NCBI GenBank assembly: GCA_024693045.1
Contig: JAILLQ010000038.1
Span: 86,978 to 150,977 of the forward strand
Origin: Treponema sp.
GTDB lineage: Bacteria; Spirochaetota; Spirochaetia; Treponematales; Treponemataceae
DNA: 64,000 bases
Direction of reading: 5' to 3'
The translations under genes and the position numbers were made by a program. The notes below the pieces were generated by a model, which made no database searches, was not told where the DNA came from, and saw only the letters and a program-made list of their open reading frames with translations. Positions within the stretch are counted from its first letter, which is position 1. Every line of letters begins with the position of its first letter. Positions 1 through 64,000 of the stretch are shown piece by piece.

Positions 1-1795
1 CTTTTTCATCAAAAGTAGCTTCGAGGTTACGGCGTGAATTTTCGAAAGGCATTACAAAAGCCCCAATATTCTGATTTTCAAGCCATGAAACTGCCCATCT
101 ATTAAATGTATATAGATAAGGACCTGCAATCATCCGAACCTTTTTGTCTTTCAAAATCTGAATATGAGCAATGTTGTTTACAACAAATTGTGTATACCCC
201 AAATCAATCAAAGTATTCAGTTCATTTGCCAGATTTTCTTCAATGGCAGCTGGACAGTATGGATCTAGAGAAATGTAAGTAGCTTTCTTAGAAATTGGTA
301 AAACTGTTTTAGAATTCAAAAGATCATATTTTGTGTCATTTGTGTATTCAAGAATTAATCGAACAGGGTGCAGAGCCTGAGCCTGGAATACATCCTGAAT
401 AGTTGATACCTGAACATAAATTCCCTCTGGGAAATAAGTTAACTCTCGATTTGCAACAGGAGTAAGATCCAAAACAGGTAATCTTTCATCCGCTGGCTGG
501 CGTCGGAACTTACTTAAATCACCTGGCAAAACCCTTGAATAGCGTTTAGACATTGACTTTATCTGCAATAGGTAAACACTATCCCCCGGCTTAAAGCCAG
601 CCGGAATATCTACCCATCTTCGACCTTCTTCATCAACTTCAACATGGTGAACTTTATGACTTACTCGTCCTGTGTCGGTTTTTGTGTGAAGGCGAATTGA
701 ATCACCAGGATCAGGATCATAAGAGCCACCTGTAATATTTGCAAGTACAACCCTAAGACTTTCAGGGCTTGCCCCTGCTGGAGCATTTCTTTTTAATTCT
801 TCTACCAGTTCATCAGGGGCTTTCTTTGTATTGTTTATATTTCCAAGGAAAATACCTGTACCGCCAGCCTGATTTGGATTCAAAATTTTTGCACCGGCAT
901 TTTTTACGCCTTCGCCAATTTCTTTAAATCCATACCAATAATCAGTCTTTGTGCGTGCAAAATCAGAAGAAAGCATTCGTTTACCAGTTTCAACCGCACC
1001 CTTTCGATCTTCCTTGTAATGATCAATTACGTAACGGTAAGCAGCAACAACACTTCCAACATATTCAGCACTTTTCATGCGGCCTTCAATCTTAAATGAA
1101 TCTACGCCCATATCGCAGAGTTCTGGAATGTGTTCAATAAGCTGCATATCGCATGGTGAAAAATAATATCCCTGCTTAATCCCCTCTGGATACTCAGCTG
1201 TATAATAACGGCGACAAGCCTGTGTACACATTCCCCGGTTGGCAGATTTACCGCCAAGAAAACTAGAAAAAAGACACAAACCTGATTCACTTACGCAGAG
1301 AGCTCCGTGAACAAACATTTCGATTTGAGCTTTAGTATGCTCTTTGATATAGCGAATTTCATCCAAACCTAATTCACGAGCAACAACAACCCTTGAAAGC
1401 CCTTCTTTATGCAAAAGATTTGCTGCAGCAGCACTTTCTACGTTCATCTGGGTTGAAGCATGAAGCTCAAGATTTGGGAAAAATTCCTGGCACATTCGGA
1501 TAATACCATAATCCTGAACAATAAGTCCGTCAGGGCCGACTTTTTCAAGATAAGAAAGGAATCTGTAAAGTCTTTCAGTTTCCCACTCTTCACAAACAGT
1601 GTTTACTGTTACATAAATTTTTTTGTTCTGTCGGTGAAGGGAATTTACTGCCGCTTCAAATTGATTCCACGCAAAATTGGAAGTCCTCAGACGCGCATTA
1701 AAACTTTTAAGACCAAGATAAACTGCATCAGCTCCTTCGCCAATTGCAGCATCAAGAGATTCTATATTACCCGCAGGTGCTAATAATTCACACAT
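1..1795 (-). CDS. U32 family peptidase-like protein (RlhA/TrhP-type hydroxylation family); 3' end runs off the window
   Basis: Not in the ORF track. Manual translation from ATG 1795 gives MCELLAPAGNIESLDAAIGEGADAVYLGLKSFNAR..., EMFVHGALCVSESGLCLFSSFLGGKSANRGMCTQACRR and FKIEGRMKSAEYV, which are U32 signature motifs. Confidence 0.9.
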   Translation of the reverse strand, partial: MCELLAPAGNIESLDAAIGEGADAVYLGLKSFNARLRTSNFAWNQFEAAVNSLHRQNKKIYVTVNTVCEEWETERLYRFLSYLEKVGPDGLIVQDYGIIRMCQEFFPNLELHASTQMNVESAAAANLLHKEGLSRVVVARELGLDEIRYIKEHTKAQIEMFVHGALCVSESGLCLFSSFLGGKSANRGMCTQACRRYYTAEYPEGIKQGYYFSPCDMQLIEHIPELCDMGVDSFKIEGRMKSAEYVGSVVAAYRYVIDHYKEDRKGAVETGKRMLSSDFARTKTDYWYGFKEIGEGVKNAGAKILNPNQAGGTGIFLGNINNTKKAPDELVEELKRNAPAGASPESLRVVLANITGGSYDPDPGDSIRLHTKTDTGRVSHKVHHVEVDEEGRRWVDIPAGFKPGDSVYLLQIKSMSKRYSRVLPGDLSKFRRQPADERLPVLDLTPVANRELTYFPEGIYVQVSTIQDVFQAQALHPVRLILEYTNDTKYDLLNSKTVLPISKKATYISLDPYCPAAIEENLANELNTLIDLGYTQFVVNNIAHIQILKDKKVRMIAGPYLYTFNRWAVSWLENQNIGAFVMPFENSRRNLEATFDEK

Positions 1796-1802
1796 AGGGG
1801 CT

Positions 1803-1811
1803 ATTGTAACA
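1803..1811 (-). promoter_or_regulatory. Extended -10 (TGT-TACAAT) 7 nt upstream of the U32 ATG; probably leaderless
   Basis: Minus strand reads TGTTACAATagcccctATG; no Shine-Dalgarno. Confidence 0.55.
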
Positions 1812-1813
1812 TA

Positions 1814-2839
1814 TTAATGAGAAAATTCCAGTACCCCAGGAGTTTCACCGCTAGTCTTAGAAAGATCCCATGAGGCCGCAGTATTTTCCCTTGCCTTCTT
1901 ATAAAGAGATTTTGTAGCAGTGAGCCCATCAGTTTTTACAGCATCTTCCACTGAATCACTATCCCAAAAACCTGAAGAAAATGCTTCTATCGCAGCTTCA
2001 GACATTTCACTGTTTTTCCAGTCTTCAGAAGTTGAAGAAGCATAACAAACAGCATCGATAATAGAATCATCTCTAGTATTTCGTAAGAGAATAACATCCA
2101 GCGTATCACCCAACCTTGCACTATCATCCGTCTCCCACAAATCCCTTGCAAAAGGACTTGAATACTTTGCTGTAGAAAGAGTTATATCATTTTCAAGTTC
2201 GTTTACAGCCCCTTCCCCCTTTGTACGCAGGTGAAGAAGAATTATCTCCCCTTCCTGAACTTCCAGGGCGGGAAATTTATAAGCTTTGTCTTTTCCGTCA
2301 TTAGCACTGTAAAGTTCCAGTCCTGCAAGATTGCCGCCTTTTGTAACCAAAATTTCTACATATTCACATTTATAAACAGTGCCAGATTTTAGCTTAGAAC
2401 TAGTGTATCTTGGATGTATTTCCGTAATTTCAAGTCCAGGTATAGAAGCGTTAAAACCTGTAAAAGGAAGCGAAAAGGTCAATGAGTTACCGATTCTATC
2501 AGTTACTTTTCCAAAAAAGCTGTAATCGCTGCCAACAATAAAATTATCAGCGAATTTAATATCATAAATACAAAGACCACTCTCGTATTCCGAGTTTTGC
2601 ACGATTTTATCGGTTATTGCAATTGCTGGAGTCAAGGAACAATTTTCCAGACTTACTTTTTCCGAAAATACCAGGCGCAGAGACTTTTCACCAGTTACAT
2701 AATAACTGTCCAAAGTCGGAAATTTATAGTCATTTGTATTCACGAGTACCAGGCCCTGCTCCGTTACTTTACAAGAAAAGGGAAGCATTGTGGCTAAGAC
2801 AAATACAGAAATTAAAATCGCTTTTATTATATCTTTCAT
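1814..2839 (-). CDS. Hypothetical lipoprotein, possibly with a lamin-tail-like beta domain
   Basis: Start moved to MKDIIK (SD GAGGT). Signal ends in LPFSC, a spirochete lipobox. ITEIHP...EYVEI...LAGLEL resembles lamin-tail domains. Confidence 0.6.
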   Translation of the reverse strand: MKDIIKAILISVFVLATMLPFSCKVTEQGLVLVNTNDYKFPTLDSYYVTGEKSLRLVFSEKVSLENCSLTPAIAITDKIVQNSEYESGLCIYDIKFADNFIVGSDYSFFGKVTDRIGNSLTFSLPFTGFNASIPGLEITEIHPRYTSSKLKSGTVYKCEYVEILVTKGGNLAGLELYSANDGKDKAYKFPALEVQEGEIILLHLRTKGEGAVNELENDITLSTAKYSSPFARDLWETDDSARLGDTLDVILLRNTRDDSIIDAVCYASSTSEDWKNSEMSEAAIEAFSSGFWDSDSVEDAVKTDGLTATKSLYKKARENTAASWDLSKTSGETPGVLEFSH

Positions 2840-2890
2840 TTTTACCTCTACACTTATAATCTGCAAATTTTATATAAAAATGCATTTTGC

Positions 2891-2927
2891 AAAAAAAAAG
2901 CAGCTTTTTTACATAAAAAAGCTGCTC
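2891..2927 (-). terminator. Rho-independent terminator of the DUF2259 gene
   Basis: Minus strand: GCAGCTTTTTT-atgt-AAAAAAGCTGC followed by T9. Confidence 0.8.
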
Positions 2928-2975
2928 AAAGACTAAGAGTCTTTTAATAAGGAGGTAAACAATTAATAAAATCGT

Positions 2976-3725
2976 TTATGAATTGCTTTCTGATGAAGCT
3001 AAATTCTGAATAAAATCATTATTCAAACTTGCAGCTTCTATCATAAAACGAATATTAATACCAGTTTTATCTTCCATTGTCTTTTCTATAATGAATACCA
3101 TATTTTTTCCGGATTCATCACAAACAATGCGTTCAATTTTGTAGGCTTTTACACCTTTTCTTGTTATAGAAGGACTTCCAACCTGCTGACGGGCAAGAAC
3201 ATTTCCTTTTTCATCCTGCTTTTCTACATTGATAACAAATGAAGATTTTACATTTTCTCCGCTTCCACTAACAGTTGGTAGAAGAGTGATGTGGTACATT
3301 GCCTGATCGTCACTTACAGAGCTTGAAAAGTCTTTAAAAACAATTTCATCTGTTCCGCTCTTTGATTCTTCTTCACGGATGTAAAGAATCTGTTCTGGCT
3401 TACAAGGCTTGCAGGAATACTTGTTCAAAATATCCGAGCACTTTCCCATAAGTTCTTCATAAACTTCTTTGCCTGTTTTTTTTGCACTTGCAAAACTTGG
3501 TTTTACTCTGAAAAACTCATCGTCTACATAGTCATTTTTTGCAATGTCTACTGTAAAGAATTCAGCCCATGCCTGATATTTTTTATCTGTTCGTCCATAT
3601 TGCCCAAAAATATAATATTCACCATCTGCCGAAAAGCCGTTATCCACCAAAACAGCTGAATCTCCTGCAAAAGACGCGAATGCGGAAGTAAGTAATAAAA
3701 ATCCAAGAGTTAATAGTTTTTTCAT
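2976..3725 (-). CDS. DUF2259-like secreted protein
   Basis: Signal peptide (ASFA) followed by GFSADGEYYIFGQYG, which resembles the DUF2259 N-terminal motif. Confidence 0.65.
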   Translation of the reverse strand: MKKLLTLGFLLLTSAFASFAGDSAVLVDNGFSADGEYYIFGQYGRTDKKYQAWAEFFTVDIAKNDYVDDEFFRVKPSFASAKKTGKEVYEELMGKCSDILNKYSCKPCKPEQILYIREEESKSGTDEIVFKDFSSSVSDDQAMYHITLLPTVSGSGENVKSSFVINVEKQDEKGNVLARQQVGSPSITRKGVKAYKIERIVCDESGKNMVFIIEKTMEDKTGINIRFMIEAASLNNDFIQNLASSESNS

Positions 3726-3748
3726 TTTTCCCCCTAACTACACATAAA

Positions 3749-3775
3749 TTTTCGGTATTTTTTTTCTGTACTTTA
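3749..3775 (-). promoter_or_regulatory. sigma28 (FliA)-like promoter
   Basis: Minus strand TAAA-N15-ACCGAAAA, compared with consensus TAAA-N15-GCCGATAA. Confidence 0.45.
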
Positions 3776-3819
3776 CAAATATTTACTTTTACGCGTAATA
3801 AGATTATTCTTTTTATAGA

Positions 3820-4635
3820 ATGAAATTACAAACAAGAAACCACCTTATTATATTTTTGATGTTCATTTCCATGACCCTTTTAATCGGAGCAGCTGTAATT
3901 TTTGCCCTGGATTTTTTCACTGGAAATATATCCTTACCAACATACAATCCTCACACAAAATTACAGAATTTTATCATAACGAGAATGGAATACAAGGCAG
4001 TTTTTATTTCTATTTTTGTATTTCTTCTTTATGTTTTCACTACTCTGCTTTACATGAACATAAATTTTGAAAAAACCCAGTCTACAGAAATTATTTATTT
4101 AACACTCTTTTTAACAGGAATCCTTTTTGAATCTTCCAGACTTCTTTTTCCATTATTGAATCTCTGGCAGGCAACTACCGACACAGGAATTATAGCTACT
4201 AGAATTTTACTTTTTTCAAGAATACTTTGTCCACTAAGCCTTCTTTTTACTATAACTTACTCTTCTTTTGAATCAAGACAATATGTTGAACAAAATATTA
4301 TTATATTAGCGGCTTTTTCTATTGGCTCAGCCTCTTTTTTGCCTCTCAATACATGTTTTGTTTTACCAGAAGGTTATGTTCAACCAGGACTTTCTGCAAT
4401 TTATTTGATTTTTAAATATCTGGTACTTGGATTTTCTTTCATTGCAAACATCATAAAAAATGCCCAGGAACAAAATAAATTTTCTTTTCCATGGGGATTT
4501 ATACTGATGATTCTTGGTTATATGATTTTGACAGAAACTTACTGCTATTTAATGCTCATAACTGGAACAATTTGTATCTTCTGTGGAACTTATACCTTCT
4601 TGAAGAAACTTCACAGCCAGTACTTATGGACTTAA
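3820..4635 (+). CDS. Hypothetical polytopic membrane protein
   Basis: 271-aa ORF with about 7-8 hydrophobic segments. Confidence 0.7.
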   Translation: MKLQTRNHLIIFLMFISMTLLIGAAVIFALDFFTGNISLPTYNPHTKLQNFIITRMEYKAVFISIFVFLLYVFTTLLYMNINFEKTQSTEIIYLTLFLTGILFESSRLLFPLLNLWQATTDTGIIATRILLFSRILCPLSLLFTITYSSFESRQYVEQNIIILAAFSIGSASFLPLNTCFVLPEGYVQPGLSAIYLIFKYLVLGFSFIANIIKNAQEQNKFSFPWGFILMILGYMILTETYCYLMLITGTICIFCGTYTFLKKLHSQYLWT

Positions 4636-4638
4636 GCT

Positions 4639-5256
4639 TTAAAGGAAATACTGAGCAACTCCACCGATTAAAACTGGTATGATAATATTGTCAAAGTCAG
4701 TCATAGGAATTACTTCAACCAAAGTCGCTACAACAGCTAAAATCAAGGCAAGAGCGGCATTACGACTAACAGCATAAGAAGAAACGAATACAGCAAAAAA
4801 GCATGCCAGACTTCCAGCAACGGTTTTACCCTTTGTATAAGGAATATGAACTCTACCAAAAAGTTTTCCAACAAGACTTGCACAACCATCTCCAAATGCA
4901 AGAGCATAAATGCCAATTCTGCTAGCCTGAGGTTCCCAGAGAAGAGCTGAAATAATAATTCCAATCACCAGTGTAACAGGCCCCAGAACAAACTTATTCT
5001 CGTCACGCTTACGGGCAGCAACAGCAGTTATAGTAGAAATCAAAGGTACTTCAACTCCTTTAAGACGAACAAATTCTGAAACACAGTAACCAAGTAGTGC
5101 TAACGCCAGTAAGGTCATAACAGGCCAGTAATAATAAGCCAAAAAGGCAGGTATAAATGCACTGCAAAGGTGAATAGACTTTCTAAAAACTTCCTTAAAA
5201 ATAACACTTCGATATTGCTTTATAGCAATGCCAACTTTTAATTCAGATGTTTTCAT
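4639..5256 (-). CDS. Polyprenol/phytol/dolichol kinase family (cytidylyltransferase-like) membrane protein
   Basis: RKSIH..., ALAFGDGCASLVGKLFG and KGKTVAGSLACF motifs. Confidence 0.8.
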   Translation of the reverse strand: MKTSELKVGIAIKQYRSVIFKEVFRKSIHLCSAFIPAFLAYYYWPVMTLLALALLGYCVSEFVRLKGVEVPLISTITAVAARKRDENKFVLGPVTLVIGIIISALLWEPQASRIGIYALAFGDGCASLVGKLFGRVHIPYTKGKTVAGSLACFFAVFVSSYAVSRNAALALILAVVATLVEVIPMTDFDNIIIPVLIGGVAQYFL

Positions 5257-8200
5257 CGTATAAGCTCCTCTTCGACTGTTAGAGTTTTTGGTATATCTGT
5301 GTAAATAGCAGGTTCATAACCGGCCATTGGATGCGTAATGTAATTTATGTTCTGCTCAGCAAGATTACTTCCACCAAGTCGAACCATAGACTCCTGATTT
5401 CTAGTCATTGAATCCCAGGCTCTTAAAGAATCCTGAAGACTGACAATAGCTTCTGCATTCATTCTAGAATTTCCAGTTCTGCGGGCAATCTTATAGAGTG
5501 TAACGCCAAGGTTATTTGTTGTTTTAAGGAAATTTTCAACAATTTCAGCTTCATCCTTTCTAACCTGTGGGAACAAAATGCCTTTTTCAGTTTTTACATC
5601 GTTTAACTGAGAGAGCAAACGCTGATAATAACTCTGTGCAGCATAATTATCATTTCTAAGAGAAAGTGAATTTCCCATGGCTAGAAGCAGACTTGGATCA
5701 TTTGCAAAATCTTCACTGGCTTTCATAAATGAACCGATAGCATCCTTGTAATTCTGTTTATCGTATTGAATGTAACCGATTTTGTAGCGAATTTCACCAA
5801 GGTCGTATTCATTTGAAACAGCATCCTGATAATTCTGCAGGGCACCATCCATATCTCCGGCTACAAAGTACTGTAAATCACCATAATCTGAATAAAGATG
5901 ACCTACATCCTCAATTCCAGAAAGTCCACTACCTACATTTTCACGGGTGAACAAAGAAATTCCATTTGAGAAAGATTCCATAGCCTTTATGTATTCTTTT
6001 TCTTTTACGTACTCTTCACCTAAAAGACGGTAGGAATCAATAAATTTATAGATTTCCTTCTTCTTAAGAACAGTTTTCTTTTCAAAATCATTTATTGCCT
6101 GATTCAAGGAATTCTGAGCACTCATGCTGTTGTTCATTTGAATGTAGTATTTAGAGATATTGTATTTGGCAATTGGGCTATCAGGATTTGTCTTAACTGC
6201 CCTTACAAGAAGTTCTTTTATATCTTCGATTTTACCTCTAAGGTATTCTTCTGAAGGAGGAAGCGGTCCATAAAGTTTTTCCAAAAGGTAACCACTCATA
6301 TCGGTCCAATCCTGACCGCTAATTGATTTCGCCCTAGGGAAGAAACGAGCCTTCAAGGTGAGAACTTCAAGCAAATTATCAGTGCGAATAAAGTAACGCA
6401 TCATTCTTGAAGAGAACAAATCCATGTATTTTTGGTTACTACCATAAAGCTGAATGAGTTCCGAATAACACTTTCGAGCAGAATCGAACTTAGATGTATC
6501 CTTTTCTGAAGCCCATTCAAGATAATTATCACCTAGAAGTAAAAGACCTTTCATATCATTTACATGGTAATCAAGAACATCTCGGAGCAAAACTTCTTCT
6601 GCTTTTTCATAGTTCGCAAGGTCTTCCAGTTCCATGTTAGCATATTCAAGACCAGCCTGAAGGTCATGCTTAAAACAGTAAAGAATATTCTTATACATCT
6701 GTTCTGCGCGAATGTATTGCTTGTGCTCCTTATATCCACGGGCATAATTAAAGAACCACTTTTTCTGCAAATCATATTTTGTCGCTTCATTAAATTTTGT
6801 TTCCGACTGAGGGAAATCTTCGTTTTTAAGAAGAGTATATCCCTGTTTATAGAGGATAGAAGCCCTTGCTGGTTTATAGATAAAATTCTTTGTAAATTCA
6901 AAAAGGAAGAAACATACAACTACAGCGGCGATAGTAAGAACAGCACCAGGAATTATCTTATTCTTAAGCTGATACTGGAAAGACTGTTTATATGCTTCAT
7001 ACTCTTCTGCAGTACGACGTTCAAAATCTCTTGGAACTGGAATAGAAATATCCAGCATTTTTTCCAACTCAGAAGCAAGCTGTCGGGCTGAAACTTTCTT
7101 TAATACTTTTGTGACAATTTCAAATTCAGCTTCATCGGTAAACTCATTTTTTACAATGAGCTCTTCAACAGCCATACGAACATTTAGAGGATAAGTAGCG
7201 AGATTTTTTAAGTATTTTTCATACTGAGCATCTGACAAAGTATAAGGAGGAAGATCGGAAGATTCTGACTCCTCCTCTTCAGTTTTTTCTGCTTCTGGAA
7301 CTTGAATTTTTCCATTTTTGTTTACAGCTACTTCATCAACATCAGAGAAACCTGGAATTTCAAAATCCCCGTTATCCATACTGAAGTCATCTGATGAACC
7401 TAATTCAAAGCCAGTATCACCTTTAATCTGACTGTCAGTATCTGGAATACCAAAATCAAGGCCTTCCATTGCAGAAATATCAAAAGTTTCAGCAGGAGCA
7501 GCTTCTTCAGCTGCCGGTTCAGAATTAGAAGAGTCTCCGTCGTTTAAATCAAAGGTATCAGGGAAATCGTCACCCAAGCCCAGATTATCAGTCTGTTCAG
7601 AAGGCTCATCCATACTCAGATCGCCAAAAGAATTATCCAAAGAGATTTCAGATGAATCATCTGCGGGACTTTCAAAAGAATCTGCAGAACTTTCATTCTG
7701 ACTTTCAGACGGTAAATCTGCTTCAGCTGCAGGAGCTTCAGCACTTTCAGAAGGAATATCATCCATATTAAAATCGATATCCCCAAAACTATCCAAAGAT
7801 TCGTCAGAATTAAGATTTACATCGCCAAAGTCTGCCTGATCCGCTTCCGAACCACCTTCCTGTGTCATTGAATCTATTGCTTGGTTATCATCGAGAGAAA
7901 GCTCTGGTTCACTTTGGCTTTCAGAATCTGCATTATCATTAGCTGAATCAAATGAAAAATCCCCTTCCATTTCTGGAAGTTCCATATCCGCAGAATCAAA
8001 AAGTCCTCCAGGAATATCCCCGAAATTATCCTCAGTTTCGGTTTCGGCAGAACTTTCTTCAGGAAGAGAAAAATCTTCAGTTGAAATATCACCAAAAGGA
8101 TTTTCATCGAGATTAAAATCATCGTTAGAAAGCGATTCTCCACTATCAGCTTCTTGAATCGAATCCTCTACTGGCTTTGAAGGAACTTCAGAAATTTCTT

Positions 8201-9650
8201 CAGGTAGACTTTCGCCCATATCAATAGAAGGCTGATCTGTTTCAAATTCAAGATCAGTTTCTTCGGCTTCTGGAGATTTTTTTACTGAATCAGTAAATTC
8301 ACCTTCGTCTTCAAGTGCATCTGCAAAATCGAAATCCGTATCAATTGTTTCACTTTTTTCTTCGTCCTCAGGTTCTTCCAAGTCAAAGTCATTTGTCAAA
8401 TCTGTGAAAGAATCTTTTTCACCAGAAACATCTGCTTCCTGATTTTCATCACTTTTTTCTATATTATCTTCACTTTCTGGATTAAAATCTTCTATTTCAA
8501 TGTCACCAAAATCATCACTTGTAAAGGAAGCTTCTTCTTCTGCAGATTCTTCTTTTTCTTCAGGTGGATTTTTATCAGTTTCTGTTAAAACGATAGAATC
8601 AATATCAAAAATCTTTGAATCCGAAACTGGGCTGGTTTTCTGCGAACTTTTTTCAGTCTGAGGCAAATCTTCTATTTCTTCAAAAGAAATATCATTAAAA
8701 TCAGAGGCATTGAAAGAATCATTTTTATTATCTGCAGAACTTTCAGAAGCTACAAGAGAAGAATCTTCTTCTGGCAAAGATAAATCATCAGCGGAAAAAT
8801 CTGGAATTTCAAAATCATCACTTTGGGAAAGGTCAGAAATATCAGCAGGTTCATCTGTAATGCCTGTTTCACCTGATAAATCTTCTAAGTCATCTATTGG
8901 CTGAGCTGCTTCTATGTCCTCAAGTTCAGAAAGTGATTCTGTCTGATCAGAAGGTAGTCCTTCTGCTAATTCTTCGACAGCCGACAAATCTTCTGGCTCA
9001 CGAAGTTCATTTTCTTCAGCAAAACTAGAATTATTTCCAGCTTTAATTGCATTGTTAATTATATCGTCAACAGAAACTTCTTCGGCAGACTCAGTATCTT
9101 CTGGTACTTCAAGAATTTCTTCAGGAGCAGCTTCTTCTTTTTCTTCTTCAGCTCCTTCACTACCATCAAAACCCATTCCGCCCAAAAGAGCTTCCAGTCC
9201 TAAGTCGGAAATCTCGGGTTCTTCTGGTTCTGGTTCTGGCTCTGGCTCAGTTTCTTGGATAGGTTCATCAAACATAGAAAGGTCTGGGGCTCCATCTCCA
9301 CCAGAACCATCGCCATCGGCAAAGGCTCCTAAATCAGCGAGCGAAGATAAATCAGGAACAGAAAAACCTTCGTTCTGGACCGCTTCATCTTTTGGAGCTG
9401 CAGGTTTTGGACCTGTACCCATAATGTCAGAGAAATCTTCTTCAACGACAGCAGTTTTTTCCGGTTTTACATCATAATCAACCGGTTCAGGCATACCTGT
9501 GATAAAATCATCTGAGTCGTCTTTGTCTTCTATCCCCTTTGGAATTGGCAAAACAACAGGTTTTTCACCCCTACCTGCACGAAGCCCAGGTTCATCTCCA
9601 AGGGAAAGAATATCTGCGTTGAATTTTTTAAGCTGACTTAAACCTGGCAT
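5253..9650 (-). CDS. flcA: Large TPR membrane protein with an acidic N-terminal region; probable flagellar collar protein FlcA
   Basis: About 770 aa of D/E-rich low complexity, one TM (IIPGAVLTIAAVVVCFFLF) and a C-terminal TPR array. This architecture is recalled from spirochete FlcA, not verified by search. Confidence 0.6.
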   Translation of the reverse strand: MPGLSQLKKFNADILSLGDEPGLRAGRGEKPVVLPIPKGIEDKDDSDDFITGMPEPVDYDVKPEKTAVVEEDFSDIMGTGPKPAAPKDEAVQNEGFSVPDLSSLADLGAFADGDGSGGDGAPDLSMFDEPIQETEPEPEPEPEEPEISDLGLEALLGGMGFDGSEGAEEEKEEAAPEEILEVPEDTESAEEVSVDDIINNAIKAGNNSSFAEENELREPEDLSAVEELAEGLPSDQTESLSELEDIEAAQPIDDLEDLSGETGITDEPADISDLSQSDDFEIPDFSADDLSLPEEDSSLVASESSADNKNDSFNASDFNDISFEEIEDLPQTEKSSQKTSPVSDSKIFDIDSIVLTETDKNPPEEKEESAEEEASFTSDDFGDIEIEDFNPESEDNIEKSDENQEADVSGEKDSFTDLTNDFDLEEPEDEEKSETIDTDFDFADALEDEGEFTDSVKKSPEAEETDLEFETDQPSIDMGESLPEEISEVPSKPVEDSIQEADSGESLSNDDFNLDENPFGDISTEDFSLPEESSAETETEDNFGDIPGGLFDSADMELPEMEGDFSFDSANDNADSESQSEPELSLDDNQAIDSMTQEGGSEADQADFGDVNLNSDESLDSFGDIDFNMDDIPSESAEAPAAEADLPSESQNESSADSFESPADDSSEISLDNSFGDLSMDEPSEQTDNLGLGDDFPDTFDLNDGDSSNSEPAAEEAAPAETFDISAMEGLDFGIPDTDSQIKGDTGFELGSSDDFSMDNGDFEIPGFSDVDEVAVNKNGKIQVPEAEKTEEEESESSDLPPYTLSDAQYEKYLKNLATYPLNVRMAVEELIVKNEFTDEAEFEIVTKVLKKVSARQLASELEKMLDISIPVPRDFERRTAEEYEAYKQSFQYQLKNKIIPGAVLTIAAVVVCFFLFEFTKNFIYKPARASILYKQGYTLLKNEDFPQSETKFNEATKYDLQKKWFFNYARGYKEHKQYIRAEQMYKNILYCFKHDLQAGLEYANMELEDLANYEKAEEVLLRDVLDYHVNDMKGLLLLGDNYLEWASEKDTSKFDSARKCYSELIQLYGSNQKYMDLFSSRMMRYFIRTDNLLEVLTLKARFFPRAKSISGQDWTDMSGYLLEKLYGPLPPSEEYLRGKIEDIKELLVRAVKTNPDSPIAKYNISKYYIQMNNSMSAQNSLNQAINDFEKKTVLKKKEIYKFIDSYRLLGEEYVKEKEYIKAMESFSNGISLFTRENVGSGLSGIEDVGHLYSDYGDLQYFVAGDMDGALQNYQDAVSNEYDLGEIRYKIGYIQYDKQNYKDAIGSFMKASEDFANDPSLLLAMGNSLSLRNDNYAAQSYYQRLLSQLNDVKTEKGILFPQVRKDEAEIVENFLKTTNNLGVTLYKIARRTGNSRMNAEAIVSLQDSLRAWDSMTRNQESMVRLGGSNLAEQNINYITHPMAGYEPAIYTDIPKTLTVEEELIR

Positions 9651-9674
9651 CTTAAAGCATTACCTCTAACTACT

Positions 9675-9702
9675 TTTTCGGTATTTTTATAATTCTACTT
9701 TA
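9675..9702 (-). promoter_or_regulatory. sigma28-like promoter of the FlcA-like gene
   Basis: Minus strand TAAA-GTAGAATTATAAAAAT(16)-ACCGAAAA; closely resembles the site at 3749-3775. Confidence 0.5.
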
Positions 9703-9736
9703 TCCTTATATTTTATTCTATTACTTAGTTTTTTTC

Positions 9737-9764
9737 TAAAAAAAAATAATAAAAAAACCGATAT
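9737..9764 (+). promoter_or_regulatory. sigma28-like promoter, leaderless geometry
   Basis: TAAA-N16-ACCGATAT, then 7 nt to ATG 9772. Confidence 0.4.
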
Positions 9765-9771
9765 TCACAGT

Positions 9772-10497
9772 ATGAAAAGACTTTCTCAAATTATAGCAAT
9801 CTTTCTGCTATCGGCTTTTTATATTTTTGCAGAAATGCCAGAGCAGAATGAAATACAATCCTATGAGCTTGCAAACCTCATGACAAAAATTACTGAAGTT
9901 ACCAAGCCTATTATAACCGATGACTGGATTATTTTTACAGCAAAATCTGACAGCCGTTTTACAGGAATTGTTTTTGATTTCGAAAACTACAATACTATTC
10001 ACTCATATCAAATACACAATGTCAGAGATATCGAAAACAATATAACTTCTTCTATTATGTTCCATGTTCAAAAAAGACCAGCTGATTTAACAGAAATCAA
10101 GTACAGGTTAATCATAGACGGTCTTTGGACTTATGACCCATATAACCCTGATATTTACTATGACAGTACCTCTGGAATAACACTTTCCCGGGTTAACATT
10201 GGAAGCACACTGCCAATTGTAACTAACACAAATGCTCAAAGCGGAACAAAGTTCATTTACAATGGCAAACCTGGAGAAAAAGTAAGATTAGGTGGAAGTT
10301 TTACAAACTGGGACAGCTGGATTTATGAAATGGAAGAAACTAAACCTGGATTTTATGAACTGGATTTACCACTGCCAAAAGGAAAGTATTACTACAACTA
10401 CTATATCGGAATGACAGCAATAACCGATAAAACTAATCCAAACAAGGCATACACAGAAGATGGAAGAAAGGCTTCTGTTATAACAATAGAAAATTAG
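9772..10497 (+). CDS. Exported glycogen-binding (CBM48/AMPK-beta-like) domain protein
   Basis: Signal peptide; YRLIIDGLWTYDPYNP and KVRLGGSFTNWD...LDLPLPKGKYYYNYYI CBM48-like motifs (two domains). Confidence 0.75.
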   Translation: MKRLSQIIAIFLLSAFYIFAEMPEQNEIQSYELANLMTKITEVTKPIITDDWIIFTAKSDSRFTGIVFDFENYNTIHSYQIHNVRDIENNITSSIMFHVQKRPADLTEIKYRLIIDGLWTYDPYNPDIYYDSTSGITLSRVNIGSTLPIVTNTNAQSGTKFIYNGKPGEKVRLGGSFTNWDSWIYEMEETKPGFYELDLPLPKGKYYYNYYIGMTAITDKTNPNKAYTEDGRKASVITIEN

Positions 10498-10498
10498 C

Positions 10499-10548
10499 AA
10501 AAAAAAGGTGGTTCCAGCTGCAACATAAAGCTGAACCACCTTTTTTTT
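10499..10548. terminator. Bidirectional rho-independent terminator
   Basis: A8-GGTGGTTCCAGCT...AGCTGAACCACC-T8 between convergent genes. Confidence 0.85.
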
Positions 10549-11932
10549 ATCTTCTGAACATTTTTGCCATGTCCTGAAGCTTGCTCATATCCATTCCCTG
10601 AAGGGCGCTGGCATCAAAGCCCATCTGGCTCATCATACGATTTTGAAGCCCCTTGTTTCGGGTAAGTTTTTTCATTGTAAGCTTTGTTTTTTCAAACTGC
10701 TTAATAAGTTTATTAACTTCAGCTACACTAGTTCCACTTCCGGCAGCAATTCTTTTGCGACGGCTAGGACCAATAATCAAATGATTGGCTCTTTCTTTTT
10801 TAGTCATTGAAAGAATTATAGCTTCCTGACTCTTCATACCGCTTAAATCAACATTTTGATTTGCCATACCTGGAATCATATCAACCAGGGACTGCATTGA
10901 ACCCATCTTCTTTACCTGCTGGAACTGTGAAAGCATATCATCCAAAGTGAATTCATTTTTCATCATCCGCTTCTGAAGTCTTTCAGCTTCTTCAGCATCT
11001 ACAGTTTCCTGAGCCTTTTCTACCAGGGAAACAACATCACCCATGCCAAGGATACGGCTTGCAATTCTATCTGCATGGAAAGGTTCAAAATCTTCTGTTT
11101 TTTCACCAGTACCAATAAAGAGAATTGGTTTTCCAGTAATAGTCTTTAATGAAAGGGCTGCACCACCACGGGCATCAGAGTCAAACTTAGTTAAAATAAC
11201 TCCGGTAAGTCCAAGTTCTTCATCAAAAGTTTTTGCAATATCAACAGCATTCTGACCGGTCATTGCATCTGCAACGAGCAGAACTTCATCTGGACTTACA
11301 CTTTTTTTGATTTTTACAAGTTCAGCCATCATATCTTCATCAATCTGAAGTCGACCGGCTGTATCAATAATCAAAGTATCGTACTGATTTTTTTTGGCGT
11401 ATTTAAGGGCTTCTTCTGCATTTTTTACAGCATCCTTAGAATTTTCCTTAAAAACAGGAACACCAATTTTTTCGCCTAAAACGGAAAGCTGTTCTACCGC
11501 TGCCGGACGAACAAGGTCACAAGCGGCAAGTAAAGGACGACGACCTTCTTTTTTAAGTCTTGCAGCAAGTTTATGAGCAGCAGTTGTTTTACCCGCCCCC
11601 TGAAGCCCAAGCATTAAAATTACACTTGTTACATCAGGTCCCCGCAAAGACAAAGAAGTCTTATTTTCGTCACCAAGCATAGTAACGATTTTGTCGTAAA
11701 TAATTTTAACAAACTGCTGACCTGGATCTACGGCTTTTAAAACCTTTTCACCTTTTGCTTCTTCAATTGTTGAGTTAACAAAGCGACGTACAACCCGAAG
11801 GTTTACATCAGCTTCAAGAAGAGCCATTTTAATCTGCTCAACAGTTTCTTCAATATTTTTTTCAGTGATAGTAGACTTTCCGCTCAAAGAACGAACAATT
11901 CCACTAAATGTTCCGGTAATTTTCTCAAGCAT
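10547..11932 (-). CDS. ffh: Signal recognition particle protein Ffh
   Basis: GLQGAGKTT, DTAGRLQ and TKFDSDARGG; M domain SMTKKER...SRRKRIAAGSG. Confidence 0.98.
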   Translation of the reverse strand: MLEKITGTFSGIVRSLSGKSTITEKNIEETVEQIKMALLEADVNLRVVRRFVNSTIEEAKGEKVLKAVDPGQQFVKIIYDKIVTMLGDENKTSLSLRGPDVTSVILMLGLQGAGKTTAAHKLAARLKKEGRRPLLAACDLVRPAAVEQLSVLGEKIGVPVFKENSKDAVKNAEEALKYAKKNQYDTLIIDTAGRLQIDEDMMAELVKIKKSVSPDEVLLVADAMTGQNAVDIAKTFDEELGLTGVILTKFDSDARGGAALSLKTITGKPILFIGTGEKTEDFEPFHADRIASRILGMGDVVSLVEKAQETVDAEEAERLQKRMMKNEFTLDDMLSQFQQVKKMGSMQSLVDMIPGMANQNVDLSGMKSQEAIILSMTKKERANHLIIGPSRRKRIAAGSGTSVAEVNKLIKQFEKTKLTMKKLTRNKGLQNRMMSQMGFDASALQGMDMSKLQDMAKMFRR

Positions 11933-12995
11933 TTATACTTTTTCCCATATCCATAAGTTCATCAAGGAAGTCTAAAGGACGAATTTCTTTGTTTAAGATT
12001 CTATAAAGGCCATCACAAATTGTTAAATGAAGACCCTTCTTTTCAGAAATTTCGTGAATATATTTGCAGGCAACAGCACCTTCGGGCAGGTATCCGATTT
12101 TTCCAATATTTGCGATTAAATCATCAAGATTTGAAAATTTCGAAAGTATATCAGTTTTGATAATATCCTGTCCAAAACGACGGTTTCTTCCGAACTTACT
12201 TTTACAAGTAACATCCAAGTCACCTACACCAGCAATAGAAGTAAATGTCTCTGAGTGAGTTGCACCCATAGCCATTCCTAAAATCTGGATTTCGTTTAAT
12301 CCTGCGGCAAGAAGCAGGGATTCTGTATTATCTCCGAAAATCTTTGAATGTTCTGCAACAGCATCAAGTGCACCATAAACTACAGCAACAACGTTTTTTG
12401 CAGCCGAACAAATCTGAACTCCAACTACATCAAAGCTGGAATAACAGAAAAGTCCTGGAACTCTCAAAAGTTCACGCACTTTAATCGAATTTTTTGGATT
12501 TTCGGATGCAGCAATAAGACCTGTTAGTTTACCCATAGCAACTTCTTCTGCATGGCTAGGTCCTGCTACATATACTGTATTGCCCTTATAAATTCCAGGC
12601 AAGGTATTTTCAATTGTTTCCAAAACAAGTTTTGGACCATCTTTACCAGGTACAAAACCCTTTGTTAGAGCAGCAAAAACAGAAGAGCCATCTGCTACGT
12701 TTGGAACTCCTGTTATCTGTCTGATTGTACTTGCGAGGTACAAAGAAGGTGAAGCTACAATGATAAATTCTTTGTCTGTGGCCACTTCTACAATATCATT
12801 CGAAACAGTTAGATTTGAGCTGAGTTTGTATCCTGGCAAATATCTTTTGTTTTCATGCTCGTTATTTACAGATTCTTTTACTTCAGGCTCTAATGCCCAC
12901 ATCTGTACTTTATGTCCACCATTAGCAAGTGCTTGTGCAAGACCTGTACCCCAGGCTCCTCCACCAAGAACACCAATTGACTTAGATTTCATCAT
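11925..12995 (-). CDS. gpsA: NAD(P)H-dependent glycerol-3-phosphate dehydrogenase
   Basis: GGGAWGTGLA, GPSHAEEV and GVGDLDVTC...RNRRFG. Confidence 0.95.
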   Translation of the reverse strand: MMKSKSIGVLGGGAWGTGLAQALANGGHKVQMWALEPEVKESVNNEHENKRYLPGYKLSSNLTVSNDIVEVATDKEFIIVASPSLYLASTIRQITGVPNVADGSSVFAALTKGFVPGKDGPKLVLETIENTLPGIYKGNTVYVAGPSHAEEVAMGKLTGLIAASENPKNSIKVRELLRVPGLFCYSSFDVVGVQICSAAKNVVAVVYGALDAVAEHSKIFGDNTESLLLAAGLNEIQILGMAMGATHSETFTSIAGVGDLDVTCKSKFGRNRRFGQDIIKTDILSKFSNLDDLIANIGKIGYLPEGAVACKYIHEISEKKGLHLTICDGLYRILNKEIRPLDFLDELMDMGKSINA

Positions 12996-13015
12996 TATAC
13001 CTTCTTTTTGAAAAA

Positions 13016-13459
13016 TTATATCCAGTCTTTAAGGCTGTCGTCCCAGTCGAAAATTTCCTCATCTTTAAAGAAAAGACCAATTTCTCTCTTTGCGCTTTCA
13101 TCACTGTCAGAAGCGTGAATTACATTGAAATTTGTGTGTGCACAAAAATCACCGCGAATAGTTCCTGGCATTGCATCAGCAGGATTTGTAGCACCTACAA
13201 TTTTGCGAACCAAAGTTACGCAGTTATCGCCTTCCCATACCATTGCGATTACAGGAGCAGAAGTAATATAGCTGCAAAGATCATTGAAAAATGATTTTCC
13301 TTCGTGCTCAGCATAGTGATTTGATGCAAGTTCTGGAGTAATCTGCATCATTTTCAAACCAACAAGTCTCAATCCCTTTCTTTCAAGACGATTGATAACT
13401 TCACCAACAATCCGGCGATTTACTACACCCGGTTTTAACATTGCAAAACATCTTGTCAT
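13016..13459 (-). CDS. ndk: Nucleoside diphosphate kinase
   Basis: Start moved to MTRCFAMLKPG; PGTIRGDF...NVIHASDS with the catalytic His. Confidence 0.97.
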   Translation of the reverse strand: MTRCFAMLKPGVVNRRIVGEVINRLERKGLRLVGLKMMQITPELASNHYAEHEGKSFFNDLCSYITSAPVIAMVWEGDNCVTLVRKIVGATNPADAMPGTIRGDFCAHTNFNVIHASDSDESAKREIGLFFKDEEIFDWDDSLKDWI

Positions 13460-13468
13460 AATTAGCAA

Positions 13469-13497
13469 ATTATATATGAATAAAGTATCTCTTTCAA
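13469..13497 (-). promoter_or_regulatory. sigma70 promoter of ndk
   Basis: TTGAAA-17-TATAAT, then 9 nt to ATG; no SD. Confidence 0.7.
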
Positions 13498-13526
13498 TAT
13501 TGAGAAATTCCAAATCGGGAAAATAC

Positions 13527-14759
13527 TTAATCAAGATTTCGGCGGTCAAGTTCTGTTTGAGCCACTTTTAAGCCTTCTTCAACCGAAACTTCACCATCAA
13601 AAATCATGCGCATTCTTCTACCTAAAATTGAATAAAACTCATTCCAGCGAACCATAACAGGTCTATAAACTCCGCTTTCAAGGGCATCGCAAACAACCTT
13701 GTATTCAGGGTACTGCTTTAATATTTCAGGGTCATCTCTTAAACATGAATAGCGACATGGAACACCACCTTTGGAAATTGATTTCTTCTGGTTATTGGCA
13801 TCCATCAAAAATTCCAAAAGTTTTTCTCCATATTCTTTATGACCACTGTTTGCAGGAACCCCGATTCCCCAAACACCATAAATATTTGAATTGTGACGAA
13901 CTCCATCTTTTGTTAAACGACCTGTAAGAGCTACATAATCCATTGAAGAATTTCTTGTAGGTGTATACCAGCCAGGCCATCCAATACACATAGTTCCAGA
14001 TTTATTTCCGATTGCGGCAATTACATCTTCTTTAGCGGCAGCCCGTCCAGTTTCTATAAGTTCAAGGTATATTTCCATGGCCTGCTTGAATTCGGGAGTA
14101 TCAACAGTTGGATTATTATCCTTATCAACAACCCAACCTCCACAGGAAAGAAGAATCGGTAAAAAATCTACAACAATATTATTTTCAGTATCTCCACGAT
14201 ACATAAATCCAAAATTACGCCTTTTTTTAGAAAAGCGACAAACTTCCAGCAAATCTTCAATTGACTTCATTTCTTCTGTAGACGAACCAGCTTCTTCAAC
14301 AAGAATCTTGTTGTACAACAAAACTGTAACGTTTCCATAAAATGGCGCCAGGTACAACCCATCTTTGTAATAGCAGACAGACTTAGTCGCAGGAATTATG
14401 TCTTCATCCAGACTATAACCGTATTGTGTTAGTTCTGCCAAAATACCTTTTGATGTATATTCAGCCATCCATGAAGAATCGACCATACAAAAATCGTAGG
14501 CGCCAACTTCTGAGGCTGCATCTTTTACTACATTTCTTCGTAAATCTTCTTCTGACAATTCAACTACAGTACATCGAACATTGTAGAGGCGTTCAAATTC
14601 CGGTACAAACTTTTTAACAACATCTGCATAAGTCCCTGCTCTAAGAGCCAGATTCAATGTAACTGTTGGTTTTGTAACATTTTTTGCTTTAAATTTAGAA
14701 CATGAGCAAAATAGAGATAACAAAATTAATAAAGGTAATATCGTAAGTAATTTTTTCAT
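13527..14759 (-). CDS. Sugar-type extracellular solute-binding lipoprotein (SBP family 1)
   Basis: Lipobox SLFCSC; YDFCMVDSSW, APFYGNVTVLLYNK and WPGW features of carbohydrate SBPs. No adjacent permease or ATPase. Confidence 0.85.
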   Translation of the reverse strand: MKKLLTILPLLILLSLFCSCSKFKAKNVTKPTVTLNLALRAGTYADVVKKFVPEFERLYNVRCTVVELSEEDLRRNVVKDAASEVGAYDFCMVDSSWMAEYTSKGILAELTQYGYSLDEDIIPATKSVCYYKDGLYLAPFYGNVTVLLYNKILVEEAGSSTEEMKSIEDLLEVCRFSKKRRNFGFMYRGDTENNIVVDFLPILLSCGGWVVDKDNNPTVDTPEFKQAMEIYLELIETGRAAAKEDVIAAIGNKSGTMCIGWPGWYTPTRNSSMDYVALTGRLTKDGVRHNSNIYGVWGIGVPANSGHKEYGEKLLEFLMDANNQKKSISKGGVPCRYSCLRDDPEILKQYPEYKVVCDALESGVYRPVMVRWNEFYSILGRRMRMIFDGEVSVEEGLKVAQTELDRRNLD

Positions 14760-14776
14760 AGTCTTCTCCTTATTAA

Positions 14777-15697
14777 CTATCTGAAGTTTTCTTTTCCATA
14801 TTTTTCCATTCTAAGCCTTACTTCATTAAGGCATTTTTCAACCTTTTCTTCAGGAATTTTATTAAATAAATCAACCAGATTAGAATCTAACTGACTTCCC
14901 TTGGAAAGATTTAATTCGGTAAGCGCTTCCTGGTAACTTTTGCTGGACTTATAATTTCTATTCATTGTAATAGCAGAATAAGTATCTGCGACAGCTATTA
15001 TTCTTGAAGCCAAAGGAATTTCTGCTCCCTTCAATTTATAATAACCGCTTCCATCTACTCTTTCATGATGGTACTGAATCCATTTGCCAACCTGCTCAAA
15101 AGAAGGTATATCCTGAAGAATCATCGAACCGATAATTGGGTGACGACGAATGAATTCCCATTCAGAAGTTTCAAGTTTACCTTTCTTGTCGATAATCGAA
15201 CGAGGGACACCTAATTTTCCAACATCAAAAAGTAAAGAGGCGTACTTTAAACTGTCTGCGTTCAAAAAGATTTTTTTTCGTAACGGCAGATTTTCATAGA
15301 TAAGCATGGACAATTCCGTTACATATAGAGAATGTCCGTCAAGATTAGCATCTCCGGCTTCGATTACGCCAATCAAAATCCTTACTAATTCCTGAGTCCT
15401 TGTTTTAATCAACTTGGAACGAGAAAAAATACCAAAAGAAAATAAAGTAAACATTAAAGTTGCAGTAAAAATAGAAAGCCCGATTATGTAATCTACATAG
15501 TGAGAGGAATAAATATTGAAATAAAATATTTCACAAAGAACCATCATCACTAAAACTAAGATAGTAAAAGGTATTCTCTGCAAGGTAGTTTTCGACATAA
15601 CATCAGCATAAACAACAGTTGATACTATGTAATGTAAAATATTCAAAAACATTATGACGATTGATATAAGAATCAAAATTTGTGAAATGTGAATCAT
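14777..15697 (-). CDS. Membrane HD-GYP domain protein with a degenerate HD motif
   Basis: Three N-terminal TMs; GHSLYV, LLFDVGK (canonical LLHDIGK), HHERVDGSGYY and RIIAVADTY. Confidence 0.85.
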   Translation of the reverse strand: MIHISQILILISIVIMFLNILHYIVSTVVYADVMSKTTLQRIPFTILVLVMMVLCEIFYFNIYSSHYVDYIIGLSIFTATLMFTLFSFGIFSRSKLIKTRTQELVRILIGVIEAGDANLDGHSLYVTELSMLIYENLPLRKKIFLNADSLKYASLLFDVGKLGVPRSIIDKKGKLETSEWEFIRRHPIIGSMILQDIPSFEQVGKWIQYHHERVDGSGYYKLKGAEIPLASRIIAVADTYSAITMNRNYKSSKSYQEALTELNLSKGSQLDSNLVDLFNKIPEEKVEKCLNEVRLRMEKYGKENFR

Positions 15698-16863
15698 TTT
15701 TCGTCTCCTGAAAGTCCATCTTCAAAAAAATGAATCTGGTTTTTCCCAGCCCGTTTTGACTCATAAAGAGCCGCATCAGCTCTTGTATAAGCAGTATCTA
15801 CATCAAACTCTCCAGATTTTATTTCAGTAACTCCCAAAGAAGCCTGAATTCCCGATAATTCACCAACATTTACAGAATTAAGCGATTTAAGAATCTCTTC
15901 TAGAAAAGACAAAGCCCCTTCTCTATCTTTTAGACCGTTCAGCAAAATTATAAATTCATCACCGCCCAAACGGCCTGCAACATCTCCATGAGTTTTAAAA
16001 TCCCATTTACTCATCAAACTTTTGTCATATTTATCAAGTTTTAAGCTTTTAAGAAGAGTTTTTCCTGTAACCTGAATGGCTTTATCTCCCATTTGATGAC
16101 CATAAGTATCATTAATTTGCTTAAAGCCGTCCAAATCAAATAGACACAGGACCTTGTATTTATCTGGCTGCTTTATCAAGATTTTTTCTGCAATAGAAAA
16201 GAATGAGCCTCTATTCAAAAGACCTGAAAGAGAGTCAAAACTACTTTTGATTTCCAATTCATTTTGAATACGAAGATTTTGTTTATACAGAACAAATTGA
16301 GAAAGTCTATTTTTCTGGAACATGTAATGAAGGCCAAGTGCTAATGTAACAACTACGACAAGGTTATAAGTATCATTATATGCGATAGAAAAAGTTTTAT
16401 ATCGATACGAGCAGTATAAAAAGATTCCGCTAGAAAGCAAAATTACAAAGCCTATTCGCCACATCGTATGAATATACATGAGTGAAATCAAAGTGATAAA
16501 AATCATGTATATTACAGCAGGCATATAAGGATGAGCAACAGAAACAAGTATTCCATAAGAAAGCAGAATAGCAATGCTAGTGTAAAGCATTATGTAGTCA
16601 TATTTTTCAGAAAACTTTTTAAAAATTACTAATACAGAAGTGAAAAGTACTGATAGAAAAAAATAAATAGTGTAAAAAATAATTCTTTCCTGGGTTACGC
16701 CGAATAGGTTCATTCCAGAAAAGACCACATAGCACAATACCATAATAGAAAACCACAAATTGAGCAAAAGAATCTGATGTCGGTTTGCACTGGCGACCAT
16801 ACTTCTAACGCTCTTATATGAGTCTTTATCATATCCATAATAGTCAAAGGATTTAAATTGCAT
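15694..16863 (-). CDS. Membrane-bound diguanylate cyclase (GGDEF)
   Basis: About 6 TMs; DSLSGLLNR, DLDGFKQINDTYGHQMGD, RLGGDEF and ADAALYESKRAGKN. No RxxD I-site. Confidence 0.9.
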   Translation of the reverse strand: MQFKSFDYYGYDKDSYKSVRSMVASANRHQILLLNLWFSIMVLCYVVFSGMNLFGVTQERIIFYTIYFFLSVLFTSVLVIFKKFSEKYDYIMLYTSIAILLSYGILVSVAHPYMPAVIYMIFITLISLMYIHTMWRIGFVILLSSGIFLYCSYRYKTFSIAYNDTYNLVVVVTLALGLHYMFQKNRLSQFVLYKQNLRIQNELEIKSSFDSLSGLLNRGSFFSIAEKILIKQPDKYKVLCLFDLDGFKQINDTYGHQMGDKAIQVTGKTLLKSLKLDKYDKSLMSKWDFKTHGDVAGRLGGDEFIILLNGLKDREGALSFLEEILKSLNSVNVGELSGIQASLGVTEIKSGEFDVDTAYTRADAALYESKRAGKNQIHFFEDGLSGDEK

Positions 16864-16924
16864 ACTCTATCTTCCAATTCCTTATAAGGACTATTATAAA
16901 CTCTATTTTGCTATTTTGAAATTT

Positions 16925-17779
16925 TTATTTTATTTTTTTTAACCGCTTAACAACTGCCTGTATAACGGAATCGGGTGTACTGGCTCCAGCTGTAATACCA
17001 ACTTTTTCAAGAGAGAAAAAACTTTCTGGAATTTCATCAGCTCTTTCTATAAGAGCAGCATTCTTGCAATTATTTTCTGCAATTTGCAGAAGGCGCTTTG
17101 TATTGGCAGAATTCTTTCCACCAACAACAAGAATTCCATCAACCTTTGGACATAAATTCTGAAGGGCGTCCTGACGTTCCTTTGTAGCAGAGCAGATTGT
17201 ATTCAATACTTTTAGATTTTTGATTTTTTGCGAAAGAATTTCTGCGATTCCATTAAATTCTTCTTTGCTGAAGGTTGTCTGGCTCAAGAGTATTGCACTC
17301 TCACTTTCTGGAAAATTATTAATTTCACTGGCTTCCTGACAGTTTTCTACAAGAATAAACTTTTTTCCAGCATATCCTGCAATACCTACAACTTCTCCAT
17401 GATTTCTATCACCAGCAAGAATTACAGTATACCCTAGAGCAGCATACTTTGCTGCATTCTTTTGGCTGGCCAATACCTTTGGACAAGTAGCATTTACCAG
17501 CTTGCATTTTTTTTCTTCAACCTTTGCTAAAGTTTCAGGAGGAACCCCATGAGCCCGTATTATAACACGGCTTCCTTCCTGAAGAGAATCAATTTCATTT
17601 TCCTTAAGAACACTTAAACCTTTGCTTGAAAGCATATCCAACGCAACCTGATTGTGTATAAGGGGACCAAGAGAAAAAACTTTTGACTGACCATCACTTT
17701 CTAGAGTCAACATAGCAGTATCAACAGCTCGACGAACTCCAAAACAATAGCCCAAAACATCAGCAAGGATAACTTCCAT
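16925..17779 (-). CDS. ispH: 4-hydroxy-3-methylbut-2-enyl diphosphate reductase
   Basis: Start moved to MEVILA; GYCFGVRRA, LIHN, IRAHG, NATCPKV, TICSATKERQ, GGKNSANT and GITAGASTP. Confidence 0.96.
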   Translation of the reverse strand: MEVILADVLGYCFGVRRAVDTAMLTLESDGQSKVFSLGPLIHNQVALDMLSSKGLSVLKENEIDSLQEGSRVIIRAHGVPPETLAKVEEKKCKLVNATCPKVLASQKNAAKYAALGYTVILAGDRNHGEVVGIAGYAGKKFILVENCQEASEINNFPESESAILLSQTTFSKEEFNGIAEILSQKIKNLKVLNTICSATKERQDALQNLCPKVDGILVVGGKNSANTKRLLQIAENNCKNAALIERADEIPESFFSLEKVGITAGASTPDSVIQAVVKRLKKIK

Positions 17780-17806
17780 AATTAAAATATACAACGAGGA
17801 AGAAAT

Positions 17807-17836
17807 AAAAAAAAGACCCGGCATAAAAACCGGGCC
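17807..17836 (-). terminator. Terminator of yajC-secD-secF
   Basis: Minus strand GGCCCGG-tttttatg-CCGGGTC followed by T8. Confidence 0.8.
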
Positions 17837-17866
17837 TTACGTCATGTTTATGTTATCGGCTTACAA

Positions 17867-19096
17867 TTATACTGTAACGCCAGAATCCATTTGAAGAACA
17901 CCAACATCAGTCTTTAATGAATGGTGAATTCCATATTCCTGTTTCCAGTTTTTGCGGAACAAAGAAATAAATCCACTAGAAATAAAGAGAGATGAGTAAC
18001 ATCCGCTTACAAGACCAACCATCAAAGCTAATGCAAAGTCCTTGATAGAACCTGTTGTAAATACATAAAGGGAAATTACAGCAAACAATGTTGTTACAGT
18101 TGTAATGATAGAACGTCCCAATGTATCAGAAAGTGAGCGGTCAAGAAGCTGATTAAAATTGTCTACTTTCTTCAAACGAAGATTTGAACGAACGCGGTCA
18201 AGAATTACAACAGTATCGTTGATTGAGTAACCTACGATTGTAAGAACAGCTGCAAGAACAGTTGTTGTAAATTCCATGCGTGTCCAAACGATGAATGCAA
18301 ACATAATCAAAGCGTCATGAAGCAAAGCGATAATTGCACCAAGAGCGAAGTCCCAGTGGAAGCGAATTGCTGCATAAAACCAAATCAAAGCGATTGTTAC
18401 AATAAGAAGAATGACAGATTTTTTTGCAAGTGATTTAGAAAAGTTTGAACCGATAAAATCAGTTTTTACGATTGCAATTTTTTCTTCTCCAAATGCAGCT
18501 CCCAAAGTATCTGTTACGGAATTCTGAAGATTCATATTTGTTTCTTCTTCTGTTGCTGCCATACGAATCTGGTATCCCTGGTCACCAAGAGCTTTTACAG
18601 AAATACCTGACAAAGAAGAAAGTGCTTCACGAACTTGTTCTACGGATGTATCTTCATTACCGGCATAGATGTAAAGTGGATTTTTTGAAAGAACTGTTGT
18701 TACAGCTGAATTCAAGAAAATCTTAGAAGATGCTTCAGCACCATCATTTTTCAAAACAACTTTTACACCATTTACATTGATAGCATTTACCAAATCTTTA
18801 ACTGTTGCATAATCAGCATAAGCATATGAAACAGTTTCGTTTTCTGCTCCAGTACCACTGATTACAAAATCAAGACCAGTTTTATAAGAATCAACAGTTA
18901 CTTTTGCAGTTCCGTTATAAGTAAGTTCTGCAACTGCTGGAGCGATACGAATTTCTTCGATAAGACCAGGCTTAAAATCGATACCAAAGTTAATTCCTTT
19001 AGTAACAAGACCTACGATACCAAAAATAATGATTGCAAGGCTTACAATACCACATGGCAAAAAAGCTTTGCTAAACTGATGGAGTTTCTTTTCCAT
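17867..19096 (-). CDS. secF: Protein translocase subunit SecF
   Basis: GINFGIDFKPG, HDA, GYSINDTVVILDRVR and GLVSGCYSSLFI. Confidence 0.97.
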   Translation of the reverse strand: MEKKLHQFSKAFLPCGIVSLAIIIFGIVGLVTKGINFGIDFKPGLIEEIRIAPAVAELTYNGTAKVTVDSYKTGLDFVISGTGAENETVSYAYADYATVKDLVNAINVNGVKVVLKNDGAEASSKIFLNSAVTTVLSKNPLYIYAGNEDTSVEQVREALSSLSGISVKALGDQGYQIRMAATEEETNMNLQNSVTDTLGAAFGEEKIAIVKTDFIGSNFSKSLAKKSVILLIVTIALIWFYAAIRFHWDFALGAIIALLHDALIMFAFIVWTRMEFTTTVLAAVLTIVGYSINDTVVILDRVRSNLRLKKVDNFNQLLDRSLSDTLGRSIITTVTTLFAVISLYVFTTGSIKDFALALMVGLVSGCYSSLFISSGFISLFRKNWKQEYGIHHSLKTDVGVLQMDSGVTV

Positions 19097-20838
19097 TATT
19101 TTACCCTCCAGCCAATGCTTACTTTAGAAGCTTTAAGAACATCTGTATCAAAATCAAACATGAGACGAGATACGAAAAGTGCTGTAAATACAGATGAAAT
19201 AACACCGATTGCAAGGCTAACTGCAAATCCCTGGATAGAACCTGTTCCAAGCTGAGAAAGGAAGATAGCGGCAATGAATGTTGTAATGTTAGAGTCCATG
19301 ATTGCCCAGAAAGCATTGTCAAAACCTGTTGCAATTGCAGCAGCACGACTCTTTCCAAGAGCAACTTCTTCTTTGATGCGTTCAAAAATTACAACGTTTG
19401 CATCTACTGCCATACCAATAGTAAGAATCATACCGGCAATAGAAGGAAGTGAAAGTGTAAGATTGAAAGCAGAAAGGATACTAAACATGATATAAAGGTT
19501 CAAAACCTGAGCTACAACAGCGTTGATTCCGGCACCCTTGTACCACAAAAGCATGAAAACCATAATAGCAAGAAGACCAACAGCAATAGCCTTAAGTCCC
19601 TGCTGGATAGCCTGTTCACCCAAAGAAGCACCGATTACCTGCTGGCTTTCTACAGAAAGTGGAACATTGAGCCATGCTGTCTGTAAAACTTTCTGAAGAT
19701 TCTGAGCTTCTTCAAGACCAAAACCTGTAATTGCTACACGACCACCTGTAATTGCATCATTGATTCTTGCATAAGACTTAATCTTATTGTCGCTTACAAT
19801 TGCAAGGTATTCACCTTTGTGCTCACCTGTAAATTTAGCGAAGATTTCTGCACCATCTGTATCAAGTACGAAATCTACTTCCGGACGATTAGTAAGATTA
19901 TCAGCACCTACTGTTGCAGATTTGATATGCTGTCCTTCGAGAGCGATTTCCTTTTTAACAACAAGGTAACCAATTCTTTCATCAAGACCGTAATCATCTT
20001 TTGTGTACTGGCCCATTACTTCACAATCAGCAGGAATTACTGATGTATCAATAAGTTCGCCTTTAGCATTGAATGCTCCGGCTGCGTTATTTGCATAATA
20101 TGAGGCAAATTTTTCTGTAGCTTCACTGTCAACAAGACGGAAGTTCAAAATTCCTTTACCCATGATAATTGTATTGATTGAATCAGCTTCTGCGGCACCT
20201 GGCATTTCAATGTAAATGCGATCTTCGCCCTGCTGGCGGATAACTGGTTCAGTAAGACCAAAACGGTCAATGCGGCTTGAAAGGTTTTCAATTGCATTAG
20301 ACATTGCATCTTTTTTGAACTGTTCGATATCAGTTACAACATTTGCTTCTGTCTGAGAAGCAGCTGCTACATCAAGATCTGCCTTTACGATAATGTTCAT
20401 ACCACCAGAAAGATCAAGACCAAGCTTAACTGAACTCTGATAATTCTTTTTTGCTTTAAGAATTTCATCACGGTAAAGAGCTGTAAACTCTTCAAGAAGT
20501 TCTACTTCGTTTGAATAAGCATTCAAAATTCCAGCCACTGTCATAGGTGAAGGAACTTTATCCCCTACCTTCTTGTATTTTTTTGCAGCAGCTTTTTCAA
20601 GCCAGGCATACTTTTCATCAATTGTTGCCTGAGCATCAGCTTTTGCAGCTGCTTTTACAGCTTTTACGTCTTCACCGGCTCTTGCCGTAGCGTAGTCCTT
20701 AATGTTTTCCAGTGAACCTAAAGCCAATGCCTGTACTTCTTTTGGAGTTCTCCAGTACCAGGTAATTGAAGGCCACAGGAAAGCAAAACACACTGCAAGA
20801 ACAGCAAGAAGAATTACCAATCGTGTTGTTTTCTTCAT
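19096..20838 (-). CDS. secD: Protein translocase subunit SecD
   Basis: KLGLDLSGG, RIDRFGLTEP and GMAVDANVVIFERIKEE. Confidence 0.97.
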   Translation of the reverse strand: MKKTTRLVILLAVLAVCFAFLWPSITWYWRTPKEVQALALGSLENIKDYATARAGEDVKAVKAAAKADAQATIDEKYAWLEKAAAKKYKKVGDKVPSPMTVAGILNAYSNEVELLEEFTALYRDEILKAKKNYQSSVKLGLDLSGGMNIIVKADLDVAAASQTEANVVTDIEQFKKDAMSNAIENLSSRIDRFGLTEPVIRQQGEDRIYIEMPGAAEADSINTIIMGKGILNFRLVDSEATEKFASYYANNAAGAFNAKGELIDTSVIPADCEVMGQYTKDDYGLDERIGYLVVKKEIALEGQHIKSATVGADNLTNRPEVDFVLDTDGAEIFAKFTGEHKGEYLAIVSDNKIKSYARINDAITGGRVAITGFGLEEAQNLQKVLQTAWLNVPLSVESQQVIGASLGEQAIQQGLKAIAVGLLAIMVFMLLWYKGAGINAVVAQVLNLYIMFSILSAFNLTLSLPSIAGMILTIGMAVDANVVIFERIKEEVALGKSRAAAIATGFDNAFWAIMDSNITTFIAAIFLSQLGTGSIQGFAVSLAIGVISSVFTALFVSRLMFDFDTDVLKASKVSIGWRVK

Positions 20839-20856
20839 TTTTGTTTCCCCATTATT

Positions 20857-21240
20857 TTATTTTGTTTCAGAAGTTGCTTCCTCTGATTTAGTTTCATCTT
20901 TTTTACTTTCAGCAGGTTTTTCATTTTCTACACCTGCAATTGCTGAACGGCTGAATTCAATCTTGCAATTATCATCTACTTTTACAATAACTGTTTTTTC
21001 TTTAGTAGAAGATACAACACCGTGAATACCACCGATTGTAACAACCTTGTCACCCTTTTTAAGAGCAGCAATCATTTTTTCAGTTTCTTTCTGTTTTTTA
21101 TTCTGTGGACGAATAAGGAAGAAATAGAAAATACCAATAATAAGTACGAAAGGAACAATTGTACTTAAAAACTGAGTTGTAGAAGAAGCACTTGGAGCAG
21201 CTCCTGCTACAGCACCATCAAGAAAAGAAATAAAAGACAT
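20857..21240 (-). CDS. yajC: Preprotein translocase subunit YajC
   Basis: FYFFLIRPQNKKQK...LKKGDKVVTIGGIHG. Confidence 0.96.
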   Translation of the reverse strand: MSFISFLDGAVAGAAPSASSTTQFLSTIVPFVLIIGIFYFFLIRPQNKKQKETEKMIAALKKGDKVVTIGGIHGVVSSTKEKTVIVKVDDNCKIEFSRSAIAGVENEKPAESKKDETKSEEATSETK

Positions 21241-21325
21241 GACGTTTTTTCCTTTAATTTTTTAAAATTTACTGACAATATCAGTCTTTACAGAATAACA
21301 CACCGATTATTCAATGGTCAATAAT

Positions 21326-22315
21326 CTAATAGGAAATCCTATAACGGTCAGCAGGAACCTTTTCAAAATATTCAATCAAACGTTTTTTACTGTCCTCTAC
21401 ATCTTTGGAATTCAGCATCTGAGTTTTTGCATAATGAGCAAAAGAAAAATTGTCACAATAATAAGCAAAAAAACGCTGAAGTCTGGTTTTGTAAAATTCC
21501 GGCGGCTGATATTTTACTACATCATCAATAAAATCCAGGCCTGTTTGCAGTAAATCAACAGATTTTTTTTCATCCCGACCAGTATTTTTAAGTTCATCAA
21601 AAATCCATGGCTTTTGAGCAGCCATTCTTCCAATCATAACTCCATGGCAGGAAGGACAAATTGAAGTAACTTCTTCATAAGAAGCCCTGTCTTTTACATC
21701 TCCATTAACAATTACAGAAATTTCCGGATACTTTTCTGCCAGCCTCTGGGCATAAATCCAGCGAGGACGGTCCCTGTACCTTTCTTTTCTAGTTCTTGGA
21801 TGAAGAGTTATTCGTTCAACTCCATTTTTTACGAGAAGTTCTGCAAAAGAAAAAAAACTTTCATCTGTAAAGTTTTCATCACCTAGACGGCACTTTACGC
21901 TAAAACGAAGATGCTTTCCACTTTTTTCTTCATATTCTGAAAGAACTCTTCTGACCCCAATAAGCAATTCTTCAATTTCTGTAGCCGGCTTAACCATCCA
22001 GGCAGAACCTGCACCACTATTGTAGATTTCAGGAGCGGAACAACCCATGTTCAAATCAATTCCCATACCTCCTAAATCGCACAAAAGAGCAGCTGCCTTT
22101 ATCATAGGCTCAGCACTTTTTCCTGTAAGCTGCCACACAAGTTTTTCAGGACAGGGAGCGGGATTAATATAAAATTTTTCAAACTGACCGCCATGAAGCA
22201 ATGAGGGCGCATTAATCATTTCGTTGTAGTATTCATCACAAGAGCCAAATTTTTCTATCATAATTCTAAAGGCCGGATGACTTAAAGTTGCCATAGGAGC
22301 ACAAATCAATTTCAT
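21326..22315 (-). CDS. dus: tRNA-dihydrouridine synthase family
   Basis: APMA, IDLNMGCSAP, TLHPRT, VNGDV and GVMIGR. Confidence 0.9.
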   Translation of the reverse strand: MKLICAPMATLSHPAFRIMIEKFGSCDEYYNEMINAPSLLHGGQFEKFYINPAPCPEKLVWQLTGKSAEPMIKAAALLCDLGGMGIDLNMGCSAPEIYNSGAGSAWMVKPATEIEELLIGVRRVLSEYEEKSGKHLRFSVKCRLGDENFTDESFFSFAELLVKNGVERITLHPRTRKERYRDRPRWIYAQRLAEKYPEISVIVNGDVKDRASYEEVTSICPSCHGVMIGRMAAQKPWIFDELKNTGRDEKKSVDLLQTGLDFIDDVVKYQPPEFYKTRLQRFFAYYCDNFSFAHYAKTQMLNSKDVEDSKKRLIEYFEKVPADRYRISY

Positions 22316-22322
22316 AAAAGAG

Positions 22323-22353
22323 AATATACCACTAAATTAATTTGTTGTATAAT
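22323..22353. promoter_or_regulatory. Back-to-back -10 elements for the divergent leaderless dus and CYTH genes
   Basis: Minus: TGG-TATATT, then 7 nt to ATG 22315. Plus: TATAAT (22348-22353), then 6 nt to ATG 22360. Confidence 0.6.
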
Positions 22354-22359
22354 GGAAGA

Positions 22360-22974
22360 ATGATTGAAATCGAATTAAAAGCACATGTTTATGACAGAAA
22401 AAGCCTTATAGAAAAACTAAATACATTTGCAAAATATGAGCAGACTGTAGACCGCCATGATTTATACTACCACATTCCTGTAGCAAGAAAGGAAAACCAG
22501 AAGCCATACCTAACGGCAAGAATAAGAAAAGAAATAAAACACGATCAAAATGGAAATTCCGAAACAATTTACCTTACCTACAAGAAAAAAGAAGTAAGTG
22601 AAAACGCAATAGAAGTAAATATAGAAAAAGAAAGCATTATCCAGGATGAAAAAGTATTGATATCTCTTTTCACAGACGCAGGCTTTACCCTTGCCCATGT
22701 AAAAGACAAGCATGTTGAAGATTACTACCTGGAAACAGAATTTGGAAAAGCAAGTCTGGAATTATGTACAGTAGGACCTTTAGGAGATTTTTTGGAAATT
22801 GAAATTCTGTCACAAACAGATGACAGGGAAAGAATCAGCAAAATTCAAAAAGAATTGAAAAATCTTCTTGCAAAAGCTGGAATTCCTGAAGACTGCATTG
22901 AAAAAAAATATTACACACAGATGTTGAGTGAATATGAAGAAGCTGCAAAGGCTAAAAACTTGACATCAGAATAG
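22360..22974 (+). CDS. CYTH domain protein (class IV adenylate cyclase-like)
   Basis: MIEIELKA (ExExK), D.YY, LTYK, KDK and GDFLEIE. Confidence 0.85.
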   Translation: MIEIELKAHVYDRKSLIEKLNTFAKYEQTVDRHDLYYHIPVARKENQKPYLTARIRKEIKHDQNGNSETIYLTYKKKEVSENAIEVNIEKESIIQDEKVLISLFTDAGFTLAHVKDKHVEDYYLETEFGKASLELCTVGPLGDFLEIEILSQTDDRERISKIQKELKNLLAKAGIPEDCIEKKYYTQMLSEYEEAAKAKNLTSE

Positions 22975-22988
22975 TAAGAGTATAGATT
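22960..22988 (+). promoter_or_regulatory. sigma70 promoter, leaderless DUF975 gene
   Basis: TTGACA-17-TAGATT, then 6 nt to ATG 22995. Confidence 0.75.
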
Positions 22989-22994
22989 TTAAAT

Positions 22995-23705
22995 ATGTTT
23001 GATAGAAAGAAATATAAAAAATACGCACTTAGCATGTTAAAAAAACGCTGGCAGATTCCACTTCTTATGACTCTTGTCTGCCTTATTTTAATGACCTTAC
23101 TGGAACTTCCAAATATACGAAGTATATCTTCCAATTATTATACAATTGCACATTTTGGAACTGAAGTTATAACTGAAACAGAATCTGAAACATCACTTTA
23201 TTCCAATTTAAGAGAGTTTTTTTCTATATTAATACAATATGTACTAATTTTTGCTCAGCTTTCTGTATACTTAAAAATGTCTAGAAGCCCTAATCCTGTA
23301 AGCGGAAAGGATTTTATAGAAGGCTTTGCTTTATGGGCCAGAGCAATTCTTTCATGCTTATGGGAAACCTTATGGACTTTCCTATGGATGCTTCTCTTTA
23401 TAATTCCAGGCTTCGTAAAACATTATGCATATTCAATGACAAAATATCTTGTAATAGAATTTGAAGAGCTTTCTGTTACAAAAGCCCTTAGAGTTAGCAT
23501 TGCAATCACAAGAGGTCACAAAGCAGAACTCTTTATCATGGACCTAAGTTTCCTGGGCTGGCTGATTCTTGCTACACTTTCTTGCGGAGTCGGTCTTTTG
23601 TGGCTGATTCCATACAGAGAAATGTCAATGATAAATGCATATCACAGTCTTTTAAAAGAAGCTGTTACAAGCGGTATAATCACAAAAGACGACTTGGAGG
23701 GATAA
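22995..23705 (+). CDS. DUF975 family membrane protein
   Basis: LWMLLFIIPGFVKHYAYSMT...S..ITRGHKAELFIMDLSFLGW..L...GVGLLWLIPY. Confidence 0.9.
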   Translation: MFDRKKYKKYALSMLKKRWQIPLLMTLVCLILMTLLELPNIRSISSNYYTIAHFGTEVITETESETSLYSNLREFFSILIQYVLIFAQLSVYLKMSRSPNPVSGKDFIEGFALWARAILSCLWETLWTFLWMLLFIIPGFVKHYAYSMTKYLVIEFEELSVTKALRVSIAITRGHKAELFIMDLSFLGWLILATLSCGVGLLWLIPYREMSMINAYHSLLKEAVTSGIITKDDLEG

Positions 23706-23706
23706 A

Positions 23707-24681
23707 ATGAAAAAAGCAGGTAAATCAGGATTAACAGTACTGATAGTCGTAATAGCTGCAACTATCATAATTTCAGGATTGAATATTTTAGAGCAGGTAA
23801 ACAGTGTAAAAACTACTCCTAAAAGCACTGTTCACAAAACAGAGATAAAAAAGATTTTTAAAAACAACAAAGATAATTACATCGCAAAAGTAAATATCAG
23901 CGGAATAATTCAAGACGCTAACCGCTACTACAACCAGGACTGGATTCTATCTACAATCAAAGAATTAAAAAATGACAGCAAAAACTTAGGCATTGCTCTT
24001 TTTATTGAATCTCCAGGAGGAACAATTTACGAAACAGATGAAGTATACCTTGCCCTCCAGGACTACAAAACTACAGGAAAAAAAGTTTACGCCTACCAGG
24101 CAAAAATTGCTGCTTCGGGTGGATACTACATTTCCTGTGCCGCAAACAAAATTTATGCAAACAGAAATACAATGACTGGTTCAATTGGAGTAATTTCCGG
24201 ACAGTCGCTAGACTTAACAGGACTTTTCGACAAACTGGGAATTAAAATGACAACTATCCATAGCGGTCGAAACAAAAACATGTTCAGTTACAATGAACCT
24301 TTAACTGAAGAACAGAAAAAAATCATGCAATCAATAAGTGACGAAGCGTATGAGCAGTTTACAGGTATTGTTGCAATCAGCAGAAATATAATCCTAAATG
24401 ATGTAAAAAAACTTGCTGACGGACGCATATACACAGCAAAACAAGCCTTGGAAAATGGCTTAATTGATGCAGTTGATTCATGGGATAACATGATTAAGGA
24501 TATGAAAGAAAAGGAATTTGAAGGGAAAGACCTGCAAATTCAGGAGTTTACATACGAAAAAGAATTTGGAATGTCTGATTTATTCTATGCTAAAGTTCCT
24601 GCCCTCTGTGAAACTGTAGAAAGCATTCACAGCCTTTCATCAGAATTAAGACTTAATTATCCGGCTTATCTTTACAGATAA
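23707..24681 (+). CDS. sppA: Signal peptide peptidase SppA (S49)
   Basis: IESPGG, AASGGYYI, TGSIGVI, GRNKN and ADGRIYTAKQALENGLID. Confidence 0.93.
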   Translation: MKKAGKSGLTVLIVVIAATIIISGLNILEQVNSVKTTPKSTVHKTEIKKIFKNNKDNYIAKVNISGIIQDANRYYNQDWILSTIKELKNDSKNLGIALFIESPGGTIYETDEVYLALQDYKTTGKKVYAYQAKIAASGGYYISCAANKIYANRNTMTGSIGVISGQSLDLTGLFDKLGIKMTTIHSGRNKNMFSYNEPLTEEQKKIMQSISDEAYEQFTGIVAISRNIILNDVKKLADGRIYTAKQALENGLIDAVDSWDNMIKDMKEKEFEGKDLQIQEFTYEKEFGMSDLFYAKVPALCETVESIHSLSSELRLNYPAYLYR

Positions 24682-24682
24682 A

Positions 24683-25288
24683 TTACAATTCGCCTTTCAT
24701 GATTTTTTTTACCAAAGAGTAAGAAAAACCATGAGAGAGCAAGGTTTTTATAATTCTTTCCTGATCTTTTTTTGCCCTTAAACATTTTTCATAATCCTTG
24801 CGGCACAGCTCTTCTTCGCTGTTATCTTGGTAAAAGTCTTCTAAAGCAGCGCTAGAATCTTCTTTAGAAATTCCTCTGGAAAGTAATTCTGCAAGAAGTT
24901 TACTTCTTCCTTCAAAATGATTAATTTTTCGAGAATTCAGCCAGAATGAAGCAAAACGGACGTCATTAAGGTAATTTTTAGCTTCCAGATAATCCAAAGC
25001 TTCCTCAATATATTTTTTTTCGTATTTTTTATTCATAAGCTTTTGCATAAGCTTATATCTGCACTGTTCGGCACGGGCCAGATATTCCACGGCTTTCATT
25101 TCTGCAGCATAACACATACCGGCATTCAGAATATCTTCTTCTTTTTCGTCCTGAAATTCAGCATTTATACATATTTCTTCTGGAGAAACAATCTTGAGAT
25201 AGGAAAATCGAATAAAAAAAGCAAGCCCCGCACTGGAGTTAATTTTAATAACCTCAGGCGAAACTTGCTCTGTTCCGTAGATAACCAA
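24683..25288 (-). CDS. recX: Regulatory protein RecX
   Basis: YLARAEQ...L..KL, YLNDVRFA, G...L..EL..RGI and L..HGFSY; TTG start. Confidence 0.85.
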   Translation of the reverse strand: MVIYGTEQVSPEVIKINSSAGLAFFIRFSYLKIVSPEEICINAEFQDEKEEDILNAGMCYAAEMKAVEYLARAEQCRYKLMQKLMNKKYEKKYIEEALDYLEAKNYLNDVRFASFWLNSRKINHFEGRSKLLAELLSRGISKEDSSAALEDFYQDNSEEELCRKDYEKCLRAKKDQERIIKTLLSHGFSYSLVKKIMKGEL

Positions 25289-25303
25289 ATTCGGTTCCGA
25301 AAA

Positions 25304-25696
25304 CTAACGTTTAGAGAACTGGAATCTGCGGCGGGCACCCTTCTGACCGTACTTCTTACGTTCAACCATACGAGAATCGCGTGTAAGGAATCCGTTTGAT
25401 TTGAGTGAAGTGCGAGCATCTGGATCAATCTGAACTAATGCACGAGCAATTCCGTGAAGACAAGCTGCAGCCTGTCCGTTCATACCACCACCAACTACGT
25501 TGATAAGGATATCATATTTGCTGTCGCTAGAAGTTACGAGTAAAGGCTGTGTTAAAACTTTTACCTGTTCTTCTGTAGCAAAATAATCTTTTGCATCTTT
25601 ACCGTTGATAACGATTTTTCCTGAGCCTTCGCGTACAAAAACACGAGCAACAGCTGTCTTTCTTCTACCTGTTCCAATAGCAATGTTCTTTACCAT
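25304..25696 (-). CDS. rpsI: 30S ribosomal protein S9
   Basis: GTGRRKTAVARV...LTRDSRMVERKKYGQKGARRRFQFSKR. Confidence 0.99.
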   Translation of the reverse strand: MVKNIAIGTGRRKTAVARVFVREGSGKIVINGKDAKDYFATEEQVKVLTQPLLVTSSDSKYDILINVVGGGMNGQAAACLHGIARALVQIDPDARTSLKSNGFLTRDSRMVERKKYGQKGARRRFQFSKR

Positions 25697-25709
25697 CTGA
25701 GTCTCCTAA

Positions 25710-26141
25710 TTAAAGTTCAACAGCCTTTGGGTTCTGTGCTGTGTGTGGGTGTTCAGTTCCTGCATATACTTTTACATTCTGCATAAGAACACGTCCGAGA
25801 CGTCCGTGTGGAAGCATGCCTTTTACAGCAAGGCGAATTGGATCTTCTGGATGTTTTTCAAGAAGTTTTTCAAATGTGTGAGCCTTAAGACTTCCAACAA
25901 AACCTGTTGTATATTTGTAGTAAATCTTTTTTGTTTCTTTTCCACCAGTAACAGCAACTTTATCTGCATTGATGATTACTACATAGTCACCCATTTCCTG
26001 GTTAGGTGTGTAAGTAGCCTTGTTCTTACCGCGAGCAATATATGCAGCTTTTGCAGCTACGCGTCCAAGTGGCTGACCAGCAGCATCGATAACATACCAG
26101 TCACGCTTCTGTTCTTTTTCATTTACGAAAATAGTTTTCAT
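25710..26141 (-). CDS. rplM: 50S ribosomal protein L13
   Basis: WYVIDAAGQPLGRVA, YTPN, GDYVVIINA and GMLP. Confidence 0.99.
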   Translation of the reverse strand: MKTIFVNEKEQKRDWYVIDAAGQPLGRVAAKAAYIARGKNKATYTPNQEMGDYVVIINADKVAVTGGKETKKIYYKYTTGFVGSLKAHTFEKLLEKHPEDPIRLAVKGMLPHGRLGRVLMQNVKVYAGTEHPHTAQNPKAVEL

Positions 26142-26257
26142 GTATATACCTTAAAATATTAAAGTTATTTGGGATTTTAAATCTTTGCATCTGACTTAAA
26201 ACACCCGGAAATTAAAGATGAGCAGTCCTTAATTCCCTTTCATATACGGGGACTTTA

Positions 26258-26286
26258 ATTATATTAAATTTAAAAATTAAATTCAA
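26258..26286 (-). promoter_or_regulatory. sigma70 promoter of rplM-rpsI-recX
   Basis: TTGAAT-17-TATAAT, giving a leader of about 110 nt. Confidence 0.7.
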
Positions 26287-26294
26287 GAAGAGAA

Positions 26295-26525
26295 TTAGTT
26301 TTCAGACTTAGCTTTTGCTTCTCTTTCTTCTTTTTTTGCTTCATTTTTATCCTTTATGTCAGCAGCACCGATAAAGAGAAGAATAAGTCCCAGGAATGCA
26401 GTCATAACAGGAGCAGCTCCTTTTAAGAAAGCGATAACATCAGCTCCCCAGTTTAATGGCATAGAAGGGAGAACTGAAAAAACAGTAAAAGCAATAAAAA
26501 TAATTCCAATAATTACAGAAATCAT
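26295..26525 (-). CDS. Small two-TM membrane protein with a charged tail
   Basis: MISVIIG... after SD GGAG; two hydrophobic helices, then DIKDKNEAKKEE. Confidence 0.75.
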   Translation of the reverse strand: MISVIIGIIFIAFTVFSVLPSMPLNWGADVIAFLKGAAPVMTAFLGLILLFIGAADIKDKNEAKKEEREAKAKSEN

Positions 26526-26730
26526 CTGAAACTCCAAATATAAAATCTTTTTTCATTCTACTTCAAAAATTAATAATTGTTAAGTTATTTGAAATTCCTC
26601 TTTGAAGAGATTTTTTTTTGCTTTTTTTAATTTTTTTTATTGACTATTCACTTCTTTAGCGTCATGTTTGTCTTATTAACTAAATTCTGCCGGTTGAGCA
26701 GCTCTATCATAATTAACAGAGGTTACTTGA

Positions 26731-27924
26731 ATGAAAGCAAGTCAGGTTACCATTGATCACGTAAGCAAGTGCTTTGGAGATTTCATTGCGCTGAACGACG
26801 TTAATTTTACTATAAAGCCGGGAGAATTCTTTTCACTCCTTGGCCCTTCTGGATGCGGAAAAACAACTCTTCTCCGCATAATAGCTGGTTTTGAATTTCC
26901 GGACGATGGGGCTATTCTTTTCGATGACAAGAATGTTGTTCCCTTACAGCCTAACAAGAGACATTCAAATACGGTTTTCCAGACCTATGCGCTTTTTCCT
27001 CATTTGAGTGTATATGAAAACATCGCTTTTCCACTTCGTCTGAAAAAAGTTGATAAAAAGATTATTGATCAGAAGGTCAAAGAATATGTCCATTTAGTTC
27101 AGCTGGATCAGCACATAAACAAAAAGCCTTCCCAGCTTTCAGGGGGACAGAAACAGAGAGTTGCTATCGCCAGAGCCTTGATAAACGAACCTAAAGTTCT
27201 GCTTTTGGACGAACCTCTTTCTGCCCTGGACGCAAAACTCCGTGCAAATCTTCTTATAGATTTAGATCGTTTGCATGACCAGATTGGAATCACTTTTATC
27301 TATGTAACACACGATCAGAGCGAGGCCCTTGCCGTTAGCGACAGAATTGCCGTCATGAATTCTGGAAATGTTCTGCAGGTTGGAACTCCTTTTGAAATCT
27401 ATGAAAGCCCTGCAACTCAGTTTGTTGCAGAATTTATCGGCGAAACAAACCTTTTTGAAAGCACAGTGGTAAAGTGCGAAGAATACAAGGTTCCTGGAAA
27501 AGCTGATATTGAACACATGGTAACTTTAAACACTCCTGCTCTTGGTCTTCAGGCTCAGCTTAAGGGAGAAAGTGCAGCAACTAGAGAAGAGGATAAGAAC
27601 ATTCTTGTTACAGATTTTGAACATACCGATGAGGGTCAAAAGGTTGCCTTTACTGTTAGACCTGAAAAAATACGAATCACACTAGAAGAACCTGCTTTCG
27701 GTGGCCGCAAAGACATCAACGTATTTAAAGGTATTGTCGAAGAACCTATTTACACAGGCTTTCAGTCAAAGTTCTATGTAAAACTTGAAAACGGAACAAT
27801 CGTAAAAGTTTTCAAACAGCATACAAACTATCTGGATGACGGTCCTGAGATTCAATGGAAGGATACTGTCTACATTTCCTGGTCTGCAGAAGACGGATAT
27901 ATCGTTGAAGATATAAACAAGTAG
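26731..27924 (+). CDS. potA: Spermidine/putrescine ABC transporter ATPase
   Basis: GPSGCGKTT, VFQTYALFPH, LSGGQKQR, LLLDEPLSALD and a TOBE tail. Confidence 0.93.
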   Translation: MKASQVTIDHVSKCFGDFIALNDVNFTIKPGEFFSLLGPSGCGKTTLLRIIAGFEFPDDGAILFDDKNVVPLQPNKRHSNTVFQTYALFPHLSVYENIAFPLRLKKVDKKIIDQKVKEYVHLVQLDQHINKKPSQLSGGQKQRVAIARALINEPKVLLLDEPLSALDAKLRANLLIDLDRLHDQIGITFIYVTHDQSEALAVSDRIAVMNSGNVLQVGTPFEIYESPATQFVAEFIGETNLFESTVVKCEEYKVPGKADIEHMVTLNTPALGLQAQLKGESAATREEDKNILVTDFEHTDEGQKVAFTVRPEKIRITLEEPAFGGRKDINVFKGIVEEPIYTGFQSKFYVKLENGTIVKVFKQHTNYLDDGPEIQWKDTVYISWSAEDGYIVEDINK

Positions 27925-27940
27925 TTTAGGAGCTAGAATT

Positions 27941-28855
27941 TTGGAAGAAGAAAACAAAATTGAATACAAAAAAAGTAATCCCGGTCCCTTTTACGCTTGG
28001 CCGATGGGTCTTTGGTTTACAATTTTCTTTATTGTACCTATTGCCATAATTCTTGCGTATTCCTTTATGAAAAAGGATATGTACGGTGGCGTAAAACTTG
28101 AGTTTTCTCTAATGGCCTATCGCCAGATGTTTTCGAAAGCATACGCATTTATTTTCATGAGAACCTTATGGATGACTCTGATTTCTACACTCATTTCAAT
28201 AGCAATTGCCCTTCCCTGCGGTTATGCAATTGCGCGCAGTAAAAAGCAGACCTTACTCCTGATTCTGGTCATTATTCCTTTTCTTACAAATTCGCTTATC
28301 CGCATTTTTGCCTGGATGACTATTCTTGGAGAAAATGGACTTCTCAACTGGATTTACAGAGCGGGCTTTAATCTTATTCAGTTCATCACTAAGGGAAATG
28401 AAACTTTTGAGCCTCATAAATTCATGTACACAAAAAACGCTGTAATACTTGTAAGCATCTACATGTATCTACCTTATGCAATTTTACCGATTTTCACATC
28501 TGTAGACCGCTTTGACTTTTCTCTTCTGGAAGCTGCAAGAGATTTAGGAGCAACTAAAATTCAGTCTATGATGATGATTCTTATACCAGGTATAAAGAGC
28601 GGAATAATAAGCGCAGTAATTTTCACTTTTATCCCAATTTTTGGTAACTACACAGTCCCTCAACTTGTAGGGTCAACAGAAAGCTACATGCTGGGAAATA
28701 TAATCATGGACCAGATTACTAAAGCCAGAAACCTGCCTCTTGCATCTGCCTTTAGCGTACTTCTGACAGTGGTAAGTATGGCAGCAATTCTCTTCATGCT
28801 TACAAACGAGCGTCATGAAGCTTCATTAAAAAAGAAAGATTCTAAGGTGGCTTGA
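27941..28855 (+). CDS. potB: Spermidine/putrescine ABC permease
   Basis: TTG start after AGGAG; YLPYAILPI...EAARDLGA...GNYTVPQLVG. Confidence 0.92.
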   Translation: MEEENKIEYKKSNPGPFYAWPMGLWFTIFFIVPIAIILAYSFMKKDMYGGVKLEFSLMAYRQMFSKAYAFIFMRTLWMTLISTLISIAIALPCGYAIARSKKQTLLLILVIIPFLTNSLIRIFAWMTILGENGLLNWIYRAGFNLIQFITKGNETFEPHKFMYTKNAVILVSIYMYLPYAILPIFTSVDRFDFSLLEAARDLGATKIQSMMMILIPGIKSGIISAVIFTFIPIFGNYTVPQLVGSTESYMLGNIIMDQITKARNLPLASAFSVLLTVVSMAAILFMLTNERHEASLKKKDSKVA

Positions 28856-28857
28856 TT

Positions 28858-29733
28858 ATGGAATTTTTAATATCAGTAATTATTTCGATTCTAAGAAAGA
28901 ATTCTAAACCTAAGGCAGAAAACAGTCGCCATGCAAAAAGAAGCTGGAAAAAAAGAGCCGAATTATTCAGTTTTTCAAACACCCTACTCTTTCTTTCTCT
29001 GCTCTTTCTTTTTATTCCTCTTTTTGTGATTATATTCTTTTCATTCAACGAATCGAAATCATCTACATTTACTAGATTTTCGTTCGTATGGTACGAAGAA
29101 TTATTTTTGCATTCTTCAAGACTATGGCTATCACTCTTTTACAGTGCTATAGTTGCTTTCTTTTCTGCCCTTCTAGCTACTATTTTAGGAAGTCTTGCAG
29201 CAATAGGAATCAACTGGTACAAATTTTTGGGAAGAAATTACATAAAGACGACAAGTTTTTTACCAATGGTTTTACCGGAAGTAATCATGGGCGTTTCCCT
29301 GCTCATTTTTTTGAGTGGAATCCACATGAATCTTGGACTTGTTACAATTATCATCGCCCATACAACCTTCTGTCTTCCATTTGTATTCCTTATGGTAAGT
29401 GCACGAGTAGACGAATTTGACTATTCCATCATAGAAGCCAGCCGTGACCTTGGTGCAACAGAAAAAGAAACTCTATGGCTTGTAATTATCCCTGCAATTA
29501 TGCCTGGAATAATGAGTGGTTTTATGATGAGTATTACAATGTCCATCGAAGACTTTGTAATTACTTCGCTCGTAAACGGAAATGTAGAAACGCTTCCGAT
29601 ATATGTTTACAACATGATTCGTCACGGAGTAAGTCCTGTAATCAATTCACTTTCTTTTGTGCTCATCCTGATAATCTGTCTTATAGCATTTGCACTCAGA
29701 AAGGGACTCAAATCTTTCGCAGCCGGACATTGA
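28858..29733 (+). CDS. potC: Spermidine/putrescine ABC permease
   Basis: FSFNES, LPMVLPEVIMG, EASRDLGA, SIEDFVIT and TLPIYVY. Confidence 0.92.
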   Translation: MEFLISVIISILRKNSKPKAENSRHAKRSWKKRAELFSFSNTLLFLSLLFLFIPLFVIIFFSFNESKSSTFTRFSFVWYEELFLHSSRLWLSLFYSAIVAFFSALLATILGSLAAIGINWYKFLGRNYIKTTSFLPMVLPEVIMGVSLLIFLSGIHMNLGLVTIIIAHTTFCLPFVFLMVSARVDEFDYSIIEASRDLGATEKETLWLVIIPAIMPGIMSGFMMSITMSIEDFVITSLVNGNVETLPIYVYNMIRHGVSPVINSLSFVLILIICLIAFALRKGLKSFAAGH

Positions 29734-29791
29734 TTTATAAACTCGACATAAAAAATAAATAAATATACACTTAATACTTAGGGAGAAAAAA

Positions 29792-30841
29792 ATGAAAATC
29801 TTTTCTAAACTTTCTAAAATTGTTATTTCACTTGGATTTGCACTTGCTCTAGTTTCGTGCGAAAAAGAAAACGTGCTTAAGCTTTATAGCTGGACTTATT
29901 ACACTCCAAGTGATGTTGTTGCAGAATTCGAAAACGAATTTAACTGCAAGGTTATTGTTACTGAATATGATTCAAATGAAACCATGTTCAACAAGCTTGT
30001 AAACGGTGGAGCAAAAAGTTTTGACATCGTAGTTCCTTCACAGGACTATGTTTCTATTATGATGAAAAAAGGAATGCTTCAGCCTATCGTTCAGGAAAAG
30101 TTTACAAACAGAAGTAAAATTAATCCAAAGTTGATTGAAAAAATTACTTATGACCCTGAAATGACCTATGCCGTTCCATACTACTTTGGTGCAGCAGGTA
30201 TCAGCGTAAACAAGAAAAAGGTTCCAGCAGGAAGTTATGAACGAACATGGAACATTTTTGCAGACAGCCAGTTCAAAGGACACGCATCTATGATGGACGA
30301 CTACCGTGAAGTTATGGGAGATGCCCTTTCATACAAAGGCTACAGCGTTTGCACAAAAAATGAAAATGAACTTGCTGAAATCACAGATTTAATCAAAAAC
30401 AAATGGATTCCAAATATCGTAAAATTTGATGCAGAAGGATTTGGTAAGGACTTTGCCCGCGGAGATTTATGGCTCTGCCAGGGATATGCAGAATGTGTAT
30501 ACGGAGAAGTTCCAGAAGAAGAATGGGATGAAACTATTGATTTCTTTATTCCTGAAGCTGGCGGACCTTCTTACCTGGACAGCATGTGTATCTTAAAGGA
30601 TTCAAAAAAAGCTGAACTTGCAACAGAATTCATCAACTTTATTCACAGACCAGAAAATTATGCAAAATTCCTGGATTTCTTCCGTTTCCCTTGTTATGTA
30701 AACCTGGAAGCAGAACAGTTTATGACTTCAAAAGCTATGTATCCAGCATCAATTATGGACAAATGTGAACTTAAGAATGATTTAGGTGAAGATTTGGAAA
30801 AATACTACAGCTTGTGGGAGTCTTTAAGAATATCAAATTAA
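29792..30841 (+). CDS. potD: Spermidine/putrescine-binding lipoprotein
   Basis: Lipobox ALVSC; LYSWTYY, YDSNE, FDIVVPS, VPYYFG and DDYREV. Confidence 0.92.
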   Translation: MKIFSKLSKIVISLGFALALVSCEKENVLKLYSWTYYTPSDVVAEFENEFNCKVIVTEYDSNETMFNKLVNGGAKSFDIVVPSQDYVSIMMKKGMLQPIVQEKFTNRSKINPKLIEKITYDPEMTYAVPYYFGAAGISVNKKKVPAGSYERTWNIFADSQFKGHASMMDDYREVMGDALSYKGYSVCTKNENELAEITDLIKNKWIPNIVKFDAEGFGKDFARGDLWLCQGYAECVYGEVPEEEWDETIDFFIPEAGGPSYLDSMCILKDSKKAELATEFINFIHRPENYAKFLDFFRFPCYVNLEAEQFMTSKAMYPASIMDKCELKNDLGEDLEKYYSLWESLRISN

Positions 30842-30845
30842 ACTT

Positions 30846-30873
30846 TTGACAAATCGGTTTCTTGGGGTAAAAT
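30846..30873 (+). promoter_or_regulatory. sigma70 promoter of the GGDEF-EAL gene
   Basis: TTGACA-16-TAAAAT, then 6 nt to ATG 30880. Confidence 0.65.
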
Positions 30874-30879
30874 AGGTGT

Positions 30880-32550
30880 ATGACTGAACCGAACTTATCT
30901 TCTATCCTGGATGCTTTTTCATCCCCTATTTTGATTGCTAAACCTATTTTTGAGGGCTCCAAATTAGTAGATTTTGAAGTTCTGCTCATTAATGAAGCTT
31001 ACAAGAATACAGTAAACACTATTTCTGCCCCATCACGCCGATTTTCAGAGTTTAAACATCTTATCAACCGTGATGTACCATGGTTCGACATAGCTGAAAA
31101 AACAATAAACGGAATAATTGTTGAACCCTACACATATTATTCCGAAATAAGCCACTGCTGGTTTAGAATGCAGATGCGTTACACAACAGATAAATTAGTT
31201 GTTGTGAATGTACAAAACATCACTGAAGAAAAAAATCACGAAAGAAAACTAAAAAAAACAGCCTATCAGGATATGCTTACCGAGCTTCCTAATCGACTTC
31301 ACTTTAACGAAGACTACCCGCCTTTTATAATGAAAGCGGCATTTAACTGCACCAAAATCGGCATACTTTTAATCGACATTGATAACATGAAAAATATCAA
31401 CGATTCAATGGGACATGCTGAAGGTGATGATATCTTAATAAAGGCTGCAGAAACATTAAAACAATTTGAAAAAGGTAATATCGTAAACTATAGATTTGGC
31501 GATGACGAATTTATGGTTATTATTCAAAACCAGAATTCCTTGGATTCAATAACAAATATTACTGACACAATTTATGAATCATTTCTGATGCAGAATATGA
31601 GCATTTCCGGAGGTATATCAATATACCCGGATGATTCAAAAGATGAAGACGAACTTTTACGCTTTGCAGATATAGCCATGCACCAGGCAAAAAAAGACGG
31701 AAAAAATCGCTTTGAATTCTTTAAAACCGAAATGCAAAGACGCTTTATTCAAAAACTTAACATACAGAACCACATGACTCAGGCCGTTCTTCAGAGTAAT
31801 TTCACCCAGGTTTACCAACCACAGTTCGATGTACAGTCAGGAAATCTTCGAGGTTTTGAAGCCTTAATCCGCTGGCATGATGACGAACTTGGAGAAATTC
31901 CACCTTCAATCTTTATTCCTATGGCAGAAGAATGTGGACTTATTATTCCAATCGGAGTATGGGTATTGAATACTGCTTTTTCGACATTAAAGCGCTGGCA
32001 AGTTGAATTGGGCTTTACTGGAATAATATCTGTAAATCTTTCTCCTATACAGCTTAAGCAGCCTTCAATCATTTATGAAATAGACAATCTCTTAAAAAAG
32101 TATGAGGTCAAACCAGAATTCATAGAGATTGAAATTACAGAAGGCATTATGATTGACAACATGGATGATGCCATATCAAAGATGAAGGAACTTAAAAAAA
32201 TGGGCTTTAAGATTTCTTTAGACGACTTTGGAACTGGTTATTCATCTTTGAGTTATCTGCAAATGCTTCCTTTGGACACATTAAAAATTGATAAATCTTT
32301 TGTAAACGATATTGCCTCTCAAGACGGTGTTCAGGCGAACATTACAAATTCAATCATCATGATGGTTACAAAAATGGGGCTGGATACAATCGCGGAAGGT
32401 GTTGAGCACGATGACCAGTTTAATATTCTTAAACAGTTTAACTGCCACATTATTCAGGGCTTTTTGTGTGGAAAACCTATGACAAAAGATCGTTGCGAAG
32501 CCTATCTGAAAGGAGATTCTTCAGCACTACTTTCTTTACAAAACGAATAA
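30880..32550 (+). CDS. PAS-like / GGDEF(GDDEF) / EAL protein; probable c-di-GMP phosphodiesterase
   Basis: DMLTELPNR, RFGDDEF (degenerate), FEALIRW, SVNLS, EITE, DDFGTGYSSL, KIDKSF and AEGVE. Confidence 0.92.
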   Translation: MTEPNLSSILDAFSSPILIAKPIFEGSKLVDFEVLLINEAYKNTVNTISAPSRRFSEFKHLINRDVPWFDIAEKTINGIIVEPYTYYSEISHCWFRMQMRYTTDKLVVVNVQNITEEKNHERKLKKTAYQDMLTELPNRLHFNEDYPPFIMKAAFNCTKIGILLIDIDNMKNINDSMGHAEGDDILIKAAETLKQFEKGNIVNYRFGDDEFMVIIQNQNSLDSITNITDTIYESFLMQNMSISGGISIYPDDSKDEDELLRFADIAMHQAKKDGKNRFEFFKTEMQRRFIQKLNIQNHMTQAVLQSNFTQVYQPQFDVQSGNLRGFEALIRWHDDELGEIPPSIFIPMAEECGLIIPIGVWVLNTAFSTLKRWQVELGFTGIISVNLSPIQLKQPSIIYEIDNLLKKYEVKPEFIEIEITEGIMIDNMDDAISKMKELKKMGFKISLDDFGTGYSSLSYLQMLPLDTLKIDKSFVNDIASQDGVQANITNSIIMMVTKMGLDTIAEGVEHDDQFNILKQFNCHIIQGFLCGKPMTKDRCEAYLKGDSSALLSLQNE

Positions 32551-32554
32551 AGTT

Positions 32555-32562
32555 GCCGATAA
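32555..32562 (+). promoter_or_regulatory. Perfect sigma28 -10 (GCCGATAA), 6 nt before ATG 32569
   Basis: GCCGATAAatcagtATG; the -35 match is weak (TTAC at N15). Confidence 0.45.
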
Positions 32563-32568
32563 ATCAGT

Positions 32569-32814
32569 ATGAATGAAATCAATATGCTTTCCCTAATTAT
32601 AGAAGTTATAAAAAATCCATACACTATCGGTACAACTGTAGTCGTGATTCTTTTAATGAATTTCTGCTGTTTTGTTGCAAATTATAGAAAAAAGCCACCT
32701 ATGCCTAAAAAAGTTAAGAAAGCTGCTCCAAAGGCTGAGGCTGCTCCAGCAACACAAAATGCTTCTTCTTCCACAGAGGCCAGTTCGAATAATAATGACG
32801 CCGGTAAAGCATAA
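32569..32814 (+). CDS. Small single-TM protein with a basic, Ala-rich tail
   Basis: 81 aa; TM YTIGTTVVVILLMNFCCFVA, then RKKPPMPKKVKKAAP. Confidence 0.7.
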   Translation: MNEINMLSLIIEVIKNPYTIGTTVVVILLMNFCCFVANYRKKPPMPKKVKKAAPKAEAAPATQNASSSTEASSNNNDAGKA

Positions 32815-34450
32815 GTCGAAACCTTTTCTTTAATCGCCTGAAAAAAGTTTTTTTATGATAATTCACACTTATATGCAACTTCCATGGCCAGCCCATTATT
32901 TTTATTCTGTGCTGGCTTTTTAATGTTTCCATGATTAAAGAGTATGCTTTATGTTCCCACACATTAACCTGGGTAATCGGTCGTGTAATTGTATTTAAAA
33001 TGTAAAGTAAAAGATTTTCAAAAGTTTCTTCCGTAAAATATTTTTCTGCAAGGCATAAAAGTTTATAGGCTATTTCCGAATCTATTGGCAAATTGGAAGC
33101 CGGCATATATTTTTCACTTCTACAAACTTTAATTTCCTTGTACAAGTCATAAGCCTTTAGAGTAAAATTTATTTTTTTTAGCGGAGTTCGGTAAAAGAAA
33201 GCTTTCTCTGACCTTCTATTATATAAAAGGGAATCGCAAACATCACAGCCGCTACACACAGCTTCTTCTGCCCCAAGTGAATCAAGCAAAACCTGACGCC
33301 GACATGAAGAACCTGTTGCAAAACGACGGAGAGCAGCATTTCTGGAATTATCAGGATAAGCTGCAAATTTTATGCTGTCTTCCTGACTCCAAAGCAGAAT
33401 TGCATTAGCTACACTGCCGTCCCTTCCTCCCCTTCCGGCTTCTTGAATATATGCTTCTGCAGTCGTGGGAGCATCCAAATGCACAACAGTATGAATATCC
33501 TTTTTATCGACCCCCATTCCGTATGCACAAGTGGCACACAAAACTGCATCTTTCTGATTAAAAAACCACTCTTCTACTTCAGTTTTCTCATCTCTTTCTA
33601 AGCCGGCATGATAAAATTTTGCAGTTTTATAGCCGTAGGCAGTATTTAATTCCTGAGCCATATCTTCTGTTCTGGAACGACTTCCACAAAAAATTATCAT
33701 AGGACGGGCTTCACTTTTTGCAAGTATAAGGGCAGCCGTTTTTTTTGAAGCAACATGTTTTACATAATAATGAATATTTGGACGGTCACTTTCACTCCTT
33801 ACTATATGAGCTTCTCCATCAAAAAGAACCTGAGCAATTCTACTAAGGACTTCAGGAGATGCTGTTGCTGTAAAAGCTGTTACAACTGGAACTTCAAGTT
33901 TTTTTAAAACCTTTCCAAGTTCAAGATACAATGGGCGAAAAGTATCTCCCCATTCAGATACACAATGAGCTTCATCTATAGCCACATGTTTTATGTTACA
34001 TTCCGAAAGCCGGTCTAATAAATTTGAGTTTGATAGAACTTCCGGATTTGCTATTATGATTTTTGCGCCCTCTTTAATCGCCCTAAAGTTGTCTTCCCTT
34101 TCTTCTTCACTTTGCCCGCCCCGAAAAATTACACATGACATTCCCCCTTCAATCATGCGCCGGTATTGATCACTCATCAAAGCCAGAAGAGGATAAATTA
34201 CAAGGCTAGGACCATCTAACAAAAGAGCTGGTATTTGAAAGCAGAGAGATTTTCCTGCCCCTGTGGGCAAAAGAACTATCTGTTTACCTAGAACTTCCTG
34301 ATTTTCCCCAGATGCAGCATCCATAATATTTGCAATTACAAGCCTCTGCCAGGGATAAAGATATTTTATTCCGAAATTTTCATAAGCAGCGATTCCTGCC
34401 TGGTCATCTGTATAAATTTCCTCTGCATCGATTTTTAAATTTTCTTCCAC
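32714..34450 (-). CDS. recQ: RecQ family ATP-dependent DNA helicase (no HRDC)
   Basis: LPTGAGKSLCFQIP, DEAHCVSEWG, FTATA, YHAGL, QEAGRGGRDG and the Zn motif CRR...CSGCDVC; GTG start. Confidence 0.93.
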   Translation of the reverse strand: MEENLKIDAEEIYTDDQAGIAAYENFGIKYLYPWQRLVIANIMDAASGENQEVLGKQIVLLPTGAGKSLCFQIPALLLDGPSLVIYPLLALMSDQYRRMIEGGMSCVIFRGGQSEEEREDNFRAIKEGAKIIIANPEVLSNSNLLDRLSECNIKHVAIDEAHCVSEWGDTFRPLYLELGKVLKKLEVPVVTAFTATASPEVLSRIAQVLFDGEAHIVRSESDRPNIHYYVKHVASKKTAALILAKSEARPMIIFCGSRSRTEDMAQELNTAYGYKTAKFYHAGLERDEKTEVEEWFFNQKDAVLCATCAYGMGVDKKDIHTVVHLDAPTTAEAYIQEAGRGGRDGSVANAILLWSQEDSIKFAAYPDNSRNAALRRFATGSSCRRQVLLDSLGAEEAVCSGCDVCDSLLYNRRSEKAFFYRTPLKKINFTLKAYDLYKEIKVCRSEKYMPASNLPIDSEIAYKLLCLAEKYFTEETFENLLLYILNTITRPITQVNVWEHKAYSLIMETLKSQHRIKIMGWPWKLHISVNYHKKTFFRRLKKRFRLMLYRRHYYSNWPLWKKKHFVLLEQPQPLEQLS

Positions 34451-34515
34451 ATAAATTCATCATGATTTTTTATATAAAAAATGCATTTTTGAAAAAAGAT
34501 TGTTATAATTTATGT

Positions 34516-35757
34516 ATGAAAAGAATCTTTTTTTCTATCTTGTTTTTTCTTACATTGAGTTCAACTTTTGCACAAAGACTTATCACTGATGCAGATGCAA
34601 AGGTTTTCAGATTTAAATTTCACAAAAATGATCAGAGCAGAATTCTTTCTACGGTAAATGAAGATGTTTACCTGAACGGAAGATTCAATCACAGTGCAAT
34701 AATACTAAATCGTATTTCATCGGTAATAACAGATGTAGATGAAGAAGGAAGAGGAAGAGCTGACGCTGTTTTTATGACAACAGAAACTTCAGGGCGCACA
34801 TGGAATAACACAAGTTCAACCTGGGGAGAAGAATACGAAAGCGTATTCACAAGAGATGTAAGGGGAAAATACGAAATGGAAGACAGCTACTTTATGCCAA
34901 CCGTTCGTGATGTACCTGTTTTTCCACAGGAAGCTGTAAAACCTGGAGATAAATGGAAGGCTCAAGGATATGAAGCTCACGATTTAAGAAGAGCATTTGG
35001 AATTGAAAAGCCATTCATGTTCCCCTTTGAAGCAAATTACACTTATCGCGGTGACATGCATACAGAAGACGGAAGAATTGTAAGTCTGATAGAAATCAAT
35101 TATGAAATGTTTTTTACCACCCCAAACATGCAGGCCGACAGAGAAGCTATTATGCAGGCTCCAAAAATTACAACAGGATATTCAAATCAAAAAGTCTGGT
35201 GGGACAACGAAAGAGGCCAAATCGACCACTATGCAGAGGATTTTAAAATTCAAATTGAAACTTTTGGAGAAGATGTCGTTCTTTTTACAGGAAAGGCTCA
35301 CGCAGAAGTTACAGACTTCAGAAGAGCGAATACTGAAGAAAATCTAAAAAAAATTACAAATACTGTTAAAGAAATGGGGCTGGAAAACGTAGATGTAAAG
35401 GAAAGTGAAAGAGGCTTAACAATCAGTATCGAAAATATTCAATTTCAACCTGATTCGGCTTATCTTATGGACTCTGAAAAAATTAAACTTACAAAAATAG
35501 CTGGAATTCTTAAAGATTTTGAAAACGACCTGCTCATTACCGGCCACTGTGCAAAAAGAGGTAGTGTAAAAATGCAGCAGCTATTGAGCGAAGAAAGAGC
35601 CCAGGCTGTAGCAGATTATCTTTCACGAATGAATATAAGAAATCCTAACTGTATTTTTACACAGGGAAAAGGTGCTTCTGAACCTATCGACTCAAATCTA
35701 ACGGAAGAAGGAAGAGCTCGAAACCGTCGCGTAGAAATCACAATCATGGATAAATAG
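34516..35757 (+). CDS. Exported OmpA-family protein
   Basis: Start moved to MKRIFF (TGT-TATAAT, 6 nt upstream); signal peptide; C-terminal IQFQPDSAYL...GH...LSEERAQAVADYL...RARNRRVEI. Confidence 0.88.
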   Translation: MKRIFFSILFFLTLSSTFAQRLITDADAKVFRFKFHKNDQSRILSTVNEDVYLNGRFNHSAIILNRISSVITDVDEEGRGRADAVFMTTETSGRTWNNTSSTWGEEYESVFTRDVRGKYEMEDSYFMPTVRDVPVFPQEAVKPGDKWKAQGYEAHDLRRAFGIEKPFMFPFEANYTYRGDMHTEDGRIVSLIEINYEMFFTTPNMQADREAIMQAPKITTGYSNQKVWWDNERGQIDHYAEDFKIQIETFGEDVVLFTGKAHAEVTDFRRANTEENLKKITNTVKEMGLENVDVKESERGLTISIENIQFQPDSAYLMDSEKIKLTKIAGILKDFENDLLITGHCAKRGSVKMQQLLSEERAQAVADYLSRMNIRNPNCIFTQGKGASEPIDSNLTEEGRARNRRVEITIMDK

Positions 35758-35782
35758 AGAAAAAAAATCCCAGCTTTTCCTA

Positions 35783-35811
35783 TTGTCACAAGATTAGGGA
35801 TTCAATATCAT
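35783..35811 (+). promoter_or_regulatory. sigma70 promoter, leaderless hisH
   Basis: TTGTCA-17-TATCAT, then 7 nt to ATG 35819. Confidence 0.7.
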
Positions 35812-35818
35812 TTAAAAC

Positions 35819-36460
35819 ATGACTGGAATTGTAGATTATAACGCGGGAAACATTACAAGTGTAGAACGTGCCATGAAATTTATTGGAGCGCCATACATAC
35901 TTTCTAAAAATCCAAAAGACTTGGAAAATACAGACCGATTAATTTTCCCTGGTGTTGGAGAAGCTGCTTACGCTATGGAACAGCTGAAAAAAAACGGACT
36001 TGATTTATTTTTAAAAGACTGGGTTCAGAGTGGAAAAAAATTAACCGGAATCTGCCTGGGTTCACAGATTATTTTTGACTGGTCGGAAGAAGGCAATACA
36101 GAATGCCTTGGCCTTATCCACGGAAAAATAAGACATTTTTCAGCTCTATGGAAAGAGGCAGGAATCAATGCAGAAAATCTAAAATCTCCTCACATGGGCT
36201 GGTCTGATTTAAGCTACCAGAACGGAGGCTCATCTCTCTTTGAAGGAATTCCAGAACACACAGACTTTTACTTTGTTCATTCATATGTAATTTGTCCGGA
36301 AGACAGTTCTGTTATCAAAGCAAGTGCTGATTACGGAATAAAAGTTCCTGCATGTATAGAAAAAGACAACATTTCGGTATTCCAGTTCCATCCTGAAAAA
36401 TCGGGAAAATTTGGTCTCGATATTTTACGCAATTTTACTAAAGAGGATTTGTCATGTTAA
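35819..36460 (+). CDS. hisH: Imidazole glycerol phosphate synthase, glutaminase subunit
   Basis: VDYNAGN, FPGVG, GICLG, PHMGW, FYFVHSY and QFHPEKSG. Confidence 0.97.
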
Positions 36461-37218
36461 AAAAGAGAATTATTGTCTGTCTTGATGTAAAAGATGGAAG
36501 AACTACAAAAGGCGTAAAATTCTTAAATAATGTAGACATAGGCGACCCCGTTGAAATGGCTGCAGAATATTACAGACAGGGGGTCGATGAGTTAGTGTTT
36601 TACGATATCATTGCTTCTGCCCGAGGACGCGGACCTATTCTTGAACTGATTTCAAAAGTTGCAAGCCAGGTTTTTATTCCATTCACAGTTGGAGGCGGAA
36701 TCAACACTATCGACGACATTCGTGCAACAATACTGGCTGGAGCAGAAAAGGTTAGTTTAAACAGCCCTGCTGTAAAAAATCCTGATTTGATAAAGGAAGG
36801 TGCCCGCATCTTTGGAAATCAGTGCATAGTTTTGGGAATGGACGTACGCCGTGATGCAAGTAAAGCAAGCGGATATGGCACAACAATCCACGGTGGTAGA
36901 GTAGATACTGGCTTAGATGCTCTAGAATGGGCTAAAAAGGCAGTTAGCCTTGGTGCCGGCGAAATCGTATTAAATTCCATGGATGCAGACGGAACAAAAA
37001 ACGGCTACGACGTTGAACTTACACGAATGATTGCAGAAAATGTACCTGTTCCAGTTATCGCTTCAGGAGGAGCAGGAACACCTGAACACATGAAAGATGT
37101 TCTTACAGATGGAAAAGCAGATGCAGCCTTGATTGCAACAATGGTTCATTCTGGAAAATACACTGTCAATGGAATAAAAGAAACTTTGTCTCAAGCAGGA
37201 GTTCCTGTAAGACTATAA
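36454..37218 (+). CDS. hisF: Imidazole glycerol phosphate synthase, cyclase subunit
   Basis: [31 protein letters not shown] and PVIASGGAG. Confidence 0.98.
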
Positions 37219-37237
37219 GAATAAAGGGAGGTAAAAA

Positions 37238-38002
37238 GTGATTGAATTTAAACAGTGGCATGAAAACGAGGGTGTAAATTATAAATTTTTCAGTGAATGC
37301 CAAATATATTTCTGCCAATGTGACCTTCATCATAAATTGAGCCTTTTTGAATTACTTCGAATTGTAACTGATGCCGCAGTAGAAGACTTTAATCAGAGAT
37401 GCATGAGTTACGATACTCTTACTGACAATGGTATTGGAATTCTTGTAAGCAGACAGTCCTTTAGATTTCACAAGATGCCTGTAGGAAACCAGAAAGTAAC
37501 CATAAAAACCTGGGAAGAAAAGCCTCTGCCTCTGCAGTTTGTAAGAGCCTATGAAATTTGCGATCTTGAAACAGGCGAAAAACTTGTTTCTGGGATTTCA
37601 ACCTGGCTCTTAGTGGATTTAAATTCACGCCGCCTTATGAGAATTAAAGATTTTACCCTTCGAGAACCACCTCTATGGCAAAATGAACACGACTGTTACC
37701 CTGCAGATAAAATCACAGCTCCTGAAAATATGGAACTTCTTACAAGCAGACCAATCTGGTTCAGCGATATAGACGGGAACGGCCACATGAACAATGCCCG
37801 TTACGGAGCTTTTGTAATAGATTCCCTTCCCGAAGAATACCAGAAAAAAGAATTTACTGATTTTAAAATCAATTATTCAAAAGAGGCCATACAAGGGCAG
37901 AAAATCGACCTTTACGGAAATTTTAATGATCAGGAAAAGAAAATAACAATCATCGGTAAGCAGAAAGACGAAATCTGTTTTGAAAGCGAATTGTACTGGT
38001 AA
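37238..38002 (+). CDS. Acyl-ACP thioesterase (double hotdog fold)
   Basis: GTG start after GGAGGT; DIDGNGHMNNARY and INYSKE. Confidence 0.88.
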   Translation: MIEFKQWHENEGVNYKFFSECQIYFCQCDLHHKLSLFELLRIVTDAAVEDFNQRCMSYDTLTDNGIGILVSRQSFRFHKMPVGNQKVTIKTWEEKPLPLQFVRAYEICDLETGEKLVSGISTWLLVDLNSRRLMRIKDFTLREPPLWQNEHDCYPADKITAPENMELLTSRPIWFSDIDGNGHMNNARYGAFVIDSLPEEYQKKEFTDFKINYSKEAIQGQKIDLYGNFNDQEKKITIIGKQKDEICFESELYW

Positions 38003-38013
38003 CAGATTCTTTG

Positions 38014-38985
38014 TCATTTTTCCTGGGGATAAATCATGCCCCAGGATTTTCTTAACGAATCCATTTGATTCATCATGTATAAGCTTTCAGAAAGCGGCAT
38101 GGAATTGCTTTCGGTCTTTCCTTGGCTTAAACATTTTTCACATTCAAGAAGTTCGTATTCATAGCCAGTAATTTGACCAGGCATCTGAATCTCTTTTATC
38201 AATTTGTCCTGTAAATCGTAAACAGAAACTTTAGAAGGATTATTGATATTTTCGACTATTATATATCCCCCTTCTGCATAAAATATGCCCTTTCTATCAC
38301 TTCTAGCATAAATTCCAGCATTAAGAAAAGCGGCTCTTCCATCTTTGTAATAAATTGTAATGCTGTCCATGCCGTCAACGCCACCATCGGTCATAAAGGC
38401 AGAACTTTCAACTCTCTCTATATCTTTACCAAAATGCATCACTGCAAAATTTAAAGCATATATACCAACATCCAAAAGAGCTCCGCCGGCAAGTTCTGCT
38501 TTTATTACCCTTTCTTTTTTACTTATGTTATAAGAAAGATTTGCTGAAAGAGCCTTCACTTTACCAACCATACCGCTTTCAAGGACTTCGTCTATAATCC
38601 TTCGACTAGGCATATAGCGAGTCCAAAGGGCCTCTGTTAAAAACAATGACTTTTTTCTGGCAAGAGAGATAATTTTTTCTGCTTGAAGAGAATTCATTGT
38701 AAATGACTTTTCGCATAGAACGGCTTTGTTATAATTTAAAGCCAGTTCGGCAATTTCAGCGTGATTTGAATGCGGAGTTGCAATATAAACTAAATCTACA
38801 CAAGGATCTGCTAAAAGTTCCAGATAAGATCCGTATGCCTTCTGTGCAGAAAATTCTTTTGCAAAAGATTCTGCCCTATCAAAAGAACGCGAAGCTACAG
38901 CATAAAAATTTATGCCGTCCATATTATTCATCGTATACGCTAATGCACGGGCAATACTTCCTGCCCCTATTATTCCTACATTCAT
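38014..38985 (-). CDS. Gfo/Idh/MocA family oxidoreductase
   Basis: GIIGAGSIA, VYIATPH, LCEKSF, EALWTRY and GGALLDVGIY. Confidence 0.93.
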   Translation of the reverse strand: MNVGIIGAGSIARALAYTMNNMDGINFYAVASRSFDRAESFAKEFSAQKAYGSYLELLADPCVDLVYIATPHSNHAEIAELALNYNKAVLCEKSFTMNSLQAEKIISLARKKSLFLTEALWTRYMPSRRIIDEVLESGMVGKVKALSANLSYNISKKERVIKAELAGGALLDVGIYALNFAVMHFGKDIERVESSAFMTDGGVDGMDSITIYYKDGRAAFLNAGIYARSDRKGIFYAEGGYIIVENINNPSKVSVYDLQDKLIKEIQMPGQITGYEYELLECEKCLSQGKTESNSMPLSESLYMMNQMDSLRKSWGMIYPQEK

Positions 38986-39031
38986 ACTATTTTATTATAC
39001 ATTAGCTCTATCAAAGTATCGAATTTAAAAT

Positions 39032-39063
39032 AAAAAAAGTGCCATCACTGTGACAGCACTTTT
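39032..39063 (-). terminator. Terminator of ilvD
   Basis: Minus strand GTGCTGTC-acagt-GATGGCAC followed by T7. Confidence 0.8.
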
Positions 39064-39080
39064 AATCAATTATTTATTCT

Positions 39081-40772
39081 CTATTCAAGAATAGCGCCCT
39101 TGTCTGCAGAAGAAACAAGTTTTGCATAGCGAGAAAGATATCCAACCTTTACTTTTGGTTCTGGAGCAACCCACTTTGCCTTACGCTTAGCAAGTTCTTC
39201 ATCACTTACATCAAGGTGAATCTTGTAGTTGTTGATATCGAGAGTAATCATATCGCCTTCTTCAACTAAAGCGATTGGACCTCCAACAGCAGCTTCTGGA
39301 GAACAGTGACCCAAAGAAGCACCACGAGTAGCACCAGAGAAACGGCCGTCTGTAATAAGAGCAACCTGCTTATCCAAGCCCTGACCTGCAAGAGCAGCAG
39401 TTACGGCAAGCATTTCACGCATACCAGGACCACCCTTTGGACCTTCGTAACGGATTACTACTACATCACCAGGTTTAATCTGAGCCTTCTGAACAGCATC
39501 CATTGCTTCTGATTCATCGTTGAATACACGGGCAGGACCTGTGTGGAGCATAAGTTCCTTGGCGCAGGCAGAGCGTTTAACAACAGTTCCATTTGGAGCA
39601 AGGTTTCCAAAGAGAATAGCAATACCGCCGTTGTCACTGAATGGATTTTCAATTGGACGGAGGATTTCTGGATTGCGGTTACGAACCCCTTTGATATTTT
39701 CTGCAATTGTTTTTCCAGTAGCAGTCATCAAGTCAGTGTGAATAAGATTCTTCTTTGCAAGTTCTGCAAGAACAGCCTGAACACCACCGGCGTCGTTCAA
39801 TTCGCACATAAAGGTGTGTCCCGCAGGAGCAAGATGACAGAGGTTTGGAGTACGGTTAGAAATTTCGTTTACTTCATGAAGGTCAAGAGAAAGACCTGCT
39901 TCGTGCATAATTGCAGGAACATGAAGCATTGTATTAGAAGAACAACCCAAGGCCATATCAGCTGCAAGAGCGTTTTCAAAGTGTTCTTTAGTCATAAGCT
40001 GACGGGCAGTAATACCTCGGCGGTACATTTCCATAACCTGCATACCAGCATGTTTTGCCAAAGCAATGCGTTCACCAGTAACAGCAGGAATAGTTCCGTT
40101 TCCAGGAAGACCGAGACCCAAAACTTCTGTAAGACAGTTCATAGAGTTTGCAGTAAACATACCAGAGCAGGCACCACAACCAGGACAAGCGCAGTGTTCC
40201 ATTTCTTTAAGCTGAGCTTCGTTGATTTTACCTACAGCAAGACCACCAACTGCTTCGAACATATCTGTTAAAGAAAGATTTTTTCCGGAATAAGGATTTG
40301 AAGGATCATTTCCTGGCAAGTGACCTGGCATCATAGGACCACCAGAACAGAATACTGTTGGCAAATTAAGGCGGGCAGCAGCCATAAGCATACCAGGAAC
40401 AATTTTGTCACAGTTAGGAATCATTACAAGAGCATCAAACTGGTGAGCCTTTGCAACACATTCTACAGAGTCAGCAATAAGTTCGCGGGTAACAAGGGAA
40501 TACTTCATTCCTTCGTGACCCATGGCAATACCGTCACAAACGCCAATAGCAGGGAATTCAATAGGTGTACCACCTGCCATGCGTACGCCAGCCTTTACAG
40601 CTTCAGAAATACGGTCAAGTTCAATGTGACCAGGAATAAGTTCGTTTTTTGCACAGATAATACCAACAAGTGGCTGATTGAGTTCTTCATCTGTATAGCC
40701 AGATGCATAAAAAAGAGAACGATGTGGAGCACGTGCTGTTCCACAACAAGCATTGTCAGATTTTTTTGCCAT
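39081..40772 (-). CDS. ilvD: Dihydroxy-acid dehydratase
   Basis: Start moved to MAKKSD (SD GAGGTG); [42 protein letters not shown] and TDGRFSG. Confidence 0.97.
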
Positions 40773-40924
40773 TTCTACACCTCGAAAATATAAAATTAAA
40801 CAGTTTTCTTCGTTAAAAAAACAATAAAACAAAAATGCACTTTTGTGTAGTGAAACCTTTTCATTCTATAGTTTCCGAATACGCAATATACAAATATTAT
40901 TAATGAAGTATACGCAATAATTAT

Positions 40925-43444
40925 TTAGCGAAGTTTTACATAAGTTTTGCCAAATCCACCTTCCTCTGGACTGGCAAAAGAAAAATCTTGAACAGAAGGA
41001 CAGTTTGAAAGATAATCTTGCACGCTCTGTCTTAAAATACCGTTACCGTTTCCATGTATAACGCTGAAATTCTTTAATCCGTTCAGAACACATAAATCAA
41101 TCTGTCTTTCCAAGGCTTTTATTGCTTCTTCCGAATGCATTCCCAAAAGCCTTAGTTCATATGCAGGCTTAGAGTCTTTGGAATCTCCGTTCAAGTCTAG
41201 AGTATAAGTGGGGGTTCGTTTTTTAGGTGATTCAACAAGAGTCAAATCCTTCTGCTTCATTAGCATTTTTACGGAACCAAACTGAACTTCCCACTGGGAT
41301 TTTCCCCTGGAAGCGACGATTACCCCTTCCTGTTTTGATTTACCGGCAAGGACAGAAGCTCCTGGAGCAAATTCAAGAACTTCCATGGTAACTTCTTTTT
41401 TTCCATCTTTTATAACAACATTATCGTCGGCCTGTGCCATACTGACTGCATTCTTAAGAGCGTCTTTAAGCTTTGTCTTCTTTTTTGTTGCTTTTTTACT
41501 CGTTCTAACTTTTTGCTTCTTGGAAAGTTCTTCCATTTTTCGAGCAAGTTCTTCTTCTTCCCGTAAAAGTTCTTCTTCCCTCTTTTTTACTTCGTCTGTA
41601 AGTTGGGAAATAAAGTTTTTTACTCCTAGAGTTTTTTCCCGGGTGACTTCCCCTTCTTTTATGATTCGAACAAGATTTTCAAGTTTTTTACGGCTCTCTG
41701 AAAGGAATTCCTGGCTTTCTCTTTGAATACCAGCCTTCAGCTCCAATTCCTTAGCCCTTAATTCCAGACTTCTTTCTTCATTTCTGAATGCTTTCTCTTC
41801 AACCTCGTCACTTCTTTTTTCCAGGTTCTGAGTCAGAGAATCTAATTCCGTATGCTTTTCAGTTAAGCCTTTAATTAAAGCGGAAACATCTGTTTTTTCA
41901 GAAACAATATAATCTCTTGCCTTTTGTACGATATCTCCGGGGAGACCTGATTTTTTTGCTATATCAAGTGCATGACTTTCACCAGGAACCCCCATCAATA
42001 AACGATAGGTGGGACTTAAAGTATCAGAATTGAATTCGACACTTGCATTTATACATTCTTGATGTGTATAGCCATAATTTTTTATAACTCCCTGATGAGT
42101 TGTAATCAGAACAAAGGCTTTTTTTTCAATTAATCGGTCTAAAACAGCCATTGAGATTGCAGCACCTTCCTGAGGATCAGTTCCGCTTCCCAATTCATCA
42201 AGCAGAACCAGGGAATTTTCATTTACATAACGAACAGCCTTTGCAATATTTTTCATGTGGCCGCTAAAAGTGGATAAACTCTCATCCATATTTTGTTCGT
42301 CACCTATATCTGCAAATACACCCGTAAAAAAGGGCAGTCGGGAACCTTCTGAACAAGGCAAAGGAAAACCACTTTGATTGAGCATAGCAAAGAGGGCTAT
42401 TGTTTTTAGAGTTACAGTTTTTCCACCTGTATTAGGACCTGTAATAATCAATATTCTTTTTCCTTCGATAAAGCGAACATCGATAGGAACAGCTTTTTCC
42501 CCAAGCAGAGGATGACGGGCTTGGATAAGAGTTAAAGGGAATGAAAAAGCATCTGTCTGACAATTTTCCGCAAATACGCAATTCAACCCCTTTCCCCATA
42601 CAGAAGCCGCTCTGGTTATATCAAGCCTTTCCATAATTTTTAGGGCGTCTTTTAATTCCTGGCAGTAAGGTCGAATTTTTCCAGCCAGTTCAACCAATAT
42701 TTTTCGTATCTCTGCAGAAAGTTCAAACTCAGCTTCTACAAGTTCATTTGAACACTGAACGGCTTCATCCGGTTCTATGTATACAGTCAGCCCAGACTGG
42801 CTTACCTCATGAATGATTCCTGGAATAGAAGCTCGTCGATTACTTTTTACAGCTAAAACCTGACGGCCACCTCTTAAAACAGGTACAGTAGATTCAAGAA
42901 CATCTGCATAACGGGAATTAGAGGTAAAAGCCTGCATAAGCCCTTTGATTCTGGAATTTAAATTGGCTATTTTTTCCTGAATACTTCTAATTTGAGGAAG
43001 GTCGCGTAAAAGTCCATCCGGCGTAATAATTCTAAAAATCGCAGAAGAAACAGCTCCCAAATCAGGAAGGCTTCTAACTAGGGCCGCCAGATTTTTTAGT
43101 CCTAAATCACTTTCTGCTCCTTCAACAGCTGCACGGACATTATAGACAGAATTGCAGAAGGAGCCTAAATCACGGGTTTGCTCAAGGCTTATTGAAGCTC
43201 CCTCTACGGATATTGCTTTAAAAATGTTGTAAACAGGGTTCCAGCCGGACAAAGCCGATGCACGGGTTGTGTTCAAATACTTCAGCCATTCACGACTTAG
43301 AGCTTTTCTTTCTTCTATTTCTTCTACCTGTGTAAAAGGTTCCAGGCGAGTCATTATAAAACGAGATTCTTCAGCAAGACAGCAGCAGGCAATTTCGTCC
43401 CTAATTCTATAATAATCGAGTTCGGTAAGAGTTTTTTTGTCCAT
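40925..43444 (-). CDS. mutS2: Endonuclease MutS2
   Basis: TGPNTGGKT, DIGDEQ, STFSGHM, LLDELGSGTDP, coiled coil and Smr domain (IHGNGNGILR). Confidence 0.95.
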   Translation of the reverse strand: MDKKTLTELDYYRIRDEIACCCLAEESRFIMTRLEPFTQVEEIEERKALSREWLKYLNTTRASALSGWNPVYNIFKAISVEGASISLEQTRDLGSFCNSVYNVRAAVEGAESDLGLKNLAALVRSLPDLGAVSSAIFRIITPDGLLRDLPQIRSIQEKIANLNSRIKGLMQAFTSNSRYADVLESTVPVLRGGRQVLAVKSNRRASIPGIIHEVSQSGLTVYIEPDEAVQCSNELVEAEFELSAEIRKILVELAGKIRPYCQELKDALKIMERLDITRAASVWGKGLNCVFAENCQTDAFSFPLTLIQARHPLLGEKAVPIDVRFIEGKRILIITGPNTGGKTVTLKTIALFAMLNQSGFPLPCSEGSRLPFFTGVFADIGDEQNMDESLSTFSGHMKNIAKAVRYVNENSLVLLDELGSGTDPQEGAAISMAVLDRLIEKKAFVLITTHQGVIKNYGYTHQECINASVEFNSDTLSPTYRLLMGVPGESHALDIAKKSGLPGDIVQKARDYIVSEKTDVSALIKGLTEKHTELDSLTQNLEKRSDEVEEKAFRNEERSLELRAKELELKAGIQRESQEFLSESRKKLENLVRIIKEGEVTREKTLGVKNFISQLTDEVKKREEELLREEEELARKMEELSKKQKVRTSKKATKKKTKLKDALKNAVSMAQADDNVVIKDGKKEVTMEVLEFAPGASVLAGKSKQEGVIVASRGKSQWEVQFGSVKMLMKQKDLTLVESPKKRTPTYTLDLNGDSKDSKPAYELRLLGMHSEEAIKALERQIDLCVLNGLKNFSVIHGNGNGILRQSVQDYLSNCPSVQDFSFASPEEGGFGKTYVKLR

Positions 43445-43452
43445 TTTAAATA

Positions 43453-44412
43453 CTAATCATCCCAGCTTCCAGTTTTTATCTGATCTCGGATTCTCTTCCA
43501 GCTTTCAAAACGCTTTTCCGTTATTTGGCCATTTTCAACAGCTTCTTTTATTGCACATCCCGGTTCACTTGTATGCGTACAATCCAAGCCGAATTTGCAT
43601 TTACCAACAAAGGGTTTAAATTCTCTGAAATACAAATGCAAATCATCAGCTTCTATACCGTGAAGCATAAAACGGCGGATTCCAGGGGTATCGATTATAG
43701 ATGCTCTTTCTCCCTTTATTCCACCTGTATAAGATGTGTTTAATTCAAGTCTATTCAATGTACCTTTTGTAGTAGTATGATTTCCCCGGCCATATTTTTT
43801 AGAAAGACTTCCTGTACGCAAAACACAGGATTCATCCAGTACATTTACCAAACTGGATTTACCCACTCCGGATTGTCCTACAAAAGCACTTAATTTATCC
43901 CTGATGAGTTCTACGAATTCGGAAACCCCTTCCCCTGTTTTGGCAGAAATACGCATAACTTTATAGTCTAAATCTTCCCAAATTCTGAGCTGTTCTTCTG
44001 CTTCAGGGTTATTTGTAATCAAATCGTATTTATTGCAAACGATTACTGGTTCCAGTCCAAGCATTTCGGCCTGAGCCAGTTCCCTATCTATAAATCTTGG
44101 TCTGAATGGAGGTTCATCTGGAGTTGTTACAAGAATCATGTAATCAACATTAGCTGCCAACAATTGTGGACAGCGACCTTTTACATTCCATCGTACGAAT
44201 TCATTTTTTCTTGGACAGAGAGACAGGATTTGCCCTTTCATCTCATCCATTTCATCCGGCTCAATTTCTACGACATCACCAGGGGCAAGAGGATTGTAAT
44301 ATTCCTTATCTGATTTTAAGACCTTTCCCTTAATCGAACAATTACGAGTAATTCCGTCGTCACACTCAACTTCAAAAACATTATTAGTTCCCGCAAGAAC
44401 AGTACCATTCAT
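43453..44412 (-). CDS. rsgA: Ribosome small subunit-dependent GTPase A
   Basis: AANVD, NKYDL, GQSGVGKSSL, HTTT, DTPG and C..C.H..EPGC. Confidence 0.96.
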   Translation of the reverse strand: MNGTVLAGTNNVFEVECDDGITRNCSIKGKVLKSDKEYYNPLAPGDVVEIEPDEMDEMKGQILSLCPRKNEFVRWNVKGRCPQLLAANVDYMILVTTPDEPPFRPRFIDRELAQAEMLGLEPVIVCNKYDLITNNPEAEEQLRIWEDLDYKVMRISAKTGEGVSEFVELIRDKLSAFVGQSGVGKSSLVNVLDESCVLRTGSLSKKYGRGNHTTTKGTLNRLELNTSYTGGIKGERASIIDTPGIRRFMLHGIEADDLHLYFREFKPFVGKCKFGLDCTHTSEPGCAIKEAVENGQITEKRFESWKRIRDQIKTGSWDD

Positions 44413-44420
44413 ATGTAGTA

Positions 44421-44449
44421 ATTATGAAGGGTAAACGGGTAATTTTCAA
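44421..44449 (-). promoter_or_regulatory. sigma70 promoter of rsgA-mutS2
   Basis: TTGAAA-17-CATAAT, then 8 nt to ATG. Confidence 0.6.
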
Positions 44450-44452
44450 GAA

Positions 44453-44953
44453 GTAGAGTCAAAGCTATGGGAAAAATATACTTATTTGCTCTTTAGCGGG
44501 TCCCAGCGACGTGAAAATCTTTTGTGGTGCTCCCGGTTTTACTTCTTCGGGTCCTTCGGACATTTGTTTTTCGGACCGGGGCCTCCCTAAAGCATTTTCA
44601 CTGCGTCCCGCTTTCGGTCAGTTTTATCTTTTTGCTTTTAGCTTTGTCTTTGAAAAGTGTAAGCGGAAAGGTAGAGACAAAGCTATTGGAAAAATATACT
44701 TATTTGCTCTTAAGCGGGTCCCAGCGACGTGAAAATCTTTTGTGGTGCTCCCGGTTTTACTTCTTCGGGTCCTTCGGACATTTGTTATTCGGACCGGGTC
44801 CTCCCTAAAGCATTTTCACTGCGTCCCGCTTTCGGTCAGTTTTACCTTTTTGCTTTTAGCTTTGTCTTTAAAAAGTTTAAGCGGAAAGGTAGAGACAAAG
44901 CTATGGGAAAATTATGCTTATTTGCTCTTTAGCGGGTCCCAGCGACGTGAAAA
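44453..44953. repeat. Tandem array of a GC-rich, self-complementary 218-bp unit (2 full copies plus a 65-bp third copy)
   Basis: Units start at 44453, 44671 and 44889. Copies 1 and 2 differ at 8 of 218 positions by my count. Multiple internal inverted repeats. Confidence 0.95.
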
Positions 44954-45038
44954 AAATTAATTTTTTTTAATAATATATATTTATTCAATTGTGTATTTTC
45001 ATTATTATTTCGTTTATCGTTCGAAAAAACTGGGTTCT

Positions 45039-45067
45039 CTGAAAATCGACGATAGAGTAACTATAAT
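45039..45067 (+). promoter_or_regulatory. sigma70 promoter of the ornithine decarboxylase gene and rnhA
   Basis: CTGAAA-17-TATAAT. Confidence 0.55.
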
Positions 45068-45084
45068 TTACTGGTGGTACAAAG

Positions 45085-46248
45085 GTGTACAATCGTAAAG
45101 ATTATGTAAGCGACCATGAATGGACTCGCTTTTTGGATTTTTCGAAGGACTTAGAAACTCCGAATATTGTAATCAACTTGAACACAATCAAGATGAATTT
45201 CGTCAAGCTAAAAAATTCTTTCCCTTACGCAAAGATTTTTTACGCAATCAAAGCAAACCCTGGGGAACCTGTATTAAAAATGCTAGCAGAAATGGGTTCA
45301 AGTTTTGATATCGCATCCCGCTATGAACTTGATATGATAAAAAAGTTTGTAGACGACCCTAGCCGACTTTCTTACGGCAACACAATCAAAAAGTCAAAGG
45401 ATATTAAATATTTTTATGACAATGGGGTCCGCCTTTTTGCAACAGACAGCAAGGACGATCTTAAAAATATTGCAGAATACGCACCTGGTTCAAAAGTATA
45501 TGTCCGAATTCTGGTTGAAAATTCAGACACTGCTGACTGGCCTCTGAGCCGCAAATTCGGCTGTCATCCAGATATGGCATACGACCTACTTGTTCTGGCA
45601 AAAGAACTAGGTCTTAATCCATGGGGAATCAGTTTCCATGTAGGAAGCCAGCAGAGGGATATAGGTGCCTGGAACGATGCAATTGCAAAAGCAAAGTACC
45701 TCTTTAATTCTCTGGAAGAAGAAGAAGAAATCCGCCTGCAAATGATTGATATGGGAGGAGGATTCCCAGCTTCTTATATAGAAACAACAAATGATCTTTC
45801 TGTTTACGCTTCTGAAATTACCCGCTTCCTTACAGAAGATTTTGGCGATGATTTACCAGAAATTATCTTAGAGCCTGGAAGAAGCCTGGTTGGTGACAGC
45901 GGAATTCTTACAAGTGAAGTTATTTTAGCCGCAAGAAAAAATAATACTGCCTTGACTAGATGGATTTACATAGATGCCGGAAAATTTAACGGACTTGTTG
46001 AAACTTTAGACGAATGCATAAAGTATCCTCTTATAACTACTAAAGACGGAGACAAAGAAGGAGAAGTAATAATTGCCGGTCCAACATGTGACAGCATGGA
46101 TGTAATGTATGAGACCACAAAATATCGACTCCCAATAACACTAAAACAGGGAGACAAAATTTACTGGCTTTCTACAGGAGCCTACACTTCAACTTATGCA
46201 TCCGTTGCATTTAACGGATTTCCACCAATAAAAACATATTATATGTAG
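45085..46248 (+). CDS. Fold-type III PLP-dependent ornithine/lysine decarboxylase
   Basis: GTG start; FYAIKANP, FDIAS, FHVGSQ, DMGGGFP, EPGRSLV, GPTCDSMD and GAYT. Confidence 0.92.
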   Translation: MYNRKDYVSDHEWTRFLDFSKDLETPNIVINLNTIKMNFVKLKNSFPYAKIFYAIKANPGEPVLKMLAEMGSSFDIASRYELDMIKKFVDDPSRLSYGNTIKKSKDIKYFYDNGVRLFATDSKDDLKNIAEYAPGSKVYVRILVENSDTADWPLSRKFGCHPDMAYDLLVLAKELGLNPWGISFHVGSQQRDIGAWNDAIAKAKYLFNSLEEEEEIRLQMIDMGGGFPASYIETTNDLSVYASEITRFLTEDFGDDLPEIILEPGRSLVGDSGILTSEVILAARKNNTALTRWIYIDAGKFNGLVETLDECIKYPLITTKDGDKEGEVIIAGPTCDSMDVMYETTKYRLPITLKQGDKIYWLSTGAYTSTYASVAFNGFPPIKTYYM

Positions 46249-46254
46249 GAAGGT

Positions 46255-46707
46255 TTGATGAGCGAAGTAATTATTTACACAGATGGCGGTTGTTCGGGAA
46301 ATCCCGGCCCAGGTGGTTGGGGAGTTGTTGTGATTTACCAAGGGGTTGCCAGACAGCTTTCTGGAGGAGAACACGAAACAACGAATAACAGAATGGAACT
46401 AACAGCTGCTATCAACGCTCTTTCAATTGTGATAAATACAGCTGAATTTTCAGGACTTCCTGTAACTCTTAATATAGACAGCCAGTATGTAAAAAATGGA
46501 ATTACAAACTGGATTAAAAACTGGAAAGCAAAAGGTTGGAAAACAGCTGATAAAAAACCAGTAAAAAATCAGGACTTATGGGAAAAACTGGATGCTCTGA
46601 ATTCTCAGCTTAATGTAAGCTGGAACTGGGTAAAAGGTCATGCTGGAATCGAATACAATGAAATCTGCGACCAGCTTTGCCAAAAAGAAATTACCCTGCA
46701 CAGATAA
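46255..46707 (+). CDS. rnhA: Ribonuclease HI
   Basis: IYTDGGCSGNPGPGG, TTNNRMEL, DSQYV, KNQDLW and WVKGHAG..NE.CD. Confidence 0.98.
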   Translation: MMSEVIIYTDGGCSGNPGPGGWGVVVIYQGVARQLSGGEHETTNNRMELTAAINALSIVINTAEFSGLPVTLNIDSQYVKNGITNWIKNWKAKGWKTADKKPVKNQDLWEKLDALNSQLNVSWNWVKGHAGIEYNEICDQLCQKEITLHR

Positions 46708-46757
46708 AAAACACTAGAAAAATGCATTTTTTATAAAAAATCAGCGTTATATATTAC

Positions 46758-47552
46758 ATGAGATTAAAGACTGTAATACATAGCGCTTTTTTATTATTTA
46801 TTTTACTTTCCTGCAAATCGGAAAATTTTCAAAACAATGAAATATTTCTAAAATTACCAGAATGGCCCCCGGAAAAATCCTATGGAATCAACTACCCTGC
46901 ACTTCAGGAATGGAAAATATCTATAAATTATGGTTTTGCAAGCAGCAGCTTTAACCTGCCCGCTCTTGTCCCAGGTTTTTACCTTCCTGTTTATTCTAAT
47001 GAGCCTGTCAGCATTTTGGCCTGGCCTATAACAGATGGCATCAGTTTTTTTGAAGCAAGTGGAATGATATTTCCTTATTCACAAAGTTTTGACTGGCAGG
47101 AAGGGTTTACAGCTCTTATCCTTCACAAATTCTACTTAAGTCAGAAGGAAAATAAAGAAATAGAAAAGTGGTGTCAGAAGGTAAATTGGCAGAAGATGAG
47201 TGAAAGCTTGAATGAAAAGTCAAAAAAATCTCCAATATTTTACAATCCATTTTTATTAGACCAGGAAAACATTTTGAGTGCCCTAATTAATAAAGAATTA
47301 TCAGCCTCTTTATTCAACTTAAAAAAAACTTCCTCTGTTCCAATTTCGGCCTTTCGTGAAAATAAAAACTTTGACTATCTTTCATCATATGTACCACAAA
47401 ATCTTGCAATAAAATTAAATTCATGTGTTTCTATGAAAGAAAATTGGAATTCGAATTTTCTATGTCTTTCTGAGCCAAAGGAAATAGTAACTGCATCAAT
47501 TGATAGTTCAGAAATTCTCTCACTTACATATAATCTTCTACCGATAAAATAA
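46758..47552 (+). CDS. Hypothetical lipoprotein
   Basis: Lipobox FILLSC; no recognised domain. Confidence 0.7.
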   Translation: MRLKTVIHSAFLLFILLSCKSENFQNNEIFLKLPEWPPEKSYGINYPALQEWKISINYGFASSSFNLPALVPGFYLPVYSNEPVSILAWPITDGISFFEASGMIFPYSQSFDWQEGFTALILHKFYLSQKENKEIEKWCQKVNWQKMSESLNEKSKKSPIFYNPFLLDQENILSALINKELSASLFNLKKTSSVPISAFRENKNFDYLSSYVPQNLAIKLNSCVSMKENWNSNFLCLSEPKEIVTASIDSSEILSLTYNLLPIK

Positions 47553-47554
47553 TT

Positions 47555-48715
47555 ATGATGAAAATTTTCAGATATATTTCTTTTTCTACTATAATGACAC
47601 TTTCTCTACTTTCTCTTTCCTGCAAAAAAAAGCAGATTGAAACAGTAAGTATTACAAAGGAAATTCCTTCAAATTACAGCTGGTATTATTTTTCTGAGGG
47701 TACCTTTAAAAAAACAGAAAAAGTACAACTAGCTCCAAGGGCGGTAGAAAAACCATGGACAGAAGCCGTAAGGATTTCTTCATGTGGACTTGAAGAAGGA
47801 AATAATTATGAAAATCCAAGAGGCTTTGCCTGCGTGAATCAGTACGGAATGCTGCTTTTTCAGGGAGACAAAATAAACCTTTACACAGACTCTGAAATTT
47901 TCAAGGGTAGAACAGCCGAAAACCTTGTTTTTGCAAATGGAATTCCAGTCTTTTCAGTTTATCGCTCTACTTTTTTTAATGAATCTAAAACAGAAGTTCA
48001 GCAAACCCATCCTTTTTTAGTTCAATTTAATCCCCAGCAGAAGGTTTTCTATACAATGATAAATGTAGAAAACCTGGGACTAGAAGCAAAAAGTGAAATT
48101 ACGGACTTTATTTATGACGGTCAATTCTGGACCTGTTCAATAAAATCAGATGGCCCGGAAAAAGTCGATTTTTCATACCTCACATTCCAGACAAAAGAAG
48201 ATATAACTCTGCTCACTCCTTACAATGCAGACAAAATGCTTTTTATAACAGAAAGTGATGTAGACTCCTACAGAAATACAAAAAAGCCTATAGACTTTTC
48301 AAAAGCTCCTGAGCGTTTAAAAAATCTGCTTCAGAGTCTGCCGGAAAAAATGGACTTTTCTGTATCACTACAAACAGTACAAAGCCATAGTCCAAGAACT
48401 TACACCAGAATTAAAAAAATTTCCTTGGATGGAGAAGTACTTGCGGCAAAAGCCATTATTTCAGATACTTGGATTGCATGTCTTTTCGAAGATGGTACAA
48501 TATACATAAATGGTGCTCTTTTTGAAAAAAATATAATGAATAAGGGAAAGACAATGGGAATAAAACTTCCAAGACTTCCTGCAAATTTCAAATATGGAGA
48601 TTTTGTAATTACAGGAACAAGCCTTTACGCAGCTTGGGAAGAAAGTTCTTTTTATAAAACCAAAAGAAGCGGTTTTATCAGCGTAAACCTGGAGGAAATC
48701 TTATACCAGAGATGA
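47555..48715 (+). CDS. Hypothetical lipoprotein (beta-rich)
   Basis: Lipobox LLSLSC; no recognised domain. Confidence 0.75.
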   Translation: MMKIFRYISFSTIMTLSLLSLSCKKKQIETVSITKEIPSNYSWYYFSEGTFKKTEKVQLAPRAVEKPWTEAVRISSCGLEEGNNYENPRGFACVNQYGMLLFQGDKINLYTDSEIFKGRTAENLVFANGIPVFSVYRSTFFNESKTEVQQTHPFLVQFNPQQKVFYTMINVENLGLEAKSEITDFIYDGQFWTCSIKSDGPEKVDFSYLTFQTKEDITLLTPYNADKMLFITESDVDSYRNTKKPIDFSKAPERLKNLLQSLPEKMDFSVSLQTVQSHSPRTYTRIKKISLDGEVLAAKAIISDTWIACLFEDGTIYINGALFEKNIMNKGKTMGIKLPRLPANFKYGDFVITGTSLYAAWEESSFYKTKRSGFISVNLEEILYQR

Positions 48716-49470
48716 AAAAGTTTTTTTTAATATCTTCCATAATTTTCACCCTTTCAAGTATCTGTTTTGCCCAGGAAACAGAAGCCGAAGTGGTAAATTC
48801 AGAAGCAGTAAATGAAGAAGTTGAAAATATAAGCGAAACAGACAAAAGTGAGGACGAAAATCCACTTTCAAATTGGAAAAGTTTTCCAATAGATTTTTTT
48901 ATTACCTTTGAACCAAGCCTTCTTATCAATACCGGTGATGTAGAAAACAGTGCTGTTTCTCCTATTATTTACCCTTTGAGTTTTGGAGCTGTTTTTTTCC
49001 GGGATAAGTTTATCTCTTTCCAACCAAGACTTTCTTTTTTTGCAAATTACTACATCTGGTACGACGGAAAAGCCTATCCGGCAGAAATTGAAAACAGAAC
49101 AGCCGCAGTCTTTTCTTTTATGCTCGACCTGCCAGCCGTTTACACCTTGAATTTAAAAGGAAAACATCACATGGATTTTGCATTGGGGCCAGCTTTTAAT
49201 TTCAGAATCATAACTCTTGCAAATGGAGTTGATTCCGATGATGCCGGTTATGAAGATACTGCAGATAATGATGTTTCTGAAATAAGAGATTATCTTTGGG
49301 GAGGAGGAAACTTCTTCTATCTTACAACCTATACATCCTATCTCTATTCTGTTTCCGATAGATTACAATTAGGGCCAGAATTTCGATTTTCTGCCTGCTG
49401 CGGACAACTCTTTTCTGGTAATGGCTTAGATTCTGCAATTCTATCCTTTGGAGTAAAGGCTAAATTCTAA
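48712..49470 (+). CDS. Predicted outer-membrane beta-barrel protein
   Basis: SPase I signal, acidic linker, alternating amphipathic strands and C-terminal ...SFGVKAKF. Confidence 0.65.
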   Translation: MKKFFLISSIIFTLSSICFAQETEAEVVNSEAVNEEVENISETDKSEDENPLSNWKSFPIDFFITFEPSLLINTGDVENSAVSPIIYPLSFGAVFFRDKFISFQPRLSFFANYYIWYDGKAYPAEIENRTAAVFSFMLDLPAVYTLNLKGKHHMDFALGPAFNFRIITLANGVDSDDAGYEDTADNDVSEIRDYLWGGGNFFYLTTYTSYLYSVSDRLQLGPEFRFSACCGQLFSGNGLDSAILSFGVKAKF

Positions 49471-49497
49471 AAAAAGGTCATAAAATACTAAATTTCT

Positions 49498-49505
49498 GCC
49501 GATAA
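49498..49505 (+). promoter_or_regulatory. Perfect sigma28 -10 (GCCGATAA), 7 nt before ATG 49513
   Basis: GCCGATAAatagagtATG; upstream TCAT/TAAA is -35-like. Confidence 0.5.
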
Positions 49506-49512
49506 ATAGAGT

Positions 49513-50931
49513 ATGGGTGAAATTTTAGACTTTACGGAACAATTAAAGACCGCAATAAAAGAAAAGACAGAATGGTTCAATCAGGTCCAGCTGCCAAAAA
49601 TGCTGGAAAATTATCATCTTCTGAATACTTGTGTGCGAAATATTTACGAAGCGCTTGTAAAAAAAGCCTTGATTACTCCAGATCCTTACAAGGGTGAACA
49701 CAAAATTTCAGAAATTTCTTCACCAGATGAAGGGCCATACATAGAAAGTGAAAGATCAGTTATAATCGGAACCCGTTTTTCAGAATACGAAAGTATGCTG
49801 GATTTTATCTGCACCTATGTAAAATTTTCCGTTGATTATTTAAATATTCCTAGAATAAAAAAACTGAATGACTTTAACAATGTTTTCCAGTGGACTAACA
49901 TGACAACAAATAATTCCAAGGTAAACAGCCGAGGACTAGCTACATTGATTCAGGAAGCAAAAACAAATGCTTCTCAATTGCAGTTAAGCCTCTTTTCCGA
50001 TTCAGTTTCAAAAAGCAGCCAGGCCGTAACCGAAATCACTGAAATTTTAAAAGAACTTTCAGATTTTCAGCGGGAAGTTTACAAACTGCAAATTCGCTTG
50101 AACTTCTACAATCACCCTCACTTTGAAAAAGAAAAGGCTTTTGTTTCTCCAGCGGCTTTAATCACAGAAATCAAAAAAATCTTCCCTCAGGTAATGGGAA
50201 AAACACCTTTCTACAGTGAATTGATAAACGAAATCACCGAAGAAGACCTGTCTGCAGACAAAATTGCTAAACAACAGCAGGTTTTAAACCGCCTGCAGAT
50301 AAAAAAAGCAGTTGTCAAAGAAAAAGTAAATAAAGTTGATACAAAGGCAATGATTTTGGACGCACTTTACACTTTGACAGGACTAACAGAAGTTTATGCC
50401 GCTGTATACGATAAATTAAACAATAACATAAACATTCTTGAAGGTACAAAAAACAATCTGGGTGCAAAATTTAAAAGACTCATACGCCACATTTTTAACC
50501 TTCCTGAACCTGAATTGATTTACAATTTTGTAATTACAGACCCCAAAAAGGGAACAAAATCTAATCGTTCAGTGGATGTTAGGATTTTTAACGGAAATAT
50601 TCTAAGAAAATCGAAATTTTATGCAGCTCTTTCAAATAAATCAGGACCAGAATTTCATAAGGTAAAAACATTTGATGACACTTCAATACTTGAGTTCACA
50701 AACAAAAACATCATGGAAAACCAGGAAATTCTTACTTTACTTGATGCAGCCGATGAATACTTTAAAGTAACTGTTCCAACTTCAGAAAGATCCAAAATCA
50801 AAGGTCTAAAGATGGATTTGATTACAATAAAAAATGTTGTCGTAAAAACTGTTCAAAAAAGAAGTGAATACTGTGCCTACATGGAAGAACAAGAACAGAT
50901 GCGAAAACTTGGAATTACAAATGAAGATTAA
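49513..50931 (+). CDS. Hypothetical cytoplasmic alpha-helical protein
   Basis: 472-aa ORF with no signal peptide or TM. Confidence 0.8.
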   Translation: MGEILDFTEQLKTAIKEKTEWFNQVQLPKMLENYHLLNTCVRNIYEALVKKALITPDPYKGEHKISEISSPDEGPYIESERSVIIGTRFSEYESMLDFICTYVKFSVDYLNIPRIKKLNDFNNVFQWTNMTTNNSKVNSRGLATLIQEAKTNASQLQLSLFSDSVSKSSQAVTEITEILKELSDFQREVYKLQIRLNFYNHPHFEKEKAFVSPAALITEIKKIFPQVMGKTPFYSELINEITEEDLSADKIAKQQQVLNRLQIKKAVVKEKVNKVDTKAMILDALYTLTGLTEVYAAVYDKLNNNINILEGTKNNLGAKFKRLIRHIFNLPEPELIYNFVITDPKKGTKSNRSVDVRIFNGNILRKSKFYAALSNKSGPEFHKVKTFDDTSILEFTNKNIMENQEILTLLDAADEYFKVTVPTSERSKIKGLKMDLITIKNVVVKTVQKRSEYCAYMEEQEQMRKLGITNED

Positions 50932-52495
50932 ACTTTTTATTTCTTTACTTTTTTCTTTAACAGGATTTATTTTTGCCCAGAATTTTAGTCTTCAGGATGC
51001 AGAAATAAATCAAGAATTACAGGATAATTTTACAATAGTAAACTCTCAGCACAACTATGATTTAAACCCTCACACGGCTTCTTATAGTGCAGAAGCTCAG
51101 ATACTGACTGGACTTTACGAAGGGCTTTTTACTTACGACCCTATAACACTTGATCCTTCTTACGCTATTGCAAAATCATTCCGTATTTCCCGTGATAAAA
51201 AACGCTGGACCTTCATTCTTAGAGACGACGCAAAATTTAGCGATGGAAGCCCTATAAAAGCGCAGGATATTATCGATTCATGGATTGATTTACTTGCAGA
51301 ACCAGCAGCAACCTACTCTTCTCTTTTCGATATTGTCGAAGGAGCTGAGGAATTTAGAAATGGGCTTACTTCCAAAGAAAATGTTTCTATAAAGGCGACT
51401 GATGAATATACAATTTCGCTTCATCTAAAAAATCCCGCTTCTCACTTAACAAAATTACTTTGCATGCCATGCTTTGCAGTAACTAAAAAAGGTCAAAAAC
51501 TTTATTCAGGCCCCTTTGTTTTGCAGGATGAAAGTGAAAATGGTCTTATCTTAGTCAAAAATGAAAATTATTACGATTCAAAAAAAGTTCCACTGAACAA
51601 AATCTCTATTTTGTATTGCAACGACGAATCTGAAAACACATATAACTACAATACAGGAAAAATCGACTGGCTTTCTTCAACCTTTAACAGCGAAGAACTT
51701 TTGACCAAAGATTCTATACAGCTTTTTGCCGAGTACGCTACCCAGTTTTTCTTTTTCAAACTTTCAGAACACAGCATATGGAATAATGCAGAATTCCGCC
51801 AGGCTTTATTAGAAGCAACTCCATGGGATGAATTAAGGGCAAATTCTTATGTAAAAGCTTCAACCTTGGTTTATCCTTTGAACGGCTACAAACAGCCTCA
51901 GGGATATGTATTCACAGATAAAAATGAAGCGGCCCTTTTATTAAAAGAAGCCAAGGAAAGCAAGGGGATTTCTTTTGAAGAAAGACTTTCAATAAGATTT
52001 GCTGTTCCTGACAATGAATATATGATGAAAAAAGCCGAGATTCTGAAAAATGCCTGGCTTGAAATCGGTGTAGACATGGAAATAATTCCTGTGGCAGATT
52101 ATGCCTACCTTTCAAACATTTCGCTTATAGATGCAGATTTATTTACCTACACTTGGATTGGAGATTTCGCAGACCCCCTTGCATTCTTGGAATTATTCAG
52201 GGGAAATTCAACCTTGAATGTTTCCAACTGGAAAAACGAAGAATTCGACCGTCTATTAGACGAATCGGCTTTATATAGTGATGAAAACCATAACAAGCTT
52301 CTTTCTCAGGCTGAACAGTTACTTTTAGACGAAGCAGTTATTCTTCCAATTCAGCATCCGGTAAGTGTAAATTTGATTGATTTAAATGCAGTCGGGGGCT
52401 GGTCTATCAACGCCTTTGATATTCACCCAATGAAGTATCTTTTCAAAAGAGAAACGAAAGATAAGATACCTAATGTCGTAATGCTTATAAAATAA
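50921..52495 (+). CDS. Peptide ABC transporter substrate-binding protein (OppA/SBP family 5), orphan
   Basis: Start moved to MKIKLF; LYEGLF, WTFILRDDAKFSDGSPIKAQD, YSGPFVL, WIGDFADP and ILPI. Confidence 0.88.
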   Translation: MKIKLFISLLFSLTGFIFAQNFSLQDAEINQELQDNFTIVNSQHNYDLNPHTASYSAEAQILTGLYEGLFTYDPITLDPSYAIAKSFRISRDKKRWTFILRDDAKFSDGSPIKAQDIIDSWIDLLAEPAATYSSLFDIVEGAEEFRNGLTSKENVSIKATDEYTISLHLKNPASHLTKLLCMPCFAVTKKGQKLYSGPFVLQDESENGLILVKNENYYDSKKVPLNKISILYCNDESENTYNYNTGKIDWLSSTFNSEELLTKDSIQLFAEYATQFFFFKLSEHSIWNNAEFRQALLEATPWDELRANSYVKASTLVYPLNGYKQPQGYVFTDKNEAALLLKEAKESKGISFEERLSIRFAVPDNEYMMKKAEILKNAWLEIGVDMEIIPVADYAYLSNISLIDADLFTYTWIGDFADPLAFLELFRGNSTLNVSNWKNEEFDRLLDESALYSDENHNKLLSQAEQLLLDEAVILPIQHPVSVNLIDLNAVGGWSINAFDIHPMKYLFKRETKDKIPNVVMLIK

Positions 52496-53081
52496 TCTTT
52501 CCGTTGCTCATATCTTTTATTTTATTGCAGAGAAGCTGATAATCGGCTTCAGGAACATTTCCGCTCACTGAAACTTGACTTTCAAACTTTTCTGCAAGAT
52601 CAGATATCTGAAGAGAATCCAAAAATCTTTTTACAGATTGATAAAGAGTATAGTCGCATTCAAAAGAAAAGGGAACTTTTTTTACATAAGCTTCAAACAA
52701 GCCCTTTTCTTCAGCAGCCAGCAAAACCTGTTTAGCCCCATCACCATAAGCTTTTACCAGACCACCTGTGCCAAGTAGAGTTCCTCCAAACCATCTTGTT
52801 ATAGTAAGAAGAAGATTGGTAACACAGTGACCTTTTAAAACATCAAGAGCAGGTCGTCCAGCTGTTCCGCTAGGTTCTCCATCATCGCTCATGCCCATTA
52901 TTTCCATCGAAAGCCCTATCACAAAAGCGTGAACAACATGTGTAGAATCAGCATACTTTGCTTTTTGCGCTTTTATCAGCTCTTTTGCCTGTGCCTGACT
53001 TTCGCAAGGAAACAGTTCACTCAAAAAACGGGAACCTTTTACTGTAAATTCAGAAGAAACTGCTTCTTTTAAGATATTCAT
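52485..53081 (-). CDS. yigZ: YigZ/IMPACT family protein
   Basis: KGSRF, ATH-like STHVVHAF, SDDGEPSGTAGRP and RWFGGTLLGTGGLVKAY. Confidence 0.92.
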   Translation of the reverse strand: MNILKEAVSSEFTVKGSRFLSELFPCESQAQAKELIKAQKAKYADSTHVVHAFVIGLSMEIMGMSDDGEPSGTAGRPALDVLKGHCVTNLLLTITRWFGGTLLGTGGLVKAYGDGAKQVLLAAEEKGLFEAYVKKVPFSFECDYTLYQSVKRFLDSLQISDLAEKFESQVSVSGNVPEADYQLLCNKIKDMSNGKIIL

Positions 53082-53086
53082 CCGCC

Positions 53087-55018
53087 CTACTCGACTGCCT
53101 TTTTAGCTTCTTCAACTAAAACAGATTCAACTTCTTTTGAAACAACCCTAGTACCCTGAGCCTTTAATCCTTTTTCAAGGAAGTTCTGTGCTTTAAAATC
53201 TTCAGAAAGAATTTTTACCTTAGGCTTTTTGATATAATTCAAAGTAAATTTAAAATTCTTTCTTGTATCAATATGGAGAACTTCCATACCATCAGGAGCA
53301 AAGAAATAATCCCTGTTCATTATATAGGCGGCAATCTTGCACCTTTTTACATAGACAAAATTTGTTGCCGGATCCCGATAAATGATGGTAAAGAGAACCT
53401 TAGAAATTGACTCCTTATCAGCAAAACCACAGTAACGAAGTTCCGGTCCTACAAATACTTTTCCAGGAGCTTCTGTTACAGTGTAGATACCACTTTTTCG
53501 CACATAAATAATGCGGTCAAAAGGAGTAATCTTCATCAGTTCAATTCCTCCGGATATCTGAGTACCAAGATTACCGTCCTTTTCATTGTACTTCAAAGGT
53601 ATATTTCTCTTTACAACAGCTTTAACATCAACTGTCTTAATATTTGTAATAGTTGTTTTTCGCTTAAAAGTTTCTGGGTCAAGTTTTGCTTTGACTCCGT
53701 CCAGATAAGAAATAGCATATTCAACAATATGTTTTAAGAGTTTTGCTATCTCCTTTAATCGGGCATTGATTGCCTGAACTTCTTTTCTATTTTTATTGAT
53801 ATCATACAAAGAAATTCTTCGGATTGGGATTTTAAGCAAATGTTCAACATCTTCTTTTGTAACAGCCCTAAGCAATTCTTTTTCAAAAGGGATAAAACCT
53901 TCCATAACAGCCTTTGTTACAGCAGTTTCAGTTTTCATTTCTTCAATTGACTTATAAATTCTTTCTTCGACAAAAATGCGTTCCAAGGTTCGCAAATGAA
54001 GTTTTTCCAAAAGTTCAGCTTTTTCTAACTCCAGTTCATCGTGCAGAATTTGGGTAAGCTGCTTTGCATGGTATTGGATTACTTCCGTGCAGGTCATCTG
54101 AACAGGCATATTGTCCTTGATAACAAGCAGATTACAGTAAACAGTCTTTTCACAGTCTGTAAAAGCGTAAAGAGAATCCACAACATCTTTTACGTAAACA
54201 CCTCTAGGTAATTTGATTTCAATGTTTACTTCTTTCGCGGTGTAGTTATCTATCGAAGCTATTTTTACCTTTCCGTTTCTGGCTGCTTTTTCGATAGAAT
54301 CCATAAGACTGTCAGAAGTTGAGCCATATGGCAATTCAGTGATAATAATTTTCTTTTCATCACGAGTATCCATTTTTGCCCGTGTTATCAATTTTCCTAA
54401 CCCATCTTTATATTCAGAACAGTCAATCAATCCTCCTGTCTGAAAATCCGGAAAGAGTTCAAATTTTTCACCTCTAAGACAGGCTTTTTCAGCTTCAATT
54501 ACTTCATTGATGTTATGACTCATTATTTGAGTGCTCATGCCAACGGCGATTCCTTCAGCCCCCATAATAAGAACAAGCGGAAGTTTAGCCTTAAAAGCTA
54601 CAGGTTCCTTATCTCTTCCGTCATAACTGTCTACATAATCCGTGATTGCTGGATTTGTATTCAAAATGTCCTTGGTAACTGGTCTCAGGCGACATTCAAT
54701 ATATCGGGGAGCAGAAGCAGAATCTCCCGTATAAAGATTACCAAAGTTCCCCTGCTTATCAATAAAAAGCTCTTTATTAGCAAGATTGACCAAAGCTGTG
54801 TAAATTGAAGCATCCCCGTGAGGATGGTAGGCCATTACCTTACCTACGACATTTGCAACCTTTGTAAAGCGACCATCATCATTTCGCAAAAGAGTATGAA
54901 TGATGCGGCGTTGAACAGGTTTAAATCCGTCGATAATTTCTGGAATAGCCCTGTCGCGAATAACATAACTCGCATACTGAATAAAGTTTTGATCAAAAAG
55001 ATTTTTTACATATGCCAT
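53087..55018 (-). CDS. parC: Type IIA topoisomerase subunit A, short spirochete ParC type
   Basis: DGFKPVQRR, YHPHGD and SAPRYIE (catalytic Tyr); 643 aa with a reduced CTD, no GyrA-box recognised. Confidence 0.8.
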   Translation of the reverse strand: MAYVKNLFDQNFIQYASYVIRDRAIPEIIDGFKPVQRRIIHTLLRNDDGRFTKVANVVGKVMAYHPHGDASIYTALVNLANKELFIDKQGNFGNLYTGDSASAPRYIECRLRPVTKDILNTNPAITDYVDSYDGRDKEPVAFKAKLPLVLIMGAEGIAVGMSTQIMSHNINEVIEAEKACLRGEKFELFPDFQTGGLIDCSEYKDGLGKLITRAKMDTRDEKKIIITELPYGSTSDSLMDSIEKAARNGKVKIASIDNYTAKEVNIEIKLPRGVYVKDVVDSLYAFTDCEKTVYCNLLVIKDNMPVQMTCTEVIQYHAKQLTQILHDELELEKAELLEKLHLRTLERIFVEERIYKSIEEMKTETAVTKAVMEGFIPFEKELLRAVTKEDVEHLLKIPIRRISLYDINKNRKEVQAINARLKEIAKLLKHIVEYAISYLDGVKAKLDPETFKRKTTITNIKTVDVKAVVKRNIPLKYNEKDGNLGTQISGGIELMKITPFDRIIYVRKSGIYTVTEAPGKVFVGPELRYCGFADKESISKVLFTIIYRDPATNFVYVKRCKIAAYIMNRDYFFAPDGMEVLHIDTRKNFKFTLNYIKKPKVKILSEDFKAQNFLEKGLKAQGTRVVSKEVESVLVEEAKKAVE

Positions 55019-55051
55019 TTTCCCACCCGCAAAATCTATACTTAGTTTATT

Positions 55052-55903
55052 TTAATTACCACATTCCATCAAAGAGCCAATTTGTATATCTCTTGTAATT
55101 AATTCCTGACCCTTGTTTTTTAATCTCAGTTTGTAAAGATATACATCAAAATGAAAATGTTCCTGAATAATATTTACCATAAGCCGGTTGGAACTTTTCA
55201 TCCCTAAAAAATCTTTATCTTCAGAAGGGAGTTTAGTAGTACCCTGCCCATCCATAAGCTGCTTAAAAGTATAAAACTCTTCTTTATCGTTGGAACATAT
55301 TAAACAACTTTTATTGTCGCTTACAAGAGTGAATCTTAATTCCTGACAAGTTTCTTTTGAAAACTGTCCCCCATAAAACTCTATTTTTAAACCGTAAAGA
55401 TTTAAATTCAACAAACTGAATACTATAACTCTAACGCCTCTTTTGATTGCGTCAGAAAGTTCTTCGACAAATGGTGCCAAATCCATAGATGAACTGATAA
55501 GAATTTCCTTATGAGAAGAACGTATCATCTGTTTAACATTGTCACGAATGTTCTGTAAACCTTTGATATTCAAAAATAAATTTGAAGAATTATTCGCGGA
55601 AGAAAGCAATTCTAAACTGGATTTTGCGATTTCTGCATTCTTTTTATAATTCGCAAGAATTTTATCAATCAACTCTTCTGGTCTTACAACAGTGTATTCA
55701 TTTGTGTTACCTGGAATAGAAAGGATAGCACCTTTCTTAAGAAGATTTTCAAGAGCTGCATAAACAGATGAACGCGAAAAGTTCAGATTCTTAGCAATCT
55801 GATAACCATTAATTTTTTCTTCGGGAACCATTGCACAATAAACTTTTGCTTCGGTTACTGTAAAACCCAAAGAAACAAGTGCATCCACTGAAACACAATC
55901 CAT
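55052..55903 (-). CDS. TrmB family transcriptional regulator
   Basis: LGFTVTEAKVY...GYQIAK..NFSRSSVYAALENLLKKG HTH plus effector domain. Confidence 0.9.
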   Translation of the reverse strand: MDCVSVDALVSLGFTVTEAKVYCAMVPEEKINGYQIAKNLNFSRSSVYAALENLLKKGAILSIPGNTNEYTVVRPEELIDKILANYKKNAEIAKSSLELLSSANNSSNLFLNIKGLQNIRDNVKQMIRSSHKEILISSSMDLAPFVEELSDAIKRGVRVIVFSLLNLNLYGLKIEFYGGQFSKETCQELRFTLVSDNKSCLICSNDKEEFYTFKQLMDGQGTTKLPSEDKDFLGMKSSNRLMVNIIQEHFHFDVYLYKLRLKNKGQELITRDIQIGSLMECGN

Positions 55904-55935
55904 CCTTTATAACTCCATAATTTACTTCTTATGAA

Positions 55936-55964
55936 ATTATAAAGTCGGATTAAAAGTGTGTCAA
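55936..55964 (-). promoter_or_regulatory. Consensus sigma70 promoter of the TrmB gene
   Basis: TTGACA-17-TATAAT (exact consensus). Confidence 0.85.
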
Positions 55965-55976
55965 ATTACAGAAGGA

Positions 55977-57698
55977 TTAATCTGTAAGATTATCCTGAAT
56001 AATAAGTTTTAATACAGGAACAGTTGCATCAGCTGCAAGTTGAGTTTCCTTTTCGATATCCTCCTTTTGAAGAGAGACACCAATTGTATCTGCCATAAGC
56101 TTTGTCTCTGCAGACAAATCAAGGAGATTTCCACCCTCACATGCGATTACAACATTCTTGTCCTTCATAAAATCAGAAAGCTGGGAAACAAACTTGTCAT
56201 TATCCATGCGAACCTGATTCAAGAAATAAATTACTGTATATCCGTGAATCTGAGCCAAGCGCTGGCAGCATTTTATAAGTCTGTTAGAGAATTTCTTTCC
56301 TAAATCTGTTTCTACAACATTTTCTGCAAAAACAAAAAGCATATTAGGAGTATCTCTGTGAACACCTGTATTCTGCTGTTCAACCTTTCCTGTTTCAAAC
56401 ATAAGATTCTGCATAAAGTTCTTGTCTGCAGATACTTCTGTTTCCTGAACAGGCATTTCTACGGCTTCATCGCCTAAAGTTTCTGGATCAGCTTCAACCT
56501 TTTCAGCTTCCTCGCCTTCTATCAACTTGTTAGCTTCTAGTTCTGCATCAGAGGCAACAGGAATATCGAATATAGAAAAACCTTCAACATTTTCTTCCTG
56601 CCCCATGATTTCTTTCAGGCGGTCTTCCATAGAGCCGCTAGGTTCTGTTGGTACAGATATTTTTATAACTGGCTCTGTTTTTACATCTTCGCCTTTACCT
56701 TCAAGTTTTGAATTTTCAATTTCTTCTTCAGTTGCTTCTGGAATATCCATAATTGAAAAATCGCCTTCGTCATACATCTTATTTTGTCCTAAGATTTCTG
56801 CAAGACGGGCATCCATTGCACTAGAATCTTCTGAAGAAGCAGATTCCTTATTATCAACTTCGTTTTCCATATTTTCCACAGGCACTCCCACTTTTTCTTT
56901 ATCATTCAAAATGATTTCAACATCTTCGTTAGAATCATCTTCTGAATCTTCATAAGTAATAATTGAAGGATTTTCGTCTTCACCCTCTTTCAAAGAAGGG
57001 ATACTTCCTTCATCCTTATTTTCAATTCTAAGCAGAACAGTTTCATTTCCGCCGGAATTCTTTTTATACAAAACCTGACATTCTTCATCAGTTTTAAAAT
57101 CTGCATTTTCGTCAGAGATTCGAATGTGAACCAAAGCCGGACAATCAGAAATCCATTTATCTTCCAGTTCCTTTAAGTTTTTAGGAAGAACAATAGTTTT
57201 TAAACTTGTACAGCCAGAAATTGCACCGGAACAAATCTTTGTAACAGAATCAGGTATTACAAGAGTTTCAAGAGCTGTACAGCCATCAAAAACTCCTTCT
57301 GGTAAAGTCTTTACGCCATTACAGAAAGGAATTTCTTTTAGTGAAGAACAAGCAGCAAAAAGACCTTCTGTAAAATCATCAACTTCCATAGGCATTTCTA
57401 CTTTTGTTAAAGATGAACAACCGCAGAACATAAAAGGAGAAAGTTCATGTAGATTTGCAGGAAGATGAACAAATTCCAATTCTGTAGAATTACAAAAGAG
57501 GTTTGCACCCACATAGTCCACTGATTCAGGAAGATTTATATTTCTAATCGAACAACAGGAAAAAGCTTCTTCTTCAATTCTTTCGGCCCCGTAAGGAACT
57601 GTTCCTGTAAAGTCAAAAGAAGAAGAATCTATTCCAACAACGCATTTTCCGCCATCCGAGTATACAAGTCCATTTTTCTTTGATGTTGATTCGTCCAT
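55977..57698 (-). CDS. BspA/TpLRR (LRR_5) repeat protein with an acidic duplicated linker
   Basis: Repeated F.GC.SL..V.IP..V units; no signal peptide. Confidence 0.85.
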   Translation of the reverse strand: MDESTSKKNGLVYSDGGKCVVGIDSSSFDFTGTVPYGAERIEEEAFSCCSIRNINLPESVDYVGANLFCNSTELEFVHLPANLHELSPFMFCGCSSLTKVEMPMEVDDFTEGLFAACSSLKEIPFCNGVKTLPEGVFDGCTALETLVIPDSVTKICSGAISGCTSLKTIVLPKNLKELEDKWISDCPALVHIRISDENADFKTDEECQVLYKKNSGGNETVLLRIENKDEGSIPSLKEGEDENPSIITYEDSEDDSNEDVEIILNDKEKVGVPVENMENEVDNKESASSEDSSAMDARLAEILGQNKMYDEGDFSIMDIPEATEEEIENSKLEGKGEDVKTEPVIKISVPTEPSGSMEDRLKEIMGQEENVEGFSIFDIPVASDAELEANKLIEGEEAEKVEADPETLGDEAVEMPVQETEVSADKNFMQNLMFETGKVEQQNTGVHRDTPNMLFVFAENVVETDLGKKFSNRLIKCCQRLAQIHGYTVIYFLNQVRMDNDKFVSQLSDFMKDKNVVIACEGGNLLDLSAETKLMADTIGVSLQKEDIEKETQLAADATVPVLKLIIQDNLTD

Positions 57699-57704
57699 AA
57701 CTAT

Positions 57705-57733
57705 ATTTTAATTCCATTTTCCAGTATTCGCAA
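57705..57733 (-). promoter_or_regulatory. sigma70 promoter, leaderless LRR gene
   Basis: TTGCGA-17-TAAAAT, then 6 nt to ATG 57698. Confidence 0.7.
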
Positions 57734-57765
57734 GGAAAAGAAAGGTAAAAAAGCGGACAATAATT

Positions 57766-58995
57766 CTAAAAAGCTACACCCAAAGAAGCTGAAAATTGGA
57801 AGGAATTTTCCGGAATGTTGTAAGAAAATCCCATAGCCATCGCAGGAAAGGCAACCTGCTGCATGTACAATTTTATACCAGCTCCTGGCCCATGCCCAAA
57901 GGCAAGTGAATCATCAAAATCACGGGCAAACAAACACTCATAAGAACCATAAAGAGAAAGAGTTGCAACTTTCTTTTTAAAAAGAGCACTTTCAAGAGTA
58001 AAACTAGAAGACGCAATTTTATCAGTTCTGAAAGAAGAGTGAAGAAGTCCGGAAGCTACACTGCTTTTAGAAGCCTGAAGCAAAACATTTTTGTTATAGT
58101 TCATATTTCCAGCTGCCTTTAAGATTCCTCTTATTCGGGGAATAAAAGGAATCTGAACTTCACCGAAAGCAGAATATTCCTGAATAAAATTTCCGTCTAA
58201 ATCAAAGCCAACAGAAGACCTTGCGGACAAATTTTTAGAAATTAAATACCAGCCGTTCCATTTTACATCAGAAAGGCTTGCTTTAAGCCCAAACTGCCAT
58301 ATATTCAAAACAGGATCCTCTTCATGGTCCCAAATGTTATCCAAAGTATAACCGGCATCCACAGACACAGAAAAGAAAGGTGTAAACTTTTCTTCAAAAG
58401 CTATTTTGCCGTTGAATTTTAAAGAATCGGCTTCATAAACTATTTCTTTGGCATAATCTTCAATTTCATTTTCATTGTAATTTGCTGAAAGAGATAAAGA
58501 AAAACCGGGATGACGTATATCTATAGCAGGCTTTGAAAACATAAAAAGCCCCATAAACATAGACGAACTGGCAAATCCCCCGGTGATAAGGTTATTTTTT
58601 TTGCCAAAAGCATTCATATTCATCAGCATAAAACCGCCCATAAAACCATCACTTGAATAAGAAGCAAATGGTAGGGGCAAAAAACTGATTTTTTCTTTCA
58701 ATTGCAAATTCAAAGTATTTTCTACAACAGAGACATTTATTTCACTAAAAATCCCCTGAGCCTGCAAAAGGGTTTCAACTTGGTTTACATCAAGGCTTTC
58801 AGAATCTTTTCCAATGAAATCTTTTAACAAAGACTGAACATAGGAATCTTTGGTCTTTTTTAGACCTGTTATTTGGATTTTTTCGATTACATATGATTTA
58901 TCTTCTGAATTTAATGATGTCGAATCAATATCTGCATAAAAAGCTGACAAGGCAGAGAAAATCAATATTATTTTAAAAAATATATCTTTTTTCAT
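57766..58995 (-). CDS. POTRA-containing outer-membrane protein (Omp85-like, one POTRA)
   Basis: Signal peptide; IEKIQITGLKKTKDSYV...L...GIFSEI POTRA; LKEK..FLP; N.FGKKN; C-terminal ...SLGVAF. Confidence 0.7.
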   Translation of the reverse strand: MKKDIFFKIILIFSALSAFYADIDSTSLNSEDKSYVIEKIQITGLKKTKDSYVQSLLKDFIGKDSESLDVNQVETLLQAQGIFSEINVSVVENTLNLQLKEKISFLPLPFASYSSDGFMGGFMLMNMNAFGKKNNLITGGFASSSMFMGLFMFSKPAIDIRHPGFSLSLSANYNENEIEDYAKEIVYEADSLKFNGKIAFEEKFTPFFSVSVDAGYTLDNIWDHEEDPVLNIWQFGLKASLSDVKWNGWYLISKNLSARSSVGFDLDGNFIQEYSAFGEVQIPFIPRIRGILKAAGNMNYNKNVLLQASKSSVASGLLHSSFRTDKIASSSFTLESALFKKKVATLSLYGSYECLFARDFDDSLAFGHGPGAGIKLYMQQVAFPAMAMGFSYNIPENSFQFSASLGVAF

Positions 58996-59002
58996 AGTGG
59001 AG

Positions 59003-59040
59003 AAAAAAAATCCCGCAGACTTATAAAATCTGTGGGATTC
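59003..59040 (-). terminator. Terminator of leuB
   Basis: Minus strand ATCCCACAGA-ttttataag-TCTGCGGGAT followed by a T run. Confidence 0.8.
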
Positions 59041-59051
59041 ATAAAATAAAA

Positions 59052-60146
59052 TTATTTGTTCAAATATTCAACAACAAGCTGACCCATTTTCTTTGTGCCA
59101 ACAAGTTTTCCTGCTTTCTTAACTTCTTCAAGGTGACTTCCAGCGATATCGCCAGTGCGGTAACCGTCATCAAGAACAGCGTTTACAGCATTTTCAATTG
59201 CTTTTGCTTCTGTTTCAAGCTTAAAGCTGTAGCGAAGAAGCATTGCAGCAGAAAGAATTGTAGCCAATGGGTTAGCCAAATCTTTTCCGGCAATATCAGG
59301 AGCAGACCCGTGAATTGGTTCGTAAAGTCCAGGACCAGTACCATCGCCCAAAGAAGCAGAAGCTAGCATACCGATTGAACCTGTAATCTGGCTTGCTTCA
59401 TCCGACATGATATCGCCAAACATATTTGAAGTAGCAATAACATCGAACTGTTTTGGATTACGAACAAGCTGCATAGATGCATTATCGATGTAAAGGTAAG
59501 AAAGAGTTACTTCTGGGTAGTCTTTCTTTACATCTTCTGCAACACGGCGCCAAAGCTGTGAAGAATTCAAAATGTTAGCCTTATCTACAACACAGAGTCT
59601 CTTCTGGCGGTTCATAGCGTATTCAAAGCCCATGCGTACAATTCTTTCGATTTCAGGGCGTGTGTATTTTTCTGTATCCCATGCAGTATTTCCATCTTCA
59701 GAAGTACCTCTTTCACCAAAATAGATACCACCAGTCAATTCACGAACGATAAGGATATCAAGACCATCGCCTACGATTTCATCCTTTAATGGACATGCAT
59801 CTTTGAGCTGTTTCCACATTACTGCTGGACGAAGATTAGCAAATACCTTCATACCACCGCGGAGACCAAGCAAAGCTTTTTCAGGGCGAAGTTCAGAAGG
59901 AAGGTTATCCCATTTTGGACCACCAACAGCACCAAGCAAAGCAGCGTCAGATTTTAGACAGATATCAAGCTGATCCTGAGGAAGTGGTTTTCCAAACTTA
60001 TCAATGGCACAACCACCAGCAAGTACATTAGTGTAATTCCACTTGTGACCGTATTTTTTTGCAACAGCGTCCAAAACATTAACAGCTTCTGCAACTACAT
60101 CAGGACCAATTCCGTCTCCAGGAATCAATGCAATAGTCTTTTCCAT
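59052..60146 (-). CDS. leuB: 3-isopropylmalate dehydrogenase
   Basis: PGDGIGP, GAVGGPKW, ANLRP, VRELTGGIYFG, NMFGDIMSDEAS and EPIHGSAPDIAG. Confidence 0.98.
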   Translation of the reverse strand: MEKTIALIPGDGIGPDVVAEAVNVLDAVAKKYGHKWNYTNVLAGGCAIDKFGKPLPQDQLDICLKSDAALLGAVGGPKWDNLPSELRPEKALLGLRGGMKVFANLRPAVMWKQLKDACPLKDEIVGDGLDILIVRELTGGIYFGERGTSEDGNTAWDTEKYTRPEIERIVRMGFEYAMNRQKRLCVVDKANILNSSQLWRRVAEDVKKDYPEVTLSYLYIDNASMQLVRNPKQFDVIATSNMFGDIMSDEASQITGSIGMLASASLGDGTGPGLYEPIHGSAPDIAGKDLANPLATILSAAMLLRYSFKLETEAKAIENAVNAVLDDGYRTGDIAGSHLEEVKKAGKLVGTKKMGQLVVEYLNK

Positions 60147-60219
60147 ATATTTCCTCTATAAATAATTTTATAATCTTCACTAATTTTAGCGAATTGCACT
60201 AGTCTGTACAATTATAAAG

Positions 60220-60290
60220 AAGGGGAAGTCTCCCCTTGCGACCGCACTTCGTTGCGTTCTATCCCCTCTGCGGGCACATCCCGCAACGCC
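60220..60290. repeat. GC-rich multi-hairpin intergenic element (REP/MITE-like or cis-regulatory RNA)
   Basis: AAGGGGA-agtc-TCCCCTT, CGCA-cttcgt-TGCG, TGCGGG-cacat-CCCGCA and CGTTGCG/CGCAACG. Single copy in this window. Confidence 0.6.
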
Positions 60291-60295
60291 CTGTT

Positions 60296-61144
60296 TCAAG
60301 CTTTCAAAAACTCCTTTACCTTAGCTAGAACTTCCTGTCCGGTCTTTCGCCCAATCTGATAAACTCTTTCAAGCTCATCAGGATTCTTTTCTGTGCGGCT
60401 TATCCCCAAAGGCTCTTCCGGACATATTACAAGGATTTCACCTGCGTCGGCTTTTTTAAAAACGTATTCAGTCTCTTCGTTGTACATGATATGGCGCTCT
60501 TGCATAGCTTTAAGCAACTTTGGATACTTTCTTAAAGCAATCTTCATTAAAGACATCATTTTGTTGGGCTTTTTTACAAAACCCCTTGGCTGAGTCAAAA
60601 TAACAATATTTTTGTCATAGCCCAGACTTTCAAAATACTTTATAGGAATAGAATCTGTCATTCCTCCATCCAGAAGTGTATAACCGTCAACTTTTACGGG
60701 AGTAGATACCAAAGGCATAGATGCAGAAGCCCTCATCCATGTAAGGTCTTTTTCATCACAAGTTTCAAGTTTTTTATAAACAGGAAGCCCAGTCTGAGCA
60801 TCACTTGCCACTACATAAAATTCCATCGGGTTTTTGCGATATGCATCAAGGTCATAAATATCCAGTTCATGAGGCAGTTTGTTATAACAGAAGTCAGCCC
60901 CGTAAAGGTCCCCGGTTTTAAAGAAAGACTTCATGGAACAATATCGCCAGTCGCCAGCAAAGCGTTTATTGTAACGGATTGCCCTTCCCGGCTGCCTGCT
61001 TTTTATGTTACAGCCAAAAGTAGCCCCTGCCGAAACGCCAATAGCTCCGTCAAATACAATACCCTTTTCCATAAAAACGTCTGTAACACCGCAGGTAAAC
61101 ATACCCCTCATTGCTCCGCCTTCTAAAACCAAGCCTGACTTCAT
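60296..61144 (-). CDS. Patatin-like phospholipase family
   Basis: LEGGAMRG, GVSAG and DGG. Confidence 0.9.
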   Translation of the reverse strand: MKSGLVLEGGAMRGMFTCGVTDVFMEKGIVFDGAIGVSAGATFGCNIKSRQPGRAIRYNKRFAGDWRYCSMKSFFKTGDLYGADFCYNKLPHELDIYDLDAYRKNPMEFYVVASDAQTGLPVYKKLETCDEKDLTWMRASASMPLVSTPVKVDGYTLLDGGMTDSIPIKYFESLGYDKNIVILTQPRGFVKKPNKMMSLMKIALRKYPKLLKAMQERHIMYNEETEYVFKKADAGEILVICPEEPLGISRTEKNPDELERVYQIGRKTGQEVLAKVKEFLKA

Positions 61145-61164
61145 TGCTGAACCTCTCTTTCTTT

Positions 61165-62760
61165 TTATTTACCTAAATGTTTTTCTATATCGTTAATCAA
61201 CTTGAATTCGAATGAATCACAAAGCGCAAGCCAGCTTGCTTCCATTACGTCGCAGCTTACACCTACTGTTGTCCATGTATCTTTTCCATCACTAGATTCA
61301 ATTAAAACACGAACCTTACTTGCTGTTGCACTTTTGCCGTCCAGAACGCGAACCTTGTAATCTGTAAGGCGGATATTATTCACAGCAGGATAGAAACGGC
61401 TCAAAGCCTTTCTAAGAGCGATATCAAGGGCATTTACAGGTCCATCCCCTTCTCCTGCTGTTACTTCAATCTGTCCGTCAACTTCTACTTTAAGCTGGGC
61501 ACAAGCACAAACACCTTCTTCCGGTCTAGGATTTACACCATTTGTCTGATAATAGTGAAGTTTAAAGAAAGGCTTATATCGCCCAATTACTTTTCGGGCA
61601 AGAAGTTCAAAAGAACCATCCGCACCTTCAAACTGATAGCCTTGAAATTCCAGTTCTTTCATTTTTGCAATCAATTCTGCAACACATGGGTTTGATTTTG
61701 AAATTGTCGGGTCTATTTTTTGTATTTTTTCCATAATTGTAGAGCGTCCTGCAACCTCACTCATAAGGAAAACCCTTTCATTTCCTACACTTTCTGGAGC
61801 AATATGTTCGTATGCCTCTGGATTTTTTAAAACAGCGTCTATATGCATACCAGCCTTATGACTAAAAGCTGCCCCACCAACAAAAGGAAGCTGTACATTT
61901 AAGGCAATATTTGTGATTTCTGCAACTCTCTTTGCAATAGAAGTGAGTTTGTGCATTTTTTCATCATCTATACATTTATACTGGAGCTTAAGCTGAAGAT
62001 CAGGAATTATACAGCTAAGATTTGCATTTCCCGTTCTTTCGCCAAAACCAAGAAAAGTTCCCTGTACATGACGGGCACCAGCTTCTACCGCAATCAAGGA
62101 ATTTGCAACAGCCAGACCACAGTCATTGTGGGTATGTATACCAATCACAGCTCTATTACCAATTCTTTCAACAGCAGCTTTTACAGCTTTTTCACAATCC
62201 TTTATCATGCAGCCACCCTTAGTTTCACAGAGTGCCAGGGTTTCTGCCCCACCTTCAACTGCAGCTTCCAGGGATTTAAGAGCATATTCAGAATCAGCAG
62301 AAAATCCTGTAAAAAAGTGTTCTGCGTCATATATTACATGCTTTCCATTTTTCTTTAAGAATTCGCAGGTATCCCGAATCATAGCAAGATTTTCTTCAAG
62401 GCTCGTCTTAATAATATCAGTTACCTGGAAAGTCCAGCTTTTTCCAAAAATTACAACATAGTCAGTTCCAGCGGCCAGCAAAGACTGAAGATTAACATCT
62501 TCTGCACATTTAATATCTTTTCTACGGGTTGAACCAAAAGCTGCTAACTTAGAGTGTTCCAATTTTATCTTTTTCATCTCCTGGAAGAATTCCATATCCT
62601 TTGGATTTGATCCTGGATTACCAGCTTCGATTAATCCAATTCCAAGTTCATCAAGAGCCTGACAAATATGAATTTTATCCTGAACTGAAAAGCTAATACC
62701 TTCTCCCTGAGCTCCATCTCTCAAAGTACTGTCCAAGATTTCAACATTCTTATCTGCCAT
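61165..62760 (-). CDS. cimA: Citramalate synthase
   Basis: Start after SD AGGAG; DSTLRDGAQGEG, GIGLIEAGNPGSNPKD, YDAEHFF, HTHND, GERTGNA and HKAGMH, typical of the CimA clade. Confidence 0.88.
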   Translation of the reverse strand: MADKNVEILDSTLRDGAQGEGISFSVQDKIHICQALDELGIGLIEAGNPGSNPKDMEFFQEMKKIKLEHSKLAAFGSTRRKDIKCAEDVNLQSLLAAGTDYVVIFGKSWTFQVTDIIKTSLEENLAMIRDTCEFLKKNGKHVIYDAEHFFTGFSADSEYALKSLEAAVEGGAETLALCETKGGCMIKDCEKAVKAAVERIGNRAVIGIHTHNDCGLAVANSLIAVEAGARHVQGTFLGFGERTGNANLSCIIPDLQLKLQYKCIDDEKMHKLTSIAKRVAEITNIALNVQLPFVGGAAFSHKAGMHIDAVLKNPEAYEHIAPESVGNERVFLMSEVAGRSTIMEKIQKIDPTISKSNPCVAELIAKMKELEFQGYQFEGADGSFELLARKVIGRYKPFFKLHYYQTNGVNPRPEEGVCACAQLKVEVDGQIEVTAGEGDGPVNALDIALRKALSRFYPAVNNIRLTDYKVRVLDGKSATASKVRVLIESSDGKDTWTTVGVSCDVMEASWLALCDSFEFKLINDIEKHLGK

Positions 62761-62807
62761 ATGATTTACACTCCTTGCCTCATGCCTTTGCTGAGACATT
62801 TTCTCAA

Positions 62808-62836
62808 ATTATATTGAAAAGAAAACTTCTACACAA
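62808..62836 (-). promoter_or_regulatory. sigma70 promoter of cimA and the patatin gene
   Basis: TTGTGT-17-TATAAT. Confidence 0.6.
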
Positions 62837-62875
62837 TCTTCAAGCTTTTCTATAAAAAGAAAAAGTAACCTTTAA

Positions 62876-62904
62876 TTGAAACTATGTTTTTTTTAATGTA
62901 ATTT
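62876..62904 (+). promoter_or_regulatory. sigma70 promoter of the beta-barrel gene
   Basis: TTGAAA-17-TAATTT. Confidence 0.5.
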
Positions 62905-62925
62905 ATAGAAGAAAAGGTCAAAATA

Positions 62926-63555
62926 ATGAAAAAATTTCTTGCATCCTTTATTTTTTTAATATTCTCAGGAGCATCCCTATTTGCCCTGAATCCAGAACTC
63001 AGTGCAGACATCAATTTTACAGTTCCAACAATCTTCGACTTAAACAGCGATGTTGAAGGAAGAACTTTTGATATGAAAACAGGTTTCGGTGCAGCAGCTG
63101 ATTTCCAGATTTTTTTTAATCCGATAATAGGTGCGTTTATAGAAACTGAGTTTTATTTTCCATCATACAGACTTATGATTACAGACGACGAAAGATCTTC
63201 GCAAAATTCAGCCGACTTTGATTCCTGGTGGGGATTCAGCACATTAATCGGGCCATCTTTCCGCCTTATGAACAACAGAATAATTTCTATGGAACTTTCA
63301 CCAGGATTTGCCCTAAGAACCCAGGAACAAGCTCATTCTGATTATGCCTCCGCAGCAGTTTTTATGGGTACTGGCTTAAATTACGGCCTTAGATTCAAAA
63401 TCGGAAAATCCATGTACATAAGACTTGGGCAGGAATTGGATTTATATTTTCACCGCTGGCTGACAGAAGAATACGAAAGCGAAACTTATGAAAGTGAAGA
63501 CAAGGCATTTTTACTTAATGCGACAGAATCAATAGGAATTGGATTTAAATTTTAA
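62926..63555 (+). CDS. Predicted small outer-membrane beta-barrel protein
   Basis: Signal peptide (SLFA), about 8 amphipathic strands and C-terminal ...IGIGFKF. Confidence 0.7.
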   Translation: MKKFLASFIFLIFSGASLFALNPELSADINFTVPTIFDLNSDVEGRTFDMKTGFGAAADFQIFFNPIIGAFIETEFYFPSYRLMITDDERSSQNSADFDSWWGFSTLIGPSFRLMNNRIISMELSPGFALRTQEQAHSDYASAAVFMGTGLNYGLRFKIGKSMYIRLGQELDLYFHRWLTEEYESETYESEDKAFLLNATESIGIGFKF

Positions 63556-63609
63556 AAAAATATTTTCATACTGGAAAATCGTGTTAAAATTATATCAGAG
63601 GTAATCATC

Positions 63610-64000
63610 ATGATAATAGATACACACGTTCACTTCGGTTCCATGATGAACTTTTCCATGAAGAAAAAAACAGTTCTCATGGCAATGGAAAAATACAAGA
63701 TTTCAAAGGCCATTGTTTCTAACTGCCAGTCAGTAGAATGCGATTTTAATCAGAATCTACTTCCTGAAGAAGTTCAAGTTCCAATGCTATCTTCCGCAAA
63801 AGCTGCAATTGATTTTGCAAAAGACAACCCTGGGAAAATATATGCTGCTATCTGGATAAAACCGCATCTGGAAATTCCTGGTGCAAAACTGGAATATTAT
63901 CTCAAAGTTAATCTTGAATACATAAAAGCTATAAAAGTTCACCCTTTTCATTCTGCTGTATCTATGGATGACGCTAGAATGGAGCCTTATCTGCAGTTAG
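63610..64000 (+). CDS. Amidohydrolase family metal-dependent hydrolase (partial, runs off the window)
   Basis: Not in the ORF track. MIIDTHVHFG (DxHxH) after SD GAGGT; open to the window end; KAIKVHP. Confidence 0.85.
   Translation, partial: MIIDTHVHFGSMMNFSMKKKTVLMAMEKYKISKAIVSNCQSVECDFNQNLLPEEVQVPMLSSAKAAIDFAKDNPGKIYAAIWIKPHLEIPGAKLEYYLKVNLEYIKAIKVHPFHSAVSMDDARMEPYLQL

Follow-up and report, generated by a model that had tools for sequence, protein, structure and literature searches.

Two precedents exist for c-di-GMP enzymes controlled by an SBP, NspS-MbaA in Vibrio cholerae and ScrB-ScrC in V. parahaemolyticus; in both, the SBP has no part in transport and instead signals the presence of an external ligand to the enzyme (PMC8050422). 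A 2021 review of SBP signalling contains only two such stand-alone SBP-to-c-di-GMP systems, both with a large periplasmic Cache-like domain. The ligands of NspS-MbaA and ScrB-ScrC are polyamines or the S-signal. Pseudomonas and E. coli have the YfiBNR (TpbB) system, where a distinct soluble protein acts from the periplasmic side to control a diguanylate cyclase in the membrane, and a lipoprotein takes part in the circuit. YfiR does not belong to the SBPs and has no nutrient ligand; in YfiN, a PAS-like domain in the periplasm is accompanied by a HAMP domain. P. aeruginosa PA2572 is an example of a catalytically inactive HD-GYP protein. Degenerate, catalytically inactive HD-GYP proteins of the RpfG family have been discussed by Galperin and Chou.

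Against this background we analysed a three-gene locus in a 64,000-nucleotide stretch of Treponema sp. DNA (the window). Compared with the systems above, the trio would be a variant of NspS-MbaA-type signalling not described before. Its features are:

16893..16920, minus strand: promoter-like TTCAAA-16-TATAAT in the 61-nt ispH-GGDEF spacer, from a consensus scan
16863..15694, minus strand: membrane diguanylate cyclase (GGDEF), 389 aa, PF00990 E 1.7e-28
15697..14777, minus strand: degenerate HD-GYP (HD_5/HD), 306 aa, E 1.9e-29
14760..14776, minus strand: intergenic spacer between HD-GYP and SBP, 17 nt, ttaataaggagaagact, with a Shine-Dalgarno AAGGAG before the SBP ATG
14759..13527, minus strand: SBP_bac_1/SBP_bac_8 lipoprotein, 410 aa, E 4e-24

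Read from the sequence, the stop of the GGDEF gene and the start of the HD-GYP gene overlap as ATGA at 15697-15694. This overlap and the 17-nt spacer with its Shine-Dalgarno site indicate translational coupling within a single operon; together with the ORFs and domains, they bear out the initial annotation, which had described three co-oriented, tightly coupled genes. It had also placed no ABC permease nearby, and this holds for the flanks (ispH, secF and secD upstream; ndk, gpsA and ffh downstream), the nearest ABC system being a potABCD-like operon at 26731-30841, about 12 kb from the trio and with its own SBP. By consensus scan, the number of promoter-like sites in the region is not above that in shuffles, and the TTCAAA-16-TATAAT site is a possible, weakly indicated candidate for the trio's own promoter. 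We considered whether ndk belongs to the unit as its fourth gene and rejected this because the flanks differ in every other locus examined; its membership is also disfavoured by an NDK profile that begins only at residue 33 of a long ORF and by a promoter-like site past the SBP stop.

The first gene encodes a diguanylate cyclase that is predicted to be of the active type by profile and motifs. Its GGDEF domain (residues 208-376) matches PF00990 with 99.8 bits (cut-off 23.8) and TIGR00254 with 95.9 bits, and the translation contains intact RLGGDEF and FDLDGFKQIND (DxDxFKxxND) motifs, whose active-site residues are invariant in 32-44 orthologues. The RxxD I-site is absent from the translation. 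A cytoplasmic YYGYD motif marks the N-terminus. In the AF2 model (pLDDT 89-96 for residues 10-200), six TM helices follow, at about 20-50, 58-80, 89-110, 117-129, 134-155 and 158-185, and TM6 runs unbroken into a stalk helix that extends to about residue 210. The outside loops of the model comprise 7, 6 and about 2 residues, and only about 15 residues per monomer are exposed outwards. These outside residues are the best-conserved portion of the membrane domain: with sides assigned from the AF2 topology, the segments NLFG, PYMPA and YKTFSIAYxDTYN scored 0.73-0.84 across 44 orthologues, as against 0.45-0.64 for the TM helices. Such a pattern fits SBP-to-membrane-enzyme signalling of the NspS-MbaA kind. 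The membrane domain itself resembles little else. Pfam gave no match to residues 1-195 with the threshold relaxed to E 10; Foldseek matches to the cyclase were diguanylate cyclase structures, matched through the GGDEF domain only, plus a weak full-length match to ImcA (8wcn, TM 0.39); and a word-based search with the 6-TM domain turned up only the orthologous family.

The second protein has HD-GYP homology (PF13487 HD_5, 103 bits; PF01966, 49 bits), with 5z7c, 4mcw and 4r8z as its best PDB sequence matches. Hydropathy predicts three TM segments (about 7-25, 42-60 and 68-89) ahead of the HD_5 domain (109-274), leaving only about 4+4 residues outside. Both membrane proteins agree with the earlier description of TM bundles that all but lack a periplasmic domain. 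The further proposal that the lipoprotein signals through both bundles fared unevenly: the conserved outside loops of the cyclase agree with it, whereas the HD-GYP anchor, with a conservation of 0.33 that is the lowest of the whole unit, makes a role for the second bundle unlikely.

The degeneracy of the HD-GYP domain, likewise noted initially, is real. In alignment to 5z7c and 4mcw, the HD dyad is broken (LLFDVGK, His157 replaced by Phe), GYP reads GYY, and AD..DA reads ADTYSA, with Ser in place of Asp241; the equivalents of His157 and Asp241 both lie in the binuclear core of 4MCW. These changes are family-wide, being common to about 50 orthologues. At the dyad His position, 47/50 have Leu, Ile or Phe (Leu in most), and Ser takes the place of the Asp in 49/50, while GYY (38 of the 50) and GYH (9) keep the substrate-contacting Tyr. 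Retained residues are H122, D158, H186, HHE210-212, KxG and RxYK. Here KKG (171-173) aligns with KPG and RNYK occupies 247-250 (R in 48/50 and Y in 50/50 orthologues), and 6 of the 8 canonical ligand positions are invariant, as are the HHE triad and the substrate-contact motifs (residue and motif roles, including the c-di-GMP contacts KPG and RxY[K/R], from bioRxiv 10.1101/2021.11.05.467447). Despite the lost catalytic ligands, the cytoplasmic domain is strongly constrained. Loss of metal ligands combined with retention of the c-di-GMP-contact motifs suggests that this protein is most likely a non- or barely hydrolysing c-di-GMP-binding partner, serving as a feedback element or local effector and not as a phosphodiesterase.

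We surveyed the best 80 of 280 related loci for conservation of the trio. Within this set, the 6-TM GGDEF, HD-GYP and SBP genes were all present in 36 of 38 untruncated c-di-GMP-type loci, HD-GYP was present in 37 of 38, and over 50 non-identical loci showed the linkage, amid unrelated flanks and also in one rearranged gene order, SBP-GGDEF-HD. Of 121 genomes from the genus, 24 have both the SBP (E<1e-149) and the 6-TM domain (E<1e-39) and the others have neither, a co-occurrence of 24/24; the two mostly lie 2-3 kb apart on one contig. The conservation anticipated for the trio was therefore found: the three genes are a functional unit, far beyond what a chance neighbourhood would give. Operon linkage alone would arise from mere co-regulation too. 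The idea of a system particular to treponemes did not hold, because rumen Lachnospiraceae have the unit as well, and it probably originated in them. One Lachnospiraceae locus (L064) has GGDEF and SBP only, without HD-GYP, and points to these two as the core pair of the unit. Another (L046), in which HD-GYP is combined with SBPs (DctP, SBP) and no 6-TM cyclase is present, indicates that the partner need not always be the cyclase. L046 and L043 each carry an extra orphan SBP of the DctP type without a TRAP permease.

The third protein (PF01547, 86.5 bits) is a CUT1/MalE-like SBP of the SBP_bac_1 type and, as initially annotated, a lipoprotein: a signal peptide (1-19) is followed by the lipobox-like sequence LFCSC, with conservation of Cys20 at 90% or more. 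The AF2 model (pLDDT 90.8) has a two-lobe MalE-like fold, and Foldseek matched it to 1eu8, 6dtq and 5iai (TM about 0.76). The best solved relatives, at most 22% identical, bind trehalose/maltose, polyols, tagatose or beta-1,2-glucans. Much closer are sister SBPs, 53-59% identical, encoded in LacI-permease-SBP-permease-MalK operons of Oscillospiraceae and related families. The genera with importer operons are Butyricicoccus, Agathobaculum and Dysosmobacter, with Butyricicoccus pullicaecorum DSM 23266 as the cultured transporter form. These Firmicutes transporter operons contain LacI, an MBL-fold gene and MalK, and no glycoside hydrolase was found in them. Between the ABC-linked and c-di-GMP-linked clades, 146 positions are identically conserved in both and only 4 discriminate. 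Given the shared fold and these 146 positions, the SBP very probably binds the same ligand as its importer sisters; with so few fixed differences, it may also still be able to dock on a permease. The ligand is probably carbohydrate-like, which is a family-level guess, and the 'carbohydrate' sensor of the initial annotation shrinks to the same guess in view of the distant solved relatives and the transporter operons that hold no glycoside hydrolase.

To place the SBP, trees were built with a quick IQ-TREE search. A single branch splits ABC-linked from c-di-GMP-linked SBPs (99 SH-aLRT). When the tree is rooted with outgroups that are 30-46% identical and sit on long branches, the ABC-linked SBPs branch off basally and the c-di-GMP-linked ones are united in a single derived clade (99), within which Lachnospiraceae are basal and Treponema is nested (97). 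Gene contexts were surveyed for the ABC-linked and c-di-GMP-linked SBPs, and tblastn returned no SBP paralogues in the host genome for outgroup use. The initial annotation had named as a refutation of its own reading that the SBP usually accompanies MalFG-type permeases elsewhere; this is true of the sister SBPs and not of the c-di-GMP-linked clade, and the objection applies in part. The presence of related SBPs between MalFG-type permeases in many Firmicutes suggests a recently co-opted transporter component and not an old dedicated sensor. It is reasonably likely that an importer SBP was co-opted once as the sensor for a sensor-less cyclase, and that Treponema subsequently acquired the unit from Firmicutes.

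The transporter that such an SBP once served is missing here. In the host genome (G000, 91% complete), the best matches to the cognate permeases reach 26-31% identity, and none is a close homologue. Nor did the 121 genus genomes yield an orthologue of a cognate permease, their best match being 25-32% identical; the cognate MalFG-type permeases and MalK were found neither in G000 nor in the 120 further genus genomes. The SBP is an orphan, with no cognate transporter in the host genome or genus sample, in agreement with the earlier view. The potABCD-like operon (26.7-30.8 kb) was rejected as the missing transporter, having its own PotD-type SBP and permeases 22% identical to the cognate type. 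The GGDEF-EAL gene that follows this operon was rejected as an MbaA-like receptor because its N-terminus has no TM segment.

The explanation we favour, with a probability of about 0.6, is an extracytoplasmic-ligand-to-c-di-GMP signalling unit in which the SBP is the outside sensor, the cyclase the output and the HD-GYP protein a binding partner. The lipoprotein would bind a small solute, the same as that carried by the sister Firmicutes importer SBPs, and dock on the cyclase, itself most likely a dimer, at the outward side of its 6-TM domain. The signal would then travel through TM6 and the continuous stalk helix to the GGDEF domain and change c-di-GMP synthesis, and the membrane-tethered HD-GYP protein would bind c-di-GMP without, or barely with, hydrolysis, as a feedback element or local effector. 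In this scheme we infer the contact between SBP and cyclase, the class of ligand, what the HD-GYP protein does and the direction of regulation. The small outward surface of the cyclase and the L046 locus without it weigh against the scheme. A more elaborate version is tentative: an importer SBP captured once might dock directly on a 2x6-TM bundle as it once did on a permease pair, with a non-hydrolysing HD-GYP protein reading the product in place of an I-site and the cassette having spread across phyla from Lachnospiraceae to Treponema among rumen bacteria. Of the initial interpretation as a whole, the unit and its orphan SBP are supported, and the parts concerning sugar, treponeme specificity and both bundles are not supported as they stand.

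Other explanations of the locus would keep the SBP in transport. It could feed an unlinked, generic CUT1 permease pair, co-transcription serving only to co-regulate uptake and c-di-GMP turnover and no signal passing between proteins, which we consider unlikely; a milder form would give it a dual role, as in MalE-Tar or ChvE-VirA. The 146 identical positions and only 4 fixed differences relative to transporter-linked sisters mean that the permease-docking surface may be intact, and many signalling SBPs serve transporters too (PMC8050422). The host genome also has two CUT1 (maltodextrin-type) systems, but each already comes with its own SBP and alpha-glucan enzymes, and identity between their permeases and the cognate ones is only 26-31%. 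The lack of a cognate permease orthologue among 121 genus genomes and the 24/24 co-occurrence of the SBP with the 6-TM cyclase further weigh against transport, and co-regulation leaves the high conservation of the cyclase outside loops unexplained.

The remaining alternatives shift the emphasis to the degenerate HD-GYP protein. That it is the SBP's partner or transducer and switches the cyclase, or that the SBP regulates a hetero-complex of both membrane proteins, appears improbable. L046, which keeps HD-GYP with DctP and SBP but no 6-TM cyclase, would suit this arrangement, as would the occurrence of HD-GYP in 37 of the 38 untruncated loci (best 80 of 280) and a cytoplasmic domain that stays constrained after loss of its catalytic ligands, and inactive HD-GYP proteins of the RpfG family are known to act via protein-protein contacts. 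However, its TM region is the least conserved of the unit (0.33), only about 4+4 of its residues are exposed outside, and L064 keeps GGDEF-SBP without it. Still less credible is that the HD-GYP protein remains an enzyme with an altered metal centre (mononuclear, or with pGpG or cGAMP as substrate), in an ordinary cyclase/phosphodiesterase pair whose balance is set by an input other than the SBP, such as a membrane or lipid cue perceived through the TM bundles. Plasticity is known for HD-GYP active sites (bioRxiv 10.1101/2021.11.05.467447), and no variation is seen at 6/8 ligand positions, in the HHE triad or in the substrate-contact motifs; the two replaced residues, the HD His (47/50) and the distal Asp (Ser in 49/50), are nevertheless both part of the binuclear core in 4MCW, and the strict linkage to the SBP would be left unexplained.

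If the SBP does signal to the cyclase as we favour, the trio wires an SBP to a cyclase having essentially no outside domain; in the tentative, more elaborate version, it would constitute a new SBP-dependent signalling architecture and the first SBP_bac_1-driven c-di-GMP system. It would also record a traceable, dated conversion of a transporter component into a sensor, between sister clades only about 55% identical that sit in importer and signalling operons, respectively. A nutrient cue may in this way steer rumen spirochetes and Lachnospiraceae associated with fibre in their decisions on attachment or motility. The trio is, in addition, a natural test bed for the role of a conserved but degenerate HD-GYP. 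Cultured carriers of the trio exist (Treponema saccharophilum DSM 2985, T. zioleckii kT3 and Treponema sp. JC4 and C6A8), making the idea directly testable.

Each component has a counterpart among known systems. Like other inactive HD-GYPs, the second protein has kept its fold under selection after losing catalytic residues and presumably has a binding or protein-protein role; unlike those of the RpfG family, it has a three-TM anchor, no REC domain and a fixed operon with a cyclase and an SBP. YfiBNR shares with the trio a membrane diguanylate cyclase and a lipoprotein, with sequence relation limited to the GGDEF domain (the cyclase scored 82 bits against the DgcN model, cut-off 325). With the CUT1 (MalEFGK-type) importers of Butyricicoccus, Agathobaculum and Dysosmobacter, it shares an SBP that is 53-59% identical and of the same fold, but here the neighbours are c-di-GMP enzymes, with no permease or ATPase partner in the genome or genus sample. 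As in NspS-MbaA and ScrB-ScrC, a stand-alone SBP gene adjoins a membrane c-di-GMP enzyme outside a transporter operon. Whereas the receptor in those systems is one GGDEF-EAL protein, the trio has a separate GGDEF protein and a degenerate HD-GYP protein, with no EAL, and whereas they employ SBPs of the PotD type (SBP_bac_8) or SBP_bac_3, that of the trio is a MalE-like SBP_bac_1 lipoprotein. Finally, a large dCache-like periplasmic domain docks the SBP in NspS-MbaA and ScrB-ScrC, while the trio cyclase has six TM helices in its place and exposes about 15 residues per monomer, far fewer than the SBP-binding domains of the known systems.

The trio occupies three adjoining minus-strand genes:

16863..15694, minus strand: GGDEF cyclase gene, 389 aa, with a GGDEF profile match at residues 208-376
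15697..14777, minus strand: HD-GYP gene, 306 aa, with an HD_5/HD match at residues 109-274
14759..13527, minus strand: solute-binding lipoprotein (SBP) gene, 410 aa, with SBP_bac_1 and SBP_bac_8 matches

Reading the sequence, we found an ATGA stop/start overlap at the GGDEF/HD-GYP junction and a 17-nt spacer containing AAGGAG between HD-GYP and SBP. Together with the ORFs and Pfam matches, this bears out in every detail the tight three-gene coupling and gene content described in the initial annotation. A promoter-like site ahead of the first gene is a candidate, being a consensus match only. By Pfam, the neighbours are housekeeping genes: ispH, secF and secD on the upstream side, and on the downstream side ndk, gpsA and ffh. 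As called, the ndk ORF (13016-13549, minus strand) has a TTG start and a 23-nt overlap with the SBP gene; its match to the NDK profile does not start until residue 33, and positions 13497-13469 carry a TTGAAA-17-TATAAT site. The true start is probably later than the listed TTG, and a separate promoter for ndk is likely. G+C over the GGDEF and HD-GYP genes (positions 14000-17000) is 0.32-0.35 versus 0.37-0.39 in the flanks, which fits TM-rich codon content or foreign origin. Elsewhere, positions 9772-10497 (plus strand) encode a 241-aa protein whose one recognised domain is a C-terminal, glycogen-binding CBM48/AMPK1_CBM module.

The closest ABC system is a potABCD-like operon (26731-30841) that begins roughly 10 kb beyond the near end of the trio and includes its own PotD-type SBP. 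This plus-strand stretch (26731-32550) comprises a potA-like ATPase, two permeases, the PotD-like SBP (29792-30841) and, after 38 nt, a GGDEF-EAL gene (30880-32550). The resemblance of the last two to NspS-MbaA is only superficial: the GGDEF-EAL N-terminus is soluble and PAS-like, without a TM segment, and the SBP belongs to a complete transporter rather than standing alone as NspS does.

Three SBP homologues looked up individually had the same three genes within wholly different flanks, one in the order SBP-GGDEF-HD. Scanning species-representative genomes gave 280 related loci, of which we analysed the best 80, classing neighbours by phmmer with Pfam checks. Among these, 52 non-identical loci had a c-di-GMP context, 26 an ABC context and 3 neither. 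The association proposed from the single window extends to these relatives and their varied flanks, since 6-TM GGDEF, HD-GYP and SBP were all present in 36 of the 38 c-di-GMP-type loci uncut by a contig end (best 80 of 280). Within the window's genus, 24 of 121 genomes have the SBP; precisely these 24, and no others, have a 6-TM domain orthologue, which almost always shares its contig at a distance of 2-3 kb. This indicates that the unit is gained and lost as a whole. The three genes very probably form a functional unit.

Departures from the trio were also seen. Locus L064 has a GGDEF-SBP pair only, while L046 has HD-GYP with two SBPs and no 6-TM GGDEF. In two Lachnospiraceae MAGs, a DctP-type (TRAP-type) SBP gene (L043:4964-5980, L046:4958-5989) sits between HD-GYP and SBP_bac_1, and no TRAP membrane genes were found nearby. 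In Treponema sp. RGIG4806 (L038:3-2916), a dCache_1-PAS-GGDEF gene of 630 aa, truncated at its 5' end, runs into the start of a DctP gene directly upstream of the trio, and is a second, Cache-type SBP/cyclase pairing. From these three loci, orphan SBPs beside cyclases seem a recurring design in the Lachnospiraceae and Treponema carriers. Separately, a signalling-clade (c-di-GMP-linked) SBP in a Lachnospiraceae MAG (L085:7027-8178) precedes a binding protein of the Peripla_BP_4 type, with no adjoining GGDEF, HD-GYP or permease. In one Treponema sub-lineage (L006, L013, L017, L031, L048), the gene just ahead of the 6-TM cyclase, about 1.1 kb upstream of the trio, encodes an additional soluble protein of 350 aa with an N-terminal GGDEF domain.

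A less likely alternative is that the SBP serves an importer, as its ABC-linked relatives would. The initial annotation had named, as evidence against its sensor proposal, that the SBP is usually accompanied by MalFG-type permeases elsewhere; such permeases do occur, in the 26 ABC-context loci (Butyricicoccus, Agathobaculum, Dysosmobacter, Oscillibacter, Anaerovoracaceae and others; best 80 of 280), which speaks in part against the proposal, but the context switches only once in the unrooted tree. The gene order in these loci is LacI, permease, SBP, permease and a MalK-type ATPase, the ATPase gene often preceded by one for an MBL-fold protein. The permease-SBP-permease order (for example, L062:5120-10507 and L072:5119-9462) is unusual, the metallo-beta-lactamase-fold gene lies between the second permease and MalK, and no glycoside hydrolase occurs in these or the other Firmicutes importer operons. 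The ABC-linked SBPs share 53-59% identity with the window's SBP, no less than many Treponema orthologues do, and fall on one side of a single branch (99% SH-aLRT) in the unrooted tree. When rooted with outgroups of 28-46% identity from an exhaustive search (quick tree searches, long outgroup branches, gene contexts covered for the ingroup loci), the tree places the ABC-linked SBPs at its base as a paraphyletic group and unites every c-di-GMP-linked SBP in a single derived clade (99%), in which Lachnospiraceae lineages are basal and Treponema is a nested clade (97%). In the simplest history, an importer SBP would have been co-opted once, in a Firmicute resembling Lachnospiraceae, with a single later transfer into rumen Treponema.

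We also searched for the cognate permeases, those of the Firmicutes operons holding the SBP's sister proteins. In the 2.53-Mb genome that contains the window (91% complete), best matches were 26-31% identical and sit in two maltodextrin-type systems, each with its own SBP and alpha-glucan enzymes. Across the 121 genus genomes, the best match was 25-32% identical. At such identities, we judged the cognate importer not found in any searched genome, and tblastn gave no SBP paralogue in the window's 91% complete genome.

The SBP signal peptide ends in LFCSC, with Cys20 kept in at least 90% of relatives, and its AF2 model (pLDDT 90.8) has a MalE-like two-lobe fold. Structural matches (1eu8, 6dtq, 5iai; TM about 0.76) are at most 22% identical, and known structures do not reveal the ligand. 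The signalling and ABC-linked clades share 146 identically conserved positions and differ in fixed residues only at 249, 251, 255 and 270, which points to a binding pocket that has stayed the same and a minor change at another site. At two of the four, the signalling clade has lost an acidic residue, and a few further positions around 249-255 are constrained in that clade only. That the ligand is a sugar, as initially proposed, is somewhat doubtful.

In the cyclase, the RLGGDEF and FDLDGFKQIND motifs are intact and THGD replaces RxxD. The AF2 model, built from 32 orthologues, is confident in the membrane part (pLDDT 89-96), with helices at 20-50, 58-80, 89-110, 117-129, 134-155 and 158-210, the last running unbroken into the stalk bearing the GGDEF domain. 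If the basic N-terminus is placed on the inside, the outward-facing parts are limited to residues 51-57, 111-116 and about 153-167. These segments (NLFG, PYMPA, YKTFSIAYxDTYN) are the best conserved of the membrane domain (mean top-residue frequency 0.73-0.84; TM helices 0.45-0.64, cytoplasmic loops 0.51-0.59) and would be candidate contact sites for the SBP. Pfam assigns residues 1-195 to no family, even at E up to 10. Weak paralogues of the 6-TM domain (20-27% identity), in proteins of about 365-450 aa by open-frame length, occur in SBP-lacking genomes (G006, G016, G044, G046, G048, G062, G083, G084, G109, G113, G118, G134), a hint of a wider 6-TM cyclase family without a Pfam model.

The HD-GYP has three hydrophobic segments by hydropathy. 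In the alignment with 5z7c and 4mcw, LLFDVGK stands in place of LLHDIGK, GYY in place of GYP and ADTYSA in place of AD..DA; the protein retains H122, D158, H186 and HHE210-212, as well as KKG and RNYK, equivalents of the c-di-GMP contact motifs KPG and RxY[K/R] (Galperin and Chou). Among 50 non-identical orthologues, the HD histidine position is Leu in 40, Ile in 4, Phe in 3 and His in 2; GYP is GYY in 38 and GYH in 9; Ser replaces the distal Asp in 49; and the remaining ligand and substrate-contact residues are near-invariant. The membrane anchor is the least conserved piece of the entire unit (0.33; cytoplasmic domain 0.71). A fixed defect under strong constraint points to a retained non-catalytic role, most likely c-di-GMP binding or partner control. 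Product feedback on the cyclase via HD-GYP would be an attractive idea because the orthologue alignment lacks an I-site in every cyclase.

We put the probability that the SBP signals to the cyclase at roughly 0.6. For c-di-GMP enzymes, NspS-MbaA and ScrB-ScrC are the sole entries in a 2021 review of SBP signalling, and each relies on dCache-like periplasmic domains and GGDEF-EAL fusions (PMC8050422). No stand-alone SBP of a sugar family is named in a 2022 census of c-di-GMP sensory inputs (PMC8846402). Full-text literature searches found no description of a GGDEF/HD-GYP/SBP trio. The proposed likeness to NspS-MbaA is one of working mode, whereas three structural features of NspS-MbaA are not shared. 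We would file the trio as a previously undescribed form of the NspS-MbaA-type SBP-to-c-di-GMP arrangement.

Follow-up and report, generated by a model that had tools for sequence, protein, structure and literature searches.

The 218-bp tandem repeat between rsgA and an Orn/DAP/Arg decarboxylase gene of Treponema sp. is, on balance, best explained as a tandem-amplified copy of a terminator-associated, REP/ERIC-like family of structured repeats together with approximately 95 nt of spacer. This family of long-hairpin repeats (~100-170 nt) in gut and rumen Treponema is undescribed, and its kind, the bacterial intergenic repeat, is familiar. No description of it was found in the literature. Hereafter, the window means the whole 64,000-nt stretch of DNA that was analyzed, and the R strand is the strand reading GTGGGACGCAGG...CCGTCGCTGGGACCCGC, which is the minus strand of the window. 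Coordinates of the features are given in Table 1.

Table 1. Features of the window locus and other tandem arrays of the module in the same genome
Feature	Position	Strand	Details and basis
rsgA (ribosome small-subunit GTPase A)	43453..44412	-	Pfam RsgA_GTPase, 1.8e-45
rsgA promoter-like site	44421..44449	-	TTGAAA-17-CATAAT; between array and rsgA
Tandem array	44453..44953	.	Unit of 218 bp (the module with ~95 nt of local spacer) present 2.3 times; Tandem Repeats Finder, BLAST
Module copy a	44498..44609	-	R strand: GGGACGCAG...GTCGCTGGGACCC; sequence, covariance-model hit, fold z = -3.6
Inverted repeat in copy a	44511-18 / 44594-601		GTGAAAAT / ATTTTCAC
Inverted repeat in copy a	44532-80		CCCGGT / ACCGGG
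Apical 49-nt sub-hairpin, copy a	44532..44580	+	Tip GTCC-TTC-GGAC at 44551-61 (minus-strand reading GTCC-GAA-GGAC)
Linker hairpin	44639..44685	.	11-bp inverted repeat TAGCTTTGTCT/AGACAAAGCTA, 25-nt loop; second copy 44857-44903
Module copy b	44716..44827	-	Sequence, covariance-model hit, fold test
Apical domain counterpart, copy b	44750-44798
Truncated module copy c	44934..44953	-	R-strand 3' end alone (CACGTCGCTGGGACCC)
Decarboxylase promoter-like site	45039..45067	+	CTGAAA-17-TATAAT
Orn/DAP/Arg decarboxylase gene	45085..46248	+	Pfam Orn_Arg_deC_N, 1.1e-50
Array elsewhere	contig C30		3 tandem copies, period 144-145
Array elsewhere	contig C33		2 copies and a truncated one, period 171-174
Array elsewhere	contig C25		1 copy and a degenerate one, period 186

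Tandem Repeats Finder returned a period of 218 with 95% matches, zero indels and 2.3 copies at 44453-44953. When the first unit was searched against the genome by BLAST, the second unit was 96.3% identical to it (8 of 218 sites differing) and the third, partial unit of 65 bp was 95.4% identical. The tandem array of slightly diverged full copies reported in the preliminary description, which was made from the sequence, was thus confirmed, and every inverted repeat listed there was found in place on inspection. Its statement that the unit was much more GC-rich than its flanks held in a moderate form (GC content 0.43-0.445 in the array versus 0.30-0.345 in the adjoining spacer), and the mutually exclusive folds that it proposed proved to be merely a trivial outcome of neighbouring hairpins having GCGGG/CCCGC in common. 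Fold stability was significant for each unit on both strands (z = -3.5 to -3.8), and none of 200 dinucleotide shuffles was as good.

Each unit contains a conserved hairpin module of 112 nt, which in copy a is lengthened by closing pairs G-C/C-G to 44496-44611, and copy c is the final 20 nt of the 65-bp partial unit. The apical sub-hairpin of the window modules was specific to the subfamily of their own genome, and its tip stem covaried between loci (GTCC/GGAC versus GACC/GGTC). No second locus was found for the linker part of the unit (~95 nt) among 151 genomes of the genus. Since the linker is unique to the window locus and the module recurs elsewhere, the array is a tandem duplication of the module and its local spacer, and the linker hairpin is part of that spacer, co-duplicated with the module. 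Protein coding was considered and rejected: ORFs of 67-112 codons cross the repeats, yet 218 is not a multiple of 3, the periods of other arrays vary by indels (144/145 and 171/174), and short family members lack an ORF. It is also very improbable that the 2.3-copy array is an artefact of the assembly. The genome is a metagenome-assembled draft of 58 contigs, and metagenomes yielded no second, independent assembly of this locus; against an artefact, however, the copies differ at the 8 of 218 sites mentioned above, three other tandem arrays with different periods are present in the same genome, and tandem pairs occur in independent assemblies.

Both promoter-like sites lie between the array and their respective genes, which places the array upstream of two divergent promoters. 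As noted in the preliminary description, the array starts 3 bp from the rsgA promoter-like site, where a block ending in TTCAAGAAG is kept in relatives. No promoter-like site for the R strand was seen upstream of the window array. A single relative (G157) keeps rsgA beside the decarboxylase gene, with RsgA 86% and the decarboxylase 89% identical, and its spacer is 237 nt long and element-free, compared with 672 nt in the window. The difference of 435 nt is near 2 x 218, and conserved blocks flank the array on both ends in this comparison. Thus, given that the spacer of this relative is without the element, the array is a lineage-specific gain. The outer arms of the window copies were short (3-8 bp), no T-run adjoined them, and no terminator-like site was detected at these copies. 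Judged from the short arms and the missing T-run, they appear not to act as terminators at this locus. The array probably has little or no function there. Separately, an AT-rich inverted repeat at 44976-45065 (TATATTTATTCAATTGTGTATTTTCA ... TGAAAATCGACGATAGAGTAACTATA), which surfaced as a spurious miRNA hit in Rfam, extends across the decarboxylase -35/-10 region, where it could serve as an operator.

In its own genome, the recurring part of the unit corresponds to unit positions ~42-164 and was found at five loci, of which four, including the window, are tandem. Module copies at C30, C33 and C25 were 79-84% identical to the window module, and the remaining locus (C44) is a shorter variant having only both end motifs in common with it. 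Relatives in other genomes matched the module ends alone. Using a covariance model built from nine short family members, we found hits in 54 of the 151 genomes sampled in the genus, the number per genome running from 1 to 20 or more; G092 contained 28 exact copies of the 3' motif. Many family copies lay at contig ends, a sign of repeats that break assemblies. Bona fide members also turned up in another family of the same order, and 20 genomes from other genera within the taxonomic family of the window's own genome yielded none. Named carriers, all labelled Treponema by NCBI, were Treponema sp. JC4 (locus L085) and rumen metagenome-assembled genomes from yak, goat and buffalo. The dispersed repeat suspected in the preliminary description is therefore a non-coding structured family present at many loci (four others in its own genome and 54 of 151 genomes) and not a single-locus oddity, and the tandem clustering also recurs, both in its own genome and in other genomes.

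Comparison with Rfam gave no family matching the unit. For the window locus at E <= 10, the best entries were eukaryotic snoRNA and miRNA noise far below threshold, and five other family loci with short variants had no match at the gathering threshold. A scan of a genome collection with a 14-mer yielded mostly chance hits in GC-rich genomes, and both motifs occurred together at 11 loci only. A common neighbour gene was rejected as an explanation, as the neighbours of the arrays, among them rpoN and a tlpA-like/ccdA operon, have nothing in common; a sequence likeness at two truncated copies was simply the 3' end of rpoN. Beside the C33 array, an 84-codon ccdA-like fragment (C33:513-764, plus strand) lies near an intact ccdA/tlpA-like operon and may be a duplication remnant. 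One further hit of the covariance model, L349 (G288:C47:53428-53526), was a false positive: it is a near-perfect palindrome of ~145 nt (MFE -144.7 kcal/mol) and not a family member.

On the minus strand of the window, members share an invariant asymmetric basal motif (GGGACGCAGG...CCGTCGCTGGGACCC), which on the R strand forms the invariant internal loop 5'-G(U/C)GGGACGCAGG ... CCGUCGCUGGGACCCGC-3'. Above this base are a covarying, A/U-rich stem of 14 bp and then a variable apex able to hold nested hairpins; the outer arms (10-25 bp) are locus-specific and mostly framed by an A-run and a T-run. When 60 distinct copies were aligned on the model, 95.3% of the cells were paired (75.3% when shuffled), changes on both sides were observed in 26 of 36 pairs, and the covariation score was 0.548; shuffles scored 0.17 and slid partners no more than 0.133.

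Moreover, one strand was clearly favored. The R strand was ~10-15 kcal/mol more stable in every member outside the tandem subfamily of the window's own genome, and it was the stabler strand in 60 of 62 metagenomic copies (median -9.2 kcal/mol). In the outer arms of genome-derived copies, we counted 101 G.U wobbles on the R strand (45 beyond the conserved U.G) versus 3 A.C, and the corresponding numbers in the 62 metagenomic copies were 45 and 1. The wobble asymmetry and the fold stability together suggest that selection maintains the structure in a single strand with R polarity, which is not the strand as it was read in the preliminary description. Of the tandem structured ncRNA proposed there, the structure therefore stood, with strong covariation, and the strand did not, family-wide selection being on the minus strand. 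This selection might act at the RNA level, to judge from the wobble asymmetry and gene orientation only; a single-stranded DNA intermediate would give an equal asymmetry.

The subfamily of the window's own genome was a partial exception to this trend. Its apical domain (49-50 nt) was 3-7 kcal/mol stabler on the plus strand, the basal part was neutral or slightly in favor of R, and the whole folded slightly better on the plus strand; the apical domain on that strand may be a nested hairpin of opposite polarity in the predicted fold. Nested hairpins of the form CAAAAYGC-loop-GCRTTTTG were also seen at a constant place within the modules of L036 (G007) and of L249, L244 and L248 (G136), and in G007 and G136 the orientation of their loop was independent of that of the host module.

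With regard to genomic context, pairing of the arms extended well beyond the conserved core (median 15 bp, compared with 3 in the control). A T-run of five or more followed the 3' arm in 50 of 73 genome-derived and 37 of 62 metagenomic copies, and an A-run preceded the 5' arm in 48 of 73. The context set comprised 75 unique loci, at 67 of which both neighbouring genes were called (simple ORF calls). At 28 of these 67 loci the neighbours ran in the same direction with the R strand in the sense of the genes, at 11 they ran in the same direction with the R strand antisense, 21 loci lay between convergent genes and only 7 between divergent genes. At least one gene 3' end adjoined 90% of the loci, at a median of ~55 nt from the stop codon. 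With its divergent neighbours, the window locus falls into the rare class, and the module there sits outside its usual setting. Other, unrelated palindromic repeats were found to fill one intergenic slot across species (L284, L287, L300, L286 and L301), for example of the types GTCGGGTCAAGCCCGACAAT / CCCGGGCTTGACCCGGGAAT and GTCATTGCGAGGAAC...GCAATGAC; gene ends of Treponema are a hotspot for hairpin repeats.

The relatives were sampled at one genome per species, and recent events are below this resolution. At orthologous gene ends, the module was flipped within unchanged arms in G066 and G136 relative to G007, and further flips distinguished L079, L139 and L095 from G154, and G077 from G124; in L095 the module was swapped for another interior type. 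Orthologous copies showed compensated changes in both arms and interior. One gene end existed in a series of states. It was a plain terminator (A8-CGGGC-TTTC-GCCCG-T9), had another hairpin module of 85 nt in the loop between those same arms, contained this family's module in either orientation, or was occupied by unrelated palindromes. Downstream of a 108-aa ORF, L275 (G027) and L278 (G006) have the arms A8-CGGGC...GCCCG-T(7-9) in common, which are empty in G006 (loop TTTC) and filled in G027 by an 85-nt sequence (TCCCGTCGGAAC...GATTCCGACTCC). The latter is a sister module, with ends faintly like those of this family, and the two loci form a clean empty/filled pair. These states point to terminator apices as sites occupied by hairpin modules. 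In this family itself, no empty site with identical arms was found at three loci: G066 was without the whole unit of G007, arms included (45 versus 147 nt between conserved flanks), and at another site G136 held a different long hairpin. The arms may have arisen in several ways: gene conversion may have kept the cores of old terminators evolving in concert, and could also have flipped a quasi-palindrome; the element may have been inserted; or template switching may have symmetrised the flanks.

Tandem growth has also recurred. Besides the arrays of the window's own genome, two-copy arrays were present in three other genomes (periods 136, 141 and 180 nt), one of them with an A-B-A-B-A layout. 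Three arrays in the own genome start, in R orientation, with a copy keeping the 3' part only (G000 C33:972-1040, C25:7203-7271 and window 44889-44953, each at the R-upstream end of its array), and isolated 5'-truncated copies were present in metagenomes (L371, L455 and L460). No copy keeping the 5' part only was seen, in a metagenome sample that was fetched by the 3' motif and is hence biased. Long hairpins promote replication slippage, and slippage is the simplest explanation for the tandem duplications.

These observations bear on the possibility that the module is a functional RNA in itself, whose invariant loop, exposing UGGGA/GGA-type motifs, would serve as a protein-binding 3'-UTR tag or sponge, the tandem arrays then being multi-copy RNA loci. 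Such a role would agree with an asymmetric loop that is invariant across two families of the order, covarying stems, strand-specific wobble pairs, the preference for sense orientation at gene ends and the recurrence of tandem copies. However, copy number ranges from 0 to ~28 among species of one genus, two thirds of which are without the module; the module flips at orthologous sites, and its apex is nested and freely variable. Furthermore, an R-strand promoter-like site upstream was missing from the window array, and no Rfam family was matched. We therefore regard a functional RNA as unlikely compared with a terminator-associated repeat.

We also searched for a mobiliser, as the preliminary description had proposed a non-autonomous element of HUH/REP type. 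Among the 151 genomes, 54 contained the module, 52 contained a Y1 HUH transposase (PF01797) and 13 contained both, compared with 18.6 expected; the presence of the transposase does not track that of the module. PF01797 had no hit in the seven most copy-rich genomes, G092, G007, G136, G152, G019, G077 and G154 (10-28 copies each), and no RAYT gene flanked by module copies was observed. A single IS200/IS605-type Y1 transposase gene (C47:7488-7844) is present in the window's own genome, away from every module copy. Because Y1 co-occurrence is absent, the REP/RAYT reading fails its defining test. Neither a GTAG-type foot nor a target-site duplication was seen, the module being flanked by inverted and not by direct repeats. 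No autonomous parent or long version was detected in five copy-rich genomes, where the 5' and 3' motifs always paired within 60-120 nt. The only gene bracketed by inverted copies encodes thymidylate kinase, not a transposase. Carriage by phages was likewise rejected, as two 17-mer matches in viral contigs were without the 5' motif and resembled the chance matches common in GC-rich contigs.

A related possibility is mobility at the DNA level, the element moving in folded single-stranded form and being recognised at its base by a putative recombinase, comparable to attC sites or the ends of IS200/IS605; the strand asymmetry would then reflect a single-stranded DNA substrate. Its appeal lies in the attC-like build of the module (conserved base, extrahelical bases, variable apex, length of 70-120 nt and strand specificity), its presence or absence at orthologous sites of close relatives, the many copies at contig ends, and tip loops that on the R strand are GNA triloops (GAA/GCA), which are very stable in single-stranded DNA. 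On the other hand, apart from the negative results for a Y1 transposase, a target-site duplication, an autonomous parent in copy-rich genomes and a bracketed transposase gene, the base is without RYYYAAC/GTTRRRY boxes, orientation follows gene direction, and no consistent pattern by chromosome half was observed in the complete genome G154. Such an element appears about as improbable as a functional RNA.

Taken together, these results favor a terminator-associated repeat, for which we propose the following scenario. The whole element is a very long, bidirectional-terminator-like hairpin at a gene end, and it presumably forms the 3' end of the upstream gene's transcript. Selection would keep the RNA of R polarity in its folded state because the fold terminates transcription and/or protects the 3' end. 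The conserved centre might spread or be homogenised among terminators by gene conversion, by quasi-palindrome template switching or through an enzyme that reads the invariant loop. The copy in the window would have landed between divergent promoters, where a terminator is not needed, and might then have been amplified by slippage or unequal recombination, favored by its long hairpins. The invariant asymmetric loop of 25 nt exceeds the needs of a terminator and points to a specific partner. More tentatively, and in our view doubtfully, this loop might be the handle of a new system, either a transposase-independent "hairpin-in-hairpin" element that uses gene conversion or template switching between quasi-palindromes to colonise terminator apices in both orientations, or an RNA tag in 3' UTRs that a dedicated protein recognises; in the latter case, the tag would mark out a post-transcriptional regulon of rumen Treponema.

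Interspersed palindromic repeats influence where transcripts end, how stable mRNAs are and how genomes rearrange, and to our knowledge they have barely been described outside Proteobacteria and Firmicutes. The present family is a clean case: uncultured rumen and gut Treponema contain hundreds of copies, whose conserved centre lies inside locus-specific terminator arms. Since the module has been flipped and swapped at orthologous sites with no recognisable transposase, spreading without an obvious enzyme becomes a testable question. In addition, the module repeats break assemblies and yield spurious ORFs of ~70-110 codons in carrier genomes, and the covariance model can be used for masking or annotating them.

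With respect to known systems, the module appears, by the tests run, to work like ERIC, REP or Correia-type repeats of transcript ends and to be a member of none of them. Bidirectional intrinsic (Rho-independent) terminators resemble it in the order of A-run, G+C-rich stem and T-run, in their position after stop codons and often between convergent genes, and in having G.U pairs on the transcribed strand only. Unlike them, the family has a hairpin of 100-170 nt with a conserved insert of 70-120 nt and an invariant internal loop, and the window copies are without a T-run. Integron attC sites are similar in their conserved base with extrahelical bases, variable apex, length (57-141 nt), strand-specific fold and occurrence in arrays. 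However, the attC boxes R'' (RYYYAAC) and R' (GTTRRRY) are missing from the module base, which reads G(T/C)GGGAC...GGGACCCGC, and so are cassette ORFs, the module arrays being ORF-free with periods of 218, which is not a multiple of 3, and otherwise 136-186 nt. Furthermore, attC sites form a single array beside intI, whereas the Treponema copies are dispersed at gene ends.

Correia/NEMIS repeats of Neisseria and other MITEs are likewise non-coding elements of 100-160 bp that are co-transcribed with their neighbours and form long hairpins acting on transcript ends. Correia repeats derive from a transposon type and show a TA target duplication and terminal inverted repeats of 26 bp, whereas no target-site duplication, usual terminal inverted repeats or parent IS was found for the Treponema module. 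REP, BIME and REPIN elements are also extragenic palindromes at gene ends that occur in clustered arrays and have proposed roles in mRNA 3'-end stabilisation and termination. A REP has 20-40 nt, conserved arms and a GTAG-type foot, whereas the Treponema module has a conserved centre of 70-120 nt and varying arms; REP/RAYT elements are mobilised by a Y1 HUH enzyme, whereas the module is without RAYT association. Finally, ERIC/IRU sequences (imperfect palindromes of ~127 bp) are alike in size, in their long imperfect hairpin with a conserved central part, in their location in transcribed intergenic regions and 3' ends, in a copy number that is very variable between species, and in having no known transposase. 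They are unrelated in sequence and phylum, and compared with them the Treponema module differs in that its arms are locus-specific and have A/T runs, sub-hairpins are nested within it, tandem duplication is frequent and flips occur at orthologous sites.
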